Source: Phototrophicaceae bacterium | GTDB taxonomy: Bacteria; Chloroflexota; Anaerolineae; Aggregatilineales; Phototrophicaceae | Direction: 5' to 3' | NCBI GenBank assembly: GCA_965223515.1 | Contig: CBDCWK010000001.1 | Span: 788,835-852,834 of the forward strand | Length of the DNA: 64,000 bases | Part shown: one piece after another, positions 1-64,000 of the stretch | Layout of the letters: each line of letters opens with the position of its first letter | How positions within the stretch are numbered: position 1 is the stretch's first letter | Notes under the pieces: generated by a model | What the model was told of the DNA's origin: nothing | The model's input: the letters and a program-made list of their open reading frames with translations, nothing else | Database searches by the model: none | Translations under genes and position numbers: made by a program

Positions 1-432
1 CCGCCGGGCGATATGCCGGCGCGAATCATCGACTACTGCCGCCGGACGGGACAACCTGCCCCGGCGACTGACGCCGAAGTCATGGCGACCGTTTACGTCA
101 GCCTGGCATACAAATACCGCTACGTGCTCGAGCAACTCATCGAGGTGTCGGGTCGGGCTGTCGACCGTTTGCATATCATCGGCGGCGGCTCGCGCAATGC
201 GCTGCTCAATCAGATGACGGCGAACGCTATCGGGCGGCCCGTGATCGCTGGACCGGCTGAAGCCACCGCTACCGGCAACGCCATCGTGCAGCTGATCGCC
301 ATCGGCGAATTGAGCGGCGTTTCTGAAGCCCGCGCGTTGCTCAGCGAATCTGACGAAAACCGGCTCTACGAACCGCAAGATAGCGCCGCCTGGGATGAGC
401 ATTATGCGCGGTTTTGTAGCTTGCTGGGCTAG
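1..432 (+). CDS. rhaB: Rhamnulokinase (FGGY carbohydrate kinase), C-terminal part; the 5' end lies outside the window
   Basis: The ORF is open to the window edge. HIIGGGSRNALLNQMTANAIGRPVIAGPAEATATGNAIVQL matches the conserved C-terminal segment of RhaB/FGGY kinases. It sits directly upstream of a sugar ABC transporter. Confidence 0.8.
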   Translation, partial: PPGDMPARIIDYCRRTGQPAPATDAEVMATVYVSLAYKYRYVLEQLIEVSGRAVDRLHIIGGGSRNALLNQMTANAIGRPVIAGPAEATATGNAIVQLIAIGELSGVSEARALLSESDENRLYEPQDSAAWDEHYARFCSLLG

Positions 433-1998
433 GTGAACGAAATCGCCACATTGGGAGTCCAACACATGGCCGACGCCTTGCTTGAAATGCGGGGAATCGA
501 CAAGCGCTTTCCCGGCGTTCATGCCCTGAAGGACGCGCATTTTGATGTGCGGCGTGGCGAAGTGCATGCCTTGATCGGCGAGAATGGCGCTGGCAAATCC
601 ACCCTGATCAAGATCGTCTCCGGCGTCTACCAGCCCGATACGGGCGAGATTCTGCTTGATGGGCAGCGCGTCGAATTCAGCAACCCGCGCGAAGCCCATG
701 CCGCCGGCATCGCTACGATTTATCAAGAACTCGGCTTGTACCCTGAGCTTTCAGTGGCCGAGAATATCTTCATGGGTCACGCGCCGACTATGAAGCGCTT
801 CGGCTTTCATGCCATAGATTGGGAGGAGATGGAAGCGCAAGCAGCCGCCCTTCTGGCGGAGCTCAATATCCACGACCTTGATGTCGGCGCCAAAGTCGGC
901 ACGCTAAATGTCGGCAATCGTCAGCGCGTGGAGATTGCCAAAGCGCTCTCGCTTGATGCCCAAATCTTAATCATGGATGAGCCGACCGCCGCCCTGACCG
1001 AGAGCGATGTCGAGCAGCTTTTCAGCATCGTGCGGCTCTTGCGCGAGCGAGGCGTCAGCATCATTTACATCAGCCATCGCCTCAACGAAGTCTTTGAACT
1101 GGCCGACCGCGTAACCGTCCTGCGCGATGGCGAGTACATCGGTACGCAGGATGTCAAAGATACCAGCGAAGCCGAATTGATCAGCATGATGGTCGGGCGC
1201 ACTATCGAGAATCTCTTCCCGAAGCAGCCGGCCGAGATCGGCGAGGTCGTGCTCGATGTGCGCAATCTCAATCGGCCGCCACTGACCCGTGATATCTCCT
1301 TCACTGTGCGCGCCGGCGAGATCGTTGGCTTGGCCGGTTTGGTCGGCTCGGGCCGCAGCGAGACGGCACAGGTGATCTTCGGTGTCCTACCGGCAGAATC
1401 AGGCATGATCCTGCTCAATGGCGAAGAGGTCAAGATCAGCCGACCATCGGAAGCGGTGGATCATGGCATCGGTTACGTGCCGGAAGACCGTGGGCATCAG
1501 GGTCTGATCCGGGAAATGACCATTCGCGAAAATACTTCGATGGCGGTGCTGGAATCGGTATCGAACAAAACATTCATCAGCCGCGCCAAGGAGCGGGTGC
1601 TGGCCAATCATTCGATACAACAGTTGAGCATCCGCGCCACCGGTCCCGACCAAATCACCAACAAGCTCTCCGGCGGCAATCAACAGAAGGTGGTGGTCAG
1701 CAAATGGCTGGCGAGCAGCCCCCAGTTGCTGATCATGGACGAGCCGACGCGCGGCGTCGATGTCGGCGCAAAGTCTGAAATACATCGGCTGATGAGCCAG
1801 CTTGCGGCTGAAGAAGGCTTGGCCATATTGATGATCTCCAGCGAATTGCCCGAGATACTGGGCATGAGCGATCGCATTCTGGTCATGCGCGAGGGGCGCC
1901 TGGTAGGCCAATTCTCGCGCGAAGAAGCGACTCAAGAAATCATCGCCCACGCCATGATGAGCGAAGAAGTACGCCAAGCGGCCGGGGCCGGTCTATGA
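433..1998 (+). CDS. CUT2-type sugar ABC transporter ATP-binding protein with duplicated NBD
   Basis: Two Walker A motifs (GENGAGKST, GLVGSGRSE) and two signature motifs (NVGNRQRVEIA, LSGGNQQKVVV). GTG at 433 abuts the rhaB stop; an alternative ATG lies at 466. Confidence 0.9.
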   Translation: MNEIATLGVQHMADALLEMRGIDKRFPGVHALKDAHFDVRRGEVHALIGENGAGKSTLIKIVSGVYQPDTGEILLDGQRVEFSNPREAHAAGIATIYQELGLYPELSVAENIFMGHAPTMKRFGFHAIDWEEMEAQAAALLAELNIHDLDVGAKVGTLNVGNRQRVEIAKALSLDAQILIMDEPTAALTESDVEQLFSIVRLLRERGVSIIYISHRLNEVFELADRVTVLRDGEYIGTQDVKDTSEAELISMMVGRTIENLFPKQPAEIGEVVLDVRNLNRPPLTRDISFTVRAGEIVGLAGLVGSGRSETAQVIFGVLPAESGMILLNGEEVKISRPSEAVDHGIGYVPEDRGHQGLIREMTIRENTSMAVLESVSNKTFISRAKERVLANHSIQQLSIRATGPDQITNKLSGGNQQKVVVSKWLASSPQLLIMDEPTRGVDVGAKSEIHRLMSQLAAEEGLAILMISSELPEILGMSDRILVMREGRLVGQFSREEATQEIIAHAMMSEEVRQAAGAGL

Positions 1999-3392
1999 AC
2001 AAGCCAAAACGGACACCGCTTCCCCGCCGACCGCTGCACTTTATCGGTATCGCTCTGGCGCTCGTCATCATCGGCGCTTACTTCTTCTTGCCCTTCGTGG
2101 TTCAGCCGGAACGCGGACCTTCAACCGTGGATGTCTTGACCGAGAGCAAAAGCACCAACGAGCTTGGTCTGTTCAAAACCGGTCTGGAAGTCATCCCGCT
2201 GGCGGGCTTGGGCATTTTGCTGCTCGGCATTTGGAATGTAATTGTGCCAGCAGCCAGCCGCGCGATTTCGCTGCTGATGAGTGTGGCCGGCTTGCTTGCT
2301 GTCGTCTATTACATCAACTTCTTCCGCGTCTACGCCGCCGAGGAAGCGACTTTCATCGACAGCATGGACATCGCCTTTTGGATCATGCTGGTTGCCGGTG
2401 TGCTTGCCATTTTGCAAATCCTGATCCCGCGGGCGCTCCCGGACGAGCGCTATCGCATCGTGAAGCTCTACGGCAATCAAGAGAGCGTCATCCTCCTTGG
2501 CTTGCTGCTGCTGATATTTCTGGTCGGCATCGCCAATCCGCGCTTTCTGCAGGAGCGCAATCTCTCCGACATTTTGCAAGGCAACGCCTATATCGCGGTG
2601 GCGGCGCTGGGCATGACCATGGTGATCGTCACCGGCAATATCGATATTTCGGTCGGCTCGCTGGTGGGCTTGCTGGCGGTGATTAGCGGACGACTGGTCG
2701 TATCCGGCGTGCCGGCGCCACTTGCCTGGCTGGCGCCGCTGATCGTGGGCGCGGGTTTCGGCGCCTTTATCGGCTTTCTGGTCGCTTACCTAAGAATACC
2801 CTCGATTGTCGTAACGCTGGGTATGTTGAGCATCATCAAAGGTATCTTGATCATCTGGGCGGGTGGCGACCGCGTACGGGACATGCCGGACGGCTACTTC
2901 CTCTCGCAGATGCGCCCCCTGGGGATTCCAATGCCCATTATCATCATGGTGGTGCTGACGATTGGGGTAGTCTTATGGATGCGCTATAGCGCCACCGGGC
3001 GGGCCTTCTATGCCTTGGGCGGCAATGCGGAGGCGGCGCGGCTTTCCGGCTTATCCCAGCGGCGCCTGCTGATGACCGTTTTCATTCTTAACGGCGTGTT
3101 CGTCGGCATCGCGAGCGTGATGTATTCGACGCAATTCAACATCATTCAAGCGACCCCACCGCCGGCACTCGAGCTGTCAGTGATCACGGCATCGGTGGTT
3201 GGCGGCGTGAGCATCCTGGGCGGGACGGGCACGGCAATCGGCTCGACGATGGCTACCCTGCTGCTGAACTTCATCCGCTCGGCAATGATTTTCATCAATG
3301 TCTCGCCCTTCTGGCTCAAGGCGGTGCAGGGCTTGCTGATCCTCGTGACGGTCCTGGCGGACTTAATACGCCGACGGCGGCAAAGGCTGTAG
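1995..3392 (+). CDS. CUT2 sugar ABC transporter permease with about 160 extra N-terminal residues (about 4 extra hydrophobic segments)
   Basis: ATGA start/stop overlap with the ATPase gene. The C-terminal ~300 aa look like an RbsC/RhaP-type permease. The N-terminal extension is hydrophobic. Confidence 0.85.
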   Translation: MNKPKRTPLPRRPLHFIGIALALVIIGAYFFLPFVVQPERGPSTVDVLTESKSTNELGLFKTGLEVIPLAGLGILLLGIWNVIVPAASRAISLLMSVAGLLAVVYYINFFRVYAAEEATFIDSMDIAFWIMLVAGVLAILQILIPRALPDERYRIVKLYGNQESVILLGLLLLIFLVGIANPRFLQERNLSDILQGNAYIAVAALGMTMVIVTGNIDISVGSLVGLLAVISGRLVVSGVPAPLAWLAPLIVGAGFGAFIGFLVAYLRIPSIVVTLGMLSIIKGILIIWAGGDRVRDMPDGYFLSQMRPLGIPMPIIIMVVLTIGVVLWMRYSATGRAFYALGGNAEAARLSGLSQRRLLMTVFILNGVFVGIASVMYSTQFNIIQATPPPALELSVITASVVGGVSILGGTGTAIGSTMATLLLNFIRSAMIFINVSPFWLKAVQGLLILVTVLADLIRRRRQRL

Positions 3393-3396
3393 GAGA

Positions 3397-4398
3397 ATGG
3401 CTAGCGTGCAAATGGAGAAATCCACTCCGCGGAACCCAAGGCCCGGCGAAAAGCTGCGCCGCCTCCTCATCAGTCAAGAAGGCGTCCTCTTCGTCATCAT
3501 GCTGGTATCGGTGCTATTCCTGGCGACGCGTACTGACAAGTTCCTGACCATCGACAACCTCTTGCAGCAGGGTCGCTTTATGACCGAGGTCGGCTTGATC
3601 GCCATTCCGATGACTTACATCATAATCACCGGCGGCATCGACCTTTCAGTCGGCTCAATCCTGGGCTTGACTGCCATCGTACTCGGCTGGACCTGGCAGG
3701 AGCTGGGTTTCCCGCTTGAACTGGCGATCATCACCGGCATCCTCAGCGGCACGCTCGCCGGTTTCGTCAATGGCCTGTTCATCGTTCGGGTCGGCGTGCC
3801 GCCGCTGATTATGACGCTGGCAACGCTGGCGCTCTACCGCGGCTTGGCGGAGGGCATCAGCGAGGCGCGCTCGGCACGCGGCTACCCGGAATGGTTTTTC
3901 GAATTGGGGCAAGGCGAGTTTCTGGGCATCCCAACGCAGCTCTGGCTGCTGATTATCGCCGTGATTATTTTCGGCATCGTTCTGGCGCGGACGCGGCTGG
4001 GGCGCGCGCTCTACGCCATCGGCAACAACGAGACTGGCGCTCGCTTCAGTGGGCTGACGGTCAATCGCCATCTGCTTTTCATCTATACCTTTTCCGGTTT
4101 CATGTCCGGGGTTGCTGGTTATATATTCGTCTCTCGCGTGAGCACAACCCGCTCGGACATGGGCACGGGCATGGAGCTTGATGTGATCGCTGCTGTGGTG
4201 CTGGGCGGGACGAGCATCTTCGGCGGCACCGGCTCCATCCCGGGTACGATCGTTGGCGTGGTACTGATTCAATTGCTGAAGAATGGTTTGACGCTGTCTG
4301 GCGTCACCAGCGATGCAACAATTGTGGTTATCGGCAGCGTACTCATATTTGCTATACTGGTGAATAATTTCATCCAGAGCAGGAGAAGCGAGAGTTAG
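3397..4398 (+). CDS. CUT2 sugar ABC transporter permease
   Basis: RbsC-family pattern (ITGGIDLSVGS, multi-TM). Second permease of the operon. Confidence 0.9.
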   Translation: MASVQMEKSTPRNPRPGEKLRRLLISQEGVLFVIMLVSVLFLATRTDKFLTIDNLLQQGRFMTEVGLIAIPMTYIIITGGIDLSVGSILGLTAIVLGWTWQELGFPLELAIITGILSGTLAGFVNGLFIVRVGVPPLIMTLATLALYRGLAEGISEARSARGYPEWFFELGQGEFLGIPTQLWLLIIAVIIFGIVLARTRLGRALYAIGNNETGARFSGLTVNRHLLFIYTFSGFMSGVAGYIFVSRVSTTRSDMGTGMELDVIAAVVLGGTSIFGGTGSIPGTIVGVVLIQLLKNGLTLSGVTSDATIVVIGSVLIFAILVNNFIQSRRSES

Positions 4399-4422
4399 GT
4401 TTGCCCCTAGCCTTTCCGCTAA

Positions 4423-4450
4423 TGTAGGGGCGATCCGGTGGATCACCCAC
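4423..4450. repeat. REP-like palindromic element, family A (TGTAGGGGCGAyC..GrTCrCCC)
   Basis: tgtaggggcgatccggtggatcacccac; the same core recurs at 5763, 5809, 23167, 39395, 58851 and 58900. Confidence 0.7.
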
Positions 4451-4588
4451 GCGACGAGCTACAACCTTGCCTGATTCTACCCGTCCAGGGGCTGGGGTTG
4501 GCGGAAACTTGAAAGGAGGTGCCACACGAAAAGCAGCGAGCGCATTTCTCAATTCCCTTTACCCGTCTAGTTTTATGGAGACCAAATC

Positions 4589-5737
4589 ATGAAGAAGACA
4601 TTCGCACTAACCCTGATCCTGGCGCTGCTCTTGGCGCTGGTCAGCATGCCGCTCAGCGCGCAAGACCGCTGGGATGGCGCCGACGACATCGATGTCAATC
4701 CGCTCGCCTGTGGCATGGCCGATGAGATGATGGACGACGACGGCGACGACATGGAAGAAGAGATGGAAATGATGGAATACGATGGCGGCATGGTAGCCAT
4801 GGGCGATGACATGGCTGGCATGGACATCACGCTGGTGGATGTGCCCAAGTTGGTTGGTATCGGTTACTTCGCTGCCACCACGCTGGGTCAGCAGCAAGCC
4901 GCCGAAGAACTGGGCAACGTCTCAGTCACCACCGACGCGCCGACCGAAGCCAATATCGACGACCAGATTCAGGTCATCGACACGTACATCACAGCGGGCG
5001 TGGACGGCATCCTCTTCGCCGCCAACGACCCGGTCGCCATCGCGCCAGTATTGCGCAAGGCACTGGAAGCCGGCGTCCACGTTGTTGGCTATGACGCCAA
5101 TAGCGAGCCCGACGCACGCGAATGGTTCGTCAATCAGGCCGAATTCAACGGTATCGCCAAGGCGCTTGTCGACAGCCTGGCCGACCAGATGGGCGAAGAT
5201 GCTTCCTTCGGCATCGTTACCTCGACCTTCACCACGCCGAATCAGGCGCGTTGGATCGCCGAGATGTGGGCTTACGCCAGCGAATGCTATCCCGATTTGA
5301 ATTGGATGGAAACGCTCGAAGCGCAAGAAGATGCGGTACTGAGCTTCCAACAAGCGCAGACGCTTATCAACAAATACGGCGAAGACCTGGATGGCATCTT
5401 TGCCATGACTTCGGTCGCCACGCCCAACAGCGCCGATGCGGTGCAGCAAGCGGGCCTGTGTGAGGATATCGCGGTAGTTGGTCTGGCAACGCCTAATGGT
5501 ATGAAGCCCTACGTCAATGACGGCTGCGTCCGCGATGTCATCCTTTGGAATCCGGTTGACCTCGGTTATGCCGCGGTCTATGTCATGCGCGCGGTGGTCG
5601 ATGGCGAGTTCCAGCCCGGCGATAGTTCCGTCTCGGCGGGGCGCCTGGGCGACCTGACGGTTGTCAACGGCAGCGAAGTCCTGCTTGGCCCACCCTTCGC
5701 TTTCACGGCGGAAAACATCAACGACTTCGACTTCTAG
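4589..5737 (+). CDS. Type I periplasmic-binding-fold sugar-binding protein (RhaS/LsrB-like) with a Met/Asp/Glu-rich insert after the signal peptide
   Basis: Signal peptide MKKTFALTLILALLLALVSMPLSA. The mature part shows a PBP1 sugar-binding pattern (VGIGYF..., ILFAANDP, VVGYDAN). It is the last gene of the ABC operon. Confidence 0.85.
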   Translation: MKKTFALTLILALLLALVSMPLSAQDRWDGADDIDVNPLACGMADEMMDDDGDDMEEEMEMMEYDGGMVAMGDDMAGMDITLVDVPKLVGIGYFAATTLGQQQAAEELGNVSVTTDAPTEANIDDQIQVIDTYITAGVDGILFAANDPVAIAPVLRKALEAGVHVVGYDANSEPDAREWFVNQAEFNGIAKALVDSLADQMGEDASFGIVTSTFTTPNQARWIAEMWAYASECYPDLNWMETLEAQEDAVLSFQQAQTLINKYGEDLDGIFAMTSVATPNSADAVQQAGLCEDIAVVGLATPNGMKPYVNDGCVRDVILWNPVDLGYAAVYVMRAVVDGEFQPGDSSVSAGRLGDLTVVNGSEVLLGPPFAFTAENINDFDF

Positions 5738-5762
5738 GCTAACCCGTCTTAAGGTTTGAACA

Positions 5763-5834
5763 TGTAGGGGCGACCCGGTGGGTCGCCTTCTCACCGCATT
5801 TCACCAACGGGTCAGCCACCGGCTGACCCCTACA
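5763..5834. repeat. Two family-A REP-like elements in inverted orientation
   Basis: tgtaggggcgacccggtgggtcgcc (5763-5787) and gggtcagccaccggctgacccctaca (5809-5834). Confidence 0.7.
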
Positions 5835-5865
5835 CTTTTCCTTATCTGAGGGTGACTCACACATC

Positions 5866-6636
5866 ATGACCAACGCGCTCGACAGCCTGATTCAGATGAC
5901 CCGCGCCCTGGGCGAGCCAAGCATGGACTACGTCATCATCGGCGAGGGCAATACCTCGATGCGGCTCGATGACGACAGCTTCTTCGTCAAGGCAAGCGGT
6001 CATCAGATGCACGGCATCGGCGAGAGCGGTTTCGTCGCCGTTCGTTTCGCGCCCATGCTGGCCATGCTGGATGACCCTCCGCCTACGCTAAGCGAGCAAA
6101 AGGCAATTACAGAGACAGCAAAGGTGGATCCATCCGACGAGCGCCGCCCCTCCGTCGAAGCCAGCTTCCACGCCATGCTGCTGCGCGAGTGCGACGTCAG
6201 GATCATCGGACACACCCACCCCACTGCCATCAATCAGGTGATGTGCAGCGAATACGCGGCCGACTTCGCCCGCCAGCGGCGCTTCCCCGATGAAGTCGTA
6301 CTCTGTGGTCCGCAATCCGCCCTGGTGCCCTATGCCGATCCGGGACTGCCGCTGGCGCTGGTCATGCGCGACCGGGTGCGAACCTACATGACGGAACATG
6401 GCGAAGCGCCAAAGCTAATCCTGCTGGAGAATCACGGTATGATCGCCCTCGGTGACACGCCTGCCGAAATCCTCAAAATTACTGCGATGGCGGTCAAGGC
6501 GGCGAGAATCTACCTCGGCGCCTTGATGACCGGCAAACCAACCCGGCTGCCCGCCGACGAAGTCTGGCATCTCTATCGGCGACCGGACGAGATTTACCGA
6601 CGAAAGCTCTTTGTCGAAGACGCCTCCAACAGCTAG
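5866..6636 (+). CDS. Class II aldolase/adducin-family protein, possibly rhamnulose-1-phosphate aldolase-type
   Basis: The GHTHPTAIN His-motif region and overall length fit class II aldolases. The context is next to rhaB and the transporter. Confidence 0.7.
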   Translation: MTNALDSLIQMTRALGEPSMDYVIIGEGNTSMRLDDDSFFVKASGHQMHGIGESGFVAVRFAPMLAMLDDPPPTLSEQKAITETAKVDPSDERRPSVEASFHAMLLRECDVRIIGHTHPTAINQVMCSEYAADFARQRRFPDEVVLCGPQSALVPYADPGLPLALVMRDRVRTYMTEHGEAPKLILLENHGMIALGDTPAEILKITAMAVKAARIYLGALMTGKPTRLPADEVWHLYRRPDEIYRRKLFVEDASNS

Positions 6637-6678
6637 AATAACGCTCACTATTCGCCTCACCCATCTGGAGAGAAACTG

Positions 6679-7059
6679 ATGCCCACGAACGGCGCCTTGA
6701 CTTGGTATATCCCCGATGCCTATTTGGCGACACCGGCGGACGCTGACCCGATCAACAAGAACCACGAATCCATCTGTATCCTCAACGTCACGTCTGACGA
6801 TGCCAATGTCTTACTCGACTTTTACTTTGAAGATCGTGAAGCGGTTGAAGGAATTGCCATAACGGTGCCGGCCAAGCGCTGCCCGCACGTCCGCCTGGAC
6901 AAGCCGGAGCAGCTTGGCGGTTACCAGATTCCCTTTGATGTGCCCTACGGCGTGCGCCTGCGCAGCGATGTGCCGATTGTGGTGCAGTACTCGCGCATGT
7001 ATGCCAGCGGCGGGCAGATCGACAGTTTGATCACGACGATCGCCTACCCGGTGGAGTGA
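6679..7059 (+). CDS. Sensory rhodopsin transducer (ASRT) family protein
   Basis: 126 aa. The blocks NHESICILN, ITVPAKRCPHVRL, SDVPIVVQYSR and LITTIAY line up with my recollection of Anabaena ASRT (SHETVCILN, LTVPARRTKHVRF, SNVPIVVQHTR, LLSTIAY). Confidence 0.75.
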   Translation: MPTNGALTWYIPDAYLATPADADPINKNHESICILNVTSDDANVLLDFYFEDREAVEGIAITVPAKRCPHVRLDKPEQLGGYQIPFDVPYGVRLRSDVPIVVQYSRMYASGGQIDSLITTIAYPVE

Positions 7060-7117
7060 GACGCCAGCCGGTCCGGCTAGAGGTCGGAAAGCTAATCTTA
7101 TACGGGGAGAACAGAGA

Positions 7118-7840
7118 ATGAAAAGCATCAAAGCTATTTTGGTCGCCATGATCTTGGTGGCGGCGCAATTGGCGCAGGGTCAGACGCAGCTGTGCGTCAA
7201 AACAGCGAGGGGCGCAAATTTTCGGAGTTCGCCACAAGTATCCGCTAGCAACAAGATAGGCGTGATACCGCGAGGCAGTACTATCACCTACACAGAATCC
7301 GAACGGGCGGGCGGTTGGTATTGGCGCGAAGTCACCCACGATGGGCAAACAGGCTGGGTGGCGCATACGCCTAGCATATCGGTGGGCGCTTGTGTAACCG
7401 CGACTCCTATGATTGCGGGCAACCAGCAAGACCAAACAGCTGGGCAGCAGAGTCAAAGCGGCGAGGCTGACAACATGTGCTTTTTAGGCTGGTCTTGCAA
7501 TACGCCGGAAATGTGGCAAAGGGGCTATCAAGCCTATATTGACCATTACGCGCCGAACGCCCCCGATGGCCGCGGAGGTGTCATCGACACCACGCCCCAC
7601 GGCGGCTTGAAGTTTGCCGACGGGACGATAAAGTTTCCGCCTGGTTGCGGTGAGACTTGGAGATATGACGGCGTCTATGTAGCCGCGGTTAGCGCCCTAT
7701 GCACACGACCGGAAAAGCTACACGACCCGATTCCGCCATCATGGCTAGGCAACGGCTGCTATGTCAGCTCCAGGTCGGCATATTACTCGCAGTGGCGCGC
7801 CGAGTGGATTGCACGGACATACTATCGCTGCGGCTACTGA
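7118..7840 (+). CDS. Secreted protein with a bacterial SH3-like domain and a Cys/Trp/Tyr-rich C-terminal region, function unknown
   Basis: Signal peptide MKSIKAILVAMILVAAQLAQG. SH3b-like pattern GANFRSSP...IGVIPRGSTITY...GWYWREV...GQTGWVA. Confidence 0.55.
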   Translation: MKSIKAILVAMILVAAQLAQGQTQLCVKTARGANFRSSPQVSASNKIGVIPRGSTITYTESERAGGWYWREVTHDGQTGWVAHTPSISVGACVTATPMIAGNQQDQTAGQQSQSGEADNMCFLGWSCNTPEMWQRGYQAYIDHYAPNAPDGRGGVIDTTPHGGLKFADGTIKFPPGCGETWRYDGVYVAAVSALCTRPEKLHDPIPPSWLGNGCYVSSRSAYYSQWRAEWIARTYYRCGY

Positions 7841-8104
7841 CGCAGCCAAAAGAGGGTTAGGCGGCGGGCGCTAGCTCAACCGGGCAGTCGAGACCGTTTC
7901 CGTCCCGGCGAAAGCGCCGGCCTCGTTGGCCCTCAGCGCGTAGGTGATAGTGTAGCTGATTTCGCGCCCATCGACGGGCATTGGCGCGATACGGTTGGCT
8001 CTGCCGACGTATTCGAGCGACCAGAGGCCAGCGCGCCCCTGACGGCCGCGGTGGCATCATGGACCGCGGATAGCAGCAGAAGCAATGCGAAACATTACGC
8101 AGCC

Positions 8105-8134
8105 GCATACGATGACCGAAGGGTCATCGTATGC
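8105..8134. terminator. Perfect 13-bp stem / 4-nt loop hairpin between convergent genes; possible bidirectional terminator or REP
   Basis: gcatacgatgacc-gaag-ggtcatcgtatgc. There is no clear U-tract. Confidence 0.35.
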
Positions 8135-8239
8135 GCCAAGTACGAGCAGATTTTGTAGGGGTGTTGCTTGGAATCGCCTGTTCATATCAGTTTATTCGCT
8201 ACCGGCGATTCACAGAATCACCCCCGCAGATGCAGAGAA

Positions 8240-9295
8240 TTAGAGCAGCACCTCGCGGCCCGTCTTCTGGCTCTCATAGATCGCGTTGAGGATCTTCATC
8301 ACCTGCAGCGACTGCTCGGCCGGGACCGGCGAAGGCGCGCCATCGACGATCGCCTGCGCGAACTCGACACACTCTTGCGCGTGCGGCTCGGAGATATTCT
8401 GGGTCAGTTTCAGTTTGCGATTGTACAACTGCATGCCGTCGTAATTCGTATCATAAACTTCGCATTTGGGCCAGTGCGAGCCGCCCCCCGTACCGTAGAG
8501 CCACATCTGCATATCTTCGCCATCAATGTCATGATGCAGCAGCCAGGAGATTTCGAATACCAGCGTCGCGCCCGTTTCGAAGCGGACGAAAGCCATCGCC
8601 ATCTCTTCGACATCCATCCCCTCCGGTATACGTCCGTGCCGCGGCCAGCGGCCAAAAGCCTGAGGGTTGCTGGCAAGTTCTCTGCGCGCGACGCCCGTAA
8701 CCGAGACCGGTTCGGGATTGCCCATCATCCAAAGGGTCAAGTCGAGCACATGTACACCAATATCGATACAAGCGCCGCCGCCACTGTGCTTGCTGGACAG
8801 GAAGGCGAGGCTTGTAGGGATGCCAGCGCGGCGCAGCATCCAACTGCGGGCATGATATATGTCGCCGAGCGCGCCCGCATCGATTTCCGCCTTCAGCGCC
8901 TTGGAGCTGCCGGCAAAGCGGAAGTGCTGCGCGGTCATCAGCAATTTGCCGCTTTTATCGCGCGCTTCAATCATGCGCTGCACATCGCCGGGCGTGGGCG
9001 CCAGCGGCTTTTCGCAGATGACGTGCTTGCCCGCTTCCAGCGCGGCGATGCTAAGATCAGCATGATACATATTGGGCGTGCAGACATCGATGATATCGAT
9101 ATCGGGATCGTTGATTACGGCGGCGCTATCGCTTTCGAGGCGGCCGACATCCCAGTCCGCGCCCCAGCGTTCCAGCGCCTCGGGTACCAGATCCGCGCCG
9201 GCGATGACCTCGGCATGGGGCGAAGCCGCCCAACCCGGCATATGCGTCCGCGCGATCCCGCCGACACCGATGACACCCACTTTCAAAGTACTCAT
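8240..9295 (-). CDS. Gfo/Idh/MocA family NAD(P)-dependent oxidoreductase
   Basis: N-terminal Rossmann motif KVGVIGVGGIARTH and EKPLA motif. Confidence 0.9.
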   Translation of the reverse strand: MSTLKVGVIGVGGIARTHMPGWAASPHAEVIAGADLVPEALERWGADWDVGRLESDSAAVINDPDIDIIDVCTPNMYHADLSIAALEAGKHVICEKPLAPTPGDVQRMIEARDKSGKLLMTAQHFRFAGSSKALKAEIDAGALGDIYHARSWMLRRAGIPTSLAFLSSKHSGGGACIDIGVHVLDLTLWMMGNPEPVSVTGVARRELASNPQAFGRWPRHGRIPEGMDVEEMAMAFVRFETGATLVFEISWLLHHDIDGEDMQMWLYGTGGGSHWPKCEVYDTNYDGMQLYNRKLKLTQNISEPHAQECVEFAQAIVDGAPSPVPAEQSLQVMKILNAIYESQKTGREVLL

Positions 9296-9311
9296 GTTCT
9301 TTTGCTCCTTC

Positions 9312-10331
9312 TTATGACAATTGGGGTTGAACCCAGGAATTGGTTGCCGCAGCTTGGTAAAAGGCTTCCATAACGGCGCTGCGGTCGGCCGCTTCTTTCG
9401 CCGTAATCAATGGAACCGCTTCCCCGTTCAGCGCGTCGAGGAAGAGATCGAAGGCATGCGGCAGCGCTTCGGGCAGGTCAGTCCACTCGCCGCCATCCAC
9501 CCCAGGGAGATTATCCGACTTTACGAATAATTTGCCATCGTCAACATAGGCGACTCCCTCAGTGCCACTGACCAGGATCGGCAGGGGGCGCAGGACATCA
9601 ACCCAGCCGGCCGCCAGCGTGCCAATAGCGCCATTGGAAAAACGCAGCATGCCCTCGCCATACTCATCACAGGCGTAGTTGCCCAGCAGGCGATCCATCT
9701 GCGCCGTAACCGAATCGACATCGCCCATCAGCCACATCAGGATATCCAGCGAATGGGCGCCCAAATCGCCGAAGCCGCCACAGCCGGAACGCTCGACATC
9801 CGTCATCCACAGCCAGCCATCGTCGTACCAGCCCATGCCGGCATCAAACCAGCGGCCGATAGCGCCATGATGCACATTCGAGTGGCGTATCCGCGTGATC
9901 GTCCCCAGCGTCCCGTCATCGATCCAGCCCTTGAGCACCCGATTGAAGGGATAGCTGCGCATGAAGTGCCCGACCTGAAAGATGACACCGACGGCATCAA
10001 TGGCGCGCTGCATGGCATAGGCATCTTCCGCCCCCATGCCCAGCGGCTTCTCGACGAAGAGATGCTTACGGGCGGCGGCGGTGGCTTCGACCAATTCGCG
10101 ATGGAGAGCCGTCTCCGAGCAGACGATGACAGCATCAATTTCATCATCGCGCAAGATGTCACGGTAGTCTGCCACTGTCGGGCAAGCGAGGTGACCGGCA
10201 GCGATCTGCGCCCGCGCCGGCTGATCGTCCCAGACGGCTTTCACCTTGAAATGATCGGGACGTTCGAGAATGCGTTTTACAAAGCCGGGCGTGTGGATAT
10301 GCGCCACACCGAGGAATCCAAGTGTTTTCAT
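9312..10331 (-). CDS. Gfo/Idh/MocA family oxidoreductase
   Basis: MKTLGFLGVAHIHTPGF..., VEKPL motif. I chose the start at internal Met 6 of the ORF, which is preceded by GGAG. Confidence 0.9.
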   Translation of the reverse strand: MKTLGFLGVAHIHTPGFVKRILERPDHFKVKAVWDDQPARAQIAAGHLACPTVADYRDILRDDEIDAVIVCSETALHRELVEATAAARKHLFVEKPLGMGAEDAYAMQRAIDAVGVIFQVGHFMRSYPFNRVLKGWIDDGTLGTITRIRHSNVHHGAIGRWFDAGMGWYDDGWLWMTDVERSGCGGFGDLGAHSLDILMWLMGDVDSVTAQMDRLLGNYACDEYGEGMLRFSNGAIGTLAAGWVDVLRPLPILVSGTEGVAYVDDGKLFVKSDNLPGVDGGEWTDLPEALPHAFDLFLDALNGEAVPLITAKEAADRSAVMEAFYQAAATNSWVQPQLS

Positions 10332-10378
10332 TTTATCTCCAGACAACGATTGAATAAAAAAGACTGTTCCCTACATCA

Positions 10379-11056
10379 TCACTGCAACGCACTGACGAAA
10401 CGCGCGGTGATCGTGCGCGGACGGGTAATCGCCGAGCCAACCACGACCGTCCATGCACCCAAGTCCAGCGCTCGCCGCGCCTGCGCCGGCGTATTGATGC
10501 GACCCTCGGCGACCACCGGAATCGGCAGATTATCAATCATCTGCGCCAGCAATTCAAAGTCAGGACCGTCGATCGCCGGGCGGGTACCGGTATAGCCGGA
10601 CAGGGTCGGCGCCGCCATCGCTACACCCGCTTCGACCGCCAATCGCGCCTCCGGCAAGGTCGAGACATCGGCGAAGGTTGGCAATTTCAGCTCACCATGG
10701 ATGCGCGCCAGCAATTCAGCCAAGGGCACTCCACCGGGCCGCAGACGATCAGTGCAATCAAGGGCGATGACATCAGCGCCAGCAGCAGCGATCTCGGCTG
10801 CCGCCTCAAAGGTGGGCGTGATGTAGACGCCGCTCTCGCCCTGCTTGTACAAGCCGATCACCGGCAGATCCACCGCTTGCTTGATAGCGCGGATATCAGC
10901 CGGTCCATTCGCGCGGATCGCCGCCGCACCGCCCATTCTCGCCGCGATTGCCATCTTCGCCATGATCTGCGCGCCGTGTAACGGCTCGTCTTCAAGCGCC
11001 TGACAAGAGACAATCAGCTTGCCTTTTACAGCGGCGAGGAAGGTCTCAGCGTTCAT
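10379..11056 (-). CDS. nanE: N-acetylmannosamine-6-phosphate 2-epimerase
   Basis: KLIVSCQALEDEPLHG and the IRANG region are typical of NanE. ATGA overlap with the upstream ROK gene stop. Confidence 0.85.
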   Translation of the reverse strand: MNAETFLAAVKGKLIVSCQALEDEPLHGAQIMAKMAIAARMGGAAAIRANGPADIRAIKQAVDLPVIGLYKQGESGVYITPTFEAAAEIAAAGADVIALDCTDRLRPGGVPLAELLARIHGELKLPTFADVSTLPEARLAVEAGVAMAAPTLSGYTGTRPAIDGPDFELLAQMIDNLPIPVVAEGRINTPAQARRALDLGAWTVVVGSAITRPRTITARFVSALQ

Positions 11057-11955
11057 GCGTCCGCCTTTTGCCATGCCAGCATCGCCGCGCCCAGCAGTAC
11101 CGCCTCGACACCCAGCGCCGCCGGCAGAAGTCGCGTTGAAACGAGCAGCGGCGGCAAGTTCGCGCGGAAAGCCGCTTCAAAGGCCTCCCACCACAGCGCG
11201 CCGATCTGCGGAACGCCGCCGCCAACTATCACCGCCTGCGGATTAATGGACGTGGCATAACCCGCCAATACTGCGCCTAGCTCGCTCGCCTTTCTTTCGA
11301 TGACCGTTTTCGCCGTCATTTCGCCTAACCGGGCGCGCCGACTGATTTCGGTCAGTGGCAAGCGTTCTTCGTCCTGGACCGCCGCTTGATAAGCGCGCTC
11401 AATACCGGGGCCGGACGCATACTGATCGAGAATCAAGGGCTTGTCGCCATCCCAGCCGACCAGCAAATAGCCGATCTCGCCAGCGCTAAAGTTAGCGCCC
11501 GGCCAAATCTCGCCATTGATAATGATCGCGCCGCCGACACCGGTGCCAACCGTGACGCAGAGCAGCGAATCGCAATCCACGCCAGCGCCAAGCGTCGCCT
11601 CGCCATAAGCCATCGCTCGCACATCATTCTCGGCGACAATCGGCAGCCCTGCGATCTCGAGCGCGCCAAGCTGCGTGCCGCTCCAGCCGGGTATATTATC
11701 GTTGGCATGAATGACCGTGCCCGTCCGCGTATCGACCACGCCGGCGCTGCCGATGCCGACGCCTATCACGGGCGTATCGGCCCTAGCGATCAGCTTCTCG
11801 GAGAGCGAGCGCGCGGCAGCCAGGATGGCGGGGGCAGATGGCGCCGTGGCAACTTGCAACGTTTGTATTAGCTCGCCGCTGCTTGTCACCAAGCCCGCTA
11901 TCGTCTTGCTCGCGCCGATGTCCAGGCCTACAACCAGCGATGACGTTTTTGGCAC
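11053..11955 (-). CDS. ROK family sugar kinase (ManNAc/glucose kinase-like)
   Basis: N-terminal LDIGASKT motif, ROK pattern CVTVGTGVGGAIIINGE. Translationally coupled to nanE. Confidence 0.85.
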   Translation of the reverse strand: MPKTSSLVVGLDIGASKTIAGLVTSSGELIQTLQVATAPSAPAILAAARSLSEKLIARADTPVIGVGIGSAGVVDTRTGTVIHANDNIPGWSGTQLGALEIAGLPIVAENDVRAMAYGEATLGAGVDCDSLLCVTVGTGVGGAIIINGEIWPGANFSAGEIGYLLVGWDGDKPLILDQYASGPGIERAYQAAVQDEERLPLTEISRRARLGEMTAKTVIERKASELGAVLAGYATSINPQAVIVGGGVPQIGALWWEAFEAAFRANLPPLLVSTRLLPAALGVEAVLLGAAMLAWQKADA

Positions 11956-11970
11956 GGGAATAGGCTCAGC

Positions 11971-12771
11971 TTAGGTCTGCTTCAGGAGTTCTTCCTCGCC
12001 ACGGCGTTCGCGATAACCGTGGACGAGCAAACCGGGGCGACCGTTACTCTGCCCTGCCCATTGATCGTTATGCGGATCGCGAAAACCCATACGCACCATG
12101 CGCCGCGGATCCTTGGTCTGGTTGATGTAGGAGCCGTGAATGCAGTAAAGATGGAAGACGACCACATCGCCGCGTTTTGCCGGCACAGGCACAGTCTCTT
12201 CCAGCTTGAAGTCAGCCGGATTGAGATGCGGCGAACAAGGCGTACCATCCGGGTAAGCCAGCACATGCGGGATCTTGCCGCGTTTATGCGAACCAGCCAG
12301 GAAGCGAATCTCGCCGTTTTCATGGAAGGTGTCATCTAGGTGCACCAGGGTATCGATGAAGCGCCCGTCGGCATGTTCGTAAAAGGGAAAATCCTGATGC
12401 ATCGGGAAGGGGTGTCCGGTCTGCGGCGGCTTGATATGCATGGTCGTATGATGCAATTCAACGCTGGATTCCAACAATTGGGAAAGGGCTTTCGCCAGCT
12501 TCGGATTAGTGACGGCGCGCATCCAGGCATCAGAGTACAAATGCAGGTCGTGCATAGCCGTCAGCTTGACTTGCTTTTCCAGCTCTTCGTCAAAATAGAC
12601 ATCGCGCCAGGGACCTGACCAGCCCGGGCTTGTGATCGCCCAATCCTGGATCAAGCGGTCGAGGCTATCCGACAAATCCGTGATCTCCTCTTCCGTGTAC
12701 ACCTGCGGAATGCGCAGATAGCCGTTTTCATGGAAGAAGTCGATTTGTTCCTGAGTTAGCATTTTCACCAT
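11971..12771 (-). CDS. Phytanoyl-CoA dioxygenase (PhyH) family Fe(II)/2-oxoglutarate oxygenase
   Basis: PhyH-like layout with the PMHQDFPF (HxD) motif and a distal IHGS His. Confidence 0.8.
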   Translation of the reverse strand: MVKMLTQEQIDFFHENGYLRIPQVYTEEEITDLSDSLDRLIQDWAITSPGWSGPWRDVYFDEELEKQVKLTAMHDLHLYSDAWMRAVTNPKLAKALSQLLESSVELHHTTMHIKPPQTGHPFPMHQDFPFYEHADGRFIDTLVHLDDTFHENGEIRFLAGSHKRGKIPHVLAYPDGTPCSPHLNPADFKLEETVPVPAKRGDVVVFHLYCIHGSYINQTKDPRRMVRMGFRDPHNDQWAGQSNGRPGLLVHGYRERRGEEELLKQT

Positions 12772-12799
12772 CCTCTACAGCTTTATTAGATACCGAACT

Positions 12800-12836
12800 G
12801 GACAAAACTTACCCCTCACCGAATTCTCGACGAGGG
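12800..12836 (-). terminator. Candidate intrinsic terminator of the opp-like operon
   Basis: Minus strand: CCCCTCgtCGAgaatTCGgtGAGGGG followed by TAAGTTTTG. It lies 48 nt after the stop at 12884. Confidence 0.45.
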
Positions 12837-12883
12837 GTTGAGGTTTATAACAGACAATCAAATGCCGTAGTCACGTTCCCACA

Positions 12884-15370
12884 CTAGCCATCATCCGCTT
12901 CAAAGACGATCGTGTAACCTTCGATGCCAACGCGCTCATAAGGACCGATGACGACTTGATAGGTGCCAGTCGCTCCAAAAGTCAGCTTCTCACGATGGCT
13001 GCGACCCGGACGATTGGGATTCTCCCCAAGTGCCAGGACAAAGTTGCCGTCCGGTCCCCAGACGGTGCCGAATGGTGAATAGAAGCCGGTGCCACTCAAG
13101 CCAGCGCCGCCCGTCACCAGTCTCACAGTAACCGCCTGTCCAGCGGTCGCCTCAAAGGTGTAGCTGTGCCGCTCACCCTCTTCCTCGATCTCGTTCACCG
13201 TCTCCACATTGAGTGTCAGCGCGCCTTTTACAATCGCGCCCTCCGGGCTCAGCGTGAAGTCCGGCACCACCACCGGCTCGAGCACGGCTGTGGGTTCTTG
13301 CGCCGGTTCCTCGCCTTCAAAGACGATGGTGTAGCCTTCAGCGCCGATACCCTCCTCGTTCGCGCCTATCACGACTTGATAAGTGCCGCCTGACGCAAAG
13401 GTCAACTTCTCGCGGTGACTGCGACCCGGGCGTTTGGGGTTGTCCCCCAGTGCCAGGACGAACTGCCCATCGGGCCCGTAAACCGTGCCGAAGGGCGAAT
13501 AGAAGCCGGTGCCGCTTAAGCCACTCCCGCCGGTGGCCAGCTTGATGGTAACCTCTTGTCCAGCGGTCGCCTCGAAGGTATAGCTGTGCCGTTCATCGTC
13601 TTCTTTGATCTCATCGACAATTTCCGCATTGAGCGTAATCGCGCCCTTTGCCGTCGCGCCCTCGGGGCTCAGCGTGAAGTCCGGAACAACCACCGGCTCG
13701 GGCACGGCTGTGGGTTCCTGCACAGGTTCGTCGCCTTCAAAGACGATGGTGTAGCCATCTATGCCGATGCGCTCATAGGGACCAATCACAATCTGATAGC
13801 TGCCAGCCGTGCCGAACGTCAATTCCTCGCGATGACTGCGGGCCGGACGTTTGGGATTCGCTCCAAGCGCCAGCACGAATGCACCATCAGGTCCGTATAC
13901 GGTGCCGAAGGGTGAATAGAAGCCGGTGCCGCTCAAGCCGGCGCCGCCGGTGACCAGCTTAACCGTTACGACTTGACCAGCGGTCGCCTCAAATGTGTAG
14001 CTATGCCTTTCATCTTCTTCCTCAATTTCATTCACCGTATCAACATTGAGCGTCAGCGCGCCCTTCGCCGTCGCGCCCTCGGGGCTCAGCGTGAATTCCG
14101 GCGCCGCAACTTCGGCCGCGGCCGATGATTCTGTCGGCGCGGTTTCTTCTACTTCTTGAACGACCTCGGCCGGCGTTGCCGTCACCACGACAATGACCTC
14201 TTCGGTCACGGTTTCGATGATCATCTCCGGCTCGCGACTCGACGCAATCAGTACCCCTACGATGAACGCTATCACGACAAGGGCTGCGGCAACAAGGCGT
14301 TCTCGGGTCCTGTTCTTCGCGGCTGCGACGACCACATCCGTTATCGGCCGGTTTACAAGAATCGGTGGTTCGATCGGCGCGATTTCGTTGTCCTCATAAA
14401 GATAGCAAGCGGCTTCGTGTTTCGGCTTGTCCATCTTGAACAGGGGCGGCTGCACAACCAGGCATTTGTCCATGCGATGGGGGCAGCGCGGATAATAGCG
14501 GCAGCCCTTTGAGAGAGCGGTGCGCATTTCCTCTTCGCTAGGCAAGCTAATATTTACATCCCACTTGTCAGTCGGGTCGGGCACGGGAACGGAGTCTATC
14601 AGCAGCTGCACATAAGGGTGCTGTGGCGCATCAATGACGTCCATCGCCGCGCCGCGCTCAGCCGTCGTGCCCTGATAGAGCATATAAATCTGGTCGCCGA
14701 TTTGGTAGGCCGTGCTCAGATCATGGGTGATATAAAGGAAGGAGATATTATGGTCATCGCGCAGCCGCAGCATGGCATCAAGAATCGAGGCGCGCAGCGA
14801 GGCATCCACCATCGACACCGGCTCGTCCGCTACGATCAGCCGCGGCTTGATCATATAAGCGCGCGCCATCATGATGCGCTGCCTTTGCCCACCGCTAAGC
14901 TGATGCGGATACTTGCGCAGGACATCTTCGCCGTACAAGCCGACTACATTCAAGCCGGCTTCTACCATGTCACGGTATTCGCTTTGATTGTCCGAAAGGC
15001 TGAAATGCTTGTTGACGACGTCAAAAATGTGGTCAACGCGATAAAAGGGATTATAGACGCCGAACGGATCTTGAAAGACCGCTTGGACGTTGCGCCGGTA
15101 AGCCTTTAACTGTTCGCTGGTCATATCGGTGATATCTTCACCATCGAAGATGATCTTGCCCGATGTGAGTTTGATGAAGCCGAGAACGAGGTTGGCGAGA
15201 GTCGTTTTGCCGCTGCCACTCTCACCGGCGATCGTTGTGATGGTCGCGGGAGATTCCTCAATGGTCAGATTGAAGTTGTCGAGCGCGACAACAGATTTTT
15301 TCTCGCCCAGGAAGCCACCGCTGTAGTAAAACTTGGTGGCGTCACGGATTTGCAAAAGTGGCGAAGGCAT
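12884..15370 (-). CDS. OppF/DppF-type ABC ATPase fused to one TM helix and three tandem ~140-aa PPC (pre-peptidase C-terminal)-like repeats
   Basis: Walker A GESGSGKTT, signature LSGGQRQRIMMA, Walker B LIVADEP and the Opp C-terminal Cys-rich tail. These are followed by LVAAALVVIAFIVGVLIASS and three repeats of FTLSPEGA...HSYTFEATAGQ.V...GYTIVFE. Start set at the ATG preceded by GGAGGG (ORF Met 16). Confidence 0.85.
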   Translation of the reverse strand: MPSPLLQIRDATKFYYSGGFLGEKKSVVALDNFNLTIEESPATITTIAGESGSGKTTLANLVLGFIKLTSGKIIFDGEDITDMTSEQLKAYRRNVQAVFQDPFGVYNPFYRVDHIFDVVNKHFSLSDNQSEYRDMVEAGLNVVGLYGEDVLRKYPHQLSGGQRQRIMMARAYMIKPRLIVADEPVSMVDASLRASILDAMLRLRDDHNISFLYITHDLSTAYQIGDQIYMLYQGTTAERGAAMDVIDAPQHPYVQLLIDSVPVPDPTDKWDVNISLPSEEEMRTALSKGCRYYPRCPHRMDKCLVVQPPLFKMDKPKHEAACYLYEDNEIAPIEPPILVNRPITDVVVAAAKNRTRERLVAAALVVIAFIVGVLIASSREPEMIIETVTEEVIVVVTATPAEVVQEVEETAPTESSAAAEVAAPEFTLSPEGATAKGALTLNVDTVNEIEEEDERHSYTFEATAGQVVTVKLVTGGAGLSGTGFYSPFGTVYGPDGAFVLALGANPKRPARSHREELTFGTAGSYQIVIGPYERIGIDGYTIVFEGDEPVQEPTAVPEPVVVPDFTLSPEGATAKGAITLNAEIVDEIKEDDERHSYTFEATAGQEVTIKLATGGSGLSGTGFYSPFGTVYGPDGQFVLALGDNPKRPGRSHREKLTFASGGTYQVVIGANEEGIGAEGYTIVFEGEEPAQEPTAVLEPVVVPDFTLSPEGAIVKGALTLNVETVNEIEEEGERHSYTFEATAGQAVTVRLVTGGAGLSGTGFYSPFGTVWGPDGNFVLALGENPNRPGRSHREKLTFGATGTYQVVIGPYERVGIEGYTIVFEADDG
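12887..14098. repeat. Three in-frame tandem DNA repeats (units 375, 420 and 417 nt) encoding the PPC-like modules
   Basis: The repeat junction codons D/E-F-T-L-S-P-E-G recur at 13261, 13681 and 14098. The linker PTAV.EPVVVP is also repeated. Confidence 0.9.
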
Positions 15371-16379
15371 CTGCCCTCCTCTCTTCAAATTGCTCGTCAA
15401 AGAGATGACAGGCAACTTCGTGCTCTTCTTCTACGTAGATCGGCGGCGGTTCGACCTCAGCGCAATGTTCCCAGGCAAGCGGACAGCGCAGCCGGAAGAT
15501 GCAGCCAGAGGGGGGATTGCGGGGGTCATGGGTGATGCCTTCGGTGATCTTGAGCGGCTTGCGCTCTTTGATCGACGGAATCGAATCGATAAGCAGCCGC
15601 GTATAGGGATGCAGCGGTTCAGCGTAGATATTCTCGACCGGGGCGATTTCCACCATCTTGCCGGCGTACATCACCGCAATACGATCAACAATCTGCGCCA
15701 GCAAACCCATATCATGGCCGATGACGATCAGCGAGACGCCGATCTCGTCCTTCACCTTGACCAGGGTCTGCGCCACGATCCGCTGCACCACCACATCAAG
15801 CGCGCTCGTCGCCTCATCGGCGATGACCACTGACGGATGCAGCGCCACGCCCATGGCGATGCATACACGCTGCTTCATGCCGCCGCTAAGTTCATGCGGA
15901 TACATATTGTAGATGCGGTTGGGCAAGCCCACATTTTGAAACAATTCGTAGATGCGTTCTCGCAGCGCCTCTTTGTCTCTCTGCTTGCCTTCGTGCGCCT
16001 CAATCACATCTATGATCTGATCTTTAACGCGCATCGTCGGATTGAGCGAGTTCATCGCCCCTTGCGGAATCAGTGACAAGCCGGTCCAGCGGAACTTGCG
16101 CAATTCGTCTTCCGTTAACTCGAGCACGTTGGTGCCATCAACTTCTATCTTGCCGTGCACGATATATCCGGGCGGCTGCACCAACTGTAGGATGCCGTAA
16201 GCTGTGGTTGACTTGCCGCAGCCGGATTCACCGACCAAGCCAAGCGTCTCGCCTTCGAAGAGCTTGAAGCTGATATCGCTGACAGCGATGACATCGCCCT
16301 GCGGCGTGGCGTAATGGATTCGCAGATTCTCAACATTCAGGACAACGCGTTCGCTGTCCCTTTCCTTCCGCTCGGACAT
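15342..16379 (-). CDS. OppD/DppD-type ABC transporter ATP-binding protein
   Basis: GESGCGKST, LSGGMKQRVCIA, VIADEATSALD. Start set at MSERKE, downstream of the permease stop. Confidence 0.9.
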   Translation of the reverse strand: MSERKERDSERVVLNVENLRIHYATPQGDVIAVSDISFKLFEGETLGLVGESGCGKSTTAYGILQLVQPPGYIVHGKIEVDGTNVLELTEDELRKFRWTGLSLIPQGAMNSLNPTMRVKDQIIDVIEAHEGKQRDKEALRERIYELFQNVGLPNRIYNMYPHELSGGMKQRVCIAMGVALHPSVVIADEATSALDVVVQRIVAQTLVKVKDEIGVSLIVIGHDMGLLAQIVDRIAVMYAGKMVEIAPVENIYAEPLHPYTRLLIDSIPSIKERKPLKITEGITHDPRNPPSGCIFRLRCPLAWEHCAEVEPPPIYVEEEHEVACHLFDEQFEERRADAFATFANP

Positions 16380-16398
16380 ATATCCTGGCTCCCCGGGG

Positions 16399-17337
16399 TT
16401 AGTTGGCTTTGCGCAAGCGAGGGTTGGCAATCTCGTCCAAGCCCAGGTTGATCAGCAAGAGCGCGATGAAAACGATGGCGAGAATCACTGTGGGAATGCC
16501 CCACCACCACCACATATTGCGCAACAAGGCGGCCGCCTCAATCGAGAAGAATATCGCCACACCCAGCGAGGGGATGCGCTGCGGACCAAAGCCCAGTAAT
16601 TCCAAGCCAACGAAGGTGAGAATCGCGGCAGTCATATTGCCGATATAGCTGGCAGCGAGATAAGGCAACAGATTGGGCATAATCTCTTTGAACATGATGT
16701 CGCGAACGGGCGCACCGGATAAACGCGCCATCTGCACGTAGCCGCTTTCGCGCATACTCAATACCTGCGCCCGGATAAAACGGGTTGGCCTAGGCCAGGC
16801 AAATACTGAAATCAGCAGCGCCATCGTCACCAGGTTAATCTCGGGCAAAACCGATTGAATAACGATCAGCACCAGGATTGAGGGTATGGTGATGGTCACA
16901 TCCGTGGCAAGACGGATGACATCATCGACCCAACCACCAACGAAACCGGCCAGAAAACCCAGCATGATGCCTGCGCCCATGCCAACCGTTGCGGCAAGGA
17001 CGCCGACGCCTATCGTTCGCGGCGTACCTACAATGATCAGCGCCAGCATATCGCGCCCGCTATTCTCTGTTCCCAGCGGATGCTCGGGAATGCCCTCTTG
17101 ATTGCGCCAGTTGGTGAATCCCACAGGTGGCAGGTTCAAGGGTGATCTGCCTGTTAGCGCCAGATCAGTATCCCAGGTCATATAGCCAACGAATACCAGG
17201 AACACGATGACGAATGCGATGAAAGCGCCGCTGAGAAATTTCCAATTCAGCCAGGGATTGTCAAAGCGATTGAGGAAGCCGGCCTTCTTGGTGCCACCGG
17301 TGACGGGAGCATCTTTTGGCTTGGTCGATATTTCCAT
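16399..17337 (-). CDS. Opp/Dpp-type ABC transporter permease (OppC-like)
   Basis: Multi-TM BPD-transport pattern in an operon position. Confidence 0.9.
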   Translation of the reverse strand: MEISTKPKDAPVTGGTKKAGFLNRFDNPWLNWKFLSGAFIAFVIVFLVFVGYMTWDTDLALTGRSPLNLPPVGFTNWRNQEGIPEHPLGTENSGRDMLALIIVGTPRTIGVGVLAATVGMGAGIMLGFLAGFVGGWVDDVIRLATDVTITIPSILVLIVIQSVLPEINLVTMALLISVFAWPRPTRFIRAQVLSMRESGYVQMARLSGAPVRDIMFKEIMPNLLPYLAASYIGNMTAAILTFVGLELLGFGPQRIPSLGVAIFFSIEAAALLRNMWWWWGIPTVILAIVFIALLLINLGLDEIANPRLRKAN

Positions 17338-17339
17338 GT

Positions 17340-18350
17340 TTATCTCCCCTCCAGGCTAATGCGCGGGTCGATCAAAGGGTAAGTCAAGTCTATGATCAGG
17401 ACTGCTAACGCGCTGGTCATAATCAAGATGAAGGAGGTGCCTTGTATCAAGCCGAAATCCTGATTGCCGATGGCGGAATAGATAAGCGAGCCCATGCCGT
17501 TGTAGGTAAACATAATCTCCACTAGCACCGCGCCGTTGATTATTGTGCCAACAGAGACTGCCAGAGCGGTCATTTGCGGCAGTATCGCGTTGCGGATCAT
17601 GTAGCGGTAGAGCACGTAAATGGGACGCAAGCCCTTGGCCTGCGCCAGGATCATATAATCTTCGCCCTCGATAGTGACCATCATGCCGCGCATGCCCAGC
17701 GCCCAGAAACCAAAGGTCACCAGGACAATGGACATGGCGGGCAGAAAACCGTGATAGAGTACGCTGCCAAAGAACTCGAGACTTAACTCTGGAACCATGC
17801 CGCGTTCATAGGGGTTCACTATCGGGAAAATCGGCAGCAGGAAGCCGAAGATATAAACGAGCAGCAAGCTCGCCAGCGCCGGCGGCACCGAGGTAAATGT
17901 CATCGATATTGGAATCAGCACTTTCAACAGCCTCGGCGTCTTTCGCCAGGCCAGCAAGGCGCCGCATAAGTTGCCGACGGTGAAGAAAATGGCGGTCGCT
18001 ATGCCCACCAGGCCAATGGTCCAGGGCAGCGCCCGCGCGACTAATTCCGATACAGTGGCCGGGAAATTCGCCAGCGAAATACCGAGATCCAGCCGAAGGG
18101 TATTCCCGATAAAGCGCAAGTACTGTACATGAAGCGGGTCATCAAGGCCGAAGCGCTTGCGCCAGGCTTCGATAATCAAATCGGCATTCTCAACAAAGCC
18201 AACATTCTGGCTCATGCGCGCGATCATCGCCCCAACAGGGTCACCCGGCGCCAGGCGCGGAATGAAGAAGATCAAGGTCGCCGCCACCCATACAGTCAGG
18301 AAGAACACCATAAATCGGCGTAGCAAATAGTTTAATGAAAAACTTCCCAT
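17340..18350 (-). CDS. Opp/Dpp-type ABC transporter permease (OppB-like)
   Basis: N-terminal YLLRRF, typical of OppB/DppB. Multi-TM. Confidence 0.9.
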   Translation of the reverse strand: MGSFSLNYLLRRFMVFFLTVWVAATLIFFIPRLAPGDPVGAMIARMSQNVGFVENADLIIEAWRKRFGLDDPLHVQYLRFIGNTLRLDLGISLANFPATVSELVARALPWTIGLVGIATAIFFTVGNLCGALLAWRKTPRLLKVLIPISMTFTSVPPALASLLLVYIFGFLLPIFPIVNPYERGMVPELSLEFFGSVLYHGFLPAMSIVLVTFGFWALGMRGMMVTIEGEDYMILAQAKGLRPIYVLYRYMIRNAILPQMTALAVSVGTIINGAVLVEIMFTYNGMGSLIYSAIGNQDFGLIQGTSFILIMTSALAVLIIDLTYPLIDPRISLEGR

Positions 18351-18557
18351 GCGAGCGCCCTTCCCTACAAATGACACCTAGACGTGCTAACGGGATTAAG
18401 CATTGTTATAAATGTTGAGCTACAAGGCTATGTCTTGGTATTCCTGTAAAACGGTAAAAGAATCTCAAAAATATTTTCAACACTTTCGTGAGGTGGGGTC
18501 CCCACAGACAGTAGCCCGTGGAGAACCCCAAAACCTCAAACGGAATCAAATCTCAAC

Positions 18558-20300
18558 CTACATGCCAGCTTTGTGCAGTTCGGCAATGATTTGATGGGTC
18601 GATTGCCACCAGGTGGCTGGGTGGTTGAAGTTGTTCTCAGCCGTCGGCCAGCCTTCCCAGTACGTGCTGTTGAAGGGAATCAGCTTGGTCGCCTGGTTCA
18701 GCGGGAGGATCGGCAGATCTTCATAGAAGTACTGGTAAGCTTCCAGCACCAAGGGGATGACCGCCGGATCGCCCAAGGGCAGCGAACCGATCTGATCGAC
18801 GATTGCGCTGTAGGCTTCGTTGTTCATGCCATTCCAGCGGGCGTGGTTATTGCCCGAGGAACGCTCGCCAAGTTCCACCCAATGACGACCAGTGTAGCGG
18901 TCTAGTGAAGCCCAAGGCTCATTGACAGAGCCACAAGCGTCCCAGTCGGTGGTGGCTTCGTAATTGCCGAAGCGCTTGTTGTCGTCCCAGGTCGGACCAG
19001 CGACAACCTTAGCGCTGGCGTTGACGCCAAAAGCGCGCAGTTGCTCAACCAGAACGGACGTGATGCGGCGCTTTTCGATGAAGCCTTCGTGAGCCTCAAT
19101 CGCCAGGCTCAAGACGTGGCCATCTGCATCCTGCCACAGGCCGTCGCCACCGCGCGTGTAGCCGTTCGCAGTCAGCAATTCTTCAGCCGCTTCGTGGTTT
19201 GAAGTGGTGCTGAATGCCATACCGGCGTCTTCAATCGCCTCGATGAAGGGGAACATAGCGCCGTATTCGACGAACATCGTCCGCGAGGGGATGGTGACGC
19301 CTTCGTAAGCGATGGCGATGATTTCATCACGGTCGACGATGTGGTTGATCGCCCAGCGCATTTCCGGGTTATCCCAGGGCGCTACCTGCGTCTGGAAGGA
19401 CAACTGACGCGGGCAGGGATCCAGCCATACAAAGGGCATGCCTTCTACCCAGGCGAAGATCTTGTCGTTTTGCGCCTGCATCGCTTCAAAGGCGCCCAGG
19501 GTGACATCCATGATGCTGTCAACTTCGTTGTTGACGCCCAAGGTCGTCCGGATCTGGTCGTTACCAGTCACGATCCAGATCAAGCGCAGCGGCTCAGGCA
19601 TACTCAAGGCGCCGGTGGCGGCGCCCCACCAATCATCATTGCGGTCATAGACCCAGGTGGTCTCGTCGGCGCTGGTCAAGGTGTAGGGACCGGAACCAAC
19701 CGGCGGGAAGTTCTTGAAGGTGAAGGGATCTACATCAGCCCAGATGTGCTCGGGCACGATCAGCAGGTTGCCGCCAATCTTGACCGTCAGCAGGTCAAGC
19801 TGGAAGCGCGGGTTGGGTGCCGTCAAGTTGAACTGCACCGTCTGCGCATCAATGGCTTCCACGCTCTCGACCCAGGTCTGGACATCGACAGCTTTCCAGA
19901 GCCCGGCGTTTTCTGGGTTCCCCAGCATCGCAAAGGTGAAGAGGACATCGTCAGCATCCATCGCCTCGCCATCGGACCAGGCCGCGCCTTCGCGCAGGTT
20001 TAAGGTCCAGACATCGAGCGCATCATTGCTGGAAGCGCCAGCCGCCAGCCAAGGCATGATCTCGCCGGTTTCGTAATTCAGAATGAACAGCGGCTCAAAG
20101 ACGGCCTGACTCAGACCACCGTTGCCAAGATTGTTCGGCACGTACATATTGTAGTTGTCAAAGGCAGGTTGCGGGCCGACTCGACCGTCACGATCGAATA
20201 TGACGGTATCTTCACGCGCGACATCCTGGGCAACAGCGGTGAAGCTGATTGCCGCGAAGACGACTACGAGAAGAACGAAAAGAAAAGTTCTTGCTTTCAT
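18558..20300 (-). CDS. Family 5 extracellular solute-binding protein (peptide/oligosaccharide)
   Basis: Signal peptide MKARTFLFVLLVVVFAAISFTAVA. About 580 aa, SBP_bac_5-like. First gene of the operon. Confidence 0.9.
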   Translation of the reverse strand: MKARTFLFVLLVVVFAAISFTAVAQDVAREDTVIFDRDGRVGPQPAFDNYNMYVPNNLGNGGLSQAVFEPLFILNYETGEIMPWLAAGASSNDALDVWTLNLREGAAWSDGEAMDADDVLFTFAMLGNPENAGLWKAVDVQTWVESVEAIDAQTVQFNLTAPNPRFQLDLLTVKIGGNLLIVPEHIWADVDPFTFKNFPPVGSGPYTLTSADETTWVYDRNDDWWGAATGALSMPEPLRLIWIVTGNDQIRTTLGVNNEVDSIMDVTLGAFEAMQAQNDKIFAWVEGMPFVWLDPCPRQLSFQTQVAPWDNPEMRWAINHIVDRDEIIAIAYEGVTIPSRTMFVEYGAMFPFIEAIEDAGMAFSTTSNHEAAEELLTANGYTRGGDGLWQDADGHVLSLAIEAHEGFIEKRRITSVLVEQLRAFGVNASAKVVAGPTWDDNKRFGNYEATTDWDACGSVNEPWASLDRYTGRHWVELGERSSGNNHARWNGMNNEAYSAIVDQIGSLPLGDPAVIPLVLEAYQYFYEDLPILPLNQATKLIPFNSTYWEGWPTAENNFNHPATWWQSTHQIIAELHKAGM

Positions 20301-20451
20301 GTTTCTTACTCCTACAGCTATTCAATCGGTGGTTTACGATTGCCAACTCCAACAGCGGTTTGTCATTCGGTTCGGAATGACGGGCGCGTTGACGGCGCCC
20401 TGGACTGCCAATTACGTTTTCCTCATCTTCTTTCCGATAGCGCCTCCTTCC

Positions 20452-21636
20452 CTAGGTCGAAACAACTCTGTCAGCGGGCACAAACGGCGCCCGTGCTGAT
20501 GTTCTGATGCGCAGCCGCGTAGGCACTGTATGATAACGCGGCGGCGACTCATCGCCACCAAGCCGCTTGAGCAGCATCTGCGAAGCTACTTTACCGATTT
20601 CATAAGCGTCCTGCGATACAGTAGTCAACGGTACGCCGATATGCGACGCCATGCTGATGTCATCAAAGCCCACCACTGAAACATCTTCCGGAATCCGGAA
20701 ACCGATCTCTTGCAATGCGCTGATGGTGATGATCGCCAGAATATCGTTGATGCAGACAATCGCTGTCGGCTTTCGGTCGACTGTGTTCATGAGCCGCACC
20801 ACCTGCTCTACGATCTGTTGGCTCTGTTCGCCGACCAAGCTGTAAATATCGCTTTCATGAAATTCTTGCTTATCGGGCGGATCAATCTTCAGGGGCGCGT
20901 AGGCATGCAGGTCGTGATCATGCAAAGCGGCGACATATCCCCGATGCCGTTCACAGACCGGTTGCAATCCAGCGATATTAGGCATCAACTGTACAATATG
21001 ACGATGCCCCAGTTCGACGAGATATGCGACTAGATCGTAAGCGCCGCCGAAGTTGTCACTGGCGACATAATCCCCTTCGATACCTTCGATCAATCTATCG
21101 ATAAAAACAATGGGAATCCGCCGCCGCTGATATTCTCTCAAAATAGAGACGGTTTCCTCGTCCGGGCTGGCGCTCGCCCAAATGAAAAGACCGGCGACAT
21201 CGTCATCAAGCAACTGTTGCAAGATAGCGGTTTCATCGGCAAAGTCAGCTGCGTTGCTAAAGATGACATGGTAGCCGGCCGAGCGCACTTCTGTCGAAGC
21301 GCTGCTGAGTAAAACCGTGTGTATCTCGTTGTGGAAGCTGTGCGTAAGGTAGCCTATGGAATGGCTGTTTGATCTGTCCTGGGGCTGAAATGCGACGAAG
21401 GTGCCCCTGCCTGCCACGCGTTTGATCATCCCCTCGATTTCGAGCCGCTGCAAGGCGATGCGCACGGTGGTACGGCTGATATCCAGATGACGGGACAACT
21501 GCGTCTCGGTGGGAATCCGCTCGCCATCTCGCCAACGACCGGAGACAATCAATCGACGCAATTGATTGTGCAACTGCACATGCAGCGAAATATAACTGTT
21601 GTGATCGAGCCGGACACTCTCAAGTTTGTCGTGCAT
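20452..21636 (-). CDS. Transcriptional regulator with a GntR-type winged HTH fused to a LacI/PBP1-type sugar-binding domain
   Basis: N-terminus RIPTETQLSRHLDISRTTVRIALQRLEIEGMI (GntR). The C-terminus has PBP1 motifs (IGYL..., VVGFDD). Start set at ORF Met 27. Confidence 0.85.
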   Translation of the reverse strand: MHDKLESVRLDHNSYISLHVQLHNQLRRLIVSGRWRDGERIPTETQLSRHLDISRTTVRIALQRLEIEGMIKRVAGRGTFVAFQPQDRSNSHSIGYLTHSFHNEIHTVLLSSASTEVRSAGYHVIFSNAADFADETAILQQLLDDDVAGLFIWASASPDEETVSILREYQRRRIPIVFIDRLIEGIEGDYVASDNFGGAYDLVAYLVELGHRHIVQLMPNIAGLQPVCERHRGYVAALHDHDLHAYAPLKIDPPDKQEFHESDIYSLVGEQSQQIVEQVVRLMNTVDRKPTAIVCINDILAIITISALQEIGFRIPEDVSVVGFDDISMASHIGVPLTTVSQDAYEIGKVASQMLLKRLGGDESPPRYHTVPTRLRIRTSARAPFVPADRVVST

Positions 21637-21673
21637 AAAGACCGCATTGGTCAGCAAAGAGCATTTTAGGTCA

Positions 21674-21691
21674 GTACATAAATGTATGTAC
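21674..21691. promoter_or_regulatory. Candidate operator palindrome GTACATA-AATG-TATGTAC
   Basis: Perfect 7-bp inverted arms 38 nt upstream of the regulator start, in the divergent intergenic region. The GT..AC-type half sites resemble GntR operators. Confidence 0.4.
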
Positions 21692-21852
21692 AATCGGCGA
21701 GGATAGCACGGCATAATGCCGCTTGCAATAGCCGACTTCGGTTTGGGCTGAGCGATAAATCGGATTTACAGCGATTCGCGGCTGCGGTATGCTGTGCAGT
21801 CCGTCATTGATGCAAATACGCGATGCGTTAGCGCAAAGGAAAGGGTTGTGCA

Positions 21853-22242
21853 GTGTGGCAGCCGAATCAAAAACAGACTAGTCTCGTTCGCCTATTCTTC
21901 ATACTTTTTGGCGCCTCAGCGATTTGCATCGGGTCGGTTATTTTGCTAGCCGATCTGCAGTGCGCCTCCGATATAGAGGGTTGGTGGGCGCCACCCTATC
22001 CCAATGGCAAAACAGTCGAGGTGCAGTACGACCTCTTCCGTCCGCGCGCCCTCGGGGAGACGAATTGGATCATGGTTAGTGATGACGATGTGGAAACGGT
22101 CAAGCAATTCTACCGCGATTATCGCATGGAAGTGCTGAACTCCGGGCGGTCGAAAGGGCTGGCTTGGGCCGACTCATTTGTAGAGCCGCGTGAAGATGGC
22201 GAGGGCAGTCGTATCGTCTTGCATAGCGCCTGCGGCATCTGA
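21853..22242 (+). CDS. Hypothetical membrane-anchored protein
   Basis: ORF with one N-terminal hydrophobic helix (LVRLFFILFGASAICIGSVILLA). No recognisable domain. Confidence 0.4.
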   Translation: MWQPNQKQTSLVRLFFILFGASAICIGSVILLADLQCASDIEGWWAPPYPNGKTVEVQYDLFRPRALGETNWIMVSDDDVETVKQFYRDYRMEVLNSGRSKGLAWADSFVEPREDGEGSRIVLHSACGI

Positions 22243-22262
22243 TCTCGCTCCGAGGAACCCAA

Positions 22263-23162
22263 ATGAGAATCTCCGCTTTTCCCAAATGCTATCTCGAAGA
22301 CATTTCCGGCGCCGGCAACATGACAGTCTTTGACTGGATCGACACGGCGCGCTCACTCGATGCTGATGGTCTGGAGATGTACGAGGGATTCTTCACTAGC
22401 CTTGATGACAGCTATATCTTGCAGGTGCGTGATGCCATCGCCGAAGCCGGATTTGCCATGCCGATGCTTTGCTGCTCACCAAATTTCACTCACCCCGACC
22501 CCGACGAACGCAAGCGCGCGGTCGAGCAAGAAGCGAAGATGATCCGCGTTACCAAGTTGCTCGGTGGGGAGGGCGCCGTCTGCCGCGTCCTCAGTGGGCA
22601 GCGCTACCCAGAGGTGGGGCGCGAGCAGGGCCTGGCTTGGGTGGTCGATTGCATTGAGCAAGTGCTGCCGGTCGCGCGCGATCATGGCATCATCCTCGGC
22701 CTGGAGAATCATTACAAAGATGGCTTCTGGCAGTATCCCGAGTTCGCCCAAAAGATGGATGTCTTCCTCGAGCTGCTGAATGCAATACCCGAAGGTGAAT
22801 TCTTCGGTGTGCAATACGACCCGTCCAACGCGATTGTCGCCGGCGATGATCCGATAGAATTGCTGCGGGCGGTGGCGGATCGCGTGGTGAGCATGCACGC
22901 CAGCGATCGTTTCCTGACTGCTGGCTACACACTTGACGACTTGCGCGGCAGCGATGGCACGATAGGCTATTCGCCGGCCCTGCAGCATGGCGTGACCGGC
23001 AAAGGCTTAAACGACTACGATACGATCTTTCAAATACTGCGCGATGTCGGCTACCGCGGTTGGGTCAGCATTGAGGACGGCGTGAATGGCATGGATGAAA
23101 TGCGGGAGTCACTGGCATTTCTGCATCAGATGCGCGACAAATACTTCTCCACACCAACATGA
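22263..23162 (+). CDS. Sugar phosphate isomerase/epimerase (xylose isomerase-like TIM barrel; UlaE/SgbU-like)
   Basis: The N-terminal pattern ...W.D.A..L..DG.EM and the GLENH motif are typical of the AP_endonuc_2 fold. Confidence 0.8.
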   Translation: MRISAFPKCYLEDISGAGNMTVFDWIDTARSLDADGLEMYEGFFTSLDDSYILQVRDAIAEAGFAMPMLCCSPNFTHPDPDERKRAVEQEAKMIRVTKLLGGEGAVCRVLSGQRYPEVGREQGLAWVVDCIEQVLPVARDHGIILGLENHYKDGFWQYPEFAQKMDVFLELLNAIPEGEFFGVQYDPSNAIVAGDDPIELLRAVADRVVSMHASDRFLTAGYTLDDLRGSDGTIGYSPALQHGVTGKGLNDYDTIFQILRDVGYRGWVSIEDGVNGMDEMRESLAFLHQMRDKYFSTPT

Positions 23163-23166
23163 GAAT

Positions 23167-23195
23167 TGTAGGGGCGACCTATCAGGTCGCCCACA
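23167..23195. repeat. REP-like element, family A
   Basis: tgtaggggcgacctatcaggtcgcccaca. Confidence 0.7.
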
Positions 23196-23229
23196 AACAG
23201 ACGGACATATTCACTCAAGGACACATTAT

Positions 23230-24273
23230 ATGGACGCACTCATCAAATACGGACGCGAAGACAAAAATGTCGAACTGCGCGATATCCCGCAGCCGCCCGA
23301 TCCCGCCGCCGAGCAAGTCATTGTGGAAGTTGGCGCCGCCGGCATCTGCGGCAGCGACCTGCACATGTGGCGCGATCATCAAAGCTGGGCGATAAAGTTG
23401 CCACTCGTGCTGGGCCACGAATTCTGCGGCACGGTCGCCGCCGTCGGCTCGGCGGTGGAGAACTTCAAGGTCGGCGATCGCGTGGCCGTGGAGACAGCGG
23501 CAGAAGTCTGCGGCACTTGCGCTTATTGCCACTCCGGCGACTACAATCAGTGCCCGCATCGCCTTGGCTACGGCGCGCTTTACGATGGCGCCTTCACCCA
23601 ATACGTCAACGCCCGGCAGCAAATCTTGCATCACATCCCCGCGAATGTCACCTTCGAACAAGCCTCACTCACCGAGCCGATTTGCGTCGCCTACAACGCC
23701 TTGGTCGAAAAGACGCCGAAGGTGAGCCCCGGCGATACCGTGGTGATTCAAGGACCCGGTCCCATCGGCATGATGGCGCTGCTTGTGGCCAAGCTGCGCG
23801 GCGCCTCCGAAATCGTCATGCTGGGAACACGCCACGACCAGCAGCGGCTGGCAGTCGCCGCTGAGATCGGCGCAACTCAAACGCATAACATCGACGCAGA
23901 CGACCCGCTGGAGCTGATTCGCTCGCTCGGCGATGGCTACGGCGCCGACCTGATCGTCGATTGCAGCGGCGTCAGCATCGCCTTGAAATCGGCAATGGAG
24001 ATGGTGCGTCCCAACGGCACGATCACCAAGATCGGCTGGGGACCACAACCGCTGAACTTCAACCTTGATCCACTAGTGCAAAAAGCGGTCACTCTGCAAG
24101 GCTGCTTCAGCCACTTGTATTCCACCTGGGAACGCGCGCTGGCGCTGCTTTCTACCAGACAGATCGACCTCGCGCCCATCATAGGCGGCGTCTATCCGCT
24201 CGCGGACTGGGTCGAGGCATTCGAGCAGATGGAAGCCGGCAACAACGTCAAATCGGTTCTGGTGCCGGATTAG
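23230..24273 (+). CDS. Zn-dependent medium-chain alcohol/polyol dehydrogenase
   Basis: GICGSDLH, GHEFCG, structural zinc cysteines CGTCAYCHSGDYNQC, GPGPIG Rossmann motif. Start at ORF Met 49. Confidence 0.9.
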   Translation: MDALIKYGREDKNVELRDIPQPPDPAAEQVIVEVGAAGICGSDLHMWRDHQSWAIKLPLVLGHEFCGTVAAVGSAVENFKVGDRVAVETAAEVCGTCAYCHSGDYNQCPHRLGYGALYDGAFTQYVNARQQILHHIPANVTFEQASLTEPICVAYNALVEKTPKVSPGDTVVIQGPGPIGMMALLVAKLRGASEIVMLGTRHDQQRLAVAAEIGATQTHNIDADDPLELIRSLGDGYGADLIVDCSGVSIALKSAMEMVRPNGTITKIGWGPQPLNFNLDPLVQKAVTLQGCFSHLYSTWERALALLSTRQIDLAPIIGGVYPLADWVEAFEQMEAGNNVKSVLVPD

Positions 24274-24282
24274 GAGAAGAAG

Positions 24283-24951
24283 TTGGACGCAAAAATTCAA
24301 ATATCAATTGATGTCATCGACCTGCAGGAAGCGCTTGACCTCGCCCATGCTTCGGTCAAAGCCGGCGTGGACTGGCTCGAGGTGGGCACGCCACTCCTAC
24401 TGTCAGAGGGTCTGCACGCCGTCCACGCCTTCCGTAACGCTTTCCCTGACACGCCCATCGTCGTCGACCTCAAGACCATGGATGGCGCCGGACTGGAAGC
24501 TGAAATGATGTTCAAAGCCGGCGGCGATATGGTGGTCGTCATGGGACAAGCGCATGACGCGAGCATCATCGAGCAAGTCAAAATGGCGCAGCGCTACGGC
24601 AAGAAAGTCATGTGTGATGTAATGCTCTGCCCCGACAAAGCCGGGCGGGCGCGGCAAGCCCAGGACATGGGCGTCGACTATATCATCGTGCATACCGGCT
24701 TTGACGAACGCAATATGATCCCGGGGCTAAGCCCGCTCAATGATCTACAGGATGTACTCGACGCAGTCGATATTCCTGTGCAGGCGGTTGGCGGCTTGAG
24801 CGTACCGCAAGCGATACAGACCCTGGAGCTGGGCGCCGAGATCGTCGTCTTCGGCGCGCCCCTGGTGATCAGCGGGCAGGAATTCAAAGCAGCCGATCCC
24901 AATTTCGACCGTCAACTGCGCGAGATCGTCAAGGACGTACGCGGAGCGTAG
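24283..24951 (+). CDS. 3-hexulose-6-phosphate synthase / 3-keto-L-gulonate-6-phosphate decarboxylase family (OMPDC suprafamily)
   Basis: QISIDVIDLQEALDLA...VDWLEVGTPL...VVDLKTMDGAG matches the HPS/UlaD N-terminal signature. TTG start. Confidence 0.8.
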   Translation: MDAKIQISIDVIDLQEALDLAHASVKAGVDWLEVGTPLLLSEGLHAVHAFRNAFPDTPIVVDLKTMDGAGLEAEMMFKAGGDMVVVMGQAHDASIIEQVKMAQRYGKKVMCDVMLCPDKAGRARQAQDMGVDYIIVHTGFDERNMIPGLSPLNDLQDVLDAVDIPVQAVGGLSVPQAIQTLELGAEIVVFGAPLVISGQEFKAADPNFDRQLREIVKDVRGA

Positions 24952-25096
24952 CTTTCTCTCCAAAACGGTGTTGTAGGTAACGAAGTAGTCTGAAATCTCT
25001 CGCTTTGTCGCCCACAGAGCCACATATTGAGATACAGCGACAATACGCGTATACTTGCTTGCTTGAAATCAGCAAGGACCGAACGGAATCACTAGT

Positions 25097-26659
25097 ATGT
25101 TTGTGAAAGACCCCAATTTCGGCGACATCGTCGACTTCGACCAACTGCGCTTGTCGATCCATCATCTTTATGATGCGCTGTTGCCTGATTTCGATATGCA
25201 CAAATCGCTGCAAGTGGGAAACGCGCTCTATGGCGATGAACCGGATCTGATGATCGCCGCCGGCGCCAGCATGCTCGCCTGGATGACCATCATCGCCGCC
25301 GGAGAGGACGAAATCGCCGAGGAACTCAAGGACAGCCTGTTCACCTTGGGCTGGACGGAAGAAGAAATCGGCTCCGACTTGCTGAGCGCGTCCACGGTAG
25401 CCACTCCGCGGAACGATGATCCCGCTTGTGTCGATTACCATCTCAAGGGGCGCAAGTGGCTAATCAACAATTCCTACCACGCCGACTATCACACGATTGT
25501 CGCCAAAACCGACCCTAATTCCAGCGGGCCGCGCTCTCTCTCGATCTTTCTGGTGCCGCAGAGCAGTTGCAAAAACTGGGAACGACTGGAGACCCACGTC
25601 CTGCGCCGCATGGTGCTGACCAGCTTCGATATTGACGGACCGGGGCGCCTGCTCGGCAAGGTCGGGCACGGCTTGCAAATCTTGCAGCGCATGGCGATGC
25701 CCAGCAAGTATCAGTGCGCTTATGTAGGCGTCAAGCTGCTCAATGAAGCCATACCAGCCAGCATTGAACACCTCTCTAAGAAGCGCATCTTCAATGAAAA
25801 CCCGATTAACTTTAGCAACGTCCTGCGGCAGATGTACAACCTCGTGTTGCAAGGCGCCGTGCTGAATTTCATTTATTATCGCGCGCTGGCATTTAGCGCG
25901 GGGAATTTCCTGCAATTTCACGGCGTGATGCTCAAGTCCTGGCTGCTGCTGCGCGCCAATGAATTGCTTGGGCAGAACCTCTTGGTGGTTGGCTCGAAAG
26001 GCTTCCTGGCGGAATCAGTCATCGGCCGCAACGTCATCGATTCTTTCGTCCTGCCTGTTTTTGACGGCCATTACACCATCAACACCTTGATGACAGCGAA
26101 GCACGTCAAACGCTACCTGGGGGCGGAACGTCGCGCCGATGTGGCTGAACGTATGGCGATCTTGCGCAAAGGAATTGCCTCTTCGCGCTCGGCCGATCAA
26201 ATTCGCGCCCATTCACGCAAGCTGCGCAATCCCGACTTTTTCGACTACGCCCAATACATTGAAGATCTCGAGTTGCCGATTAAACTGGATGCTCGTGGCC
26301 TGGTCGCGGCTATGCAATCGCTGGCAGATGAACTCAACAGACGCGAACTGGCAAAAGATCCGGAACATCGATACAAGCTGGGAATGATGCTGCATTGGAT
26401 GGAGGCGCTGCTGGCCGCTTGCGAAATGTGGAAAGCCACTGAAGAAAAGGAATTCTTGAATGCCGTGATCATGCAATACAACGCCTTCGTCAACCAGTTC
26501 AACCAGATCATCAGCGAGAGCGCCCTGCAAACGCCTTTCTTGTCGCTCATGCGGCAACAGCCATTGCGCTGTGTCGAAGCGCCGCGCCAATTCCTGCTGC
26601 GCCTGTATGACCTCGCCCAGCAATTCGCTGCCCAGCCCGAGCCGATGGCCGCGAAGTAG
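25097..26659 (+). CDS. Divergent acyl-CoA dehydrogenase-fold protein with a ~170-aa C-terminal extension (paralog 1)
   Basis: ACAD middle-domain pattern WTEEEIGSDLLS...GRKWLINNSYHADYHTIVAKTD...SIFLVP. The C-terminal helix VFDGHYTINTL occupies the position of IYEGTNEI. Confidence 0.7.
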   Translation: MFVKDPNFGDIVDFDQLRLSIHHLYDALLPDFDMHKSLQVGNALYGDEPDLMIAAGASMLAWMTIIAAGEDEIAEELKDSLFTLGWTEEEIGSDLLSASTVATPRNDDPACVDYHLKGRKWLINNSYHADYHTIVAKTDPNSSGPRSLSIFLVPQSSCKNWERLETHVLRRMVLTSFDIDGPGRLLGKVGHGLQILQRMAMPSKYQCAYVGVKLLNEAIPASIEHLSKKRIFNENPINFSNVLRQMYNLVLQGAVLNFIYYRALAFSAGNFLQFHGVMLKSWLLLRANELLGQNLLVVGSKGFLAESVIGRNVIDSFVLPVFDGHYTINTLMTAKHVKRYLGAERRADVAERMAILRKGIASSRSADQIRAHSRKLRNPDFFDYAQYIEDLELPIKLDARGLVAAMQSLADELNRRELAKDPEHRYKLGMMLHWMEALLAACEMWKATEEKEFLNAVIMQYNAFVNQFNQIISESALQTPFLSLMRQQPLRCVEAPRQFLLRLYDLAQQFAAQPEPMAAK

Positions 26660-26712
26660 GGAAAGAATGTCACCACAGAGGACACAGAAACACAGAGACA
26701 GCGAGTTGGATA

Positions 26713-27699
26713 GTGGCAAAGAATAGAAACCTCCACCAAGCGAAGTCCAACAAAAAAGACGAGTTCTACACCCAGCTTGTCGATATTGAAAATGAACTCC
26801 GGCATTACACCGATCACTTTCGCGGGAAGGTCGTCTACTGCAACTGCGATGACCCGCGAGTGAGCAATTTCTTTCATTACTTCGCCTACAACTTCCGCGT
26901 ACTCGGGCTCAAGAAGTTGATTACGACATGCTACAGAAGTCAGCAAATGGATTTATTCAGTAAGCATGATACAGAGCGGGCAATATGGCTGGAATACGAT
27001 GGGACACAGAACGAGACCGGTGTGCCGTCACTCGAAGACATCGGCATACACTACCTTGAAGGCGATGGCGATTTTAGAAGCGCCGAATGTATCGAGCTGC
27101 TCAAACAAGCCGATATTGTGGTGACAAACCCGCCCTTTTCGCTGTTCCGTGAATATGTGGCGCAGTTGATTGAGTACGATAAGAAGTTTCTGATTGTCGG
27201 TCATCAGAACGCGATTACTTATAAGGAGATATTCCCCCTGATTAAAGACAACAAATTGTGGCTTGGGATTACTCCTCGTGGAAAGGACATGTTGTTTGAT
27301 GTGCCGAAAGATTACGCAAAAGAATTGGTCGCAACCAAAAAAGAGGGCAGCGCTTATAGAATTGTAGATGGCGTTGTATATGGCAGGCTTGGAAGCGCTA
27401 GCTGGTACACCAACCTTGACTACCGGCAAAGGCACGAAGAACTGATTTTATACAAACGCTACTCGCCAGAGGAATATCCGAAGTACGACAACTATGATGC
27501 GATTGAAGTGTCAAAGGTCGCGCACATTCCCAAGGACTGGGACGGCGCGATGGGCGTGCCGATTACCTTCTTGAACAAACACAATCCAGAGCAATTTGAG
27601 ATAATTAGGTTCAGAAAAGGAGATGATGGAAGAGATTTGCGTGTAAATGGAAAAGAGCCTTACTTCCGCATCGTTATTCGGCATAGGAGAGGGGCGTGA
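26713..27699 (+). CDS. N6-adenine DNA methyltransferase, EcoRI-methylase-like family
   Basis: The N-terminal KKDEFYTQLVDIENEL block and catalytic motif IV VVTNPPFSLFREY. Visibly AT-richer than its flanks. Confidence 0.8.
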   Translation: MAKNRNLHQAKSNKKDEFYTQLVDIENELRHYTDHFRGKVVYCNCDDPRVSNFFHYFAYNFRVLGLKKLITTCYRSQQMDLFSKHDTERAIWLEYDGTQNETGVPSLEDIGIHYLEGDGDFRSAECIELLKQADIVVTNPPFSLFREYVAQLIEYDKKFLIVGHQNAITYKEIFPLIKDNKLWLGITPRGKDMLFDVPKDYAKELVATKKEGSAYRIVDGVVYGRLGSASWYTNLDYRQRHEELILYKRYSPEEYPKYDNYDAIEVSKVAHIPKDWDGAMGVPITFLNKHNPEQFEIIRFRKGDDGRDLRVNGKEPYFRIVIRHRRGA

Positions 27700-27703
27700 T
27701 GGG

Positions 27704-29050
27704 ATGAGCGGTAGAATGGATAAGAAGGGGATGTGGTGGGTTAAGGGAAACGAGCATAAGAAGTTTACAGGCATATTGACGTATGGTGATGGGTATGTCC
27801 CAACACTAGAGATATTTCTGAAGGAATATGATTTTGACAAACAATCAGTTCCCAATAATTCTACAATCTATGGAGACGTATTTGGGGAATCCAAGAAAAT
27901 CCAGGCAGTTACATTATTAGAATGCAGACCAAAAAATAGTCTAGGAATGCCCGATGTAGGCGCTTTTATTTATAAACAAGAATTTGTATATGCTGACTGC
28001 GTTGCTATTGGTATGCTGCTTGATGATGACGAGATAGCACAAGTGAAATCTCCCCAGAGCATACATTTGACTTGCCCCGGCCTAGATGAATACATCGTGG
28101 TAAACGCGATAAAGCATCAATGGAAAGACAACATTCCAGAGGGCAGGGCTTACCGCGTCAGCGATCTTGAAACAATTGTGTATACCCCGCCCGAACCCAT
28201 CGCAATTGAAATAGATATTGGAACAATCACAATATATCTAGGGCCATCAAGCACAGGCAAAGACATATCATCAAGGCATTTCATTCACGTCAGTTTTGAG
28301 AATCCTACGCCAGAAGCTGAGGTCAACTCACTGATTTATTCACAGTTATTATCTTTTCTTTCGATAATGAGCGGGCGCAGAGAATATATTGAAACTCATA
28401 CAATTACCATAAACTCGAAGCAAACACGCTCTGATTCATTGAGTATAGAACTCAATTATGGGCATATTGCGCACTCGACGCAACAAACAAAGTATTCCAT
28501 ACTGCAATCGCTCTTGCTTGGCAGAGAAGGGAATGTGAGCAAGTTCGCAACTTTGTTTCCAAAGTGGCGCGAGGATTTCGCATTCGTTGAAGGTTTGGCT
28601 TTCCAGTATATGCAAATGGTTGATGCACACCGGTTTACCAAAACCGATCTGATACACGCATTTTCTTTCATTGAAGAATATGTAGTGGACAGAGACATTA
28701 AGGCAGATAGGTCTAATATGGCTGGTATCCTAAGTGGGATCATTGAATTTATCGCCAGCTATTTTTCTTGCAGTAACAAATATACACAACATTTCCAAAG
28801 GGAATCAAAAGGACAAGAACATATTGCCAAGCAGCTTGCACACTTTCGCAACAAACATACGCATCAAAAATCAAATGAAGTGTGCCTTTATTCTATCCAA
28901 GAAGTTTATGCGTATATCTCTGTAATCATGCGTTCGATATTCCTGATAGAGATGGGATGTCCTGCTGACAAGATAGACAACATGGTATCGCATTGGGAGC
29001 TATGGCATCAGCTGCCTGAGTGTCAGCACACGGAAGGTAATAACCGATGA
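27704..29050 (+). CDS. ApeA-like protein with a C-terminal HEPN (Rx4H) domain
   Basis: C-terminal LAHFRNKHTHQ contains the RNxxxH HEPN motif. The N-terminus GMWWVKGNEHKKFTGILTYGDGYVPTLEIF resembles the ApeA N-terminal domain. The start 4 nt after the MTase stop is preceded by AGGAGAGGGG. This is the most AT-rich gene in the window by eye. Confidence 0.6.
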   Translation: MSGRMDKKGMWWVKGNEHKKFTGILTYGDGYVPTLEIFLKEYDFDKQSVPNNSTIYGDVFGESKKIQAVTLLECRPKNSLGMPDVGAFIYKQEFVYADCVAIGMLLDDDEIAQVKSPQSIHLTCPGLDEYIVVNAIKHQWKDNIPEGRAYRVSDLETIVYTPPEPIAIEIDIGTITIYLGPSSTGKDISSRHFIHVSFENPTPEAEVNSLIYSQLLSFLSIMSGRREYIETHTITINSKQTRSDSLSIELNYGHIAHSTQQTKYSILQSLLLGREGNVSKFATLFPKWREDFAFVEGLAFQYMQMVDAHRFTKTDLIHAFSFIEEYVVDRDIKADRSNMAGILSGIIEFIASYFSCSNKYTQHFQRESKGQEHIAKQLAHFRNKHTHQKSNEVCLYSIQEVYAYISVIMRSIFLIEMGCPADKIDNMVSHWELWHQLPECQHTEGNNR

Positions 29051-30141
29051 AAATCGAGCTGCTAGACCTCACAGTGCGCGACCTCGTCGCCGGCTACCAT
29101 GACGACGGCGATGGCGGCGTGGTCGGCTACGGCGGGGCGCTCGATATTCGCCCGCCCTTCCAGCGCGAGTTTATCTACGATGACAAAGAGCGCAAAGCCG
29201 TCATCAACTCTATTCTCAAGGGCTTCCCGCTCAATGTCATGTACTGGTCAGACCGCGAGGACGGCACTTACGAAATTATTGACGGTCAGCAGCGCACTAT
29301 CTCCATCGCTCAATATGTAGCGGAAAAACCGGGCTTCTCGTTCAAGGGGCTGGGCTTTGACAATCAGCAATCGGACATCAAGAAGCGGATACTCAATTAC
29401 AAGCTGATGGTCTATGTGTGTACTGGCACAGATAGCGAGAAGCTGGAATGGTTTGAGATCATCAATATCGCGGGGAAACAGCTATCGAGTCAAGAATTGC
29501 TCAATGCGATTTACTCCGGCTCCTGGGTTACAGACGCCAAGCGCTATTTCAGCAAGCGCGGTTGCCCGGCGTATCAAATTGGCAGGGACTATCTAAGCAA
29601 TTCGGTGAAGGTGGATCGGCAACATTATTTGGAAACAGCGATCAAGTGGATTAGCGAGAATAATATCAGAGAGTATATGCGGAATCACCAGCACGATGAT
29701 AGTGCCGAGCCGCTCTGGGAATACTTTCAATCTGTTATTGACTGGATAAAAGCTGCTTTCACAGAATACAGGTCGTCTATGAAGGGCGTGGACTGGGGCA
29801 GCCTGTACAACGCCTACAAAGACGCGAAACTCGACCCCGTAAAGATCGAAGCCGAAGTTGAAGAGTTGCTTGATGACGAGGACGTTCAGCGAGAATCAGG
29901 CATATACCCGTATATCCTCACTTGCGAAGAAAAGCATCTTAACCTTCGTGCCTTTGACGCCCGCATGAAGCGAAGAGTCTACCGGAAACAAGACGGCATC
30001 TGCGCTATCTGTAAAGAGGAATTTCACATATCCGATATGGAAGCGGACCATATCACCCCTTGGTCCGAAGGCGGCAAAACCAGCGCAGACAACTGCCAGA
30101 TGCTCTGCCGGAAATGCAACCGCGAGAAATCCGCGAAGTAA
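29047..30141 (+). CDS. DUF262 (ParB/GmrSD N-terminal-like) protein with a C-terminal HNH nuclease
   Basis: RPPFQREFIY and IIDGQQRT motifs (DUF262). The C-terminus is CAICK...EADHITPWSEGGKTSADNCQMLCRKCNREKS (HNH). ATGA overlap with the upstream gene. Confidence 0.85.
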   Translation: MKIELLDLTVRDLVAGYHDDGDGGVVGYGGALDIRPPFQREFIYDDKERKAVINSILKGFPLNVMYWSDREDGTYEIIDGQQRTISIAQYVAEKPGFSFKGLGFDNQQSDIKKRILNYKLMVYVCTGTDSEKLEWFEIINIAGKQLSSQELLNAIYSGSWVTDAKRYFSKRGCPAYQIGRDYLSNSVKVDRQHYLETAIKWISENNIREYMRNHQHDDSAEPLWEYFQSVIDWIKAAFTEYRSSMKGVDWGSLYNAYKDAKLDPVKIEAEVEELLDDEDVQRESGIYPYILTCEEKHLNLRAFDARMKRRVYRKQDGICAICKEEFHISDMEADHITPWSEGGKTSADNCQMLCRKCNREKSAK

Positions 30142-30170
30142 GCGCAACCGATACAGGACACCCCGCCTTT

Positions 30171-31715
30171 ATGGATATCGTTAAAGACGCGCAATTTGGA
30201 GACATCCTGGATTACCAGCGATTGCGCGACGGCATGATGGATGTGCTGGACAATGTCTACCCCACATTCAATTTGATGGGCTCGATGTTGCAAGCCACCA
30301 AGCACTTTCGCAATGACCCCAGCTATATGACCGCCTGCGCAGCCAGCGGCTTGGCATACATGATGTTGGTCGCCGCCGAGGAAGACGAACTGGCGGCGCA
30401 ACTCAAAGGCAAGATCTTCACCCTGGGCTGGACTGAACAGCATACCGGCAGCGACTTGCTCAGCGTCAAGACGCGCGCCACACCCATGTCGGATGACCCG
30501 GACGAAAAGCGCTTTCATATCAAAGGGCAAAAGTGGCTGATAAACAATTCATACCATGCCGATTATCACTCGGTTGTCGCCAAGGTCGATCCCTCTGCCG
30601 ATGGTCCGCGGTCAATATCCATATTTGTCGTGCCACATAGCAGCACCAAAAACTGGCAGCGGCTGGAGACGCATGTGCTGCGCACGATGGTGCTCACAAA
30701 ATTCGACATCGACGGTCCCGGAATCCTAATCGGACAAGTGGGTCGCGGACTGCAGATTCTGCAGCGCATGGCGCTCCCGGCAAAATATCACTGCGCTTAT
30801 ATGGGTGTGAAGATGGTGGAAGATTCGCTGCCTGCCGCCATAGAGCATTTGTCCAGCAAGCATATTTTCGGCGCCAACCCCATACAGTTCAGCAATGTCT
30901 TCCGCCAGCTGTACAATCTGGTGCAGCAAGCCGCGCTGATCAATTTTTCCTTCTTCCGCGCCCTGGCATTCAGCGACAGTCCTTTTCTGCAATTCCACGG
31001 CATCATGTTGAAATCCTGGCTGCTGCTCAAGTGCAACGAAGTCTTGTCTCAGAATCTGCTGGTCACTGGATCCAAGGGATTCCTCAAAGAATCCAACATC
31101 GGCGGCAACGCCATCGATTCCTTTGTCTATCCCGTCTTTGATGGCCATTACACCCTCAACACGCTGCTCACTTACAAACATATGCGCCGCTACCTGGACG
31201 CAACCGCGAAAGGCGATATCGAGGAGCGGACTCGTATTCTGAGCCAGAATGCCTACGTGCCGCTGGAAGGCAAGCAGATCCTCAACGACAGCCGCGAAAC
31301 CCGTCGTCCGCCCTTCTTCGATTATGCTGATTACATCGCCCGCTGCGCCCTGCCGATTGACTTGAACGCCAAGCGGCTCGTCAAGGCGAGCGCCGACATC
31401 ATGGATGCGATTCAAGACCGCGGCGACACCAACGAGCCCGAATATCGTTACAAGATCGGCATGCTGGTGCATAACCTCGAAGCGCTGCTTTCGGCGGTTG
31501 AGCTATGGAAAGTAACCGCCAACGACGACTACCTCAACGCCGTCATCATGCAATACAACGATGTCGGCAAACTAATCAATCGCATCATCAGCGAGGGCGC
31601 CTTGCCGGTCGAATTCATCGAGCCGCTGCGTCAACTGCCCCTGCCGAAGGTGAAAGATCCGCGCGGCTTCCTGCTCGGCTTGCTGGATGTGAAGGGGCAG
31701 ATACATGCGACCTGA
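30171..31715 (+). CDS. Divergent acyl-CoA dehydrogenase-fold protein (paralog 2 of 25097..26659)
   Basis: Collinear with paralog 1 over the full length (WTEQHTGSDLLS, GQKWLINNSYHADYHSVVAKVD, VFDGHYTLNTL). Roughly 55-60% identity by eye. Start at ORF Met 38, aligned to the paralog 1 start. Confidence 0.7.
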   Translation: MDIVKDAQFGDILDYQRLRDGMMDVLDNVYPTFNLMGSMLQATKHFRNDPSYMTACAASGLAYMMLVAAEEDELAAQLKGKIFTLGWTEQHTGSDLLSVKTRATPMSDDPDEKRFHIKGQKWLINNSYHADYHSVVAKVDPSADGPRSISIFVVPHSSTKNWQRLETHVLRTMVLTKFDIDGPGILIGQVGRGLQILQRMALPAKYHCAYMGVKMVEDSLPAAIEHLSSKHIFGANPIQFSNVFRQLYNLVQQAALINFSFFRALAFSDSPFLQFHGIMLKSWLLLKCNEVLSQNLLVTGSKGFLKESNIGGNAIDSFVYPVFDGHYTLNTLLTYKHMRRYLDATAKGDIEERTRILSQNAYVPLEGKQILNDSRETRRPPFFDYADYIARCALPIDLNAKRLVKASADIMDAIQDRGDTNEPEYRYKIGMLVHNLEALLSAVELWKVTANDDYLNAVIMQYNDVGKLINRIISEGALPVEFIEPLRQLPLPKVKDPRGFLLGLLDVKGQIHAT

Positions 31716-31963
31716 ACTTTTGGTCGCCCATTCGGATTGATGACCTGCTACCCTCGCAGCAACGCGCATATAGGCTCAACCTTTTGCCCAGCTTATTTGC
31801 ACAAAAAAACATTCTGCTGTGCCAACGCAAATGATACATTGCAATCCTCGAAAATCCCCGTCAACACTGGGATTCGGCATTTGCACAAGCTAAAATCCTA
31901 TTGCGCGATCCGCGCAAACGCGCCAAAATTTCGCCACATACTCGACCGGTGAAAGACACTCAT

Positions 31964-33106
31964 ATGAACGAACTCACTATCCTCCTCTCCGACCTGGTCG
32001 CCATCGACTCGGTCAACCCCGACCTCGTGCCCGGCGGCGCGGGCGAAGCGCGCATCGCAAACTACATCGCCGACTGGGGACGCGAGAACAGCTTGGAAAC
32101 CCACGTCCAGCAAGCCGGACTCGGCCGCCCGAATGTCATCTTGATCGCGCGGGGAAGCGGTGGCGGCAAGTCGCTGATGCTCAACGCGCATACCGATGTG
32201 GTCGGCGTCGAAGGCATGGACGCCCCCTTCGAGCCGAAGGTTCGCGACGGCAGGATGCACGGGCGCGGCGCCTACGATATGAAGAGTGGTCTGGCAGCCT
32301 GCATGCTGGCGATCAAGGCAGCGCGCGCTATGGACCTCGCCGGCGATGTTATGCTAAGCGCCGTCGTCGATGAAGAATACGGCAGCATCGGTACCGAGGC
32401 CTTGCTGGCGGAGTGGCAGCGCTGGCCCGCCGACGCCGTACTCAGCGCCGAGCCGACCGAGCTGGCACTCAGCATCGCCCATCGCGGCTTCGTCTGGCTG
32501 GAGATCGAGACCTTCGGCCTGGCGGCGCACGGCTCCCGCCCAGAACTTGGCATTGACGCCATCGCCAAGATGGGCGCCGTCCTGGTCGCGCTTGATGCCC
32601 ATGATCGAGCGATGAGCGCGGCGCCGACGCATGACCTGCTGGGCAGCGGCTCCCTGCACGCCTCGCTTATAAATGGCGGCGAGGAGATCTCAATGTACCC
32701 CGCCCATTGCCAGTTGCTGGTCGAGCGGCGCACCCTCCCCGGCGAGACTTTGGCGAGCGTCGAGGCAGAAGCACAAGTCATCCTCGATGCGATTGTTGCG
32801 GCTGATCCCGACTTCAAGGCGCAGGTCAAAGCCACCTTCGCCCGCGGCGCCTATAGCATTGAGGCGGCGCATCCCCTGGTGCGGCAGCTCAAGCGGGTCG
32901 CCCAAGCGCGACTCGGCGCCGATGTACCGCTGATCGGCAGCAGTTGGTGGATGGATTCGGCGCTATTCGGCGAAAAGGGCATTCCGACAGTCGTCTTGGG
33001 ACCAAAGGGGACTGGCGCCCATGCCCGTGAGGAGTGGGTTGATCTGGCATCAGTCGAGCAGTGCCTTGCGATCTACACCGATCTCATCGCCGAATTCTGC
33101 CTATAG
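31964..33106 (+). CDS. M20 family metallopeptidase/deacylase (ArgE/DapE-like)
   Basis: LVAIDSVNP, NAHTDVV, GRGAYDMKSG, DEEYGS and HAREEW motifs. Confidence 0.85.
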   Translation: MNELTILLSDLVAIDSVNPDLVPGGAGEARIANYIADWGRENSLETHVQQAGLGRPNVILIARGSGGGKSLMLNAHTDVVGVEGMDAPFEPKVRDGRMHGRGAYDMKSGLAACMLAIKAARAMDLAGDVMLSAVVDEEYGSIGTEALLAEWQRWPADAVLSAEPTELALSIAHRGFVWLEIETFGLAAHGSRPELGIDAIAKMGAVLVALDAHDRAMSAAPTHDLLGSGSLHASLINGGEEISMYPAHCQLLVERRTLPGETLASVEAEAQVILDAIVAADPDFKAQVKATFARGAYSIEAAHPLVRQLKRVAQARLGADVPLIGSSWWMDSALFGEKGIPTVVLGPKGTGAHAREEWVDLASVEQCLAIYTDLIAEFCL

Positions 33107-33110
33107 CTGC

Positions 33111-34211
33111 TCAGACATTGAAGCGAAACAAGATCACATCGCCATCCTGCACCACGTATTCACGCCCTTCCACTTGCAGCAGACCGGCGGCTCGGATGGC
33201 ATTGCGATCCTGATGCTGCTCGAAGACGGCGAAGGGGATGACCTCGGCACGGATGAAGCCGCGCTCCATGTCGCTGTGCACGACCCCAGCGGCTTGCGGC
33301 GCACTCCAGCCATGGCGAATCGTCCAGGCGCGCACCTCGTTTTCGTTGAAGGTGAAATAGCTTATCAAGCCGAGCAGGCGGTAGCTCTCGCGGATCAGGC
33401 TTTCCAGGCTGCTTTCCCGCAAGCCGTAAACGCTGAGATACTCCTCGCGCTCATCGTCGCTCAGGCTGGCCATTTCCTGCTCAAGTCCAGCGCAGACAGC
33501 GATCAGTTGAGTGCCTTCAGCTGCGGCGATCTCTCGGGCCGATTCCAGGTAGGCATTGCCAGTTTGCAGCCCTTCCTCGCCGATATTGGCGACATAGATG
33601 ATCGGTTTGGCTGTGAGGAAGCGCAACTCGAAATCGATGGCGATGAAGTCCGGATGATAGCGCTGATCGAATTTCCGCAGTGGCTCGCCCGCGCCAATGA
33701 ATGCTTCGACCTGGCGCGCCATCTCCAACTGCGGCTGCAGCTTGCGATCGCCTTTGACCTCGCGCTCCAACTTTTCCAGGCGGCGCTCCAACTGCTGCAA
33801 ATCGGCCAGCGCCAGCTCGGTATTGATGACGGCGATGTCATCAGCCGGGTCCGGCAGCGCGTTGACGTGCACGACATTCTCGTCATCAAAGCAGCGCACG
33901 ACGTGGGCGATGGCGTCCACGTGGCGGATATGCCCGAGGAATCGATTGCCCAAGCCCTCGCCCTTATGCGCGCCCTTGACCAAGCCGGCCACATCGACGA
34001 AGTCCACGCGTGCTTGTATCGCCTCGCCCACTCCGACCCAAGCCTGTAAGCGCGCCAGCCGCTCATCAGGCAGGGGCACGACGGCGTGGTTGGCTTCGAT
34101 GGTGCTGAAGGGATAATTAGCGGCGACCGCGATTTGGGCGCGGGTCAGGGCGTTGAAAAGGGTGCTCTTGCCGACATTAGGCAAGCCGACGATGCCGATG
34201 CTCAAACTCAT
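33111..34211 (-). CDS. ychF: Redox-regulated ATPase YchF (Obg-like)
   Basis: GIVGLPNVGKSTLFNALT, DVAGLVKGAHKGEGLGN and the C-terminal TGS-like domain. Confidence 0.95.
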   Translation of the reverse strand: MSLSIGIVGLPNVGKSTLFNALTRAQIAVAANYPFSTIEANHAVVPLPDERLARLQAWVGVGEAIQARVDFVDVAGLVKGAHKGEGLGNRFLGHIRHVDAIAHVVRCFDDENVVHVNALPDPADDIAVINTELALADLQQLERRLEKLEREVKGDRKLQPQLEMARQVEAFIGAGEPLRKFDQRYHPDFIAIDFELRFLTAKPIIYVANIGEEGLQTGNAYLESAREIAAAEGTQLIAVCAGLEQEMASLSDDEREEYLSVYGLRESSLESLIRESYRLLGLISYFTFNENEVRAWTIRHGWSAPQAAGVVHSDMERGFIRAEVIPFAVFEQHQDRNAIRAAGLLQVEGREYVVQDGDVILFRFNV

Positions 34212-34399
34212 GACTGCTTCCTCGCTCTGTCGTAAAGTCGTGTACTCTGTCCCTGACGCGCATAAGAATGCTCTGCCTGCATACGTTTACCGATATATGG
34301 TTGTCTGCGCAAGATTTGAAAACATCAACTATGCTCATATCTGAAGTCACCATATATTAGCACTTTCAAAGCTAGGCGCGGAGCAGGAGAAGTCTGGAG

Positions 34400-35435
34400 A
34401 TGGCTAACGGAGCGACATGGCACGCTGATTTGAAAGTTCGACTGCGGCGACTGCGTCTGTCGCAAAACATGAGACGGCTGGTGCGCGAAACGGAGCTTAC
34501 TTCCGATGACTTCGTTCATCCGCTCTTTGTACGGCACGGGAAAGGCGTCAAGCTGCCCGTAGCCTCGCTGCCAGAAAAGTATCAGTTGTCGGTGGACAAT
34601 CTGGCTGCCGAAGTCCGCGAGATCGCCGCGCTCAATATCCCGGCGGTCATCCTCTTCGGCATTCCCGAACACAAAGACTGGTGCGGCTCAGGTAACTTCT
34701 CGGACGACGGTATCGTTCCGCGAGCGATCCGCGATAAAGGACACCGATCCCGATCTCTTAGTCATTACGGATATGTGCTTCTGCCAATACACCGACCACG
34801 GGCATTGCGGCATAATCAATTCGCTTGAAAATCCGCATTACGATCCCGGCTTGCCCCTCGGCTACCTGCACAATGATCATACACTGGACCTGCTGCAGCA
34901 GGCTTCGCTGGTGCATGCCCGCGCCGGAGCGGATATTATCGCGCCTTCCGGCATGGTCGACGGTCAAGTGGCGGCAATTCGGTCTGCTTTGGATAGCAAC
35001 AGCGCTCAGCATGTTGCGGTGATGCGTTACATCAAATATGCCAGCGCATTCTATGGTCCGTTTCGCGATGCTTCCGGCAATGCGCCGCGTTTCGGGGACC
35101 GCAGCCAATATCAGCTCGACCCCGCAAACCAGCGCGAAGCCTTCAAGGAAATATCGCTTGATATCGAGGAGGGCGCCGATATCATCATGATCAAACCTGC
35201 CCTGCCCAACCTTGATGTCGTCAGCCACCTGCGCGAAAAGTACACGCAGCCAACCGCTGCCTACCAGACCAGCGGAGAATACGCCATGATTCACGCAGCG
35301 GCACAGCGGGGCTGGCTTGATCTGGAACGCGCCGCCCTCGAAAGCCTGACCTGCATAAAGCGCGCCGGCGCCGACATGATCATCAGCTACTTCGCCAAAG
35401 ACGCGGTAAAGTGGCTTGAATCGGGCCGACGTTGA
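34400..35435 (+). pseudogene. hemB: Porphobilinogen synthase (HemB) interrupted by a frameshift at about 34733 (true pseudogene or sequence error)
   Basis: ORFs 34400..34828 and 34773..35435 are the N- and C-terminal parts of HemB (RLRRLR..., zinc site [14 protein letters not shown]). Reading ...PRAIR then skipping g34733 continues [15 protein letters not shown] in the second frame. Confidence 0.85.
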
Positions 35436-35454
35436 CGACCGAGAAGGGGCGCTC

Positions 35455-37711
35455 TCAATCCGTCAGATTCTGAATCACGCGATTGGAAGTCGAAAGCCGG
35501 TCGGACAATACACATGTGATGAATACGTGTAATGCCGATGCGGTTTGCGGTTCAGACGCTTCCATTTGGCTCAGCGCCGCATGGCTTAACCGCTGCAGTA
35601 CACCGGCCTCCGTAACAACAACCGAAGCGGAGCGCGCATTCTTGAGGTAAAAGCCGACTTCGCCCACAACGGTGCCAGCCGTCATGCTGCGCAAACGCAA
35701 TTTATCTTGCCCTTCACCCCGCAACAGCACATCGACGCGGCCCGATTCAATAAAGTACAGGGCATCCGACTCCTCGTCTTGACTGAAGATCAGATCGCCA
35801 ACCGCTGTCTCGATGCGTTCGAGATACTTGTGCAATGCGCTCACATCGCGGCTATCAATGATCGCGTGTTGCGCGAGCTGCTGCTCCACTGTAACTTGCG
35901 TGGTTGCCAGCAGATTGGCCTCCTCCAGCAAAACATTCTCAAACCATTCCAGCGCATGATCGAGATCAGCGAATATCATTGACGCAGCCAACTTGCGCTC
36001 CACAATACCGCCATCCACCAATACCGGCTGCAAATGCGGCAAAACACTTGAAATCAGCAATTCGATACTGTGCATCTCCGTTAGCCGCTCCAACTTTCTG
36101 AAGTCCATAATCGTTGAAACATCGAAGCCGCGTACTGACTTAAAGTCGAGGATGAGACATCTTAAAGGGTTCACCGGCTTCATCCTCAATGAGAGATTTT
36201 ATATGTTTGTACAATCTGTACGCGGTGCCAAAAAACACATAGCCCTGCAAGCGAAGGATCAGGACCTTCTCGCCTTCCTTGTCCAAAAGTTGGTTTTGCG
36301 CGAAAGATCGGTCGAGATTGCTTCGATGAATGTTGGCGGATAGTTCCTGTTTAATCACATTTATACGGCTGTATTCCAAGGCAAAGAAGGATATCGCCAC
36401 GAACAGGCCCAAGGCGATACCGGGCAGGAAACCTAGCAGCGCAGTAGTCAGCGCGATGACGGCAATAGTCATGTAATCGCGCCGCGGCAGCTTGAACCAG
36501 CTGTCCAGCAGCCACTCTTTCATGAAAAGCATTCCGAAATACATCAAAACTCCGGCGGGAAGGAAACGCGGAATGAGAGAGAAGATCGCGCCACCGAAAA
36601 AGAGCGTAACGGCGAACATCAGCGCGAGCATGACGCCAACCAGGCGGCCATAGGCGCCAAAGGCTACCACTAGCGTCGAGAATTCCGGAGTATGATAGCC
36701 CGCTACACCGCCACCAGACAGGCTAGCGGCGATATTTGCCACGCCGTTGACCGTACATTCGCGGTTGAAGTTGAGTTCCCGCTTGATAATGAGTTCCTGC
36801 GCGCTGGCTGTAAAAAGCAAATTAAGCGTAACGACGACGATCATAGTCACGATACCGCCGGCGCTCGCCGCGATCATGGCGGGATCAATCTGCGCGATTG
36901 CACCGAGATCGAGCAATTGCCAACTAATCGTGCCTGAAACTTTTGGCAAGAACCAACCTGCTTCTTCCACGATTTTCACATCGCCAACGATGACATAAAC
37001 GCAGGCATAAAACAGTAAGAGAGACGCGACAATAGCGCCTGGCATAATCATCACACTCTTGATGCGAGCCTGCAGCGCCAATATGCCCAAGCCAACCATC
37101 ACAGCCGGCAGCCAGCGTGCGAATACTCCGCCGTCCATGAGAATAGGCAAAGTTTCTACATTGACCTTTAGACCAACAACGACGCTAAAGCCGGCGTTCA
37201 GCATTAGCCAACCCAAACCGGCCATAAAGCCGCCGACGATGGGATAGGGTATATAGCGAATCAATTCCCCGACACGCCCAATGCCCAGTAGCAGCAGAAA
37301 GCCGCCGGTAAGGAAAGATGAGAGCGCGATTATCCAAAACACCACCGCAAACAGGGTGTCCGGCGCCATATCGGCGGGCGCTGTCGCAATCACGCCGCCG
37401 GCGAAGATGCCTTGAACTACCACTGGCGGGCTCTGCAGAACCGCCATCGTGGTATGGTCTGAACTAAAGAGTGAGGTGATAAATACGATGACGAACTGGC
37501 TAACCAGCGCAATACTCAGTCCCGCGGCAAAATAGCACGTCAGCTTGCCTTGGAATATCAGGCCCGGATACGAAGGCAGCAGGCTCATCATAATCAGCCA
37601 AATGATGGCGCTGGCGAACAGGCTGCGAACGAGAACCGCTGGCTGGAGCGACACCTTTAAGGCTTCGCGAGCGCTGAGATCAGCGGTATCGAATGGTGAA
37701 CCAGTTTCCAT
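35455..37711 (-). pseudogene. SulP-family anion transporter with STAS and cyclic-nucleotide-binding domains, split by a frameshift near 36165-36175
   Basis: ORF 36140..37711 holds the SulP membrane domain and the first STAS strand (VLILRLQGYVFFGTA). ORF 35455..36189 continues STAS (LRCLILDFKSVRGFDVSTIMDF) and then a cNMP-binding domain (FIESGRVDVLL...GTVVGEVGF). The two frames overlap by 50 nt. Confidence 0.8.
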
Positions 37712-37992
37712 GGCTTAAATTTCTTTTACAAAAACCGCATTCTATAGGAAGTGCGACCGATTAATGGCCTGAACGCTGCGTTTTCGCCGCCGCTTTTTAA
37801 CTCCAAGATGAGCTAATGTTACCACCGCCCTCTACCAACTGCCAGTTGATCAGGACTGCGCCGCGCTTTGAGCGCGTATATAGGCCTTTGACAGTTTTCC
37901 ACCATGTACACGATCACACTGTCCATTCGCGCGCCGGGAAGGTGCTATAATCGGGCAGACTTCACGATATTTATTTTGCCTATAGGGACACC

Positions 37993-38760
37993 ATGAGGAA
38001 GATTCCGCAATTTGAACACATTGAACAGTCGGTCATCGACAGGCTGCGCGAGATCGGCACGGCGACCATCGCCGGCACGCTGGCGAAGAAAGGCATCCGC
38101 AACCCGCATTTGGTCGGCTTGACGCCCTTCAATCCGGGCAAGTGCGTCGCCGGCCAGGCAGTCACGCTGCAATTCATGCCCAAGCGCGAAGATGTGCATT
38201 GGGGTGATGAGTACGCCGCCTCGCCCGAGCGCGAAATGCATCGGCACGCGATCATGGCTTGCGCGCCCGGTGATATAGTCGTTGTCGACGCCCGCGGCAG
38301 CATGGCGAGCGGCATTTTCGGCGAGATGATGCTGACATCGTTCAAAGCGCGTGGCGGCCAAGGCGTCGTCATCGATGGCTGCATCCGCGACTTTCCCGAA
38401 GTGCAGAAGCTCAATCTCGGATTGTGGCTGCGCGGGGTCACGCCGAACTTCCATACGCAGACCGACATTTTCCCCCATGCGGTCAACATCCCAATCGCCT
38501 GTGCCGGCGTCTTCGTGGTGCCCGGCGATGTCATCGTTGCCGATGACGATGGCGCGGTGGTGGCGCCGGTCGCGCTGGCGGGCGAAGTCGCCAAAGCAGC
38601 CGCGGAAAAAGCGGAATGGGAAGTCTTCTCCCGCATGAAGCTGGAAGAAGGCGGAACACTGGAAAAGTACTACCCGTTAAACGCAGAAGCGCAGAAGGAA
38701 TACGAGGCTTGGTTGCGCGCGCGGACTACCCCACCCCCGGACCCGCGGATCCCCGCCTGA
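37993..38760 (+). CDS. RraA-family protein (RraA / 4-hydroxy-4-methyl-2-oxoglutarate aldolase-like)
   Basis: GDIVVVDARG...ASGIFGEMMLTSFKARGGQGVVIDGCIRD is the RraA-family core. Confidence 0.8.
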   Translation: MRKIPQFEHIEQSVIDRLREIGTATIAGTLAKKGIRNPHLVGLTPFNPGKCVAGQAVTLQFMPKREDVHWGDEYAASPEREMHRHAIMACAPGDIVVVDARGSMASGIFGEMMLTSFKARGGQGVVIDGCIRDFPEVQKLNLGLWLRGVTPNFHTQTDIFPHAVNIPIACAGVFVVPGDVIVADDDGAVVAPVALAGEVAKAAAEKAEWEVFSRMKLEEGGTLEKYYPLNAEAQKEYEAWLRARTTPPPDPRIPA

Positions 38761-38820
38761 CAATGAGTGTTTCACATAGCGAGGGAGGGAGATTACGTGC
38801 TCAGTTTCTGTTGATTGTTC

Positions 38821-38862
38821 TCCCCTTCCCTCCCTGTGGGGGAAGGGGTCGGGGGATGGGGG
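38821..38862. repeat. Intergenic repeat, family B (CCCCTTCC..GGGGAAGGGG..GGGGATGGGG)
   Basis: tccccttccctccctgtgggggaaggggtcgggggatggggg; related copies lie at 49699, 53281 (reverse orientation) and 56117. Confidence 0.65.
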
Positions 38863-38866
38863 CAGC

Positions 38867-39373
38867 ATGTCTCAAGCTGCTCTGACGTTCAGCCTGTTTT
38901 GCCATATCGGCGCGACCGTCATCTGGATCGGCGGCATCTTGCTGGTGACATTTCTGGTCATCCCGGAATTAAATCGCGCCCTCGCGGATCAGCCCGTTCT
39001 GTATCCATTGCTGCGGCGCATTCGCAAGCGCTTTACAACCCTGGGCAATCTGGCGCTGGCAGTACTAATCGTCACCGGCCTGCTGCAGATGTCAACCGAT
39101 CCGAATTACGAGGGCTTGCTGCGCTTCAGCAATCGCTGGAGTCAGATGCTGCTGGTCAAGCACCTCTTGATCATCTTGATGGCGGCGGCCGGCTTGGTCT
39201 TGCAATTTGGCGTGGCGCCGACTCTGGAGCGGACCAGCCTGCTGCTGGAACGGGGCAAAGGGGATATGGACGAGTGGCGCGCTCTGCGGAAACGCGAATA
39301 CCGATTGACGCTGCTTATCGCTGCGCTCGCCCTGCTAATCCTGGCGGCGAGCGCCTGGCTGACCGCAATATAG
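38867..39373 (+). CDS. CopD-like four-helix membrane protein
   Basis: Four hydrophobic helices with a conserved-looking His in helix 1 (FCHIGATVIWIGG) and in VKHLLIILMA, reminiscent of the CopD/DUF2269 family. This call is weak. Confidence 0.45.
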   Translation: MSQAALTFSLFCHIGATVIWIGGILLVTFLVIPELNRALADQPVLYPLLRRIRKRFTTLGNLALAVLIVTGLLQMSTDPNYEGLLRFSNRWSQMLLVKHLLIILMAAAGLVLQFGVAPTLERTSLLLERGKGDMDEWRALRKREYRLTLLIAALALLILAASAWLTAI

Positions 39374-39394
39374 ACTTTAGCCATATGTGTCAAC

Positions 39395-39419
39395 GTAGGG
39401 GCGATCTACCAAATCGCCC
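39395..39419. repeat. REP-like element, family A
   Basis: gtaggggcgatctaccaaatcgccc. Confidence 0.65.
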
Positions 39420-39769
39420 GTTGCGTCTACAGTCTACCTTGTGCGCGACCGCTTAGTCGCCTCCTTTACGCGCATCCCGCTTATACTGTATCCACCGCGC
39501 CTTAACAATTTAATCACGCGGCTGCCCAAAACGCCTTCGCTTCCTTTCCGGAAAACAGGTTATGTTGGACAAAAAGTATTTCCCTTTACGGTAAACTTCC
39601 GGCAAAATCACAATTCCGCCCAATTCCGCTCCGAATTCACCCAGTCTATGCCCATATCCTACCGCTGTCCGTCCGACAATCACCCATGCGGAATGCACAG
39701 TCTCGGATGCTATCGCCAGTGTAATCTGTTATAAAGGAAGTATAGCGATCTACATACATCGGAACATTC

Positions 39770-42700
39770 ATGATCGAAACTAAGCCACCACCGACAATCA
39801 CAGAGCAGCGCGAACTCAAAGATTTTACGCTGGAAGACCGCTACACAGTCGAAGATGGCCGCGTCATCATGAGCGGCATTCAAGCGCTGGCGCGGCTGCC
39901 GCTGGATCAGCACCGGGCGGACAAGCGCCGCGGACTGCATACCGCCGGCTTGATCACTGGTTACCGCGGTTCGCCCATTGGCGCGCTGGACTTCGCGCTG
40001 GAGCGCATTCCGGGATTGCTGCAAGAGCATCACATTCGCTTCATCCCGGCGGTGAACGAAGACCTCGCCGCCACCGCCATCATGGGCAGCCAAACGGTCA
40101 ATCTGCTGCCCGAGCCCAAATACGACGGCGTCTGCGGGATTTGGTACGGCAAGGGACCCGGCGTCGATCGCAGCGGCGATGCCTTCAAGCACGCCAATCT
40201 GGCTGGCGTCGGGCAATACGGCGGCGTGCTGGCGCTGGCTGGCGATGACCCCTCTTGCAAGTCCTCGACCATCCCCTCGCATTCGGAGGTCGCGCTATAC
40301 GATGCTTTGATGCCGATCCTCTATCCGGGCAGCGCACAAGAAATCCTCGACATGGGTTTGCTCGGCTTTGCCCTGTCGCGATTCAGCGGCTTGTGGGTTG
40401 GCGTTAAGATCGTCACCGATGTCGCCGATGAGTACAGCAGCGTTGAAGTCGGTCACGGGCGGGTCAATGTTATCGAGCCGGATTTCACAGTTCATGGGCA
40501 GCCCTGGCGCCCGACACAGAACACCGCCCTGCTCTCGCCATATAGCGTGCAGCAAGAGAAGGAGATCCACGACGAGCGGCTGGACGCGGCGCTGGCATTC
40601 GCGCGGGCGAATCGCATCAATGAGATTGCCGTCCCGACCGCCACTGCCTGGCTGGGCATCATCGCTGCGGGCAAGACCTGGTATGACTTGCGCGGCGCGC
40701 TGCACGATATCGGATTGGATGACGATGGCTTGGAACGGGCGGGCATCCGCTTGCTCAAGCTGGGCATGATCTTTCCGCTCGAGCGGGATATCCTGCTCGA
40801 ATTCGCCACTGGTCTGGACGAGATCCTCGTCATCGAAGAGAAGCGCTCTTTCATCGAGACCTTCTGCAAGGAAGCGCTTTACGGCAGCGGGCACACTCCC
40901 ATCATAGTGGGCAAGAAGGACGAGGCCGGCAAGAAGTTGGTCAAGGCCGATAACGAATTGGATGCCGATGAGGTCCTTCGAATACTGGCGCGGCGGCTGA
41001 ATGGGCGGGTCGATGTGCCGCTGCTGGAAGGGCGACTGCGGGAGATCAACCGCTTGCCCGACCTCGGCGCCATCCCGATCGTGGCGCGGCAGCCTTACTT
41101 CTGCTCCGGCTGCCCGCATAACCGCTCGACCAAAGTGCCGGAAGGCTCAATGGCGGCGGCCGGCATTGGCTGTCACACGCTGGCGATCATGATGGATCGC
41201 AATACAGCCGGCGTCACGCAGATGGGCGGCGAGGGCGCAAATTGGGTCGGCGCCGAAGCCTTCACCGATATCGATCATATCTTCCAGAATATCGGCGATG
41301 GCACCTTCGCCCACAGCGGTTCTCTGTCGATACGTCAAGCGACAGCCGCCGGGGCAAACATGACCTTCAAGATTCTCTATAATTCGGCGGTGGCGATGAC
41401 CGGCGGGCAAGAAGCCGACGGCCTCATGCCGGTGCCGGAAATGACGCACCTGCTTTACGCCGAGGGCGTCAAGAAAACCATCGTCGTCTCGGCCGATCCG
41501 GGGAAGTTTCCGCCGGACACGCGCTGGGCAGTGGGGGCCGAGGTCTGGGAGCGCGACCGCATGGAAGAAGCGCAGCTGATTCTGCGTGAAACGCCCGGTG
41601 TGACCGCGCTGATTTATGATCAAGAATGTGCAGCCAACCTGCGGCGCAAACGGCGGCGCGGCTTCGCGGCCGACCCGGCCCTGCGGATCGTCATCAATGA
41701 GGCGGTCTGCGAGGGCTGTGGTGATTGTGGCGCCGTCTCGAATTGCCTCAGCGTGCAGCCGGTAGAAACCGAGTACGGACGCAAGACACAGATTCATCAG
41801 TCCTCATGCAATAAAGACTACACCTGCCTCGAAGGCAACTGTCCCGCCTTTATGAGCGTGATTCCGGCCGAGATGACGCAGCGATCCGCGCCGAGCTACC
41901 GTGTTGAGCAAGTGATCGCTGAGCCGCATCGGCAAGTGAACGGCGCGGCGAACATCCTGCTCATGGGCATCGGCGGGACGGGCGTAGTCACTTCGAATCA
42001 GGTGCTGGGCACGGCGGCGGCGCTGGATGGTTACCATGTCCGTTCGCTGGATCAAACCGGGCTGAGCCAAAAAGGCGGTCCTGTAGTCTCCAACTTGAAG
42101 ATCACTGCCGAGCCGGTCGATATCGCGCCGAAGATCGGGGCGAGCGCGACCGATGCCTTCCTGGTCTTTGATGTGCTGACGGCGACCGCGAGTTTGAACC
42201 TGATCCGCGCCAATCCGCAGCGCAGCGTCGCCATCGTCAGTACCAGCAAGGTAGCGACTGGCGCCATGGTGCGCGATACCACAGTCGAATACCCGGAAGC
42301 CGATCACTTGCTGGAAATTATCAATCGGCAGACGCGCGCGGGCGACAACGTCTTCTTTGATGCGCTGGGCTTGGCGGAGACCCTATTCGGCGATCATATG
42401 ATGGCGAACATGATCGTCATCGGCGCCGCCTATCAAGCCGGTTTGCTGCCAATGTCCGCCAGCAGTATCGAGCGCGCCATCGAGCTTAACGGCGTCAAGA
42501 TCGAGGATAATCAGCACGCCTTTCGCGCCGGCCGATTGGCAGTCGCCGATTCGGGCTGGCTCGCAAGCGTCGAAGTCAAAGCAGCCGGCTCGCTCGAAGT
42601 CGAAGTGGAGCGGTCGGCAGCAGCACAGACCTTGATCGACTCGTTGCCAGCGGGGGGCGAATTGAAGCGTCTGCTGGAAATCCGCGTGCCCGAACTGATC

Positions 42701-43306
42701 GCCTATCAGAACGAGGCTTACGCGCGGCGCTATATCGAGGATGTCAAGCGAGTTTACGCGGCGGAACAGGCAACTTGCCCCGGCGCGACCGACTTGAGCG
42801 AAGCCTTCGCCCGTTACCTCTTCAAGCTAATGGCATACAAAGACGAATACGAGGTGGCGCGCTTAAGCCTGAAGCCTGACCTGCGAGCGGCGATGAAAGC
42901 ACAGTTTGGCGAGCGCGCGCGCATGAGCTATCACTTGCAGCCGCCGTTCCTGAAAGCATTGGGCCTGAATCGCAAGATACAGCTGGGACGCTGGTTTGAT
43001 ATCGTCTATCGCGGCCTGCGCCCGCTGCGCTTTCTGCGCGGAACGCCCTTTGATCCTTTCGGCTACGATCGCGTCCGGCGCGTCGAGCGGGACTTGATCG
43101 CGCAATATCGTCGACTGATATTCGCCGCGCTGGAGGACTTAAGCGGCGAGAATTATGAGCAGGCAGTTGCGTTGGCGGCGCTTCCCGATATGATCCGTGG
43201 TTACGATGAGGTAAAGCTGGGCAATGTCGAGCGCTTCTGGAATGCGGTGCGCGCGCTGGGGTATGAGGACTTGCGCCAAAAGACCGGGTTGGCAAAACAG
43301 CGCTAG
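39770..43306 (+). CDS. Indolepyruvate:ferredoxin oxidoreductase family protein (fused alpha/beta, 1178 aa)
   Basis: N-terminal IMSGIQALARLPLDQ, TPP-binding GDGTFAHSG, ferredoxin-type cysteine clusters CEGCGDCGAVSNC / CNKDYTCLEGNCP. The length is typical of the fused Ior family. Confidence 0.9.
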   Translation: MIETKPPPTITEQRELKDFTLEDRYTVEDGRVIMSGIQALARLPLDQHRADKRRGLHTAGLITGYRGSPIGALDFALERIPGLLQEHHIRFIPAVNEDLAATAIMGSQTVNLLPEPKYDGVCGIWYGKGPGVDRSGDAFKHANLAGVGQYGGVLALAGDDPSCKSSTIPSHSEVALYDALMPILYPGSAQEILDMGLLGFALSRFSGLWVGVKIVTDVADEYSSVEVGHGRVNVIEPDFTVHGQPWRPTQNTALLSPYSVQQEKEIHDERLDAALAFARANRINEIAVPTATAWLGIIAAGKTWYDLRGALHDIGLDDDGLERAGIRLLKLGMIFPLERDILLEFATGLDEILVIEEKRSFIETFCKEALYGSGHTPIIVGKKDEAGKKLVKADNELDADEVLRILARRLNGRVDVPLLEGRLREINRLPDLGAIPIVARQPYFCSGCPHNRSTKVPEGSMAAAGIGCHTLAIMMDRNTAGVTQMGGEGANWVGAEAFTDIDHIFQNIGDGTFAHSGSLSIRQATAAGANMTFKILYNSAVAMTGGQEADGLMPVPEMTHLLYAEGVKKTIVVSADPGKFPPDTRWAVGAEVWERDRMEEAQLILRETPGVTALIYDQECAANLRRKRRRGFAADPALRIVINEAVCEGCGDCGAVSNCLSVQPVETEYGRKTQIHQSSCNKDYTCLEGNCPAFMSVIPAEMTQRSAPSYRVEQVIAEPHRQVNGAANILLMGIGGTGVVTSNQVLGTAAALDGYHVRSLDQTGLSQKGGPVVSNLKITAEPVDIAPKIGASATDAFLVFDVLTATASLNLIRANPQRSVAIVSTSKVATGAMVRDTTVEYPEADHLLEIINRQTRAGDNVFFDALGLAETLFGDHMMANMIVIGAAYQAGLLPMSASSIERAIELNGVKIEDNQHAFRAGRLAVADSGWLASVEVKAAGSLEVEVERSAAAQTLIDSLPAGGELKRLLEIRVPELIAYQNEAYARRYIEDVKRVYAAEQATCPGATDLSEAFARYLFKLMAYKDEYEVARLSLKPDLRAAMKAQFGERARMSYHLQPPFLKALGLNRKIQLGRWFDIVYRGLRPLRFLRGTPFDPFGYDRVRRVERDLIAQYRRLIFAALEDLSGENYEQAVALAALPDMIRGYDEVKLGNVERFWNAVRALGYEDLRQKTGLAKQR

Positions 43307-44904
43307 AGAGGGCTGCGTCGTCCAGCGATGAGCGCCTGACAGGCTTCTGTATGAAAGTGGTCGCGCGCCCACTTCGTCCGCTCTCGGGCATATTCCCGCG
43401 CCATTTTTGCTATGCTCTCGTCTTTCATCCAATTCACCGACTTCTTCTTGTTCGCGCGCAATAAGCCGCGCAGGGTCAGGTTGTCGCGCTTGCGGCGGTT
43501 GCAGGGACCGCAGAGCAGGATGCGATTGGTGATGTGATTCTTGCCGCCGTCAGCCTTGGGCTGGATGTGATCGAGCTGCATGAACTCGACTTCGAGGACG
43601 CGCCCGCAGCCAGCGCAAATGACGCCACCCGATGTGCCTTGCGCCTGTGCCAGGATATTCATCATGCCTTTATGCGATATTTTCTGCCAAGCCTGCACGG
43701 GACGCTGGATCTTAAGCCGGAAGCTGGGCGCTGCCATGTCGTTGTCGTCGCTGCGGACGGGCGGCGCCGTTTCGACATGGACGATATGCGGGAACATCAG
43801 GTTTTCGCCTTCTTCGGGCGTGACCAGCCACTCTTCCCGCAGGCGTTTCAGAACAATATCCTTGGCCCCGTCCCAAATGTCCATGCCGACCCATTGACGC
43901 TTGAGCTGCTCGGCGGCGACCGGTGTGGTGGCGCAGCCGCAGAAGGGGTCGAGCACGATGTCGCCTTCGTTGCTGCTGGCTTCGATAATGCGCCTATAGA
44001 GGGCGATCGGCTTTTGCGTGGGATACTTCTGTCGTTCACTTTTCGGTGCGTGCATCATATCCGGAATATCATCCCAGACAGAGCCATATCTGTACTGTTC
44101 TACGACCTTGCCATTTTCTTCTGGCAAATCATAACGAATCCTAATTGTCCCGGTCCTTGTCCTATAAATTCTTTCTTCACTTTCTAGTCGTTTAATTGAC
44201 TCATCTGTATAATCTCCGCGTGGCGCGGTTTTGAACCAACCACGCTCATCTTTTCTGAAACCTTTTTTTCTCGCATTCTCGACAGATAGCACATGGTTTC
44301 CCAATGGAGGATTAAATGTCCATTTGTTAGATCGTGAATAGAATAAAATCGTATCGTGATTTCTTGCATATTGTTTAGCAATACCTTTTGCACCTCTTGC
44401 TGCCTTGCCGTATGCCCACACAATCGCGTTGCGGAAACTCTTACGTCCGAATATAGCATCCATCAGACACTTCACATAAGCGTGCGCCGTATGGTCAATG
44501 TGCAGATACAAGCTACCGTCCTGCCGCAATACCCGCCGCATCTCCATCAGCCGCACACCAAGCCAGCACAGGAACGCGCCCATATCATCGCCATAAGCCA
44601 CCCGCGCCGCCGTGATGACTTCCCAAACGGCGGGCCAGTCGTCGATGATGCTGTCAGTCCATTCTTCATGCACATCCCGCTCCCAGGACCAGCGGTCTTG
44701 AAAGCGAGCGCCAGAAGCCAAGCTATCGGGGGTGGCGTGGAAATCGCGGTTCTTATTGAAAGGCGGATCGGTGGCGATGAGATGCACCGTCTCGCTGTTC
44801 ATGCCGCGCAGGAAATCGAGATTGTCACCGTGATAAAGCGTGCGGTTCTTGAAGTTGGGCTGCCCGCCGCCGTGATGAGAGGCGCTCACAGCAACCCCAC
44901 GCAA
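43303..44904 (-). CDS. DNA methyltransferase (N4/N6 beta-class, PF01555-like) fused to a C-terminal HNH endonuclease
   Basis: Motif IV IATDPPFN precedes motif I VLDPFCGCATT (beta-class order). The C-terminus is CAGCG...LDHIQPKADGGKNHITNRILLCGPCNRRK (HNH). TTG start at 44904; an alternative GTG is at 44889. Its stop overlaps the ior stop in the palindrome CTAG. Confidence 0.85.
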   Translation of the reverse strand: MRGVAVSASHHGGGQPNFKNRTLYHGDNLDFLRGMNSETVHLIATDPPFNKNRDFHATPDSLASGARFQDRWSWERDVHEEWTDSIIDDWPAVWEVITAARVAYGDDMGAFLCWLGVRLMEMRRVLRQDGSLYLHIDHTAHAYVKCLMDAIFGRKSFRNAIVWAYGKAARGAKGIAKQYARNHDTILFYSRSNKWTFNPPLGNHVLSVENARKKGFRKDERGWFKTAPRGDYTDESIKRLESEERIYRTRTGTIRIRYDLPEENGKVVEQYRYGSVWDDIPDMMHAPKSERQKYPTQKPIALYRRIIEASSNEGDIVLDPFCGCATTPVAAEQLKRQWVGMDIWDGAKDIVLKRLREEWLVTPEEGENLMFPHIVHVETAPPVRSDDNDMAAPSFRLKIQRPVQAWQKISHKGMMNILAQAQGTSGGVICAGCGRVLEVEFMQLDHIQPKADGGKNHITNRILLCGPCNRRKRDNLTLRGLLRANKKKSVNWMKDESIAKMAREYARERTKWARDHFHTEACQALIAGRRSPL

Positions 44905-44934
44905 GGCAGCAAGAAAAAACTAGAACATATATTC

Positions 44935-44951
44935 GGGGGGGGGGGGGGGGG
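44935..44951. repeat. Homopolymer G17 (C17 on the methyltransferase coding strand)
   Basis: 17 consecutive G, 31 nt upstream of the MTase-HNH TTG start and 108 nt upstream of the divergent dehydrogenase gene. Confidence 0.9.
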
Positions 44952-45059
44952 TAAACATCATCCTTTAAGTTAAGCGCAAATCAAGCGAATTGGCAAGTCA
45001 CTGTTCCTGCGCTACCATAGTCGCATCCATTCCATTCACGGCAAACGAGGACGAGCGCT

Positions 45060-45950
45060 ATGAGCGAGAAAATTGGGTTCATCGGCTTGGGCATCATGGG
45101 GCGCGGCATGGTCGACAACCTGATGCAAGCCGGCTTTGACCTGACCGTCTGGAATCGCACAGCCAGCCGCATGACGCCCTTCGTCGAGCGCGGCGCATCG
45201 GCGGCTGACTCGCCCAAAGCGGTGGCGGAAGCCTGCGACATCATCATCATCTGCGTCAGTGACACCCCCGATGTCGAGGCGGTTGTCCTGGGCGAGAACG
45301 GCGTGATTCATGGCGCCTCCGCTGGTGATCTGGTCATCGATATGAGCACCATCAATCCGGTCAACACGGTCGAGATCGCCAAGCTGCTCAAGGCGAAGGG
45401 CGTGGCGATGCTGGATGCGCCCATCAGCGGCGGCAGCGAGGGCGCGGCCAACGGCACGCTCAGCATCATGATCGGCGGCAGCGAAGCAGATGTGGCGCGC
45501 GCGACCCCCTGCTTCGAGGCGATGGGCAGCACCATCACGCACGTCGGCGAAGGTGGAGCGGGCCAGACTGTAAAACTCTCGAATCAGATTCTCTGCGTGG
45601 TGAATATGCTGGCAGCCAGCGAGGCGCTGCTATTCGCCCAGGCTGGCGGCGTCGACCTGGACAAAATGCTGCAAGCGGTGACCGGCGGCGCGGCCGGCAG
45701 CTGGATGCTGGCCAACCGCGGACCGCAGGTGATTCGTGATTATTGGGAGCCCGGCTTCTCGATTGATTTGCAGCAGAAGGACCTGCGGCTGGTGCTGGGC
45801 GCGGCCGATAAGATGGGCGTCCCGGTGATCGCCACGGCGCTCTGCTTCAATCTATATCGCACGCTGCAGGCGCAAGGTCTGGGCGGCGAAGGCAATCACG
45901 GCATCGTCAAGGCGCTGGAAGCCATGGCGGGGTTTGAGGCGCGGTTGTAA
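45060..45950 (+). CDS. NAD(P)-dependent 3-hydroxyisobutyrate / 2-hydroxy-3-oxopropionate reductase family dehydrogenase
   Basis: IGFIGLGIMGRGM Rossmann motif, DAPISGG, KLSNQ motifs. Confidence 0.9.
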   Translation: MSEKIGFIGLGIMGRGMVDNLMQAGFDLTVWNRTASRMTPFVERGASAADSPKAVAEACDIIIICVSDTPDVEAVVLGENGVIHGASAGDLVIDMSTINPVNTVEIAKLLKAKGVAMLDAPISGGSEGAANGTLSIMIGGSEADVARATPCFEAMGSTITHVGEGGAGQTVKLSNQILCVVNMLAASEALLFAQAGGVDLDKMLQAVTGGAAGSWMLANRGPQVIRDYWEPGFSIDLQQKDLRLVLGAADKMGVPVIATALCFNLYRTLQAQGLGGEGNHGIVKALEAMAGFEARL

Positions 45951-46019
45951 CGGGATATGCTGCAAACCAATGGAAAGGGCGATGCTCTTGTCGCCCGCAA
46001 GGATTAGAGGCGTCTCGTT

Positions 46020-46247
46020 ATGCTGGTGAAGCCATACATGCCTGACAGGCTTTGGAGCGCAGATGAGTATCTTGAGTGGGAGAGCGAGCAGCCCTACAAG
46101 AATGAACTTATCGACAACCGCGTCTGGATAATGTGCGGCGCGAGCAGTCGACATAATCTCATCAGTGCCAGCCTGCTCATCCCGGCGCTCGACTGCGAGA
46201 TCCCCCTCAGCGAAGTCTACCGGCGCGTGCGTTTCGAACAGGCTTGA
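46020..46247 (+). pseudogene. Uma2-family (DUF820) putative endonuclease remnant with an internal deletion
   Basis: The N-terminus WSADEYLEWESEQPYKNELIDNRVWIMCGASSRHNLI and the C-terminal tail CEIPLSEVYRRV match Uma2 family ends. Only 75 aa remain of the usual ~190. Confidence 0.6.
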
Positions 46248-46577
46248 GCGATTGCGCCGCTAAAGACAGCTTTGAGCGCTTCAGCAATCAGATGCAAGAC
46301 CACCAGTATCATGCCGCAGGACATGAGCGGCTTGAGAAACTTGGAATTCACTAATAACAGCAGGAAACCACCAATGATGATCTCTAGTATGCCCATATCA
46401 TCGCTCCGAGCCTATTAAACGTTTGCCGTTGATTTAGCTTATCGCTGAATCCGCCCGCTCCAGCCCCCAATGATGAGGGGTTTGTCCGGCCTTGGTCTTA
46501 AGAAATCAATTGTAAATCGTCCGCCTGCGGTGCATAATGCGGGGCTGATGCTTACGAGGGACAGCGAGAGGGCAGTA

Positions 46578-47294
46578 ATGAGCGCAATACGAGTGACGAT
46601 TTGGCATGAATACCGGCACGAAAAACGCGATGAGCACATCGCCGCGGTCTATCCCGAGGGGATACACGGCGCGCTGGCGAAGGGTCTGGCGCCCTACGGC
46701 TTTGACATAAAGACCGCCACGCTGGATGAGCCCGAACACGGGCTGACGCAAGAAGTGCTCGACAATACCGATGTGCTCACCTGGTGGGGCCACATGGCGC
46801 ATCACGAAGTCAGCGACGAAATCGTAGACCGCGTGCAGGAGCGCGTGCTGAATGGCATGGGTTTAATCGTGCTGCATTCGGGTCATTTGTCGAAGATATT
46901 CCGCCGCCTGATGGGCACTGGCTGCATGTTGAAATGGCGCGAAGCCGACGAGAAAGAGCGAATTTGGGTGGTCGACCCATCGCATCCGATCTGCGATGGT
47001 CTGCCCGAAGTCATCGAAATGCCCGAAGCCGAGATGTATGGCGAGCACTTCGATATCCCGCCGCCGGATACCCTGGTCTTCATCAGCTGGTTCGAGGGCG
47101 GCGAGGTTTTCCGCAGCGGCTGCTGCTATCAGCGCGGGCAAGGCAAGATCTTCTATTTCCGCCCGGGGCACGAGACCTATCCGATCTTCCACATGCCCAT
47201 CGTGCACAAGGTGATCGCGAACGGCGTCAACTGGGCGAAGCCGGTCTCCAACCCGCCAATGGTGCGTGGCAACATTCCTGAATTCATGAAGTAA
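46578..47294 (+). CDS. ThuA-domain (trehalose utilisation) protein
   Basis: IRVTIWHE..., VLTWWGH, IVLHSG, WV...HPI motifs typical of ThuA. Start at ORF Met 37 with GAGAGG upstream. Confidence 0.85.
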
Positions 47295-47332
47295 TTGGCC
47301 GAGTTTGTTTCTCTCGAAACCAAGGAGAAACT

Positions 47333-48430
47333 GTGGAAACAATAAATGTTGGAATCATCGGAACCGGCAATATCGCCCCGGCTTACATTCGCGGCTGCGC
47401 GCCCTTTGAGGTGATCAATATCGCCGCCTGCGCCGATATCCTGGTCGACCGCGCCCAGGCCTTCGCCAGCGAACACGGCATGGACGCGCACAGCGTGGAC
47501 GACCTGCTGGCGCGCGACGACATCGACATCGTGGTCAACTTGACGATCCCGGTTGCCCATGCCGCGGTTTCGTTGCAAATCATCGAGGCGGGCAAACATA
47601 CCTACAGCGAGAAACCGCTGGCGCTCAACCGCGCTGACGGCGAGAAGGTCGTCAAAGCAGCAGCGGCGGCCGGCGTTCGTCTGGGCTGCGCGCCCGATAC
47701 CTTCCTCGGAGGCAGCGGGCAAACCGCGCGCAAAGCCATCGACGACGGCGCCATCGGAGCGCCGATCGCCGCGACCGCTTTCTTCCTCAGCCACGGTCCG
47801 GAAAGCTGGCATCCCAACGCCGGTTTCTACTATCTCAAGGGCGGCGGACCGCTCTTCGATATGGGACCCTATTATCTGACCGCGCTGGTGAATCTAATGG
47901 GACCGGTGGCGCGGGTGGCGGGCTCGGCGCGCATGACCTTCCCCGAGCGAATCGCGACCAGCGAAGCCCTGATGGGGCAAGTCTTGCCGGTCAAGGTCAA
48001 TACGCATAATACCGGTACACTGGAGTTTGAGAGCGGCGCCATCGCCACTGTCATCACCAGCTTCGATATTTGGGCGCACCACTTGCCCCATATCGAAATT
48101 CATGGTGAACACGGCTCGCTCACTGTGCCCGATCCCAATCGCTTTGATGGCGAGGTGAGCACGCTCAAGGGCGGGACGCGCGAGTGGCTCGATGTCCCGC
48201 TGACGCATACCATCAATATCGGGCGTGGCGCCGGCGTGGCTGACATGGCTTACGCGATTCAATCCGGGCGGCCGCATCGTGCCAGCGGCGACCTGGCATT
48301 CCACGTTCTGGATATCATGCAGGCGCTGGAAGAATCGGCGGCGGCCGGCCAGCATATTGACATCACTAGCACACTTGATCAGCCGCTGGCGCTGCCGGCT
48401 GGCTTGGCGGATGGCGTGCTGGACGCATAG
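47333..48430 (+). CDS. Gfo/Idh/MocA family oxidoreductase (tandem copy 1)
   Basis: GIIGTGNIAPAYI, SEKPLA. GTG start after AAGGAG. Confidence 0.9.
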   Translation: METINVGIIGTGNIAPAYIRGCAPFEVINIAACADILVDRAQAFASEHGMDAHSVDDLLARDDIDIVVNLTIPVAHAAVSLQIIEAGKHTYSEKPLALNRADGEKVVKAAAAAGVRLGCAPDTFLGGSGQTARKAIDDGAIGAPIAATAFFLSHGPESWHPNAGFYYLKGGGPLFDMGPYYLTALVNLMGPVARVAGSARMTFPERIATSEALMGQVLPVKVNTHNTGTLEFESGAIATVITSFDIWAHHLPHIEIHGEHGSLTVPDPNRFDGEVSTLKGGTREWLDVPLTHTINIGRGAGVADMAYAIQSGRPHRASGDLAFHVLDIMQALEESAAAGQHIDITSTLDQPLALPAGLADGVLDA

Positions 48431-48499
48431 GGATTCGTTCAGTTGCGCGCCCCTTCTTCAGGACGCGAGCAAGTGAATCGGGCCAATAGAGGAAGACCA

Positions 48500-49597
48500 T
48501 TGCAGACGCTCAAGCTCGGACTGATCGGAACCGGCGATATTGCGCCAGCGTATATTCATGGCTGCATGCCTTTCGAAGTCATTGATATTGTGGCTTGTGC
48601 CGACCTCTTGTCGGATAAGGCAAAGGAATTCGCAGCGACTTATGGCTTGGAGGCGCACAGCGTCAAGGATCTGCTTGCTCGGCATGATATCGATATCGTC
48701 ATCAATGCTACGATTCCCGCCGCCCACGCCGATGTATCGCTGCAGATTATCGAAGCAGGCAAGCACGCATACAGCGAAAAGCCGCTGGCATTAGATCGCG
48801 CGGAAGCTGAGCGGGTGGTGAAAGCGGCGGCAGCGGCTGGGCTGCGCTTGGGTTGCGCGCCGGATGCCTTTCTCGGCGGCGGTAATCAGACCGCGCGCTA
48901 CGCAATCGACAAAGGCGACATCGGCAAACCGATTGCCGCGACCGCCTTCTTTATGAGCCGCGGACCAGAGAGCTGGCATCCCAACCCGGGCTTTCTTTAT
49001 CGCCGGGGCGGAGGACCTCTTTTCGATATGGGTCCCTACTTCCTGACCGCGCTGGTCAATTTGATGGGACCAGTGGCGCGGGTGACCGGCTCGGCGCGCG
49101 TTACCTTTCCCGAACGCATAGCGACCAGCGAAGCGCTCATGGGGCAGGTCTTGCCCGTTGAGGTCAACACCCATATTGCGGGTACGCTGGAATTTGAGAA
49201 CGGCGCCGTCGCCACGATGATCACCAGCTTTGACGTGTGGGGACATCACCTTCCGGCGATGGAGATCCACGGCGCCGACGGTTCGCTTTCTCTGCAGAAA
49301 CCGAATCAGTTTAATGGCGAAGTGAGCATCTTGAAAGCGGGGACGCGCCAGTGGCAGGAAATCCCCTTTTCCCATACGCCGAACATCGGGCGCGGCGCCG
49401 GCGTGGCGGACATGGCTTATGCGATTCAGTCGGGGCGTCCGCATCGCGCAAGTGGCGACCTCGCCTTCCATGTGCTGGATATCATGCAGGCACTGGAAGA
49501 ATCGGCGGCGGCCGGTCAACATATCGAAATCAAGAGCACGCTTGATCAGCCGCTGGCGCTGCCGGCTGGCTTGGCGGATGGCGTGCTGGATCGTTAG
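48500..49597 (+). CDS. Gfo/Idh/MocA family oxidoreductase (tandem copy 2)
   Basis: Collinear with copy 1. The last ~70 aa are nearly identical (GRGAGVADMAYAIQSGRPHRASGDLAFHVLDIMQALEESAAAGQHI). TTG start chosen by alignment to copy 1, with AGAGGAAG upstream; the ORF itself opens at 48443. Confidence 0.85.
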   Translation: MQTLKLGLIGTGDIAPAYIHGCMPFEVIDIVACADLLSDKAKEFAATYGLEAHSVKDLLARHDIDIVINATIPAAHADVSLQIIEAGKHAYSEKPLALDRAEAERVVKAAAAAGLRLGCAPDAFLGGGNQTARYAIDKGDIGKPIAATAFFMSRGPESWHPNPGFLYRRGGGPLFDMGPYFLTALVNLMGPVARVTGSARVTFPERIATSEALMGQVLPVEVNTHIAGTLEFENGAVATMITSFDVWGHHLPAMEIHGADGSLSLQKPNQFNGEVSILKAGTRQWQEIPFSHTPNIGRGAGVADMAYAIQSGRPHRASGDLAFHVLDIMQALEESAAAGQHIEIKSTLDQPLALPAGLADGVLDR

Positions 49598-49698
49598 AAA
49601 GTCCCCCGCCAAACGCCTCCCCTAAGGGTCTATGTCTTCGCGACTCCAAAATGAGGGAGGGATTTGCCTCCAAACGAGCGCTACAATCTGGGAAGGAT

Positions 49699-49740
49699 TC
49701 CCCTTCTCTCTTCATGGGGGAAGGGGCTAGGGGATGAGGG
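49699..49740. repeat. Intergenic repeat, family B
   Basis: tccccttctctcttcatgggggaaggggctaggggatgaggg. Confidence 0.65.
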
Positions 49741-49745
49741 TACAC

Positions 49746-50149
49746 ATGGCCGATTATGTCATCGTCGGTGGCGGAATCTATGGTTGCGCGGTCACCTGGG
49801 AACTGGCGAAACGCGGAGCCGGTGTGCTGCTGCTGGAAGCGCAGATGATCGCCGCGGCGCTTCTGGTGGCTTGGGCGAACGTGGTGTGCGTGCCAATGGA
49901 CGCGGCCTGCGCGAACTGCCGCTGATGCGGCTAGCATATGACATCTGGTCCAGCCTGCACGAGGAGATCGGCGGCTTCACCGGCTATCGGCGTCTCGGAC
50001 ACCTGGATTTGATCGAGCGCGAAGAAGACTTGGCGATGGCGCAGGCGCAGGGACGGCGGATCGAGCTTCAAAGCACGGTGGAGCAGCCATCCCCGCTACC
50101 GGCCGATTTACCCCAAAAGAATCTGCGTTTGCAAACCAGCAGGCAATAA
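49746..50149 (+). pseudogene. FAD-dependent (DAO/sarcosine-oxidase-like) oxidoreductase remnant, frameshifted and 3'-truncated
   Basis: MADYVIVGGGIYGCAVTWELAKRGAGVLLLEA (FAD GxGxxG). The expected GASGG continues in another frame from about 49856. It then ends after ~130 aa in a tail GRRIELQSTVEQPSPLPADLP that resembles the Gfo/Idh/MocA C-terminus GQHIEIKSTLDQPLALPAGLA. Confidence 0.6.
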
Positions 50150-50165
50150 GGCGCCTAGCGGGCGC

Positions 50166-50786
50166 TCACGGGTAGGAGATGATGTAGGTCGCCGTCTTCG
50201 GGCTGCCGCCACCCTCGTATTGTGCTGAGACCGTGATCCGAATCTTGCCACTGTTCGGCTGGCCGCCCTTGCGCTTCGATACCGCGGTGCTGTTGTAGGG
50301 CGACACCCAGTGGACTCTCGTATACCCCCTGCCGCCGTGGTAACTCCTGGTCCCTCTATGGGTCACATCGAGCCTCCCGCATACCGAGCGATGGCCGAAA
50401 CCGCTGCTCCTGTTCGCTCCGCTGCAAGCCGTCCAAGTATTGACCGCGCTCTCATACTCCGCGGTCCAGGTGCGGGCAAAATGCCCGCGGAACTTGCCGG
50501 TGCCGGCGAAACGATTCACGACCCCTCTTAATGTCACTCGCGTCTTCCAGCCTGCTTCATTCGAGCAGTCCGCTTGGTTGCTCCCGCTCGGTTTAGTGCA
50601 TGTGATGCTTATGCTCCAGTCCGCGCTTTGATCTGATACGGCGCTCGTGTGAGACCGCGGGTTGCGGGCGCCGCTGTCATCATCCGCGGCCACGATGATC
50701 CCTGTCAGCAGTAAAGCTGCCAGACAGGCTCCCACAAGGCCGATTTTGGCAAGAACATGATACGATGGAAATAGCAAGGTTTTCAT
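50166..50786 (-). CDS. Secreted hypothetical protein
   Basis: N-terminal hydrophobic signal/anchor IGLVGACLAALLLTGIIVAA. RBS AAGGAG upstream. No recognisable domain. Confidence 0.5.
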   Translation of the reverse strand: MKTLLFPSYHVLAKIGLVGACLAALLLTGIIVAADDDSGARNPRSHTSAVSDQSADWSISITCTKPSGSNQADCSNEAGWKTRVTLRGVVNRFAGTGKFRGHFARTWTAEYESAVNTWTACSGANRSSGFGHRSVCGRLDVTHRGTRSYHGGRGYTRVHWVSPYNSTAVSKRKGGQPNSGKIRITVSAQYEGGGSPKTATYIISYP

Positions 50787-50907
50787 AACTAACTCCTTAT
50801 TCCAATTAATCTAACTGAAAAGACACGGCTAGAGATGGGGATCATCAGAACGCCGTATTGCCTACGACCAAACAGGCGCATATTATGTTGGAATCTTGTT
50901 ACCTTGC

Positions 50908-50918
50908 GGGGGGGGGGG
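50908..50918. repeat. Homopolymer G11
   Basis: 11 consecutive G, 121 nt upstream of the start of the minus-strand gene 50166..50786. Confidence 0.9.
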
Positions 50919-50987
50919 AAGCATGATAAAATACATAAAATATATTATACTCGCATTCGCTATGCTGTCAAAAAGAGGTTGAAGCGG

Positions 50988-51128
50988 CTAAAACTTCGGC
51001 TGCTCAGCCGCCTTGACCGCATCACGCCCCCGCAGAAAATCAAAATCGCAACCCAGCGGCGCTTGATTGACGTGGCGCAGGTAGAGTTGTCCGTAGCCGC
51101 GTCCGAAGGCGGGCGGCGGAGCAGGGCG
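50988..51128 (-). pseudogene. Orphan C-terminal fragment (46 codons plus stop) of an IlvD/Edd dehydratase
   Basis: It translates to RPAPPPAFGRGYGQLYLRHVNQAPLGCDFDFLRGRDAVKAAEQPKF*. The intact gene ends WSAPPPAFGRGYGQLYLQHVNQAPLGVDFDFLRGSDPVTSVEQPKF*. Confidence 0.75.
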
Positions 51129-51133
51129 TATTC

Positions 51134-51352
51134 CTAGACACTGCTAGGCTGCATTCGCACGATGGCGACAAAGATAGCGGTCAAAATGCTCATGGCGATC
51201 ACGATGCGCCAAGTCAAGTCCGCTCGTAGCTTTTCGATATCCGCCTTGGTGGCGAGATATTGATAACCCGCCTCCAATCTGGCGATTCGTTCTGTATTGC
51301 GGTTTGCCGTTTCCAATGCCATTGATGCACCCACTTGTGTGTCAACAGCCAT
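51134..51352 (-). CDS. Small hypothetical protein with a coiled-coil and one C-terminal TM helix
   Basis: 72-aa ORF: TERIARLEAGYQYLATKADIEKLRADL followed by WRIVIAMSILTAIFVAIV. It lies between the intact dehydratase gene and its orphan 3' fragment. Confidence 0.4.
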   Translation of the reverse strand: MAVDTQVGASMALETANRNTERIARLEAGYQYLATKADIEKLRADLTWRIVIAMSILTAIFVAIVRMQPSSV

Positions 51353-51443
51353 CTCTGAGTTCCCGTCTGCGGCGAAATTGTTTCAATACAGTTTCTCCAA
51401 TTAAACGAAGTTTGTCAAGCTACGTCATTTCGATTTTAGTGCG

Positions 51444-53162
51444 TCAAAACTTCGGCTGCTCCACGGACGTCACCGGATCACTGCCGCGCAGGAAGTCGAA
51501 GTCAACACCAAGCGGAGCCTGATTGACATGCTGCAGGTAGAGCTGGCCGTAGCCGCGTCCGAAGGCGGGCGGCGGCGCTGACCAGTGCGCCCGCCTCTCC
51601 GCCAGCTCCGCCTCGTTGACGTGCAGGTGCAGGCGGCGCGCCTCGACATCAAGCTCGATTTCATCGCCGTCTCGCACCAGCGCCAGCGGTCCACCGAGCG
51701 CAGCTTCCGGCGCGACGTGCAGCACGATGGCGCCATAAGACGTGCCGCTCATGCGGGCGTCGGAGATGCGCAGCACATCGCGCACGCCTTGCTTGAGCAG
51801 CTTGTGCGGGATGGGCAGATTTCCGACTTCGGGCATGCCCGGTCCGCCGACGGGACCGCTATTCTGCAGCACCAGCACATGATCGGCCGTCACGTCCAGC
51901 GCAGGATCGTGGATACGCGCCTTGAGGTCGTTCACATCCTTGAAGACGAGCGCCGGTCCGCGGTGGTTGAGCAGCGCGGGGGTGGCGGCGGCGTGTTTGA
52001 TGACCGCGCCAGCGGGCGCCAGATTGCCGCGCAGGATGCTCAAGCCGCCTTCCGGCTGCAGCGGATCGTCAAGCGAGCGGATGACGTCCGAATTGGTGGC
52101 CTCGGCGGATTCGAGGTTTTGCGCCATGGTACGTCCGGTGACGGTCAGCGCATCGCCATGCAGCAGGGGCAGCAGTTGCTTCAGCACAGCGGGGATGCCG
52201 CCGGCGTAGAAGAGGTCTTCCATTTGGTACTGGCCGGTCGGGCGCATATTGGCGATCAGCGGCGTGCGGCGGCTGAGCTCATCGAAGCGGGCGAGCGGCA
52301 GGTCAATGCCGAGGCGTCCGGCGATAGCGGGCAGGTGGACGATGGCGTTGGTGCTGCCACCGAGCGCATGCAGCAGGGTGATGGCATTGTCGAAGGCGTC
52401 CGCCGTCAGTATCTGCGAGGTGCGGATGTCTTGCTCAACCAGTTGGACGATCTGCCTTCCAGCCGCTTGAGCCAGACGCAGGCGGCGCGAATCGGCAGCC
52501 GGGATAGCGCCATTGCCGGGCAGCGCGATGCCGAGCGCCTCCATCAGCGAGTTCATGGTTGAGGCGGTGCCCATAACCATGCAGTGGCCCGCGCTGCGCA
52601 CCAGGTTTTGCTCGACCGCCTGGTAGGTTTCGGCGCTGATCGTACCGGCTTGATACTCGACGGTGTAACGGCGGCAATCGGTGCAAGCGCCCAGGATCTC
52701 GCCCTGGTAATGCCCGTTGAGCATGGGACCGCCGCTGACCATGATGGTGGGGATGTCGGCGCTGGCGGCGCCCATCAGCGCGGCTGGCGTGGTCTTGTCG
52801 CAATTGGTCAGCAGGACAACGCCATCGAGCGGGTTGCCGCGGATCATTTCTTCGGTGTCCATGGCCGCCAGGTTGCGATAGAGCATTGAGGTCGGGCTGA
52901 GGTGAGTCTCGCCCAGAGAGATGGTGGGGAATTCCAGCGGGAAGCCGCCCGCTTGCAAGACACCGCGCTTGACCGCTTCGCTGATCTGGCGCAGGTGGCT
53001 GTTGCAGGGGTTGAGCTCGCTGTAAGTATTGCAGATGCCTATGAGCGGGCGGGACATGTCGGCGCTGTCGTAGCCCATGGCGGCGGTGAAGGCGCGGTGG
53101 GTCAGTCCGGCGACGCCGTCTTCGTTGAAGAAGGTTTGGCTGCGGGAGGGGGAATGGGTCAT
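51444..53162 (-). CDS. IlvD/Edd family dehydratase (dihydroxy-acid or sugar-acid dehydratase)
   Basis: IGICNTYSELNPC, CDKTTPA, MVSGGPM and the C-terminal GAVIKH motif of the IlvD/Edd family. Start at ORF Met 49. Confidence 0.9.
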   Translation of the reverse strand: MTHSPSRSQTFFNEDGVAGLTHRAFTAAMGYDSADMSRPLIGICNTYSELNPCNSHLRQISEAVKRGVLQAGGFPLEFPTISLGETHLSPTSMLYRNLAAMDTEEMIRGNPLDGVVLLTNCDKTTPAALMGAASADIPTIMVSGGPMLNGHYQGEILGACTDCRRYTVEYQAGTISAETYQAVEQNLVRSAGHCMVMGTASTMNSLMEALGIALPGNGAIPAADSRRLRLAQAAGRQIVQLVEQDIRTSQILTADAFDNAITLLHALGGSTNAIVHLPAIAGRLGIDLPLARFDELSRRTPLIANMRPTGQYQMEDLFYAGGIPAVLKQLLPLLHGDALTVTGRTMAQNLESAEATNSDVIRSLDDPLQPEGGLSILRGNLAPAGAVIKHAAATPALLNHRGPALVFKDVNDLKARIHDPALDVTADHVLVLQNSGPVGGPGMPEVGNLPIPHKLLKQGVRDVLRISDARMSGTSYGAIVLHVAPEAALGGPLALVRDGDEIELDVEARRLHLHVNEAELAERRAHWSAPPPAFGRGYGQLYLQHVNQAPLGVDFDFLRGSDPVTSVEQPKF

Positions 53163-53280
53163 GTGGATCGCCCTTTTTTTAATTCCAGTTTTACCACAGA
53201 GACACAGAGGGGTCAGGGGGCGGATTCGGAGATTTTGCCGGATGTTTTCCGTAAAGCAAAATATTTTTTGTCCGGAAAAG

Positions 53281-53320
53281 CCTCGCACCCCAAACCCCTT
53301 CCCCACAAGGAGGGAGGGGC
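53281..53320. repeat. Intergenic repeat, family B (reverse orientation)
   Basis: cctcgcaccccaaaccccttccccacaaggagggaggggc. Confidence 0.6.
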
Positions 53321-53380
53321 TTCGTCGGCTGTGGCGGGGTCGGGTTGAACTTGCCCCGTTTTGGTGGACAGTGATTTTGT

Positions 53381-54235
53381 CTAATCGTCAGCGAGTTCAT
53401 ACTGTGCCGGGCTAAGGAAGCCCAAGGCAGAATGCCGTCGCTGCCGGTTGTACCAAATCTCTATGAAATCGAACACAGCTTGCCGAGCCTCTTGAATTGT
53501 AGCAAAGCGTATAGCTGAACATTCCGTTTTCAGAGTCGCGAAGAAACTCTCCATCATGGCATTGTCATAGCAGTTTCCGGCAGCGCTCATGCTGGCTTGG
53601 ATACGATTGTCCTGCAGGAGTTGGCGGTATTGCTTGCTGGTATATTGGCTGCCGCGATCACTATGATGGACCAAGTCGCGGTTAATACGCCGCTGTCCCA
53701 AAGCCATTTTCAGGGCAGCCATCGCCAGTTGGCTGTCCGCCTTCCGCTTCATAGCCCAGCCCACAATCCTGCGCGAATATGTGTCTAATACCACCGCCAA
53801 GTGGAGCCATCCTTCACCGGTTCTGATCTGCACGATATCGGCCAGCCACTTCTGGTTGACGCGCTGAGCTGCGAAGTCCTGCTGCAGTAGGTTCGCTGCC
53901 GCTAAACCGGATGTATGCGATCGCCTACGCTCCCCGTAGCCTTGTTTGCGCCGCGCCCGTATGCCATCCAGCCGCATCAAACTCGCAACCCGCTTGCGGC
54001 TGACTCGCCAACCCGCTGCCCATAACTCCGCGTGGATCCGTGGACTGCCGTAGCGCTGGCGACTGCGCTCGAAGATGTCGCGAATCCGCCGCAAAAGCGC
54101 TTCGTTGTCCCGCTCCCGCTGGCTGACAGCCCGCTTCAACCAAGCATAGAAGCCACTGCTTGATACTTCCAACACCCGGCACATCCGCCGTACGCTGAAT
54201 TGTGCTTGGTGACTCTCAATAAATCGAAACTTCAT
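53381..54235 (-). CDS. IS3-family transposase OrfB (rve/DDE integrase core)
   Basis: WLADIVQI (D), HSDRGSQYTS (D), CYDNAMMESFFATLK (E) motifs. Confidence 0.95.
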   Translation of the reverse strand: MKFRFIESHQAQFSVRRMCRVLEVSSSGFYAWLKRAVSQRERDNEALLRRIRDIFERSRQRYGSPRIHAELWAAGWRVSRKRVASLMRLDGIRARRKQGYGERRRSHTSGLAAANLLQQDFAAQRVNQKWLADIVQIRTGEGWLHLAVVLDTYSRRIVGWAMKRKADSQLAMAALKMALGQRRINRDLVHHSDRGSQYTSKQYRQLLQDNRIQASMSAAGNCYDNAMMESFFATLKTECSAIRFATIQEARQAVFDFIEIWYNRQRRHSALGFLSPAQYELADD

Positions 54236-54528
54236 CGCGGTCGATCCTGCGAGAACACTTGGATAGCTTTTTTTAAAATATCTCGCTCCTCCCGTGCAAT
54301 CGACAACTCATGCTTTAAACGACGAATCTCGGCATCCGCCTCACGCTCCGCAGTCGGTTTCAATTCATCGCTATTTTCATCTACACGAAATCGTTGACGC
54401 CACTTGTAGATCAGTCCCGGCGTGATGCCCAGATCACGTTCGACCTGGCCCACTTTCATTCCAGGTTGTGCAGCCAACTTCAATGCTTCGCGTTTGAACT
54501 CGTCCGGATACTTCTTTATGTCCGCCAT
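54232..54528 (-). CDS. IS3-family transposase OrfA (HTH)
   Basis: YPDEFKREALKL...GITPGLIYKWRQ HTH and a leucine-zipper-like tail. It overlaps orfB in the -1 frame. Confidence 0.9.
   Translation of the reverse strand: MADIKKYPDEFKREALKLAAQPGMKVGQVERDLGITPGLIYKWRQRFRVDENSDELKPTAEREADAEIRRLKHELSIAREERDILKKAIQVFSQDRPR
54268..54274 (-). other. Programmed -1 ribosomal frameshift heptamer A AAA AAA (then G) joining orfA to orfB
   Basis: T7 on the plus strand at 54268-54274. In the orfA frame it reads TTA AAA AAA GCT. The -1 frame continues ...KKSYPSVLAGSTAMKFRFIESH into OrfB. Confidence 0.7.
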
Positions 54529-54722
54529 CTTCCCCTCCAGTCCCTATCATATTGGACAATCCTTGTGTCCACAAAATCGGGGGAAGATCAGGTCGAGGGA
54601 TTCGGTTGTTAAGGCGCGATGGGGTCAGGGTAGCAGGGATTGGGGTGCGAGGGGCGACTGAATGGTCGTGGATTCTGGGGATACACCACAGAGGCACAGA
54701 GAGTTTAACCTGTCGGTGATGC

Positions 54723-55379
54723 CTAGTCGTTCGTTGACGGAGCGGTTTCGGTTGGAGCCCCGCATAACATTTCGAAGCCTCGCTTAATCGAACTAGAGTA
54801 ACAAAACCACCAATAGAACGATACAAATGCAATGATTACGACAGTGGAACCTAGATTAAGGAATCCGAGGAGATTTTCTCGCGCCACAGTAATTGGCCTT
54901 ATTTGCCAAAACTTGTAAAAAGCAATAAGCAGCAATCCAAGAGGAATAAAGATCTTATACAGAAGGTCGTACAGATTTAGAATCGTAGGGTATTTCTCAG
55001 CGTAGGCTTTACCTTCAGTTTTGATCGGAACTCCGAATTTACATCGGATCTTTTCTTCGAGAAAGTTAGTATCATTGTAAGATCTCTCGATACCGACAGC
55101 AATTTGAAGATACCGCGTTATGAGTAACATAAAGATAAATAGTAAAATAGTTTCGAGTATAGGGAAGTCGTCTGCGATCGTCGTGCCAAGAAATCGCTCG
55201 GCCAATCCGGCAAATATGCTGAAAACCAACTTAGGATGCAACAGTTGCAATAGGATAAGGACGACAACGACTAGAATGAAGAGAAGATACCGATAGCGAC
55301 TACGAATTTGACTGCGACGGTTGGCAACAACGTCTTTGTAGTGAGCGTACAGTATCTCTCGTTTTTTCTCGTCTGACAT
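54723..55379 (-). CDS. Four-TM membrane protein of unknown family, partner of the TIR-like gene
   Basis: 218 aa with hydrophobic helices at about aa 31-47, 74-95, 143-158 and 172-193. It starts 5 nt after the TIR gene stop. AT-rich. Confidence 0.6.
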   Translation of the reverse strand: MSDEKKREILYAHYKDVVANRRSQIRSRYRYLLFILVVVVLILLQLLHPKLVFSIFAGLAERFLGTTIADDFPILETILLFIFMLLITRYLQIAVGIERSYNDTNFLEEKIRCKFGVPIKTEGKAYAEKYPTILNLYDLLYKIFIPLGLLLIAFYKFWQIRPITVARENLLGFLNLGSTVVIIAFVSFYWWFCYSSSIKRGFEMLCGAPTETAPSTND

Positions 55380-55384
55380 ATCAA

Positions 55385-55810
55385 CTAGGCGTCATTGAGA
55401 GCTTTGGTGATAGCCTCTTCTGTGAAACTCATTGCCCAGCTAGCCCCAGATTCGAGTAACTCCTCTGGGCTCTCATAACTGCGTTTAATCTTCACACCTA
55501 CCAACTTTTTACCATGTTCCTTGCTCTTGGCAACTTCAAAGTTGATCCAATTCCTGTAACCAATTTCCCGCCAGTCTGGATGACGCTTGTTTGCGTTCTT
55601 GCCGACGATGACCAAGGTGTGCGACGCGCTTTTGATTCGTTTCGTCAGGTTGCTCTTGATGACGGCAATACAGTCTGACTGGATCTCCGGAGGAGTACGG
55701 TCGACTATCTCGAAATCAAAGTCCAGGTTATTGCTCCACGCATTGAGCAAATACTTATAGTGCTTGTCATCTTCGTAGTCGAAACTGATGAAAACCTTCT
55801 TCTTTGCCAT
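55385..55810 (-). CDS. ThsB-like TIR-domain protein (DUF1863/PF08937-type)
   Basis: KKVFISFDYEDDKHYKYLLNAW... and TLVIVGKNANKRHPDWREIGYRNWINFEVAKSKEHGKKLVGVKI parallel Bacillus ThsB (KRVFFSFHYQD...NHW; CVLIGSQTFNRRWVRYEIMKSIEKGNKIIGIHI, from memory). Confidence 0.8.
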   Translation of the reverse strand: MAKKKVFISFDYEDDKHYKYLLNAWSNNLDFDFEIVDRTPPEIQSDCIAVIKSNLTKRIKSASHTLVIVGKNANKRHPDWREIGYRNWINFEVAKSKEHGKKLVGVKIKRSYESPEELLESGASWAMSFTEEAITKALNDA

Positions 55811-55940
55811 TGATGTTGTATCCTATGATGGTTAACGTCTTTGGATTCTGCAAAGTCGCGTAATCGACTTGTCTTTCATCATATCACAGAAGAGTAAAGA
55901 AGCGTACAAATGTTCTCATAATATTAACGCAATTCTTATA

Positions 55941-56099
55941 CTACCCACCCTCCACCACCCGCACCTCATCATCGCTCAAGCCGTACAGCGCATAGACCAG
56001 CGCGTCAATCTCACGATCGGTCGCCTCAATCTGCGCCTCGACCACCCCGCGCTGAACATCCGTCAAGCCGGGCAACTGACGATGCAAGTCGAGATCTGC
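55941..56099 (-). pseudogene. C-terminal stub (52 codons) of an Eco57I/type IIG or BREX PglX-type DNA methyltransferase
   Basis: The minus strand reads ADLDLHRQLPGLTDVQRGVVEAQIEATDREIDALVYALYGLSDDEVRVVEGG*. The ...ID.LVY.LYGL...E..VVE tail is characteristic of those enzymes. An in-frame stop lies immediately upstream at 56100-56102. Confidence 0.6.
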
Positions 56100-56116
56100 T
56101 CACGAGGCGACCGAAC

Positions 56117-56147
56117 TCCCTTCCCTGATGCTTCGGGGAAGGGGTAG
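56117..56147. repeat. Intergenic repeat, family B (short form)
   Basis: tcccttccctgatgcttcggggaaggggtagg. Confidence 0.55.
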
Positions 56148-56157
56148 GATTTGAGTC

Positions 56158-57279
56158 TCACCCACTCAGCGCGTCAAAAGCCGCCTGACGGCTCTGTGCG
56201 GCGGCGAGCTGCTGGCTTTGCAGCTTGCGCGTCAAGTCGGCGAGGTCTGCCGCGATGGGCTTCAAGTCGATGCGATTGGCGCTGTTGATGGTTTCGACCC
56301 ACTGGGGACGCAGCGCGTCAATCCCATGCAGCGCGCCGGCGATCGCCCCGCCCATGCCGGCGATGGAATCGTTATCGCGCCCGTAATTGGTGGCGCCGAA
56401 GATGGTCTGCTCGAAGTCGCCGCCGGTCACCACCAGGAAGCCGAGCGCGACCGGCACTTCCTCGATGCTGTGCTCGCGGCTGGGATTCCAATAATTGCTG
56501 CCGTCACCGCGATGGGACTTGGCGTCATCGGGCGAGGTGTCGTATTCGCGCATGACATCGCGCAGGGGTCCGATGGCTTCGCGCCAGTCGGTCAGCGTGC
56601 TGGCACGGTCGGCGATGGCGGCGATGCAGTCGGCGGTGCCGTCTTTGGCGACGGTGAGCGCGGCGTCAATGATGGAGGCGACGGAGGCCTCCGGCTTGAA
56701 GGCTTCGGCGACGCAGGTGGCCATGACCGCCGCCGCTTCCAGGCCAAAGCTGTATTGATGGGCGCTGAAGACATCGACCGCTTCGGCATAGGCGCTCATG
56801 GGGTCGCAGGCGTTGACGATGCCGACGGGAGCGGCGTACATGGCGGCGCCACAGTTGACCATGTTGCCGACACCGCCCAGCCGCGGATCCGCATTGGCCA
56901 GCCAGCGCATGTAGAGCCACTTTTCCGGATAAAAGAGCCGGTCAACCAGCAGCATTTCCTGACCGCGCTCCGGTACCCAGCGCAGTTCGTGAGCCATCAT
57001 CGGCACGATGCGGCGCATGAATTCGTGGGCGTCCAGGTGATCGCCGCGCTCGATATAGCAGCGGCTGAGCAGTTGGATCATGTGGCTGTCATCGGTGTAG
57101 CGGCCATCACCCTTTCCGATGTCCGATGGTCCATCCCAGCCTTCGACCAAGTCGGTGATATAGCCATAGCGCGCGCGAATCTCATCCGGCATGTGCCACT
57201 CGGCGGGTCCACCCATGGCATCGCCGATGGCGCCGCCATACAAACAACCTTGAACTTTCTGCAACAATTGATGCGCCAC
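56158..57279 (-). CDS. ADP-ribosylglycohydrolase family protein
   Basis: N-terminal GCLYGGAIGDAMGGPAEW and C-terminal NDSIAGMGGAIAGALHG metal-site motifs. Confidence 0.9.
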   Translation of the reverse strand: MAHQLLQKVQGCLYGGAIGDAMGGPAEWHMPDEIRARYGYITDLVEGWDGPSDIGKGDGRYTDDSHMIQLLSRCYIERGDHLDAHEFMRRIVPMMAHELRWVPERGQEMLLVDRLFYPEKWLYMRWLANADPRLGGVGNMVNCGAAMYAAPVGIVNACDPMSAYAEAVDVFSAHQYSFGLEAAAVMATCVAEAFKPEASVASIIDAALTVAKDGTADCIAAIADRASTLTDWREAIGPLRDVMREYDTSPDDAKSHRGDGSNYWNPSREHSIEEVPVALGFLVVTGGDFEQTIFGATNYGRDNDSIAGMGGAIAGALHGIDALRPQWVETINSANRIDLKPIAADLADLTRKLQSQQLAAAQSRQAAFDALSG

Positions 57280-57337
57280 AGTCTTTCTCCAATCAGATGT
57301 TTAAGTCATCGAATTCAGTTACGAATAACGAAGCCAA

Positions 57338-58426
57338 CTACATGAAGCGTACCGAGTAAACCACCGCCAGATTATTCGTCAGGCAGCGCCAATTGTCGCC
57401 GCGATCATCGGAGACGTAGAAGTTGCCGGCGGTCGTGCCAAAAGCCAGCGTGTCGCCGGTTTTATCCAGCGCGTGGCGGAAGACCAGATCGTAGGCATTA
57501 TGCTGGGGCAAGCCGCTGCGCAGGTCCTGCCAGGTCAGGCCGCCATCTTGCGTGCGGCTGATGACCAGGGCGCGGTCGACCGGCACGCGATACTCGGCAC
57601 TGACCGCCGGCGCCACCCAAGCGCCATTCTCGTCTTCTTCGTCCACTGCCAGGGCAAAGCCGAAACCGGCCGGACCGCCGTTCTTATCGCAGATATCCTG
57701 CCATTGCCGTCCGCCATTTTTGCTGCGGAAGATGCCGCAATGATTCTGCTGCCAGAGCACATCGGGGTTGGATGGGCTGGCGAGGATGATATGCGGGTCG
57801 TGCCCGTGCTCGTTATGCGGGTCGGGCAGGTAATCGGCGAACAAGCCGCGGTTGCGCGCTTCCCAGGTTTCGCCGCCGTCGGTGCTCACGTAGACGCCGC
57901 CGACGCTGATGCCGATGGTCAAATGACGGCTGTCGCGCGGGTCGACCACGATGGCGACCGTGCCCGGATGATCGCGCCCGGCGCCGAACCAGTGCGTGTT
58001 GCTCGGGTGTTTCCAGAGTGTATCGACCAGGTGGAAGGAGTTGCCGCCGTCATCGCTGACGAAGAGTCCGCCCGGATCGGTACCGACATAGAGGCGATTC
58101 GGTTCTTCAGCGCCACCGGGTTCGATCAGCCAGATATAGTTGGTCTTGGCGGGCACGCTGAAGTCGGGTGGGACTTTCTCGCCTTCGGGATACTTGGGGG
58201 CTTCGACCTCTTCCCAGTTGGCGCCGCCATCGCGCGAGCGGTGCAGCTTGCCGCCCCAATGCCCGTGATCAAGGCTGACCCAGATAGTATCGGTGCGCTG
58301 GTCGCGGAAGGCATAGACCACCGGAATCGCTTCGAAGTACGCTGACTCGACTTGCCAATCGGAGCTGCCTTTGCGGCTCATAATCAGCAAGCCCTTGCGC
58401 GTGCCGACGAGGAGTTTTCTCTGCAT
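57338..58426 (-). CDS. BNR/Asp-box repeat beta-propeller protein (sialidase-fold / Ycf48-like)
   Basis: Six Asp-box motifs: SRDGGANW, SDDGGNSF, STDGGETW, SKNGGRQW, TQDGGLTW, SDDRGDNW. Confidence 0.8.
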   Translation of the reverse strand: MQRKLLVGTRKGLLIMSRKGSSDWQVESAYFEAIPVVYAFRDQRTDTIWVSLDHGHWGGKLHRSRDGGANWEEVEAPKYPEGEKVPPDFSVPAKTNYIWLIEPGGAEEPNRLYVGTDPGGLFVSDDGGNSFHLVDTLWKHPSNTHWFGAGRDHPGTVAIVVDPRDSRHLTIGISVGGVYVSTDGGETWEARNRGLFADYLPDPHNEHGHDPHIILASPSNPDVLWQQNHCGIFRSKNGGRQWQDICDKNGGPAGFGFALAVDEEDENGAWVAPAVSAEYRVPVDRALVISRTQDGGLTWQDLRSGLPQHNAYDLVFRHALDKTGDTLAFGTTAGNFYVSDDRGDNWRCLTNNLAVVYSVRFM

Positions 58427-58699
58427 CTAGCCCCCGGACAATGCCTGAACGATGAATATACTGGTGTCAGCGGAGACGCGGTCGGAGAGGGTCTGCTTGT
58501 CGCGCAGCAGTTCGTCGCCGACGAAGATGTTAACGTGTTTGCGCAGGGCGCCGGTCTCGTCGATGATGTAATCGCCCAGACCGCGCCAGCGCTGGTCGAT
58601 GGCGGAGACGATGTCGGCGACAGTGGCGGCTTCGATGCTGCATTCGCAGAGATCGGGGAAGAAGCGTTGTAGGTTGGGTGTGAATTTGACCTGCGCCAT
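58427..58699 (-). CDS. MoaD/ThiS-like ubiquitin-fold protein ending in Gly-Gly
   Basis: 90 aa; the C-terminus is ...IFIVQALSGG*. Its stop abuts the BNR gene start (TAGATG). Confidence 0.7.
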   Translation of the reverse strand: MAQVKFTPNLQRFFPDLCECSIEAATVADIVSAIDQRWRGLGDYIIDETGALRKHVNIFVGDELLRDKQTLSDRVSADTSIFIVQALSGG

Positions 58700-58850
58700 G
58701 GCGCTGCTCCGCGGCTGAGTATTGGGAGTAGATTAGAACGGATGCGGGGCGGGGTTGTCAATATTTAATCACCGAGTATACCGAGTTAAGGGAGTACAGC
58801 GAGGGGAAGTTTGAACCACGAAGACACAGAGGGCACAAAGAATGAATCGG

Positions 58851-58925
58851 TGTAGGGACGACTTTGTGAGTCGCACTCAGCGATATTGTTCTGACAATCG
58901 GGCGATCCACAGGATCGCCCCTACA
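58851..58925. repeat. Two family-A REP-like elements in inverted orientation
   Basis: tgtagggacgactttgtgagtcgca (58851-58875) and gggcgatccacaggatcgcccctaca (58900-58925). Confidence 0.65.
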
Positions 58926-58974
58926 AGGTTCCTTTAATAAAAAGGCACAGAGCTGTGTTTCATCTGCGGGGCGC

Positions 58975-60036
58975 TTAACAGCCGTGCCCGGAATCCAAAA
59001 CGGTATATTTAGGGAGGCCGTCGCTGCCGTTTCGCCGCAGATCATTGCTGCTGGCGACGATACGTGAATCCATCAACATTTGAATACCATGATTGGCATT
59101 GTCAATCACGATATTATTATGCACTTCCGCCATGGAGTGGAAATCAATCAGAATGCCGTTGCCGAATCGCATGCCGGCGCCAGAGACCGCAGCCTCTGTA
59201 TTTCGGACTACATTTCCGCAGATTGACGCCATGGACATATCGAAAACGTAGATGCCGGTTTCAGCGTTACGGTCGACGATGTTATCGGCCACCAAGGCGT
59301 GGGACATTTCGTCTATCGAAATACCATGCTGCTTATTAGCGGTAACAATGTTGTCTTCGATATAGATCATGCCGGTCATATTGGTGACGATCCCGCTAAG
59401 CGCATTGCCGGACACGGTGTTGCCGATGACGTAGGATGCAGCCCATTGCGTGGTATTGGTGATATGTATGCCTCGGCCATAAGGCGCGTTGGCATCGCGA
59501 ATGGTGTTGTTGCGAATATCGGCTGCGCCAAGCCGTACCTTGACGCCCACCAGACGACTGTCAGAGATAAGGTTATTGCGAATCGTGATGTTTTGGCTGC
59601 GCGTCACGAAAATGCCAAACTTGCCACCGCTGATGGTCAGGTTGTCGATGATCACATTTTCTGTGTCCGAAATCTGAATGACGGGCTCGTCGTCGGAGCC
59701 GGACAGAAGCACTGTGTCGCCCTCTTTGCTGCGCAGAGTCAGCGGGCGGTCAATAACGAGCGACTCCCTATAGGTCCCCTCCGCAACCTCTACAATGGCG
59801 TCGTCGGGCGCATATTCCAGCGCCGCGCTAATGGTCTCATAATCAGCCGGTACATGGATTATGAGCGCAAGGCCCGAACTACGGTATGTCGAAAGCAGAA
59901 GCACAACGCATGCAAGCATGGCTAAACGCCCGGAGAGGCCGAATACTCGATTCGCCAATCGAGCGAATTGCCTCAAAACGCTCGGTCGCTTTTGGAGAGC
60001 AACGCTTTGGAAATGTGTCATGTCAGCAACCTGCAT
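58975..60036 (-). CDS. Membrane-anchored right-handed parallel beta-helix repeat protein (pectate-lyase/NosD-like fold)
   Basis: N-terminal TM LAMLACVVLLLS followed by repeated I..N.I/V..N turns (IIDNLTIS, IRNNLISD, IRNNTIRD, IGNTVSGN, IEDNIVTAN, VADNIVDRN, ICGNVVRN, VHNNIVIDN). Its start overlaps the permease stop (TGATG); an alternative Met is at 60021. Confidence 0.75.
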   Translation of the reverse strand: MQVADMTHFQSVALQKRPSVLRQFARLANRVFGLSGRLAMLACVVLLLSTYRSSGLALIIHVPADYETISAALEYAPDDAIVEVAEGTYRESLVIDRPLTLRSKEGDTVLLSGSDDEPVIQISDTENVIIDNLTISGGKFGIFVTRSQNITIRNNLISDSRLVGVKVRLGAADIRNNTIRDANAPYGRGIHITNTTQWAASYVIGNTVSGNALSGIVTNMTGMIYIEDNIVTANKQHGISIDEMSHALVADNIVDRNAETGIYVFDMSMASICGNVVRNTEAAVSGAGMRFGNGILIDFHSMAEVHNNIVIDNANHGIQMLMDSRIVASSNDLRRNGSDGLPKYTVLDSGHGC

Positions 60037-60959
60037 CAGCCCTTCACTGCCCCGGCGGTCACGCCATGCACGAAATAGCGCTGCAGTGAGAAGAAGATAA
60101 TTAGTGGCACGATCATCGAAACGAAGGTGCCAGCTGCCAGCAGATTCCACTGAGATCCGTATTGACCCAGCAGTTCTCGGATTCCTGCGCTTAGGGGGAA
60201 CATCTTGGAATTTTGCAGGAAGATCAGCGCATTCAACAGATCATTCCAGACCCAAATAAATTGGAAAATTGCCAGCGATGCCAGCGCCGGCGTCGACAGC
60301 GGCAAGACGATGCGGAAGAAAATCACCAATTCCGATGCCCCGTCTACGCGAGCGGAATCGAAAACTTCGCTCGGTAAATCGGCGAAGAAATTGTAGAGCA
60401 GGAAAATGGCGAAAGGCGTCCCATAGGCGGTATGCGCCAGCCAGATACCGGGCCAGGTGCCCGCCAAGCCGAAGATATTGTAAATGCGCAACACGGGAAC
60501 CCAGGTCGTTTGCAGCGGGATGATTAGCAGCGCAATGACCAACAAATACAGCGTATTGCGAAAGGGAAAGTGCATCCAGGCGAAGCCATAGGCAGCCAGT
60601 GACGCGAAGAATATCGGCAGGATGGTAGATGGAATTGTGATGATGAGGGTATTCACGAAATTCTGGGCGATACCCGGTGGCGCTAGCTGACTGTTGCGCA
60701 GGACTTCGTCATAGTTGTCCAGACTCAGGCTACCCAGCTCATCGAAAACTGTCCACCAGCCGGAAGTGGCGATTTCTGACGGCGCGCGGAAGGAGGTTAT
60801 CAGTATGCCGAAAGACGGCGTCAGCCAAACAAAAGCCAGGAAAATCAACAGGAAGTGAACCGTGCCGCGGCGGGTCACTGAAATAAGCGTTTCGCTCCAG
60901 GATTGCTTCGGCAAAAACTTCGCCGTCTCTTGTCGGACGTGTGGTTGGGCTGAAGTCAT
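60036..60959 (-). CDS. CUT1 carbohydrate ABC transporter permease (MalG-like)
   Basis: Multi-TM with the EAA loop region DSARVDGASELVIFFRIVLPL. Confidence 0.9.
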   Translation of the reverse strand: MTSAQPHVRQETAKFLPKQSWSETLISVTRRGTVHFLLIFLAFVWLTPSFGILITSFRAPSEIATSGWWTVFDELGSLSLDNYDEVLRNSQLAPPGIAQNFVNTLIITIPSTILPIFFASLAAYGFAWMHFPFRNTLYLLVIALLIIPLQTTWVPVLRIYNIFGLAGTWPGIWLAHTAYGTPFAIFLLYNFFADLPSEVFDSARVDGASELVIFFRIVLPLSTPALASLAIFQFIWVWNDLLNALIFLQNSKMFPLSAGIRELLGQYGSQWNLLAAGTFVSMIVPLIIFFSLQRYFVHGVTAGAVKG

Positions 60960-61867
60960 GACAAACCAGCTCGAACTTGACGAATTTGATAAATGATCGC
61001 CGGAGTCACCAAAATAAAGAGGATAACCGCCACCGCGCTGCCATAGCCCACGCGATTGTTGCCGAATATTTCCCGCCAGACCGTGTAACCGATCACTCGT
61101 GTTGCGCCGCGAGGTCCGCCGTCTGTCATGACCAGCACTAGATCAACCATCTTCAAGGTATTGATGGTCAACATGATGGTCACGAAGGTCACCGGACGAA
61201 TCATCATCGGCAGGCTCACGCGCCAGAAGATCTGCCAGGCGGTGCCCCCGTCTACCCGCGCCGCTTCCAGGATCTCGCGCGGCAAGCCTTTGTAAGCAGC
61301 AGACAGCACTACGGTCGGAAGCCCGGCCGAGACCCAGGTAGCGGCAAAGATGATAGCGAGGTTCGCCAATTCCTTTCGTCCCAACCAGGCAATCGGCTCC
61401 ATGTCGGTAAAGATGCTTGTCATGGCGGCGTTTAGCACGCCTTTGGTCAGGTCGGGGCTGTAAACAAAAACGAAGATCACTGAGGCGGCGGTTGAAGAAA
61501 TTACCATCGGCAGAAAAATGATCGACTTGATGGTGGATTCGTAGCGAACTCGGTCGGAAAGAATGGCGATGAGCATGCCTATGCAAACTGTCATTGGCGG
61601 AAATATGAGTATCCACAGAGCCGTGTTGGGCAGCACGCCGCTCGGGGGCCAGCGATCCAGACGCAAAAAAGTATTGTCCGCTGTCAGCAACCGTTGGTAA
61701 TTTGCCAAGCCAACGAACTCCCGACCCGGATTCAGAATCGTGCCTTTGGTAAAACTCAAAAGTACGGTGTGAAGCGTGGGATAAACCAGGAAAACAACGA
61801 GTATACAGAGCGCAGGTCCTACAAATAGCAGGGGCAGCCATTTGCTGTGTCTGCCAATTGTCACCAC
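60956..61867 (-). CDS. CUT1 carbohydrate ABC transporter permease (MalF-like)
   Basis: EAA loop EAARVDGGTAWQIFWRVSLPM. ATGA overlap with the downstream permease. Confidence 0.9.
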   Translation of the reverse strand: MVTIGRHSKWLPLLFVGPALCILVVFLVYPTLHTVLLSFTKGTILNPGREFVGLANYQRLLTADNTFLRLDRWPPSGVLPNTALWILIFPPMTVCIGMLIAILSDRVRYESTIKSIIFLPMVISSTAASVIFVFVYSPDLTKGVLNAAMTSIFTDMEPIAWLGRKELANLAIIFAATWVSAGLPTVVLSAAYKGLPREILEAARVDGGTAWQIFWRVSLPMMIRPVTFVTIMLTINTLKMVDLVLVMTDGGPRGATRVIGYTVWREIFGNNRVGYGSAVAVILFILVTPAIIYQIRQVRAGLS

Positions 61868-62225
61868 CTTCGCCTCCTTGTAGAAATCGGGCCGTGATTA
61901 CGCGCCGGCTGGCGTCTGTCGATGTGCATAATTAGCCTCGGCAACGATGGTCAGCCTATGACACCGCCGGAAGTTTGATGATGTCGCACAATAGAACTCA
62001 CAGCGTGATCACACCCGCATTTGACTTGGGAACGCGAGCCTAATTGAGGAATCCGTCGGCGCCTTCCCGGTGCCGGTCTGGTGGCCGACGCCAATGGAGG
62101 AATGCCCCAGACGAATATCAATTAGCGCCTTCTAGAATCGCAAGCAGCCACAAGCGCATTCCATTGTTAAGACAAGACGCGGACAACCCACATGAATTGC
62201 CCGCGTCAGTAATCTTCAGATTGCG

Positions 62226-63506
62226 CTAGTAAGCGGCATCGGCAGCGTCTTCCAACGCTTCCAGGATATCCATCATGCTATCGGGATCTGCCAGGTAGTC
62301 TTGCAAGGCGACAAACATGGCGTCGCCGCCGACGGCTCCCGGCGCCAAGTCGGATCCATCAAAGACGAATACATCGGTCGCGCCGATTTGCTGCGCCTCT
62401 TTTGCTTTACAGGCGTCATACGATTCAAGCGGCACACCGGTATTGGGCGAAAGAATCGCACCCTCGGCGGCGGTCGCCCATATGGTTGCCGATTCGGGAC
62501 TGGCAAGCCAGTTCATCATGGCGCGCACTTCGGGCCGGTCGTTGAACATCATGATCACATCACCGCCACCCATCAAGGTGTCGCCGTGCATGTCGCCGGG
62601 TTCGGGGAAATCGAACCAATCGAAATCTTCGCCACAGACCAGATCGGGGAAGGTTTCGCTGATGATGCCACCGACGAAACTGCCGGACAGGAACAGCTCG
62701 GCAGCCGGGTTTTCCGGACGGAAGGCGGCGTCAATACCGGAGCGCAAGTCCGTTGAAAGCGCGCCGTCTACGCCGCCACCGATTCTCTCATCGGCTGGAT
62801 CAAAGATGCGGCGGAAGGTCTCCAGCGTCTCGACGACAGTCGGATCGGTCCACTCGACTTCGTGGGTCACAAACAGACCCTGATACATCTCAGGACCGGC
62901 AATGCTGACATACAGCGTTTCGAACCAGTCCGTCAGCACCCAAGCGGAGCCCGCGGTAACCATGAAGGGAACTTGCCCATTGGCAACGTAAGCATCGCCA
63001 AGCGCCACAAGCTCATCGTATGTGGTCGGGACTTCCGCGCCCAGCGCCGCCAGCGAGGCCGGCTTGTACCAGAAGGTGCCCTTCGAAGAGACCTTTACCA
63101 TGAAGCCGTAAAGTTCCCCATCTATCGTACCAATCTGCAGCAAACTGGCGGGTGTGTCAGCCAGCGCTTCCGCTGACAAGACCGGATCATCGCCACTGCT
63201 CAACGGAATCAGCGCGCCGTCACGCGCGAAACTGGCGGTCACGCCCGGGCGCGGCATTTGCGCCAGATCGGGAGCGTTGCCACCGGCGACCAGCGGACCA
63301 AGATCGACCTCAATACTTGACAGGCTGAGAATCTCGTAGGCAATACCGGAGCCTTCCAGCACTTCTACGAAGGCAGCCAATTCTGCGCCGCCCCAGCCAG
63401 TGGCAATCTTGACCGGTTGGGCATCTTGAGCGCTGATGGGCACCACCAGCAACACCACAAACATGAGTATTACAACGAGTCGGGCTAACTGCTTTGACCT
63501 AAACAT
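62226..63506 (-). CDS. Family 1 extracellular solute-binding protein (sugar)
   Basis: Signal/anchor LARLVVILMFVVLLVVPISA. SBP_bac_1-like length. Start at ORF Met 30, preceded by AGGAG. Confidence 0.85.
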   Translation of the reverse strand: MFRSKQLARLVVILMFVVLLVVPISAQDAQPVKIATGWGGAELAAFVEVLEGSGIAYEILSLSSIEVDLGPLVAGGNAPDLAQMPRPGVTASFARDGALIPLSSGDDPVLSAEALADTPASLLQIGTIDGELYGFMVKVSSKGTFWYKPASLAALGAEVPTTYDELVALGDAYVANGQVPFMVTAGSAWVLTDWFETLYVSIAGPEMYQGLFVTHEVEWTDPTVVETLETFRRIFDPADERIGGGVDGALSTDLRSGIDAAFRPENPAAELFLSGSFVGGIISETFPDLVCGEDFDWFDFPEPGDMHGDTLMGGGDVIMMFNDRPEVRAMMNWLASPESATIWATAAEGAILSPNTGVPLESYDACKAKEAQQIGATDVFVFDGSDLAPGAVGGDAMFVALQDYLADPDSMMDILEALEDAADAAY

Positions 63507-63738
63507 AGTTCTGTCTCCTAAACAGCAATCTAGTAGAACATTCTTTGCGAGCGAAATATTCTCACAATAGAGGTTGGGGAGGTTTACGCTCACGAGCGAT
63601 CCGCCCGATCAGCGACGGGTGTGTGTGGCGGGCAACCTGTATTGTGAACCAGAGTATAACGCAAAGTGCTCGCGGCGCAAAAAAGAGGGGGTTTGGCGGG
63701 GCGGAGGGGTTTTTCTTTACCACCGAGTGCGCCGAGTT

Positions 63739-64000
63739 TGAACTTGCCCCGTTTTGGTGGACAGTGATTTTGTCTAATCGTCAGCGAGTTCATACTGTGC
63801 CGGGCTAAGGAAGCCCAAGGCAGAATGCCGTCGCTGCCGGTTGTACCAAATCTCTATGAAATCGAACACAGCTTGCCGAGCCTCTTGAATTGTAGCAAAG
63901 CGTATAGCTGAACATTCCGTTTTCAGAGTCGCGAAGAAACTCTCCATCATGGCATTGTCATAGCAGTTTCCGGCAGCGCTCATGCTGGCTTGGATACGAT
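63739..64000 (-). mobile_element. Second copy of the same IS3-family element (truncated by the window end)
   Basis: All 262 nt from 63739 to the window end are identical to 53346-53607, including the IR and the OrfB C-terminus. Same orientation as copy 1. Confidence 0.9.

Follow-up and report, generated by a model that had tools for sequence, protein, structure and literature searches.

A predicted ApeA-family HEPN RNase gene between the methyltransferase and DUF262-HNH nuclease genes of a Chloroflexota restriction-modification operon

Analysis of a 64,000-nucleotide stretch of DNA from a Phototrophicaceae bacterium, referred to here as the window, indicates that three tightly packed genes on its forward strand probably form a methyltransferase-first, two-gene restriction-modification (R-M) operon that carries one cargo gene, encoding an ApeA-like HEPN RNase, in a slot at its internal junction; that is, a modular stack and not an interdependent trio. 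According to the ORF calls, the methyltransferase gene (M) occupies positions 26713-27699 (GTG start, 328 aa), the ApeA-like gene 27704-29050 (448 aa) and the nuclease gene (R) 29047-30141 (364 aa). Because the corresponding slot in related genomes holds other genes or none, the arrangement is best read as stacked modular defences and not as a new integrated three-part system. A first-pass annotation of this DNA had offered both readings. Its stack of independent defences applies to the ApeA-like gene, which behaves as a separate module, but not to M and R, which are themselves one module; its integrated three-gene system is disfavoured by the variable slot, by ApeA-like genes that outlast R and M, and by a solo sister clade.

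In this Chloroflexota lineage, the junction between the M stop and the R start would serve as a slot for extra genes. M would mark the host DNA and R would cut unmarked incoming DNA, which would constitute the first layer of defence. The ApeA-like protein may be a self-contained homodimeric RNase that senses infection via its N-terminal domain, as in characterised ApeA, and it would provide a second layer at the RNA level. Its gene would ride on the transcription and translational coupling of the operon, with the protein acting independently of the R-M proteins.

The close packing reported in the first-pass annotation was read directly in the sequence: M and the ApeA-like gene are separated by a 4-nt gap (27700-27703), and the ApeA-like stop and the R start overlap in ATGA (29047-29050). 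The junction between M and the cargo (27688..27703, forward strand) consists of a Shine-Dalgarno-like run, GGAGAGGGG, within the 3' end of M and 7 nt 5' of the ApeA-like ATG, followed by the TGA stop and the 4-nt gap, and junctions of this type were also found at loci L006, L007, L010 and L018. The 53-nt leader 5' of M (26660..26712, forward strand) contains ACAGAG-type repeats and is conserved in L005 and L006. A promoter scan placed nothing in the leader and gave no convincing promoter, with 13 sites compared to 8.2 +/- 2.9 in shuffles, which is no excess. Since no separate promoter was detected, expression of the cargo is probably tied to the operon. Outside the cassette, the upstream flank is ACAD1 (25097..26659, forward strand), a divergent acyl-CoA-dehydrogenase-like gene (PF02770, 1.3e-11) with weak matches to AidB/isovaleryl-CoA-dehydrogenase-like NCBIfam models, and the downstream flank is its paralogue ACAD2 (30171..31715, forward strand, ~55% identity), which begins 29 nt past the R stop. 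The ACAD1 flank is also present at L004, L005 and L006.

In terms of base composition, the genes had been described as markedly AT-richer than their neighbours, and this applies to them in different degrees. The GC fraction is 0.468 for M, 0.412 for the ApeA-like gene and 0.511 for R, whereas the flanking genes are at 0.555 and 0.548 and the window as a whole is at 0.568. The GC3 values are 0.57, 0.41 and 0.65 in the same order, compared to 0.71-0.72 for the flanks. The AT-richness is therefore strong for the ApeA-like gene, moderate for M and only slight for R. The 1347-bp segment with the lowest GC in all 64 kb begins at 27601. The ApeA-like gene has kept its AT-richness across long divergence, a hint that the composition of toxic effector genes may be under selection.

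Profile searches confirmed the assignment of the first gene product as an EcoRI-methylase-like protein with an NPPF motif, a predicted EcoRI-family N6-adenine DNA methyltransferase. M matched PF13651 with an E-value of 5.3e-137 (457 bits, cut-off 26.4) over aa 6-305, and the PADLOC model MTase_II PDLC03297 at 1.3e-129 over the full length. The AdoMet-binding motif I, VVYCNCDD (aa 40-47), lies ahead of the catalytic NPPF (aa 139-142, nt 27127-27138), and this order is that of the gamma class. In the alignment, the GTG start corresponds to the ATG of M at L006. The window contains 19 copies of the M.EcoRI site GAATTC and shows no marked avoidance of it, a statistic that is uninformative for adenine-containing palindromes; the sole exception among these is AAGCTT, with 1 occurrence observed and 14.8 expected.

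The assignment of the third gene product was likewise confirmed by profile search as a DUF262 domain (ParB/GmrS-type NTPase; PF03235, 1.6e-20) that is predicted to be fused to a zinc-ribbon HNH nuclease (PF01844, 9.2e-15), and no match to DUF1524, the EHxxP-type nuclease domain, was obtained. The DGQQR motif is at aa 79-83 (nt 29281-29295). The C-terminus matches PF01844/PF14279 HNH profiles with CxxC...CxxC; the HNH domain spans aa 319-363 (nt 30001-30135), with the CxxC...DH...CxxC signature at aa 319-357. Across 14 diverse homologues, DGQQR, H335, N349 and the cysteines show little or no variation. R matched the REBASE-derived PADLOC type II model REase_II PDLC03418 at 3.7e-126 from end to end (protein 5-364, model 5-372 of 372); weak matches were obtained to the mREase_IV, SspE and HEC models.

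The pairing of a DUF262 nuclease with a methyltransferase had been called unexpected, which did not hold up, as sequence comparisons indicate that M followed by a DUF262-HNH gene is a widespread and strictly linked two-gene module that is very common. The R family comprises at least 8000 clusters. M is directly upstream of R on the same strand in 78/78 scorable viral contigs, and M and R lie side by side or overlap on plasmids from four phyla, including plasmids of Sulfitobacter, Gordonia, Enterococcus and Macrococcoides. In its canonical form the module has M first, both genes on one strand, and overlapping stop and start codons. The pair studied here resembles the PDLC03297/PDLC03418 type II module in its end-to-end model matches and its M-first, co-directional order, and differs in that a 1.35-kb gene parts M from R. 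Among the Chloroflexota loci there is no intact R without M, as expected if M protects against R, whereas M does survive without R. The obligate pairing of R with a methyltransferase implies that cutting is blocked by methylation and not dependent on it, a conclusion drawn from gene linkage. The DUF262-HNH form can thus be seen as the restriction component of an R-M family that is very common but lacks a good name, and whose members carry the RefSeq annotations 'adenine-specific methyltransferase EcoRI family protein' and 'DUF262 domain-containing protein'; in the searchable literature, neither a name nor a recognition site was found for a characterised enzyme of this module.

The cargo gene (27704..29050, forward strand) encodes a minimal ApeA-family protein, as indicated by PF18862, the PADLOC candidate family PDC-S58 (4.3e-12) and an AF2 model. 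The model shows with high confidence a helical C-terminal domain (aa ~270-440), the putative HEPN domain, which follows a beta-rich N-terminal ApeA_NTD1 domain (aa 7-252). PF18862 (ApeA_NTD1) was matched at 1.1e-16 (61.6 bits, cut-off 25.5), and by 23/23 members of the clade. The earlier assignment to ApeA-like HEPN proteins is upheld for the N-terminus and for the motif RNKHTH (aa 382-387; 28847..28864, forward strand), but not for the HEPN_Apea profile itself, as the match to PF18739 (6.9e-4, 20.5 bits) is under the gathering cut-off of 24.4 bits. The protein is nevertheless predicted to be an ApeA-family HEPN RNase because R382 and H387 do not vary among 23 homologues and because 6/23 homologues match PF18739 at E<=0.01 (best 4.3e-6). 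The Rx4H motif is kept in 13/13 loci examined. No PADLOC ApeA model was matched at E<=0.01, and a PDB fold search gave no solved structure similar by sequence or fold. The family is small, with 58 clusters and only 19 HMMER matches in 1.84e9 representatives, and the clade is seen mostly in Chloroflexota and is absent from the plasmids searched. The tiny clade and its absence from plasmids count in favour of the ApeA-like gene as an insertion.

Characterised ApeA is a single-gene defence whose activity depends on the HEPN motif; in Ec1ApeA this motif is RNKITH, and the R-to-A mutant loses defence (preprint 10.64898/2026.03.20.713152). The protein studied here resembles Ec1ApeA of E. coli NCTC8008 in combining ApeA_NTD1 with a predicted C-terminal HEPN domain (RNKHTH versus RNKITH), in being a single polypeptide, and in being encoded by a solo gene in some genomes. 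It differs in its length (448 aa versus ~600 aa), in matching PDC-S58 instead of an ApeA model, and in its sub-threshold HEPN_Apea match.

The three-gene order, whose conservation the first-pass annotation had proposed to check, does recur. It is complete at L002, L004/L014/L015 and L010, with L018/L019 running off the contig end, and it is found in several chromosomal contexts. All of the comparison loci are from metagenome-assembled genomes, in which assembly errors are possible. At every locus the cargo fits precisely into the space from the M stop to the R start. The slot is empty at L023 and filled at L108 in the same chromosomal context, it contains other small genes at L107 and L109, and at L024 there are four modules, which include a NucC-like DUF6602 nuclease and a Phd-like protein. 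The modules at related loci are parted by remnants of the R 5' end and by R5'::M3' hybrids, in which the sequence passes from R codon 20-37 into M codon 304-322; the scar at L108 is a 43-aa ORF of the form R(1-20)::M(304-326). In the window, the R 5' unit (29030..29142, forward strand; ~17 nt 5' of the ATG plus the first ~32 codons) is single-copy, and no duplicate is present. At related loci this unit is the duplicated remnant that is left after each cargo module: the 113-nt unit has four copies in L024, and the duplications are 119 nt in L004 and 74 nt in L002. These genomes constitute a natural experiment in which the slot is empty or carries one or several cargoes and the R-M pair decays stepwise.

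The general architecture is not undescribed, since Anantharaman et al. 2013 (PMC3710099) already reported R-M operons with ApeA-family (ApeA/BMEI1217) and other HEPN genes inside them, and also listed operons in which HEPN genes accompany ParB-HNH nucleases and methylases. Those cases share with the present one an R-M operon that harbours a HEPN RNase gene, but they involve epsilonproteobacteria and other HEPN families. What stands of the earlier claim of novelty is that the specific Chloroflexota trio of M.EcoRI-family, ApeA-like and DUF262-HNH genes, with its cargo-slot behaviour, is not in that account.

A distinctly unlikely alternative is that the ApeA-like RNase is kept latent by the M and/or R proteins and is released when a phage inhibits or evades restriction, so that the three genes would act as one interdependent system. 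The position between M and R mirrors that of prrC inside the EcoprrI hsd operon (PMC3710099), a type Ic system in which a HEPN RNase gene is also located between R-M genes and the same two-layer DNA/RNA logic applies. The tight translational coupling of the ApeA-like gene favours such a guard, and the presence of the trio in several chromosomal contexts suggests that it moved or persisted as a unit. Furthermore, 12/14 loci of the clade, the window included, keep M, R or their remnants, so a functional tie to R-M may exist. However, PrrC contains an ABC-ATPase domain and the R-M complex keeps PrrC silent, whereas the ApeA-like protein has ApeA_NTD1 at its N-terminus and no NTPase domain, and the R-M genes here are of the type II kind.

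The comparative evidence on loss of R and M in cis argues against such dependence. Deletions of R left at least four distinct scars (L001/L016/L003, L006, L005 and L008) and M was lost at L001, L016, L005 and L017, yet the ApeA-like ORFs are full length with Rx4H at all loci but L009, where the copy is IS-interrupted, and intact solo copies are found at L001, L016, L017 and L005. The dN/dS values of 0.19-0.43, with solo-versus-solo comparisons included, indicate purifying selection. Also against the guard are the unrelated cargo or empty slot in relatives, the 75/78 viral M-R pairs that have no room for an intervening gene, the single-gene action of characterised ApeA proteins, and a sister ApeA-like clade (425 aa) that is solo in a housekeeping context. 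The ApeA-like gene thus looks autonomous in cis. Control in trans by M-R copies elsewhere is possible, as at least one genome with a solo ApeA-like gene, that of L001, has an intact M-R pair (L023) 250 kb away, which is a point in favour of the guard.

That three unrelated defence genes lie side by side by chance, with nothing special about the M/R junction, is quite improbable. Defence genes commonly cluster and the GC3 values of the three genes differ, but M and R are an obligate pair, the surroundings are housekeeping genes with no defence island, and junction analysis largely refutes this explanation through the exact placement of the cargo at every locus and the other cargo with R5'::M3' scars at the same junction. 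It is very improbable that R is a modification-dependent, type IV GmrSD-like nuclease next to a methyltransferase with another role (such as to mark DNA for some other end or to counter a different system), for although DUF262 is best known from GmrSD, BrxU and SspE, with which R shares the N-terminal DUF262 NTPase with DGQQR and a C-terminal His-Me-finger nuclease, and although the weak PADLOC matches point the same way, R ends in a classical zinc-ribbon HNH (PF01844) where theirs is DUF1524, its end-to-end match is to a type II model, GmrSD enzymes are stand-alone while R is always preceded by an EcoRI-family M in a strict, cross-phylum linkage with overlapping stop and start codons, and intact R does not occur without M at the Chloroflexota loci. 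The tempting misreading that all DUF262 nucleases are modification-dependent is corrected accordingly.

The reading as an R-M operon with one cargo gene can be extended, tentatively and with the balance clearly against it, to an integrase-free gene-capture platform. The conserved M and R ends may recombine, possibly through circular intermediates, so that [M3'-cargo-R5'] modules are swapped between alleles and stacked into arrays, and captured genes such as that of the ApeA-like RNase would be expressed under, and perhaps gated by, the operon. Insertion with long target duplication is known at R-M loci (Furuta et al. 2010, PMC2853133). The related loci are similar to those insertions in that each added cargo comes with a 74-119-nt duplication from the R 5' end, and to integron cassette arrays in their series of small cargo genes. 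They differ from both in having no integrase, no attC-like inverted repeat and variable joint positions, which suggests that the recombination was illegitimate or used short homology, and was not site-specific. An integron-type cassette platform was rejected, as no integrase gene was found beside the arrays and the repeat search gave only direct R5' repeats. The related genomes show defence genes accreting inside the operon and indicate that an ApeA-like RNase can persist after its carrier is gone. Should the slot prove to be a genuine site of capture, its small unknown cargo genes would be inexpensive candidates for novel roles in defence or as toxin-antitoxin pairs. These candidates include TM/coiled-coil proteins, the NucC-like DUF6602 protein and several proteins without a known domain.

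The three genes of the cassette, all on the plus strand, are the methyltransferase gene M (26713-27699, GTG start, 328 aa), the ApeA-like HEPN-type gene (27704-29050, 448 aa) and the DUF262-HNH nuclease gene R (29047-30141, 364 aa). The M stop codon (TGA, 27697-27699) is followed by a 4-base gap and the ApeA-like ATG, which is preceded by GGAGAGGGG, and the ApeA-like stop and R start overlap as ATGA. The ORF coordinates and sequence thus agree with the spacing described in the first-pass annotation. The cassette occupies the whole interval between two acyl-CoA-dehydrogenase-like genes, ACAD1 before M (25097-26659) and ACAD2 after R (30171-31715, its start set at an ATG by alignment with the ACAD1 N-terminus), which are tandem, highly divergent ACAD/AidB-like paralogues of about 520 aa and approximately 55% identity. 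The greater AT-richness that had been claimed for the cassette was borne out by a GC check, with values of 0.468, 0.412 and 0.511 for M, ApeA-like and R compared to 0.555 and 0.548 for the flanks. The corresponding GC3 values were 0.57, 0.41 and 0.65 against 0.71-0.72, and the gene-sized window of minimum GC across all 64 kb begins at 27601.

The profile searches upheld the identities proposed for the genes. M is an EcoRI-family N6-adenine methyltransferase (PF13651, 5.3e-137) with NPPF at aa 139-142, and in the R protein a DUF262 domain (1.6e-20), with DGQQR at aa 79-83, is joined to an HNH domain of the zinc-ribbon type (9.2e-15). The middle protein matched ApeA_NTD1 (1.1e-16) but fell below the cut-off for HEPN_Apea (20.5 versus 24.4 bits), a profile that 6 of its 23 homologues match; R382 and H387 of its RNKHTH motif are invariant in the 23. 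Its AlphaFold model has a beta-rich N-terminal half and a helical, confidently predicted C-terminal domain. The sequence had no match in the PDB at E<=1, and a Foldseek search of the PDB with the AF2 model gave none at E<=0.001, the best being kinases with a TM score below 0.2, which is noise. PADLOC assigned the protein to the candidate family PDC-S58, not to an ApeA model, and an exact look-up of the window protein returned no record. The domain content of the cassette and its operon-like coupling are established.

The first-pass annotation had considered the pairing of a DUF262 nuclease with a methyltransferase unexpected. This proved wrong, as PADLOC, plasmid and viral linkage make the pairing the rule for the DUF262-HNH family and not an anomaly. 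M and R match PADLOC type II models end to end (MTase_II PDLC03297, 1.3e-129, and REase_II PDLC03418, 3.7e-126, respectively), and grouping of the R family at 90% identity gives at least 8000 clusters. Plasmids of Pseudomonadota, Actinomycetota and Bacillota carry a gene annotated as "DUF262 domain-containing protein" directly 3′ of one annotated as "adenine-specific methyltransferase EcoRI family protein", and the two often overlap by 4 nt; on a Bacteroidota plasmid, M was found by tblastn only, in two frames. Relatives are encoded in 233 viral stretches of IMG/VR, and linkage was scored on 80 fetched loci, 78 of which had upstream sequence. M was directly 5′ of R on the same strand in 78/78, and 75 of these left no space for a further gene between the two. 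The M-R linkage is obligate. Intact R was found without M at no locus, whereas M without R is common among the ApeA-like loci, an asymmetry that is as expected if M protects against R.

Against this background, the ApeA-like gene has been inserted into the M-R module. Its clade is small, with 58 clusters, 19 HMMER matches among 1.84 billion representatives and 10 loci in 185,579 species genomes. A metagenome scan with the ApeA-like profile gave 2 loci only, both duplicates of the clade locus L004, and the plasmid search gave no match. The named hosts are Chloroflexota MAGs (Phototrophicaceae, Anaerolineae, Aggregatilineales). In the clade loci the gene always lies between the M stop and the R start. 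The three-gene order, which was sought elsewhere, is complete in L002, L004 (also L014/L015) and L010, while L018/L019 contain M, ApeA-like and the first 108 R codons before the contig ends. By their flanks, the loci fall into as many as eight chromosomal contexts, namely the ACAD site (window, L004, L005, L006), L001/L016, L010/L018, L007/L009 and four singletons. Genes of a sister clade (about 425 aa, 17 clusters, Chloroflexi where named) stand alone beside a SIS-domain gene, outside this R-M system.

The M-stop/R-start junction was also compared among close R relatives in Chloroflexota (83-87% identity), where it holds other genes. In L023, M and R overlap and the slot is empty; L108 shares the chromosomal context of L023, which is its empty counterpart, and has the order M, 120-aa ORF, 43-aa hybrid ORF, 115-aa ORF, R, in which the hybrid (L108:5356-5487) is R(1-20) fused to M(304-326). 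L024/L025 have four modules after M, which include two uncharacterised proteins, a 174-aa protein, a NucC-like PD-DExK DUF6602 protein (PADLOC 2.6e-21), and a Phd/DUF2281-like protein accompanied by a TM/coiled-coil protein. Behind each of the first three modules lies a 113-nt duplicate of the R 5′ end (mutual identity 73-81%), two of these duplicates continue into M 3′-end sequence, and the full R follows the last module. L107 and L109 contain an IS and several small ORFs, with R 5′ remnants detected in L109. The arrays between M and R (L024:208-6095, L108:3970-7095, L109:1508-7080 and L107:2600-7095) are split by R 5′ remnants and R5′::M3′ hybrids. In L002 and L004, a TM/coiled-coil gene of about 100 aa lies between ApeA-like and R, with an R 5′ duplication of 74 or 119 nt. 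Some cargo is present at more than one locus: L024 and L107 share a TM/coiled-coil protein at 92% identity, and L107 and L109 share a 62-aa TM protein at 94% identity. In the window the slot holds a single cargo gene, and a search for an R 5′ duplicate found none. Outside Chloroflexota, inserts between M and R are rare (3/78 viral loci). A junctional cargo slot in this R-M operon is demonstrated.

The hybrid junctions vary, joining R codon 20-37 to M codon 304-322, and no integrase or inverted repeats were found accompanying the arrays. For these reasons, the arrays appear to have arisen by recombination of an unequal or illegitimate kind, or through R...M deletions inside tandem R-M units. 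Such an origin is akin to the "insertion with long target duplication" described at R-M loci (PMC2853133). The cargo of about 100 aa (L002:8480-8990, L004:8500-8900, L109:4599-4898, L024:4645-4956, L107:5645-5956) combines a single TM helix with a coiled coil and is often the gene directly 5′ of R; in L002, L004 and L109 the coiled coil consists of 21-nt "ERFNT(I/V)N" repeats. By eye, a 163-aa cargo ORF at L107:4650-5141 appears to have an IS200/RAYT-like "PNHFHGLI ... YYDHIVRNE" signature.

Two explanations had been offered for the trio, a stack of independent defenses or one integrated system, and the first is favored; the loss of R and M in cis and the presence of other cargo in the slot speak against the second. 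Seemingly "solo" ApeA-like copies bear scars of R and M. In L001 (8330-8470), L016 (8340-8482) and L003 (8315-8450), a GGCGGC microhomology marks the joint between R codons ~24 and ~339, and L006 has a comparable R fusion (8325-8430) that is an independent event because this locus sits in the ACAD site. Scars of the codon ~24/~339 type are present in two or more distinct chromosomal contexts, so this looks like a deletion hot spot. L005 retains R codons 1-44 with remnants of the M leader and M 3′ end, L008 retains 25 R codons, and in L017 neither R nor M is traceable. In L009 the ApeA-like gene itself is broken by an IS (L009:5469-7774), an insertion of about 1 kb with a transposase-like ORF of 326 aa. 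Rx4H is kept in each of the 13 uninterrupted ApeA-like ORFs, which encode 436-448 aa, and dN/dS is 0.19-0.43, scarred/solo pairs included (L001-L016 0.43, L001-L003 0.20, L005-L006 0.22). ApeA-like is independent of R and M in cis. In the L001 genome, an intact M-R pair (L023) also lies at a distance of 250 kb, which leaves room for a relationship in trans. A PrrC-like "guard" model, in which M and/or R would hold the ApeA-like RNase latent, is a minority possibility.

In the favored reading of stacked modules, M would methylate an adenine-containing site, R (DUF262 NTPase and HNH nuclease) would cleave unmethylated DNA, and the ApeA-like protein would behave as characterized ApeA, a homodimeric HEPN RNase switched on via an N-terminal sensor (preprint 10.64898/2026.03.20.713152). 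Ec1ApeA is a single-gene system, requires the R of its RNKITH motif and is non-abortive against RNA phages (same preprint). The architecture had been regarded as undescribed, which holds only in part. Anantharaman et al. 2013 (PMC3710099) list [quoted passage not shown], report HEPN genes that share operons with ParB-HNH nuclease and methylase genes, and discuss the PrrC paradigm; compared to this theme, the window trio is a new lineage-specific variant. The literature search, which was incomplete, gave no description of the junction of this R-M operon as a recurrent cargo slot with R5′::M3′ scars. Overall, the original observation is confirmed and its interpretation is partly supported.

The low GC of ApeA-like is shared by all loci (GC3 0.38-0.49, compared to 0.6-0.73 for M, 0.65-0.76 for R and about 0.7 for host flanks). 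The dS between the window and L005/L006 is about 0.8-1.0, equal for ApeA-like and the flanking genes; the low GC is thus maintained and is not a mark of recent transfer. The protein evolves about 3 times faster than its neighbors (dN 0.23 versus 0.07-0.10). Allele swapping as the source of this divergence in the ACAD locus was rejected because only dN is raised, with dS as in the flanking genes. ApeA-like is AT-rich though dS is near saturation and its GC-rich neighbors are ameliorated, and an equally low GC3 (0.35-0.47) is seen in many of the other genes in the slot. A possible cause is selection that acts on composition or expression in toxic effectors.

The cassette does not lie in a defense island; its neighbors are housekeeping genes (sugar isomerase, alcohol dehydrogenase, M20 peptidase, ychF and hemB-like ORFs). 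An Rfam scan of 24000-33000 gave no match. Promoter and terminator counts were inside shuffle expectation, with none placed in the M leader. Expression of the cargo probably goes with that of the operon, and transcription may read through from ACAD1. ACAD-family genes also adjoin M in L023, L108 and L024, probably a coincidence in ACAD-rich Chloroflexota. The 10-nt direct repeat CCGCGAAGTA at 26649-26658 (ACAD1 end) and 30131-30140 (R end), where both proteins terminate in AK*, was rejected as an insertion scar and judged to be chance because it is absent from L004-L006, which have the same insertion. REP-like G/C-rich hairpin repeats (CCCCCCGACTTTTCGGGGGG-type) lie on either side of the cassette in L004 (5700-5950, 10020-10150) and stand in place of M in L005 (6290-6900).

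No REBASE name or recognition site for this R-M family was found in the searchable literature, and in a palindrome-avoidance attempt at the M target only GGCC, which is no adenine site, and AGCT/AAGCTT stood out. In the whole window, GGCC is strongly under-represented (176 observed versus 456 expected, z = -13), as are AGCT (z = -5.6) and AAGCTT (1 observed versus 14.8 expected), which suggests long-term pressure from other R-M systems. A further AT-rich patch (GC about 0.41) on the minus strand, at 54723-55810 with 53381-54235, encodes a 141-aa ThsB-like TIR protein (PF08937, 3e-12) and then a 218-aa ORF without a Pfam match. It adjoins an IS3-family (rve) transposase and may be another small defense cassette.

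Follow-up and report, generated by a model that had tools for sequence, protein, structure and literature searches.

5'-end simple repeats in a methyltransferase–HNH fusion family from sponge-associated Chloroflexota point to probable random switching

The 64,000-nucleotide stretch of Phototrophicaceae DNA that we analysed (hereafter the window) carries a gene for a DNA methyltransferase fused to an HNH nuclease, with a run of 17 C residues upstream. Comparison with its relatives suggests that genes of this family probably switch on and off at random, and our preferred reading, to which we give a probability of about 0.55, is that a C run in the promoter spacer, together with other repeats at the 5' end, gives random switching of a methylase-nuclease whose recognition domain is swapped as a cassette. 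That estimate is for the explanation as a whole, which also holds that the window enzyme is a single polypeptide composed of a Type III Mod-like beta-class methyltransferase, a disordered linker and an intact HNH domain, and that the family is very large, multi-copy and horizontally exchanged. Its biological role would then be switchable restriction and/or an epigenetic regulon. The gene and its parts are as follows:

43303–44889, minus strand: coding sequence of the methyltransferase–HNH fusion, 528 residues from the GTG at 44889
44758–44769, minus strand: motif IV, DPPF, residues 41–44
43852–44787, minus strand: beta-class N6/N4 DNA methyltransferase domain (PF01555), from Pfam and structural relatives
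44023–44415, minus strand: target recognition domain cassette, residues 159–289, GC 0.41, GC3 0.33, lying between FRNAIVW and PTQKP
43924–43944, minus strand: motif I, FCGCATT, residues 316–322
43483–43617, minus strand: HNH nuclease domain (PF01844), with the pattern CxxC...DH...N...CxxCN
43303–43306: CTAG, formed by the overlapping TAG stops of the methyltransferase–HNH gene (minus strand) and an ior-like gene (plus strand)

The maximal ORF (43303–44904) does start with a TTG at 44904 on the minus strand and encode 533 residues, as the original prediction had it; however, because homologous relatives begin with MSAS..., the true start is, by homology, the GTG at 44889 and the product has 528 residues. 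The overlap of its stop codon with that of the convergent ior gene had been correctly described, as had the attachment of an HNH domain to the C-terminal side of a beta-class methyltransferase. Pfam matched the protein to N6_N4_Mtase (E = 4e-41) and HNH (E = 6e-10), and DPPF (motif IV) lies N-terminal to FCGCATT (motif I) with the recognition domain between them, which is the beta-class arrangement; as motif IV reads DPPF, the methylation type is probably N6-adenine. By sequence and fold, the nearest solved structures were the Type III Mod proteins EcoP15I and Mbo45V and the beta-class enzymes MboIIA, CcrM and RsrI, the structure model being taken for fold class only because its confidence was moderate (pLDDT 64.6). 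The resulting domain order is methyltransferase (IV), recognition domain, methyltransferase (I), linker and HNH, so that nuclease, methyltransferase and recognition domain share one chain in the manner of Type IIG/IIC enzymes; PADLOC recognised the methyltransferase part and nothing else. The HNH domain is a Cas9/IscB-like HNN variant in which the D-H pair, the N, the metal-binding N and two CxxC pairs are all present, and its residues C425, C428, D440, H441, N455, C460, C463 and N464 are at least 90% conserved in the family alignment (A1). The ORF and every conserved residue of the window gene are intact, and the fusion protein is predicted to have nuclease activity.

The window gene lacks the adjoining Res gene that marks a type III restriction-modification system: there was no gene for a Res subunit (helicase plus nuclease) within about 8 kb of it. 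The neighbours recurring across 83 family loci reflected synteny only (BNR, ThiS and ADP-ribosylglycohydrolase) or were further methyltransferase genes, with no conserved partner among them. The gene had been called an orphan. It is indeed solitary, its neighbours in the window being metabolic genes with no separate restriction or specificity gene among them, but the label is doubtful because the catalytic and zinc residues of the HNH domain hardly vary within the family, and the protein may thus combine methylase and nuclease in one self-contained enzyme. A prophage origin is made less likely by these metabolic neighbours and by viral contigs, in which we found no copy of the poly-C promoter module described below. 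An Rfam search of the intergenic region returned no match.

A search for homologous methyltransferase–HNH fusions and their homopolymers, which the original prediction had proposed, uncovered a large family with C runs of 9–17 in the promoters of some relatives. Nearly all scored candidates (7997 of 8000) matched the family at E ≤ 0.001; it comprises thousands of clusters and at least 583 genomic loci, with at least five paralogues in one genome. Its hosts are mainly sponge-type Chloroflexota MAGs, joined by one Acidimicrobiales MAG and one Rhodothermales MAG. The window protein (P0001, 528 residues) has a paralogue, P0029, on the same 1.15 Mb contig, and an exact look-up found neither on record; our literature searches on methyltransferase–HNH fusions and on repeats in sponge symbionts likewise returned nothing relevant.

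Members of the family differ most in the recognition domain, which is hypervariable (at least 17 groups) between near-invariant arms. The gene's centre had been described as richer in AT than its ends, and so it is: GC is 0.36–0.43 over about 44025–44475 versus about 0.6 on either side, and the recognition domain has a GC3 of 0.33, compared with 0.71 and 0.75 for the arms and 0.70 ± 0.06 for the other window genes. Of 52 family loci, 49 had a recognition domain with lower GC than either arm, and 48 had one with lower GC3. At the DNA level the window gene is a mosaic, its recognition domain being closest to L100, L102 and L003 and its C-terminal arm to L104 and L001. We propose that specificity is set by this central cassette, which would be traded by recombination through the near-invariant arms, and such exchange would explain the foreign, AT-rich centre. 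As one recognition domain would set both activities in a single chain, it could be swapped safely.

The promoter elements, of which those other than the tract are assigned by comparison with homologues, are:

44950–44955, minus strand: TTTACC, putative -35-like element; homologous modules retain the TTA(C) that abuts the tract on its 5' side
44935–44951, minus strand: C17 homopolymer of the promoter module (G17 on the plus strand), 45 nt upstream of the GTG at 44889
44923–44934, minus strand: conserved near-palindromic 12-nt box GAATATATGTTC, a candidate operator; its form across the family is GAAYN4GTTC
44917–44922, minus strand: TAGTTT, the most likely -10 hexamer; L105 has TATAAT here and L006 has TATAGT
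44890–44916, minus strand: predicted short leader, in which a Shine-Dalgarno-like GGGG lies 5 nt ahead of the GTG

The tract itself is present as first described, and its length was followed in the assembled contigs of the two runs that contain the locus (X1 and X2); no RNA run contains the gene. Runs of at least 10 C gave 10 overlapping matches in the window versus 0.10 expected, all within two tracts. The original prediction had cautioned that G17 might have arisen in sequencing or assembly, for instance as poly-G from two-colour chemistry, and the X2 assembly does break at precisely the edge of the tract, 142 nt being absent on the gene side. We regard an artefact as extremely improbable and reject it, however, because an independent unitig assembly of X1 reproduced G17 exactly, as an internal tract with unique sequence on both sides and no differences, and because homologous promoters in unrelated assemblies, short-read and long-read alike, carry C runs at the identical position; in addition, the G11 tract of the same window was assembled alike in X1 and X2.

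In homologous promoters we recognised a conserved module, TTA-Cn-GAAYN4GTTC-TAnnnT, with C runs of 9–17; the tract lengths among homologues were C6 (interrupted), C9, C11, C12, C15, C16 and C17. An unexpanded reference promoter, that of L105, reads TTACTC-N18-TATAAT, with a perfect TATAAT directly 3' of the box. This module bears on the geometry first suggested for the window, in which TTTACC and TATATG would be the -35 and -10 elements, the C run would sit in their 18-nt spacer with C17 at or near the ON optimum, and gain or loss of a single C would silence the promoter, as with porA or opc of Neisseria. Counted in the window alone this works, since TTTACC is followed by C15 and GAA (18 nt) before TATATG; set against the homologues it does not, as they have TGAATG, TAGATG, TGTATG, TAAATG or ACTTTG in place of TATATG, and those with tracts of 9–16 would be left with spacers of 10–17 nt, whereas in L105 the TATAAT lies directly 3' of the box, 18 nt from TTACTC. 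TATATG also lacks the conserved final T (position 6), and a sigma-70 consensus scan of the coding strand found no sigma-70-type site, at the tract or elsewhere, a negative that weighs on our own reading of the promoter as well. We therefore consider both this geometry and the one-C switch predicted from it very unlikely. The hexamer 3' of the box, TAGTTT, is most likely the -10 of the window gene; the TTAC -35-like element is weak, and missing in L004 and L017.

Homopolymers upstream of a -10 are known from Neisseria porA (poly-G) and opc (poly-C), the C-stretch of Bordetella fim2/fim3 and the poly-G of Treponema pallidum tpr, and in these systems the length of the homopolymer sets promoter strength through its position between an upstream element and the -10. 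We propose a similar arrangement here, in the order TTA(C) -35-like element, C run, 12-nt box GAAYN4GTTC, TAnnnT -10 and a leader of about 20 nt, with the C run acting as a hypermutable repeat within the -35/-10 spacer; all of these positions, and the ON and OFF lengths that follow, are read from the alignment of promoters. About 7–9 C would give a spacer of 16–18 nt, as in L105 and L006, and longer runs would push the -35 out of register, so that slippage would switch or grade transcription at random. With TAGTTT as the -10, C17 makes a 26-nt spacer, and the assembled allele is thus predicted to be OFF or weak. The C17 run lies between TTTACC and the box and -10, that is, within the core promoter, as expected of a contingency locus. 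As in the porA, opc, fim and tpr systems, the tract varies in otherwise identical sequences: two other copies of the module (L083 and L090) match throughout 722 + 1037 nt (1.76 kb), and nothing but the tract, C18 in one and C22 in the other, sets them apart. Unlike those systems, the family has a conserved 12-nt box between tract and -10, and its tracts (9–17, up to 30) are mostly far beyond a working spacer length. Poly-C-plus-box matches in low-GC metagenomes (L084–L086, L088, L092, L095, L096 and L098; some of them human-gut) were left out of this comparison, being probably a chance resemblance in another organism.

The box itself invites another explanation, namely that GAAYN4GTTC is a Gram-positive-type LexA (SOS) operator and the gene damage-inducible like the colicin HNH nucleases, the adjacent repeat doing no more than modulate that control. 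Dehalococcoides LexA has been reported to bind the Gram-positive box. The window box matches CGAACRNRYGTTYC, an operator of that type, at 12 of 14 positions, the box of L104 is a perfect GAAC-N4-GTTC palindrome (the form used as the Firmicutes consensus; PMC4234289), and its location in the promoter spacer beside the -10 is a common one for repressor operators. Most copies, however, have GAAT instead of GAAC, the window has no canonical GAAC-N4-GTTC box elsewhere, and the box also stands ahead of secreted repeat proteins, which are improbable SOS genes; we rate regulation by LexA as quite unlikely. No lexA or recA was found in the DNA that we examined. A LexA operator would add to random switching by the repeat and would not exclude it.

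Evidence from the family at large is consistent with such switching. In 80 unselected family loci, where we compared a 5' window with the rest, the 5' window held simple repeats at 8.5 times the density of other non-ORF DNA (p = 8e-4) and at 19 times that of all remaining sequence (p = 2e-7), and these 5'-end repeats were of at least six independent kinds. In other members, (TTCC)11 and (CA)25 adjoin the same GAAYN4GTTC box, and the box lies beside a repeat in all nine examined members with the N-terminus MSA..GG.PNF (the window gene and eight relatives). A further six loci carry G/C runs inside the gene, close behind the start codon (within the first 5–10 codons); as assembled, L014 is in frame and the other five (L022, L048, L062, L066 and L074) are out of frame, with a change of 1–2 nt restoring each, although some of these alleles come from long-read MAGs, in which homopolymer length can be miscalled. 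Other members would thus reach the same end through different promoter repeats or through frame-shifting G/C runs. The idea of slipped-strand variable expression, as opposed to the promoter geometry proposed with it, gains strong comparative support from the 5' enrichment.

These repeats might instead be passengers, drifting mutationally in a mobile promoter module, with the long-tract copy silenced or constitutively weak and no switching under selection. Tract lengths are scattered from 6 to 30, mostly far from any single optimum, the module is inverted in L022 in a way that resembles decay, and the assembled X1 contig has a single tract length, G17, with no heterogeneity within the sample. 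On the other hand, repeats of at least six kinds and positions cluster at the 5' end within a single gene family but are seldom seen elsewhere, the intragenic tracts occupy the classic position for switching, the window gene is intact, and the same poly-C module precedes genes for large secreted (repeat) proteins, the other typical class of contingency genes; we consider passenger repeats unlikely. Under random switching, our preferred reading, most assembled tracts (11–17, up to 30 in other genes) lie well outside the length predicted to be ON, a distance that a simple two-state switch could cross only through several rounds of slippage.

Among known systems, the family resembles the phase-variable Type III mod genes of phasevarions (modA of Haemophilus and Neisseria) in its beta-class N6-adenine fold, in highly conserved ends, 5' and 3', that flank a hypervariable, allele-defining recognition domain in the centre, and in simple repeats at the 5' end with several copies possible per genome. 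About 10–14% of the sampled family loci carried repeats, compared with 17.4% of mod genes in a survey (PMC5909438). The differences are that here an adjoining res is missing and a C-terminal HNH is fused instead, that the window repeat is in the promoter rather than the ORF, and that the hosts are uncultivated sponge-associated Chloroflexota rather than host-adapted pathogens. Single-chain Type IIG/IIC enzymes (the poly-G enzymes of Campylobacter and Helicobacter; the MmeI family) share the joining of nuclease, methyltransferase and recognition domain in one polypeptide, and some are homopolymer-switched; known Type IIG enzymes, however, pair an N-terminal PD-(D/E)XK with a gamma-class methyltransferase, in contrast to the beta-class methyltransferase and C-terminal HNH of this family, for which cleavage is predicted.

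To our knowledge, nearly all DNA methylases known to switch on and off at random come from host-adapted pathogens. Tentatively, and at a little under even odds, we suggest that sponge-associated Chloroflexota and, by transfer, other phyla of the same habitat possess a previously undescribed system that would combine multi-copy Mod-like methyltransferase–HNH genes, reshuffling of low-GC cassettes, random switching by varied repeats and a portable poly-C module that also drives secreted repeat proteins. If so, uncultivated mutualistic symbionts would possess something like a phasevarion, or a phase-variable form of restriction, and the dense, phage-rich communities of marine sponges would share a bet-hedging strategy with pathogens. 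A Type III-like Mod fused to HNH rather than paired with Res would be new in a switching role, as would a conserved poly-C promoter module held in common with surface-protein genes. Being so abundant (thousands of clusters, several copies in a genome), the family could influence gene flow, resistance to phages and the heterogeneity of methylation across whole symbiont populations. Because assemblies break at these repeats and reading frames seem to be shifted by them, annotators will meet genes of this family as "pseudogenes".

The product of the window gene is best read as a switchable, self-contained putative methyltransferase-nuclease of new architecture. As originally predicted, a methyltransferase and an HNH nuclease are joined in one polypeptide (Pfam N6_N4_Mtase, 4e-41; HNH, 6e-10), and the beta class is borne out by the position of DPPF N-terminal to FCGCATT, which is the beta-class order. 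The nearest solved structures, by sequence and fold, are the Type III Mod subunits EcoP15I and Mbo45V and beta-class Type II enzymes, and the HNH is of the Cas9/IscB-like type (CxxC...DH...N...CxxCN), its catalytic and zinc residues being at least 90% conserved across the family alignment; the predicted structure of the window protein has a mean pLDDT of 64.6. Because family relatives start MSAS... and the length of the matching database protein, P0001, is 528 aa, we place the start of the window gene at a GTG. Its stop does overlap that of the ior-like gene, and a separate restriction or specificity gene is indeed absent among its neighbours, which are the ior-like oxidoreductase (POR + DUF6537), a 3-hydroxyisobutyrate-dehydrogenase-like gene, ThuA, two GFO/IDH/MocA genes and IlvD.

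Features of the window
43303-43306: CTAG containing both TAG stops, of the window gene and the ior-like gene
43303-44904, - strand: window ORF, 533 aa counted from TTG
44395-44408 and 44901-44914: perfect 14-nt inverted repeat (TCTTGCTGCCTTGC / GCAAGGCAGCAAGA)
44889, - strand: GTG start of the window gene
44917-44922, - strand: TAGTTT, predicted -10
44935-44951, - strand: C17
44950-44955, - strand: TTTACC, -35-like
50166-50786: 206-aa signal-peptide protein
50908-50918: G11 (C11 on the - strand)
50944-50971, - strand: perfect sigma-70 consensus promoter, TTGACA-16-TATAAT

A search for methyltransferase-HNH homologues found such fusions to be abundant, and some relatives also carry homopolymers at the 5' end. 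In the protein search 7997 of 8000 scored candidates matched at E ≤ 0.001, and nearly all of the best 120 matches were methyltransferase+HNH fusions (60-77% identity). A genome scan yielded at least 583 family loci, and a single chromosome may bear five or more copies; the best 80 of these loci were almost all in Phototrophicaceae, Aggregatilineales and Dehalococcoidia MAGs, plus one Acidimicrobiales and one Rhodothermales. When aligned, the first ~158 and last ~240 residues are nearly invariant; between them, residues 159-289 vary greatly in both length and sequence, forming at least 17 groups of 69-152 aa among 110 proteins. These central residues make up the recognition domain, which is foreign by composition: 49 of 52 loci have a lower GC there than in either arm, and 48 of 52 a lower GC3. 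The window gene has a GC3 of 0.33 in its recognition domain, compared with 0.71 and 0.75 for its arms and 0.70 ± 0.06 for 21 other genes. The AT-richer centre that had been noted (GC 0.36-0.43 over ~44025-44475, ~0.6 either side) is thus explained by exchange of a recognition-domain cassette through the conserved arms. The window gene is itself a DNA mosaic, with a recognition domain like those of family loci L100, L102 and L003 and a C-terminal arm like those of L104 and L001. The family resembles phase-variable Type III mod genes (PMC5909438) in that its arms are conserved while its recognition domains vary, in its repeats and in its multiple copies per genome, but unlike them it is without Res and has a fused HNH. 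We found no literature on methyltransferase-HNH fusions or repeat-controlled genes in sponge symbionts.

Across 83 loci no recurrent partner gene was found. Additional N6_N4 methyltransferase genes adjoin the methyltransferase-HNH gene in eight of them (e.g., L002, L009, L015, L047, L048, L056), some sized right for tandem paralogues. In P0097, a close homologue (80% identity over 69% of the query), a frameshift near residue 380 has removed the HNH domain, and the protein ends in an Arg/Pro/Gly-rich out-of-frame tail (family alignment A1, columns ~495-671). Between a 204-aa gene and an NTP_transferase gene, two related genomes hold different family members at a shared syntenic site: L100 and L106 differ in recognition domain (523 vs 550 aa) and repeat ((TTCC)11 vs C12). 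The 14-nt inverted repeat of the window has one arm in the 5' leader and the other exactly where the N-terminal arm of the protein meets the recognition domain, 492 nt away (~0.01 such pairs expected by chance in 2.3 kb, by our estimate); it is not shared by L100, and inversion joints are absent from the contigs.

A trait of this family is the presence of simple 5'-end repeats. Among 80 unselected loci, the 5' windows (-300 to +60) held 8 simple repeats in 28.6 kb and were richer than other non-ORF DNA (3 in 91.3 kb, p = 8e-4) and than all remaining 694 kb (10, the non-ORF 3 included; p = 2e-7). Two arrangements occur: (A) a promoter repeat beside a conserved 12-nt GAAYN4GTTC box, and (B) a G/C run 5-10 codons past the start codon. 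Within arrangement B, the G11 tract of L014 leaves the reading frame intact, and the assembled sequences of L022, L048, L062, L066 and L074 are frame-shifted; in these five a 1-2 nt change restores the frame and there is no alternative start codon. In L062, from a Dehalococcoidia MAG, a C19 run (1211-1229) also interrupts an unrelated gene for a DUF1156-type adenine DNA methyltransferase, which falls into two frames (ORFs 685-1614 and 306-1322, - strand), 2.8 kb from the methyltransferase-HNH gene with its frame-shifting C7 and with an IS1595 transposase between. The repeat, or its edge, is frequently where assemblies of family members terminate: L108 (1-3) begins inside a C run and L101 (1-30) inside (TTCC)n; the end of L107 (1-31) is Nextera adapter sequence and therefore chimeric.

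The box of arrangement A resembles the Gram-positive-type LexA box. Among all loci examined, the stricter pattern GAATNNNTGTTCTA occurs only beside promoter repeats; the looser GAAN4TGTTC is present inside unrelated ORFs too, and every methyltransferase-promoter copy adjoins a repeat. All nine relatives examined with an 'MSA..GG.PNF' N-terminus, the window gene included, have the box and eight have the repeat.

Promoter module in the window and at other loci (upstream; repeat; box; next hexamer)
Window; TTA; C17; GAATATATGTTC; TAGTTT
L004; –; C11; GAATGAATGTTC; TAAATT
L006; TTA; C9; GAATAGATGTTC; TATAGT
L017; –; C15; GAATGTATGTTC; TAAATT
L106; TTA; C12; GAACACATGTGC; TAATTC
L109/L110; TTA; C16; GAAACTTTGTTC; TGAATT
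L105; TTA; CTCCCCCCA; GAATAAATGTTC; TATAAT

In addition, L022 has the module in inverted orientation (C12). Other repeat types come after the box at two loci: (TTCC)11 at L100 and, behind a perfect GAACAAATGTTC, (CA)25 at L104. A tandem heptamer-like CACAGAGGCACAGAG (CACAGAG in 2-3 copies) recurs 100-170 nt 5' of the module (L100:3820-3850, L106:1330-1360, the upstream regions of L105 and L017, and inverted in L004); as these contexts include several unrelated ones, the shared upstream unit exceeds the core promoter.

L105 reads TTACTC-N18-TATAAT, with the box in the 3' part of the spacer, and may represent the unexpanded state of the module; the spacer of L006 (C9) is likewise 18 nt. In most copies the next hexamer past the box matches TAnnnT; the hexamer is 15-30 nt 5' of the ribosome-binding site. 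The original prediction was sound as an observation and in part as an interpretation: the 5' repeat is a family trait and the C run does follow a -35-like TTTACC, but the proposed -10, TATATG, lacks the final T and is not conserved among homologous promoters, and homology to L105/L006-type promoters points to TAGTTT in its place. These elements would leave a 26-nt spacer at C17, so that the assembled allele is predicted from its sequence to be OFF or weak; C7-C9 would bring the spacer back to 16-18 nt. Many observed tracts differ widely in length from the predicted ON state.

The coding strand reads GATGTTTA-C17-GAATATATGTTCTAG, as described, and this is one of only two G/C runs of at least 10 in the window (0.10 matches expected by chance). 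It had been cautioned that G17 could be a poly-G sequencing artefact. Such artefacts occur at read ends, not between unique flanks. The locus is present in two public runs, X1 and X2, both examined as Logan contigs, and a 911-nt contig of X1 (depth ~11) covers 44785-45600 with zero differences, G17 lying internally between unique flanks; independent assemblies, both short-read and long-read, also show a C run at the same position in homologous promoters. We therefore reject the artefact and take the run as real. In X2 (depth ~26-34) the contig stops exactly at 44952 and 44810-44951 is without coverage. The G11 tract, as a control, assembled identically in both runs, which ties the X2 break to the long tract specifically; the break is compatible with tract-length heterogeneity and poor read-through alike and proves neither. 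This G11, of the same length in X1 and X2 and without a GAAYN4GTTC box, is ~20-30 nt downstream of the sigma-70 consensus promoter and therefore in the 5' leader of the signal-peptide protein, which has no Pfam match.

Searching metagenomes for the box together with C7 or more gave 19 contigs; the module was absent from viral contigs. Eight carry the same module (MKWU01 contigs, Ga0209020 and Ga0209543; L081-L083, L089, L090, L093, L094, L099), mostly as GTTA-Cn-GAATAAATGTTC-TAnnnn with n = 8-30, and wherever the downstream ORF is readable a very large secreted repeat protein starts 30-47 nt past the box end. These proteins, on GC-rich contigs, reach 1963 aa and have motifs like DFALARYNxDGxLDxxFG. 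Two of the contigs, L083 and L090, have the same sequence throughout 722 + 1037 nt, their sole difference being C18 vs C22, which is direct evidence of tract-length change in the module.

Follow-up and report, generated by a model that had tools for sequence, protein, structure and literature searches.

Several Thoeris systems combine a TIR protein of the ThsB type with an effector that spans the membrane. In type VII, ThsB is associated with the SLATT effector ThsH and the signal is canonical cADPR; this small multi-pass effector carries no enzymatic domain and is predicted to act via a positively charged cytoplasmic pocket, followed by disruption of the membrane. The SLATT proteins have two transmembrane (TM) helices. 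In type V, ThsB is paired with the DUF2270 protein ThsF, which has three TM segments, and the signal is 3'cADPR; in type II, it is paired with a Macro-TM protein and the signal is His-ADPR. Abortive infection occurs by membrane damage in both of these types. Outside Thoeris, the S-4TM and 2TM effectors of CBASS are also small multi-pass proteins genetically coupled to a nucleotide-signal synthase, which in their case is a CD-NTase/SMODS protein (Burroughs et al., 2015).

Yirmiya et al. (bioRxiv December 2025, 10.64898/2025.12.03.692087) include in their Table S1 a further putative Thoeris effector class, called "4TM," which is absent from the tested systems presented in their Table S2 and carries no type number. 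The class was picked by these authors on the basis of TIR clusters enriched beside known defence genes. The TIR cluster 2727267812, which is that of the "4TM" class, also holds TIRs paired with SLATT, CMP-hydrolase, and ion-channel effectors, and the members of this cluster which have been tested are signal producers making cADPR (Yirmiya et al., 2025). According to the same authors, TIR NADases also occur in CBASS, Pycsar, and TIR-pAgo contexts (Yirmiya et al., 2025). We found no paper in the literature pairing the terms "Thoeris" and "4TM."

The window analyzed here (the whole stretch of 64,000 nt from a Phototrophicaceae bacterium belonging to the Chloroflexota) carries two genes on the reverse strand, 55385..55810 (-) and 54723..55379 (-), which encode proteins of 141 and 218 amino acids (aa), respectively. 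Both genes had been described in an earlier note made from the DNA letters, and both are present as described in the list of open reading frames. They are separated by an intergenic gap of only 5 nt (TAG-ttgat-ATG). This two-gene architecture and the protein families involved are identical in kind to those of the "4TM" class; the window copy stands apart from the class at large as part of a Chloroflexota subclade where the pair is preceded by a restriction-modification (RM) gene, reduced here to a stub. Judging from its sequence, the window pair is a further member of this predicted Thoeris-like type.

The upstream gene (55385..55810, reverse strand) is a thsB-like gene encoding a 141-aa stand-alone TIR protein. 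The ThsB/DUF1863 TIR signature attributed to it by the earlier note was borne out by the match with the Pfam family PF08937 (ThsB_TIR), which scored 47.2 bits as compared with a cutoff of 21.2 (E 3e-12, profile positions 1-97 of 100), as well as by the matches with the ThsB1 and ThsB2 models of PADLOC, which reached E values down to 9e-13. The glutamate in the NFEVAKS motif does occupy a conserved position, as proposed: it corresponds to E92, the putative catalytic residue, and is aligned with the glutamate of the RWVRYEIMKS motif of the Bacillus cereus ThsB (6LHY, 9B7D). The B. cereus counterpart is E85 in the ThsB of strain MSX-D12, and the E85Q mutation in the B. cereus ThsB abolishes defence. 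E92 was found to be invariant in 10 partner TIRs (alignment A4), and the idea that the TIR-like gene might turn out to lack catalytic residues when aligned, which had been considered in the note, can therefore be set aside. Over its full length, the TIR protein shares 60-66% identity with the 33 TIRs that Yirmiya et al. assign to the "4TM" class in their Table S1, as against 34-39% with the SLATT-associated TIRs of cluster 2727267812. The window TIR is placed in this cluster in common with the validated type VII SLATT-associated TIRs, whereas the type V TIRs of Table S1 belong to other TIR clusters. A match was also obtained with the PDC-M50B candidate model of PADLOC, but the pair was not assigned to PDC-M50, as the partner matches nothing.

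The downstream gene (54723..55379, reverse strand) encodes the 218-aa 4TM partner, a putative Thoeris-like effector. Its hydropathy profile comprises four hydrophobic segments, in line with the four helices reported in the note. The protein shows a positive-inside charge bias at the N-terminus and in the loop, and its predicted topology, based on the hydropathy, the charge bias, and the AlphaFold2 model, is N-in/C-in. In this model (pLDDT 91.4, pTM 0.84), the helices extend over residues 3-47, 49-64, 73-115, 132-159, and 167-205. The best hit of the model against the PDB with Foldseek had an E value of 1.5, which does not amount to a meaningful fold match. The family to which this protein belongs numbers 589 representatives at the 50% identity level; its conserved residues are H13, Y14, R28, R89, Y90, Q92, E98, R99, Y101, E108, E122, G123, Y126, and Y130. 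In the predicted topology, the conserved arginine, tyrosine, histidine, and glutamate residues are restricted to the cytoplasmic segments, which parallels the charged pockets described in ThsF, ThsG, and ThsH.

The statement that no motif could be assigned to the 218-aa protein also held, since no Pfam, PADLOC, or NCBIfam family was found for it. The Pfam scan, performed at E values of up to 1, yielded no family match (the weak DUF805 hit, E 0.27, was taken to be noise), and no recognizable nucleotide-binding domain was detected in the protein. The SLATT and S_4TM models did not match any of the 114 family members analyzed (0/114, E up to 0.05), and no match was obtained between PF10028 (DUF2270/ThsF) and either the window protein or the same 114 members. 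With PADLOC, these members gave only scattered single-member matches with E values of 0.001 or weaker; those of three of the 114 members with "8xMP" were regarded as noise and this identity was discarded. The question as to whether the partner is a SLATT or an S-4TM protein, which had been raised in the note, can thus be answered in the negative at the HMM level, and membership of the SLATT, S-4TM, DUF2270, and PycTM families was rejected at this level for the window protein and the 114 members; the exclusion of SLATT and S-4TM applies to comparisons of sequences with HMMs, and a very remote homology may exist. Cluster look-ups provided no public names for the TIR or the 4TM protein, and a tblastn search of annotated plasmids and phages, run with the low-GC family member P0167, gave no match.

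The window pair therefore resembles type VII Thoeris in that it combines a stand-alone ThsB-type TIR belonging to the same cluster with a small multi-pass membrane protein devoid of any enzymatic domain, but its partner has four TM helices instead of two and is not a SLATT protein at the HMM level. It shares with types V and II the association between a TIR and a membrane-spanning partner, which carries neither PF10028 nor a Macro domain here. In comparison with the S-4TM and 2TM effectors of CBASS, it shows no HMM similarity and its genetic partner is a TIR. No effector of the classical Thoeris types I to IV is present at the window locus, and the claim that neither ThsA nor any other receptor of an NAD-derived signal lies nearby proved to be correct: genes for SIR2-SLOG, Macro, or other receptors are missing between 40 and 64 kb, where SIR2-SLOG, Macro-TM, SLOG, and caspase-like domains are absent from the partner and from all the ORFs of at least 180 aa.

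The assignment to the "4TM" class is based on direct identities. Four of the "4TM" TIRs in Table S1 are exact substrings of the TIRs in four of the loci collected here (L027, L028, L075, and L093), and a gene of the window 4TM family is located downstream of each of them (E 1e-50 to 1e-68). These exact identities tie the published class to the window 4TM family. The window locus shows the features of the class: a TIR belonging to cluster 2727267812, an adjacent gene encoding a four-TM protein of about 200 aa, and a pairing that recurs from lineage to lineage. The core of what had been proposed, namely a candidate defence module consisting of a TIR and a membrane effector in the absence of ThsA, is upheld in the light of the synteny and the catalytic glutamate; its novelty is not, since the pairing, which was to be regarded as new if the partner was neither SLATT nor S-4TM, had already been listed by Yirmiya et al. 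and is thus predicted rather than new.

The TIR clade has at least 349 metagenome relatives. Further loci were gathered by TIR anchoring, as the broad 4TM alignment (A2) is too diverse for pattern-based retrieval; nothing was found upon scanning the metagenomes with the close 4TM alignment (A1). Among the TIR-anchored metagenome loci, the 4TM gene lies directly downstream of the TIR gene in 76 of the 79 informative cases (76/80 in all), and these 76 paired loci correspond to 52 lineages at 80% identity; in the remaining 3/79 informative loci, the 4TM gene has been lost. In the five close loci, the TIR gene is always followed, after a 5-nt gap, by the 4TM gene. ThsB TIRs likewise accompany the distant 4TM homologs (25-32% identity), the TIR gene coming either before or after the 4TM gene, and all the 4TM-anchored loci with a readable context carry a TIR gene in the cluster, which is directly adjacent except in L010 and L011. 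The 4TM homologs are therefore syntenic with TIR genes in other genomes, as the earlier note required, and one natural TIR-4TM fusion was identified (P0026). The co-inheritance of the TIR and 4TM genes is near-obligate across at least 52 lineages, including both gene orders and the fusion, and their pairing is both real and old. The identity ranges from 59 to 78% in the case of the TIR, as against 25 to 58% in that of the 4TM partner.

The neighborhood of the pair varies in these lineages. The first search yielded no more than 9 clusters of the window subclade, which consists of Chloroflexota in which the pair comes after an RM gene. In all five of the close Chloroflexota loci, the pair is located directly downstream of a co-oriented RM gene, and three RM architectures are represented. 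Elsewhere, it sits between the hsdS and hsdR genes of a type I operon (L012), 32 nt after hsdMSR (L046), or downstream of a type IIG enzyme (L024), and in L009 an ArdA anti-restriction gene is found some 600 nt upstream of it. In several loci, it lies beside genes coding for integrases, recombinases, Mob proteins (Mob_Pre), resolvases, or ArdA. Most of the independent lineages show no adjacent RM gene, and their neighbors include integrases, recombinases, a reverse transcriptase, a UvrA-like ATPase, a helicase-PLD protein, unknown proteins, and housekeeping genes.

The pair is AT-richer than its flanks, as had been pointed out: the GC content of the pair plus its leader is 0.428, as compared with a mean value of 0.568 in the window (sd 0.042 across windows of the same size), and only one other region of the window has a GC content below 0.45. 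In all the Chloroflexota loci, the GC content of the cassette is 14-16 points below that of the host. The 5' leader (55811..55940, reverse strand) contains an extended -10-like element, TGnTATGAT, at positions 55878-55886, and about 90 nt of it are shared with the loci L001, L003, L004, and L005 despite the fact that the upstream RM types differ (alignment A3). The cassette thus has a conserved leader of its own regardless of the type of RM system. A scan for the sigma-70 consensus detected no promoter site on the coding strand, and it is the conservation of the leader which suggests that it probably carries the promoter of the cassette. Both ORFs are full length and all the residues that are near-invariant family-wide have been kept in both proteins. 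The cassette is an intact, horizontally acquired two-gene unit.

Upstream of this leader lies the stub of an RM gene (55941..56093, reverse strand), which comprises the last 49 codons and the stop codon of a type IIG enzyme of the Eco57I/TaqI_C type. It was identified with the C-terminus of the PADLOC model REase_MTase_IIG (E 4.9e-7) and by tblastn, where it proved to be 63% identical to residues 995-1043 of the enzyme encoded at locus L004 (E 1e-14). The tblastn search gave no further RM homology upstream of the stub, so that it is a remnant and not a full-length type IIG gene, about 995 codons having gone. The dead RM stub mentioned in the note is thus real, its identity being that of a type IIG Eco57I/TaqI_C C-terminus. 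Its GC content (0.62) is host-like, and since that of the cassette differs from it, the cassette moves independently. The type IIG RM gene which precedes the cassette in its closest relatives has therefore been lost from the window, where the two genes of the cassette itself appear to be intact.

On the other side, an IS3-family insertion sequence located outside the module (53346..54590, reverse strand) lies beyond the 4TM stop codon, at a distance of 132 bp. It shows the features of this family: orfA (54232-54528) and orfB (53381-54235) overlap at 54232-54235 and match the Pfam families HTH_Tnp_1, rve, HTH_21, and rve_3, and the element has 40-nt terminal inverted repeats (53346-53385 and 54551-54590, 73% complementarity) with TG...CA ends. 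The target duplication reported in the note was found as the 3-bp sequence GGT at 53343-45 and 54591-93, a 3-bp match on its own being weak evidence. The description of the surroundings as "defence-island-like" was overstated, as the adjacent genes are housekeeping genes, including those coding for IlvD, an ADP-ribosylglycohydrolase, and BNR and NosD-like proteins; what the RM stub more plausibly represents is a vestige of an ancestral RM-TIR-4TM arrangement, not a sign of a defence island. The ADP-ribosylglycohydrolase gene (56158-57279) was considered as a possible signal-degrading partner and rejected, as its GC content is host-like and a homolog is present in 0/94 related loci. The housekeeping neighbors, the IS element, and the deleted RM gene count against the reading of the pair as a defence cassette, whose expression and activity in this host are putative.

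The interpretation we tend to favor, with reasonable though far from complete confidence, is that the pair constitutes a self-contained two-gene Thoeris-like abortive-infection cassette of the "TIR + 4TM" class, equipped with its own leader and a probable promoter. The stand-alone ThsB-type TIR would serve as both the infection sensor and the signal synthase. Upon phage infection, it might convert NAD+ via E92 into a second messenger derived from ADP-ribose, which would bind to the cytoplasmic face of the 4TM protein, formed by the basic N-terminal helix, the extension following TM2, and the TM2-TM3 loop and bearing the residues conserved in the family. The 4TM protein might then oligomerize or open, and the resulting collapse of the membrane barrier would stop the growth of the cell or kill it before the phage is released. 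What is proposed here about phage sensing, about the signal and its synthesis, about gating by a ligand, and about damage to the membrane is drawn by analogy from Thoeris types II, V, VI, VII, and X, which have been validated; ligand gating in particular rests on analogy because the 4TM protein shows no nucleotide-binding domain and no similarity to SLATT, S-4TM, DUF2270, or solved structures. The identity and the active site of the TIR, the co-occurrence of the two genes, the equivalence with the published class, the membrane-effector character of the 4TM protein, and the defence and mobile context (RM operons, integrases, recombinases, Mob or ArdA genes) speak for this interpretation. The TIR is better conserved here than its 4TM partner, unlike in classical Thoeris, where variability lies with the sensor ThsB, and this observation goes against it. 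Direct protein-protein action would explain the natural fusion and the tight coupling of translation just as well as a diffusible signal would.

The two roles might be reversed, the 4TM protein acting as a sensor or an anchor (responding to membrane perturbation or DNA injection, for example) and the TIR as an NAD+-depleting effector contacted directly, without any diffusible signal. The single-chain fusion P0026 would be in keeping with this possibility, as would the fact that the genes are 5 nt apart or overlap in most loci, a spacing indicative of stoichiometric co-translation; evolution is much faster in the 4TM protein than in the TIR, as expected of a phage-facing component, the 4TM protein has no detectable ligand-binding domain, and TIR NADases which stand alone or act as effectors exist in CBASS, Pycsar, and TIR-pAgo. 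We nevertheless take such a reversal to be rather unlikely, since the tested members of the TIR cluster produce the signal cADPR and the most conserved 4TM residues are cytoplasmic arginine, tyrosine, histidine, and glutamate residues, a pattern more suggestive of a ligand pocket than of an external sensor; in addition, the gene identifiers in Table S1 indicate that some loci apparently have two TIR genes flanking a single 4TM gene, an arrangement typical of several sensors feeding one effector. Whether the cassette is an anti-phage system at all can also be questioned. It is often carried by integrative or mobilizable elements, beside Mob_Pre, resolvase, or integrase genes, it is compact and compositionally foreign, and the tested configurations of Table S2 include no phenotype for the class, all of which would suit a selfish addiction or exclusion module resembling a toxin-antitoxin system, with the membrane protein as the toxin and the TIR as its regulator. 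Given that the class was selected on the grounds of the enrichment of its TIR clusters near known defence genes, that the catalytic glutamate is conserved in all the TIRs examined, and that sister TIRs in the cluster are validated anti-phage signal synthases, this explanation seems to be very improbable.

PrrC, which guards EcoprrI, provides a model for another arrangement, in which the cassette would be tied to the adjacent RM enzyme and would fire when the latter is blocked by phage anti-restriction proteins, overwhelmed, or fails to cut; the window copy would then be an orphan. A backstop of this kind, if it existed, would account for the three RM architectures found directly upstream of the pair in all five close Chloroflexota loci, the window keeping the stub of one of them, and for its position inside type I hsd operons elsewhere, as between hsdS and hsdR in L012; the 32-nt distance from hsdMSR in L046, the type IIG enzyme upstream in L024, and the ArdA gene in L009 point in the same direction. 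We hold it to be highly improbable, however, since most of the independent lineages have no RM gene next to the pair, the leader is independent of the RM type, the difference in GC content from the stub speaks for independent movement, and RM genes, being the commonest defence genes, are expected to be adjacent to the pair in defence hotspots. The possibility that the cassette may be an inactive relic in this particular genome, left behind by the RM deletion and the IS3 insertion, deserves just as little credence: about 995 codons of the upstream gene have gone, the IS3 element lies 132 bp from the 4TM stop codon, no sigma-70 consensus promoter was found, and decay does occur, as attested by the loss of the 4TM gene in three of the 79 informative loci, but both ORFs are full length, neither protein has lost any of the near-invariant residues, and the conserved leader is intact along with its extended -10-like element. 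The Thoeris-like cassette remains our preferred interpretation.

TIR signalling is common to bacterial, plant, and animal immunity, and each of the Thoeris types validated so far has brought to light a signal molecule or a principle of effector action. The "TIR + 4TM" class is widespread, and its putative 4TM effector has no Pfam family or structural relative. The window pair neatly exemplifies a class that had already been predicted and is not a discovery in itself. The present analysis defines the effector family in terms of its topology and its conserved cytoplasmic residues, and documents its near-constant joint inheritance with the TIR, the natural fusion, and its recurrent place beside or inside RM operons; it has also led to the identification of low-GC homologs, such as those of L009, L027, and L075, which are likely to be easier to study than the Chloroflexota copy. 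Should the class be validated, the Thoeris repertoire would gain another membrane effector and possibly another signal.

The TIR gene (55385..55810, reverse strand, 141 aa) and the gene of its four-helix membrane partner, 4TM (54723..55379, reverse strand, 218 aa), are separated by 5 nt (TAG-ttgat-ATG), and both ORFs have exactly the positions proposed in an earlier note. The region is compositionally foreign: as the note had observed, the pair is AT-richer than its flanks, the GC content of the pair and its leader being 0.428 versus 0.568 in the whole window (3.3 sd under windows of the same size), and GC values under 0.45 occur in only one other part of the window. The downstream neighbour is an IS3-family element (53346-54590) with HTH and rve ORFs, terminal inverted repeats of 40 nt and the target duplication (GGT) previously described at either side; upstream, the product of a stub ORF (55941-56093) corresponds to the far C-terminal end of type IIG restriction-modification (RM) enzymes. 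The IS3 element and the stub do flank the pair, but the reading of this context as defence-island-like is weak, since the next genes are housekeeping genes with a host-like GC content. The absence of a ThsA-type receptor held good: genes for SIR2-SLOG, Macro, SLOG or other receptors were not found in the part of the window from 40 to 64 kb.

The IS3 element is also bracketed by an inverted repeat of 17 nt with 94% complementarity (53281-53297 / 54636-54652) and flanked by GC-rich repeats that resemble hairpins (CCCCTTCCCC...GGGGAGGGG type; 53281-53320 and 54636-54652), which may be host intergenic repeat elements. A similar repeat occurs after the stop codon of an ADP-ribosylglycohydrolase gene (about 56125-56150). 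This gene (PF03747; 56158-57279, reverse strand) directly abuts the RM stub, a tempting adjacency because TIR signals are ADP-ribose derivatives; it was rejected as a TIR-signal partner, since its GC content is host-like and a homolog is present in none of 94 related loci, so that the adjacency looks coincidental. A second AT-rich islet (26713-30141, forward strand; GC down to 0.41) is a separate small defence cluster. Its genes, all on the forward strand, encode an adenine methyltransferase of the EcoRI type (26713-27699), a protein with ApeA_NTD1 (27647-29050) and a type IV restriction enzyme of GmrSD_N-HNH architecture (29047-30141).

Judging from its sequence, the 141-aa protein is clearly a ThsB-type TIR: it matches PF08937 with 47.2 bits (cutoff 21.2 bits) as well as several PADLOC ThsB models. 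[quoted passage not shown] E92 is invariant in all ten 4TM-partner TIRs aligned (alignment A4).

The 218-aa partner matches no family in Pfam, PADLOC or NCBIfam. Based on hydropathy and charge bias, it is predicted to have an N-in/C-in topology, with TM helices at about 32-47, 73-95, 135-156 and 171-193, an amphipathic helix at 49-64, a basic N-terminal segment (9 K/R per 31 residues) and a cytoplasmic loop at 96-134. The AlphaFold2 model obtained with a 114-sequence alignment is confident (pLDDT 91.4, pTM 0.84) and all-helical, the long helices 3-47 and 73-115 reaching from the membrane into the cytoplasm, and a Foldseek search with this model yielded nothing similar among solved structures (best E 1.5). 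A word-indexed search recovered only nine close clusters, versus 589 representatives at 50% identity in an exhaustive profile search (E <=0.001; 404 with E <=1e-10), which means that 4TM is a large family of proteins of about 200 aa, with the window copy in one small subclade. Near-invariant residues of the family are H13, Y14, R28 (100%), R89, Y90, Q92, E98, R99, Y101, E108, E122, G123, Y126, Y130, P131, Y141, P146 and Y189. Nearly all of them are located in cytoplasmic segments or where helices end on the cytoplasmic side, the pattern that would be expected of a putative nucleotide-type ligand pocket. The possibility raised earlier that the partner belongs to the SLATT or S-4TM families was not borne out, as none of 114 family members matched the Pfam models SLATT, S_4TM or DUF2270 at E up to 0.05; none of the PADLOC effector models matched these members consistently. 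One member (P0149, 601 aa) is a natural fusion of 4TM with a C-terminal portion of prolipoprotein diacylglyceryl transferase (Lgt).

The TIR-4TM pairing is conserved, whether it is viewed from the 4TM or from the TIR side. All five close Chloroflexota loci (L001-L005), from Anaerolineae or Aggregatilineales MAGs and metagenomes, carry a PF08937 TIR of 140-141 aa followed by 4TM after a 5-nt gap. Distant 4TM members (25-32% identity) are likewise paired: the TIR precedes P0167 by 4 nt on an element carrying an integrase and ArdA, and also precedes P0174 and P0168, while in P0171, located beside Mob_Pre and a resolvase, the order is reversed and the TIR overlaps 4TM. In P0026 (532 aa) the two are naturally fused: residues 13-110 form the TIR and residues 149-343 the 4TM module, and there is an extra C-terminal region ending in a TM segment. 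A metagenome scan of the TIR clade gave 349 relatives, 80 loci of which were fetched; a 4TM-family gene lies directly downstream on the same strand in 76 of these, corresponding to 52 lineages at 80% identity, and the four exceptions comprise one contig edge, two transposase fragments and one unrelated GC-rich sequence. The synteny on which the earlier proposal hinged is thus found in other genomes. In one case (L010/L011), a non-TIR ORF of 123 aa is directly upstream of 4TM, with TIR_2 genes nearby; the same effector may be wired differently here. Upstream in this region (L010 792-6636; L011) are genes for a TIR_2 protein of 319 aa and an LRR-Roc-COR-TIR_2 protein of 1134 aa, together with an RM gene of the MmeI/Eco57I type.

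Yirmiya et al. (bioRxiv, 3 December 2025; 10.64898/2025.12.03.692087) scanned defence islands for TIR operons and proposed 29 putative Thoeris types, validating types V to XI, the effectors of which are DUF2270, DUF6650, SLATT, CMP hydrolase-TPR, TIR-SLOG, ion channel and HIT hydrolase. In their Table S1, "4TM" is given as the "putative associated effector" of 33 TIRs, every one of which belongs to TIR cluster 2727267812; this class is absent from the systems they assayed, and the label from their main text. Over its full length, the window TIR shares 60-66% identity with these 33 TIRs, but only 34-39% with the TIRs that accompany SLATT in that cluster and 26% with type I ThsB. Since, in addition, four of the listed strings match exactly within TIR ORFs of our loci (L027, L028, L075 and L093) that have a 4TM-family gene directly downstream (E 1e-50 to 1e-68), the sequences identify the "4TM" of the preprint with the family described here. 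No further paper joining "Thoeris" and "4TM" was found in a literature search. The earlier argument that a partner outside SLATT and S-4TM would make the pairing new does not stand: the pair is a member of a class already predicted, albeit putative. Some "4TM" entries in Table S1 come in pairs with numbers two apart (ga0169192_10055220/22, ga0243717_100018678/80, ga0245165_10037627/29), which implies TIR-4TM-TIR triplets, with two divergent TIRs around one effector.

The stub upstream of the pair is, as previously proposed, the dead remnant of an RM gene: it shows 63% identity (E 1e-14) with residues 995-1043 of the Eco57I/TaqI_C-type type IIG enzyme of L004. No homology to this enzyme was detected further upstream, and since only these residues are matched, about 995 codons have been lost in a deletion that reaches the end of the ADP-ribosylglycohydrolase gene. 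The RM gene preceding the pair in all the close relatives is of three kinds: MmeI-type (L001, L003, L005), Eco57I-type (L004) or an N6_N4-MTase-HNH fusion (L002). About 90 nt right before the TIR start, including a TGnTATGnT element (window 55878-55886), are conserved among the close loci independently of the RM type. The pair is 14-16 GC points under its surroundings in every Chloroflexota locus, as against the host-like 0.62 of the window stub, which together with the conserved leader indicates that the mobile unit consists of leader, TIR and 4TM. In low-GC bacteria the family has a GC content of 0.20-0.34, and the unit was probably acquired from such bacteria. Another N6_N4-MTase-HNH fusion gene, in the window (43303-44904, reverse strand, 533 aa), about 10 kb from the pair and 65% identical to that directly upstream of the pair in L002, may reflect either a rearrangement or a conserved host gene.

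The RM gene adjoining the pair in all the close relatives might point to a functional coupling of the cassette to the RM system, and some more distant loci show the same proximity: the pair is embedded in a type I operon in L012 (5576-6576; hsdM, hsdS, TIR, 4TM, hsdR), begins 32 nt past the hsdR of an hsdMSR operon in L046 (6001-7028) and follows a type IIG enzyme in L024. In most lineages, however, the pair has other neighbours; such coupling is of low probability, and we read the adjacency as co-localisation in defence hotspots. The arrangements in L012 and L046 are reminiscent of other abortive-infection genes that reside within type I loci.

The best-supported reading, which we hold to be rather probable, is that of a Thoeris-like signalling pair. 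The TIR would sense infection and make an NAD-derived messenger; this would bind to the cytoplasmic face of 4TM, which would then compromise the membrane, and the infection would abort. The validated types II, V, VI, VII and X are the models from which infection sensing, synthesis of the signal, gating by a ligand and damage to the membrane are extrapolated to this pair. Several features weaken this model: 4TM has no recognisable ligand-binding domain, and the TIRs are much better conserved (59-78% identity with that of the window in different lineages, except for the outlier L006 with 37%) than the 4TM partners in the same lineages (25-58%; alignments A2, of the broad 4TM family, and A4), the reverse of classical Thoeris, in which it is the sensor, ThsB, that varies. 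The natural fusion and the tight coupling of the two genes weaken it as well, as they would also fit an activation by direct contact between the proteins, perhaps with the TIR acting as the effector by depleting NAD, an alternative that we regard as unlikely. What the computations show is the identity of the two proteins, the catalytic residue, the topology, where the conserved residues lie, the co-inheritance of both genes and the mobility of the cassette. The earlier interpretation is partly supported: the TIR/membrane-effector module passed every computational test suggested with it, but the pairing is not new and the island context is weak. The pair in this window will come as no surprise to a specialist. 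The TIR-4TM class is common and has no known signal or structural relative, and it is now defined well enough for testing.
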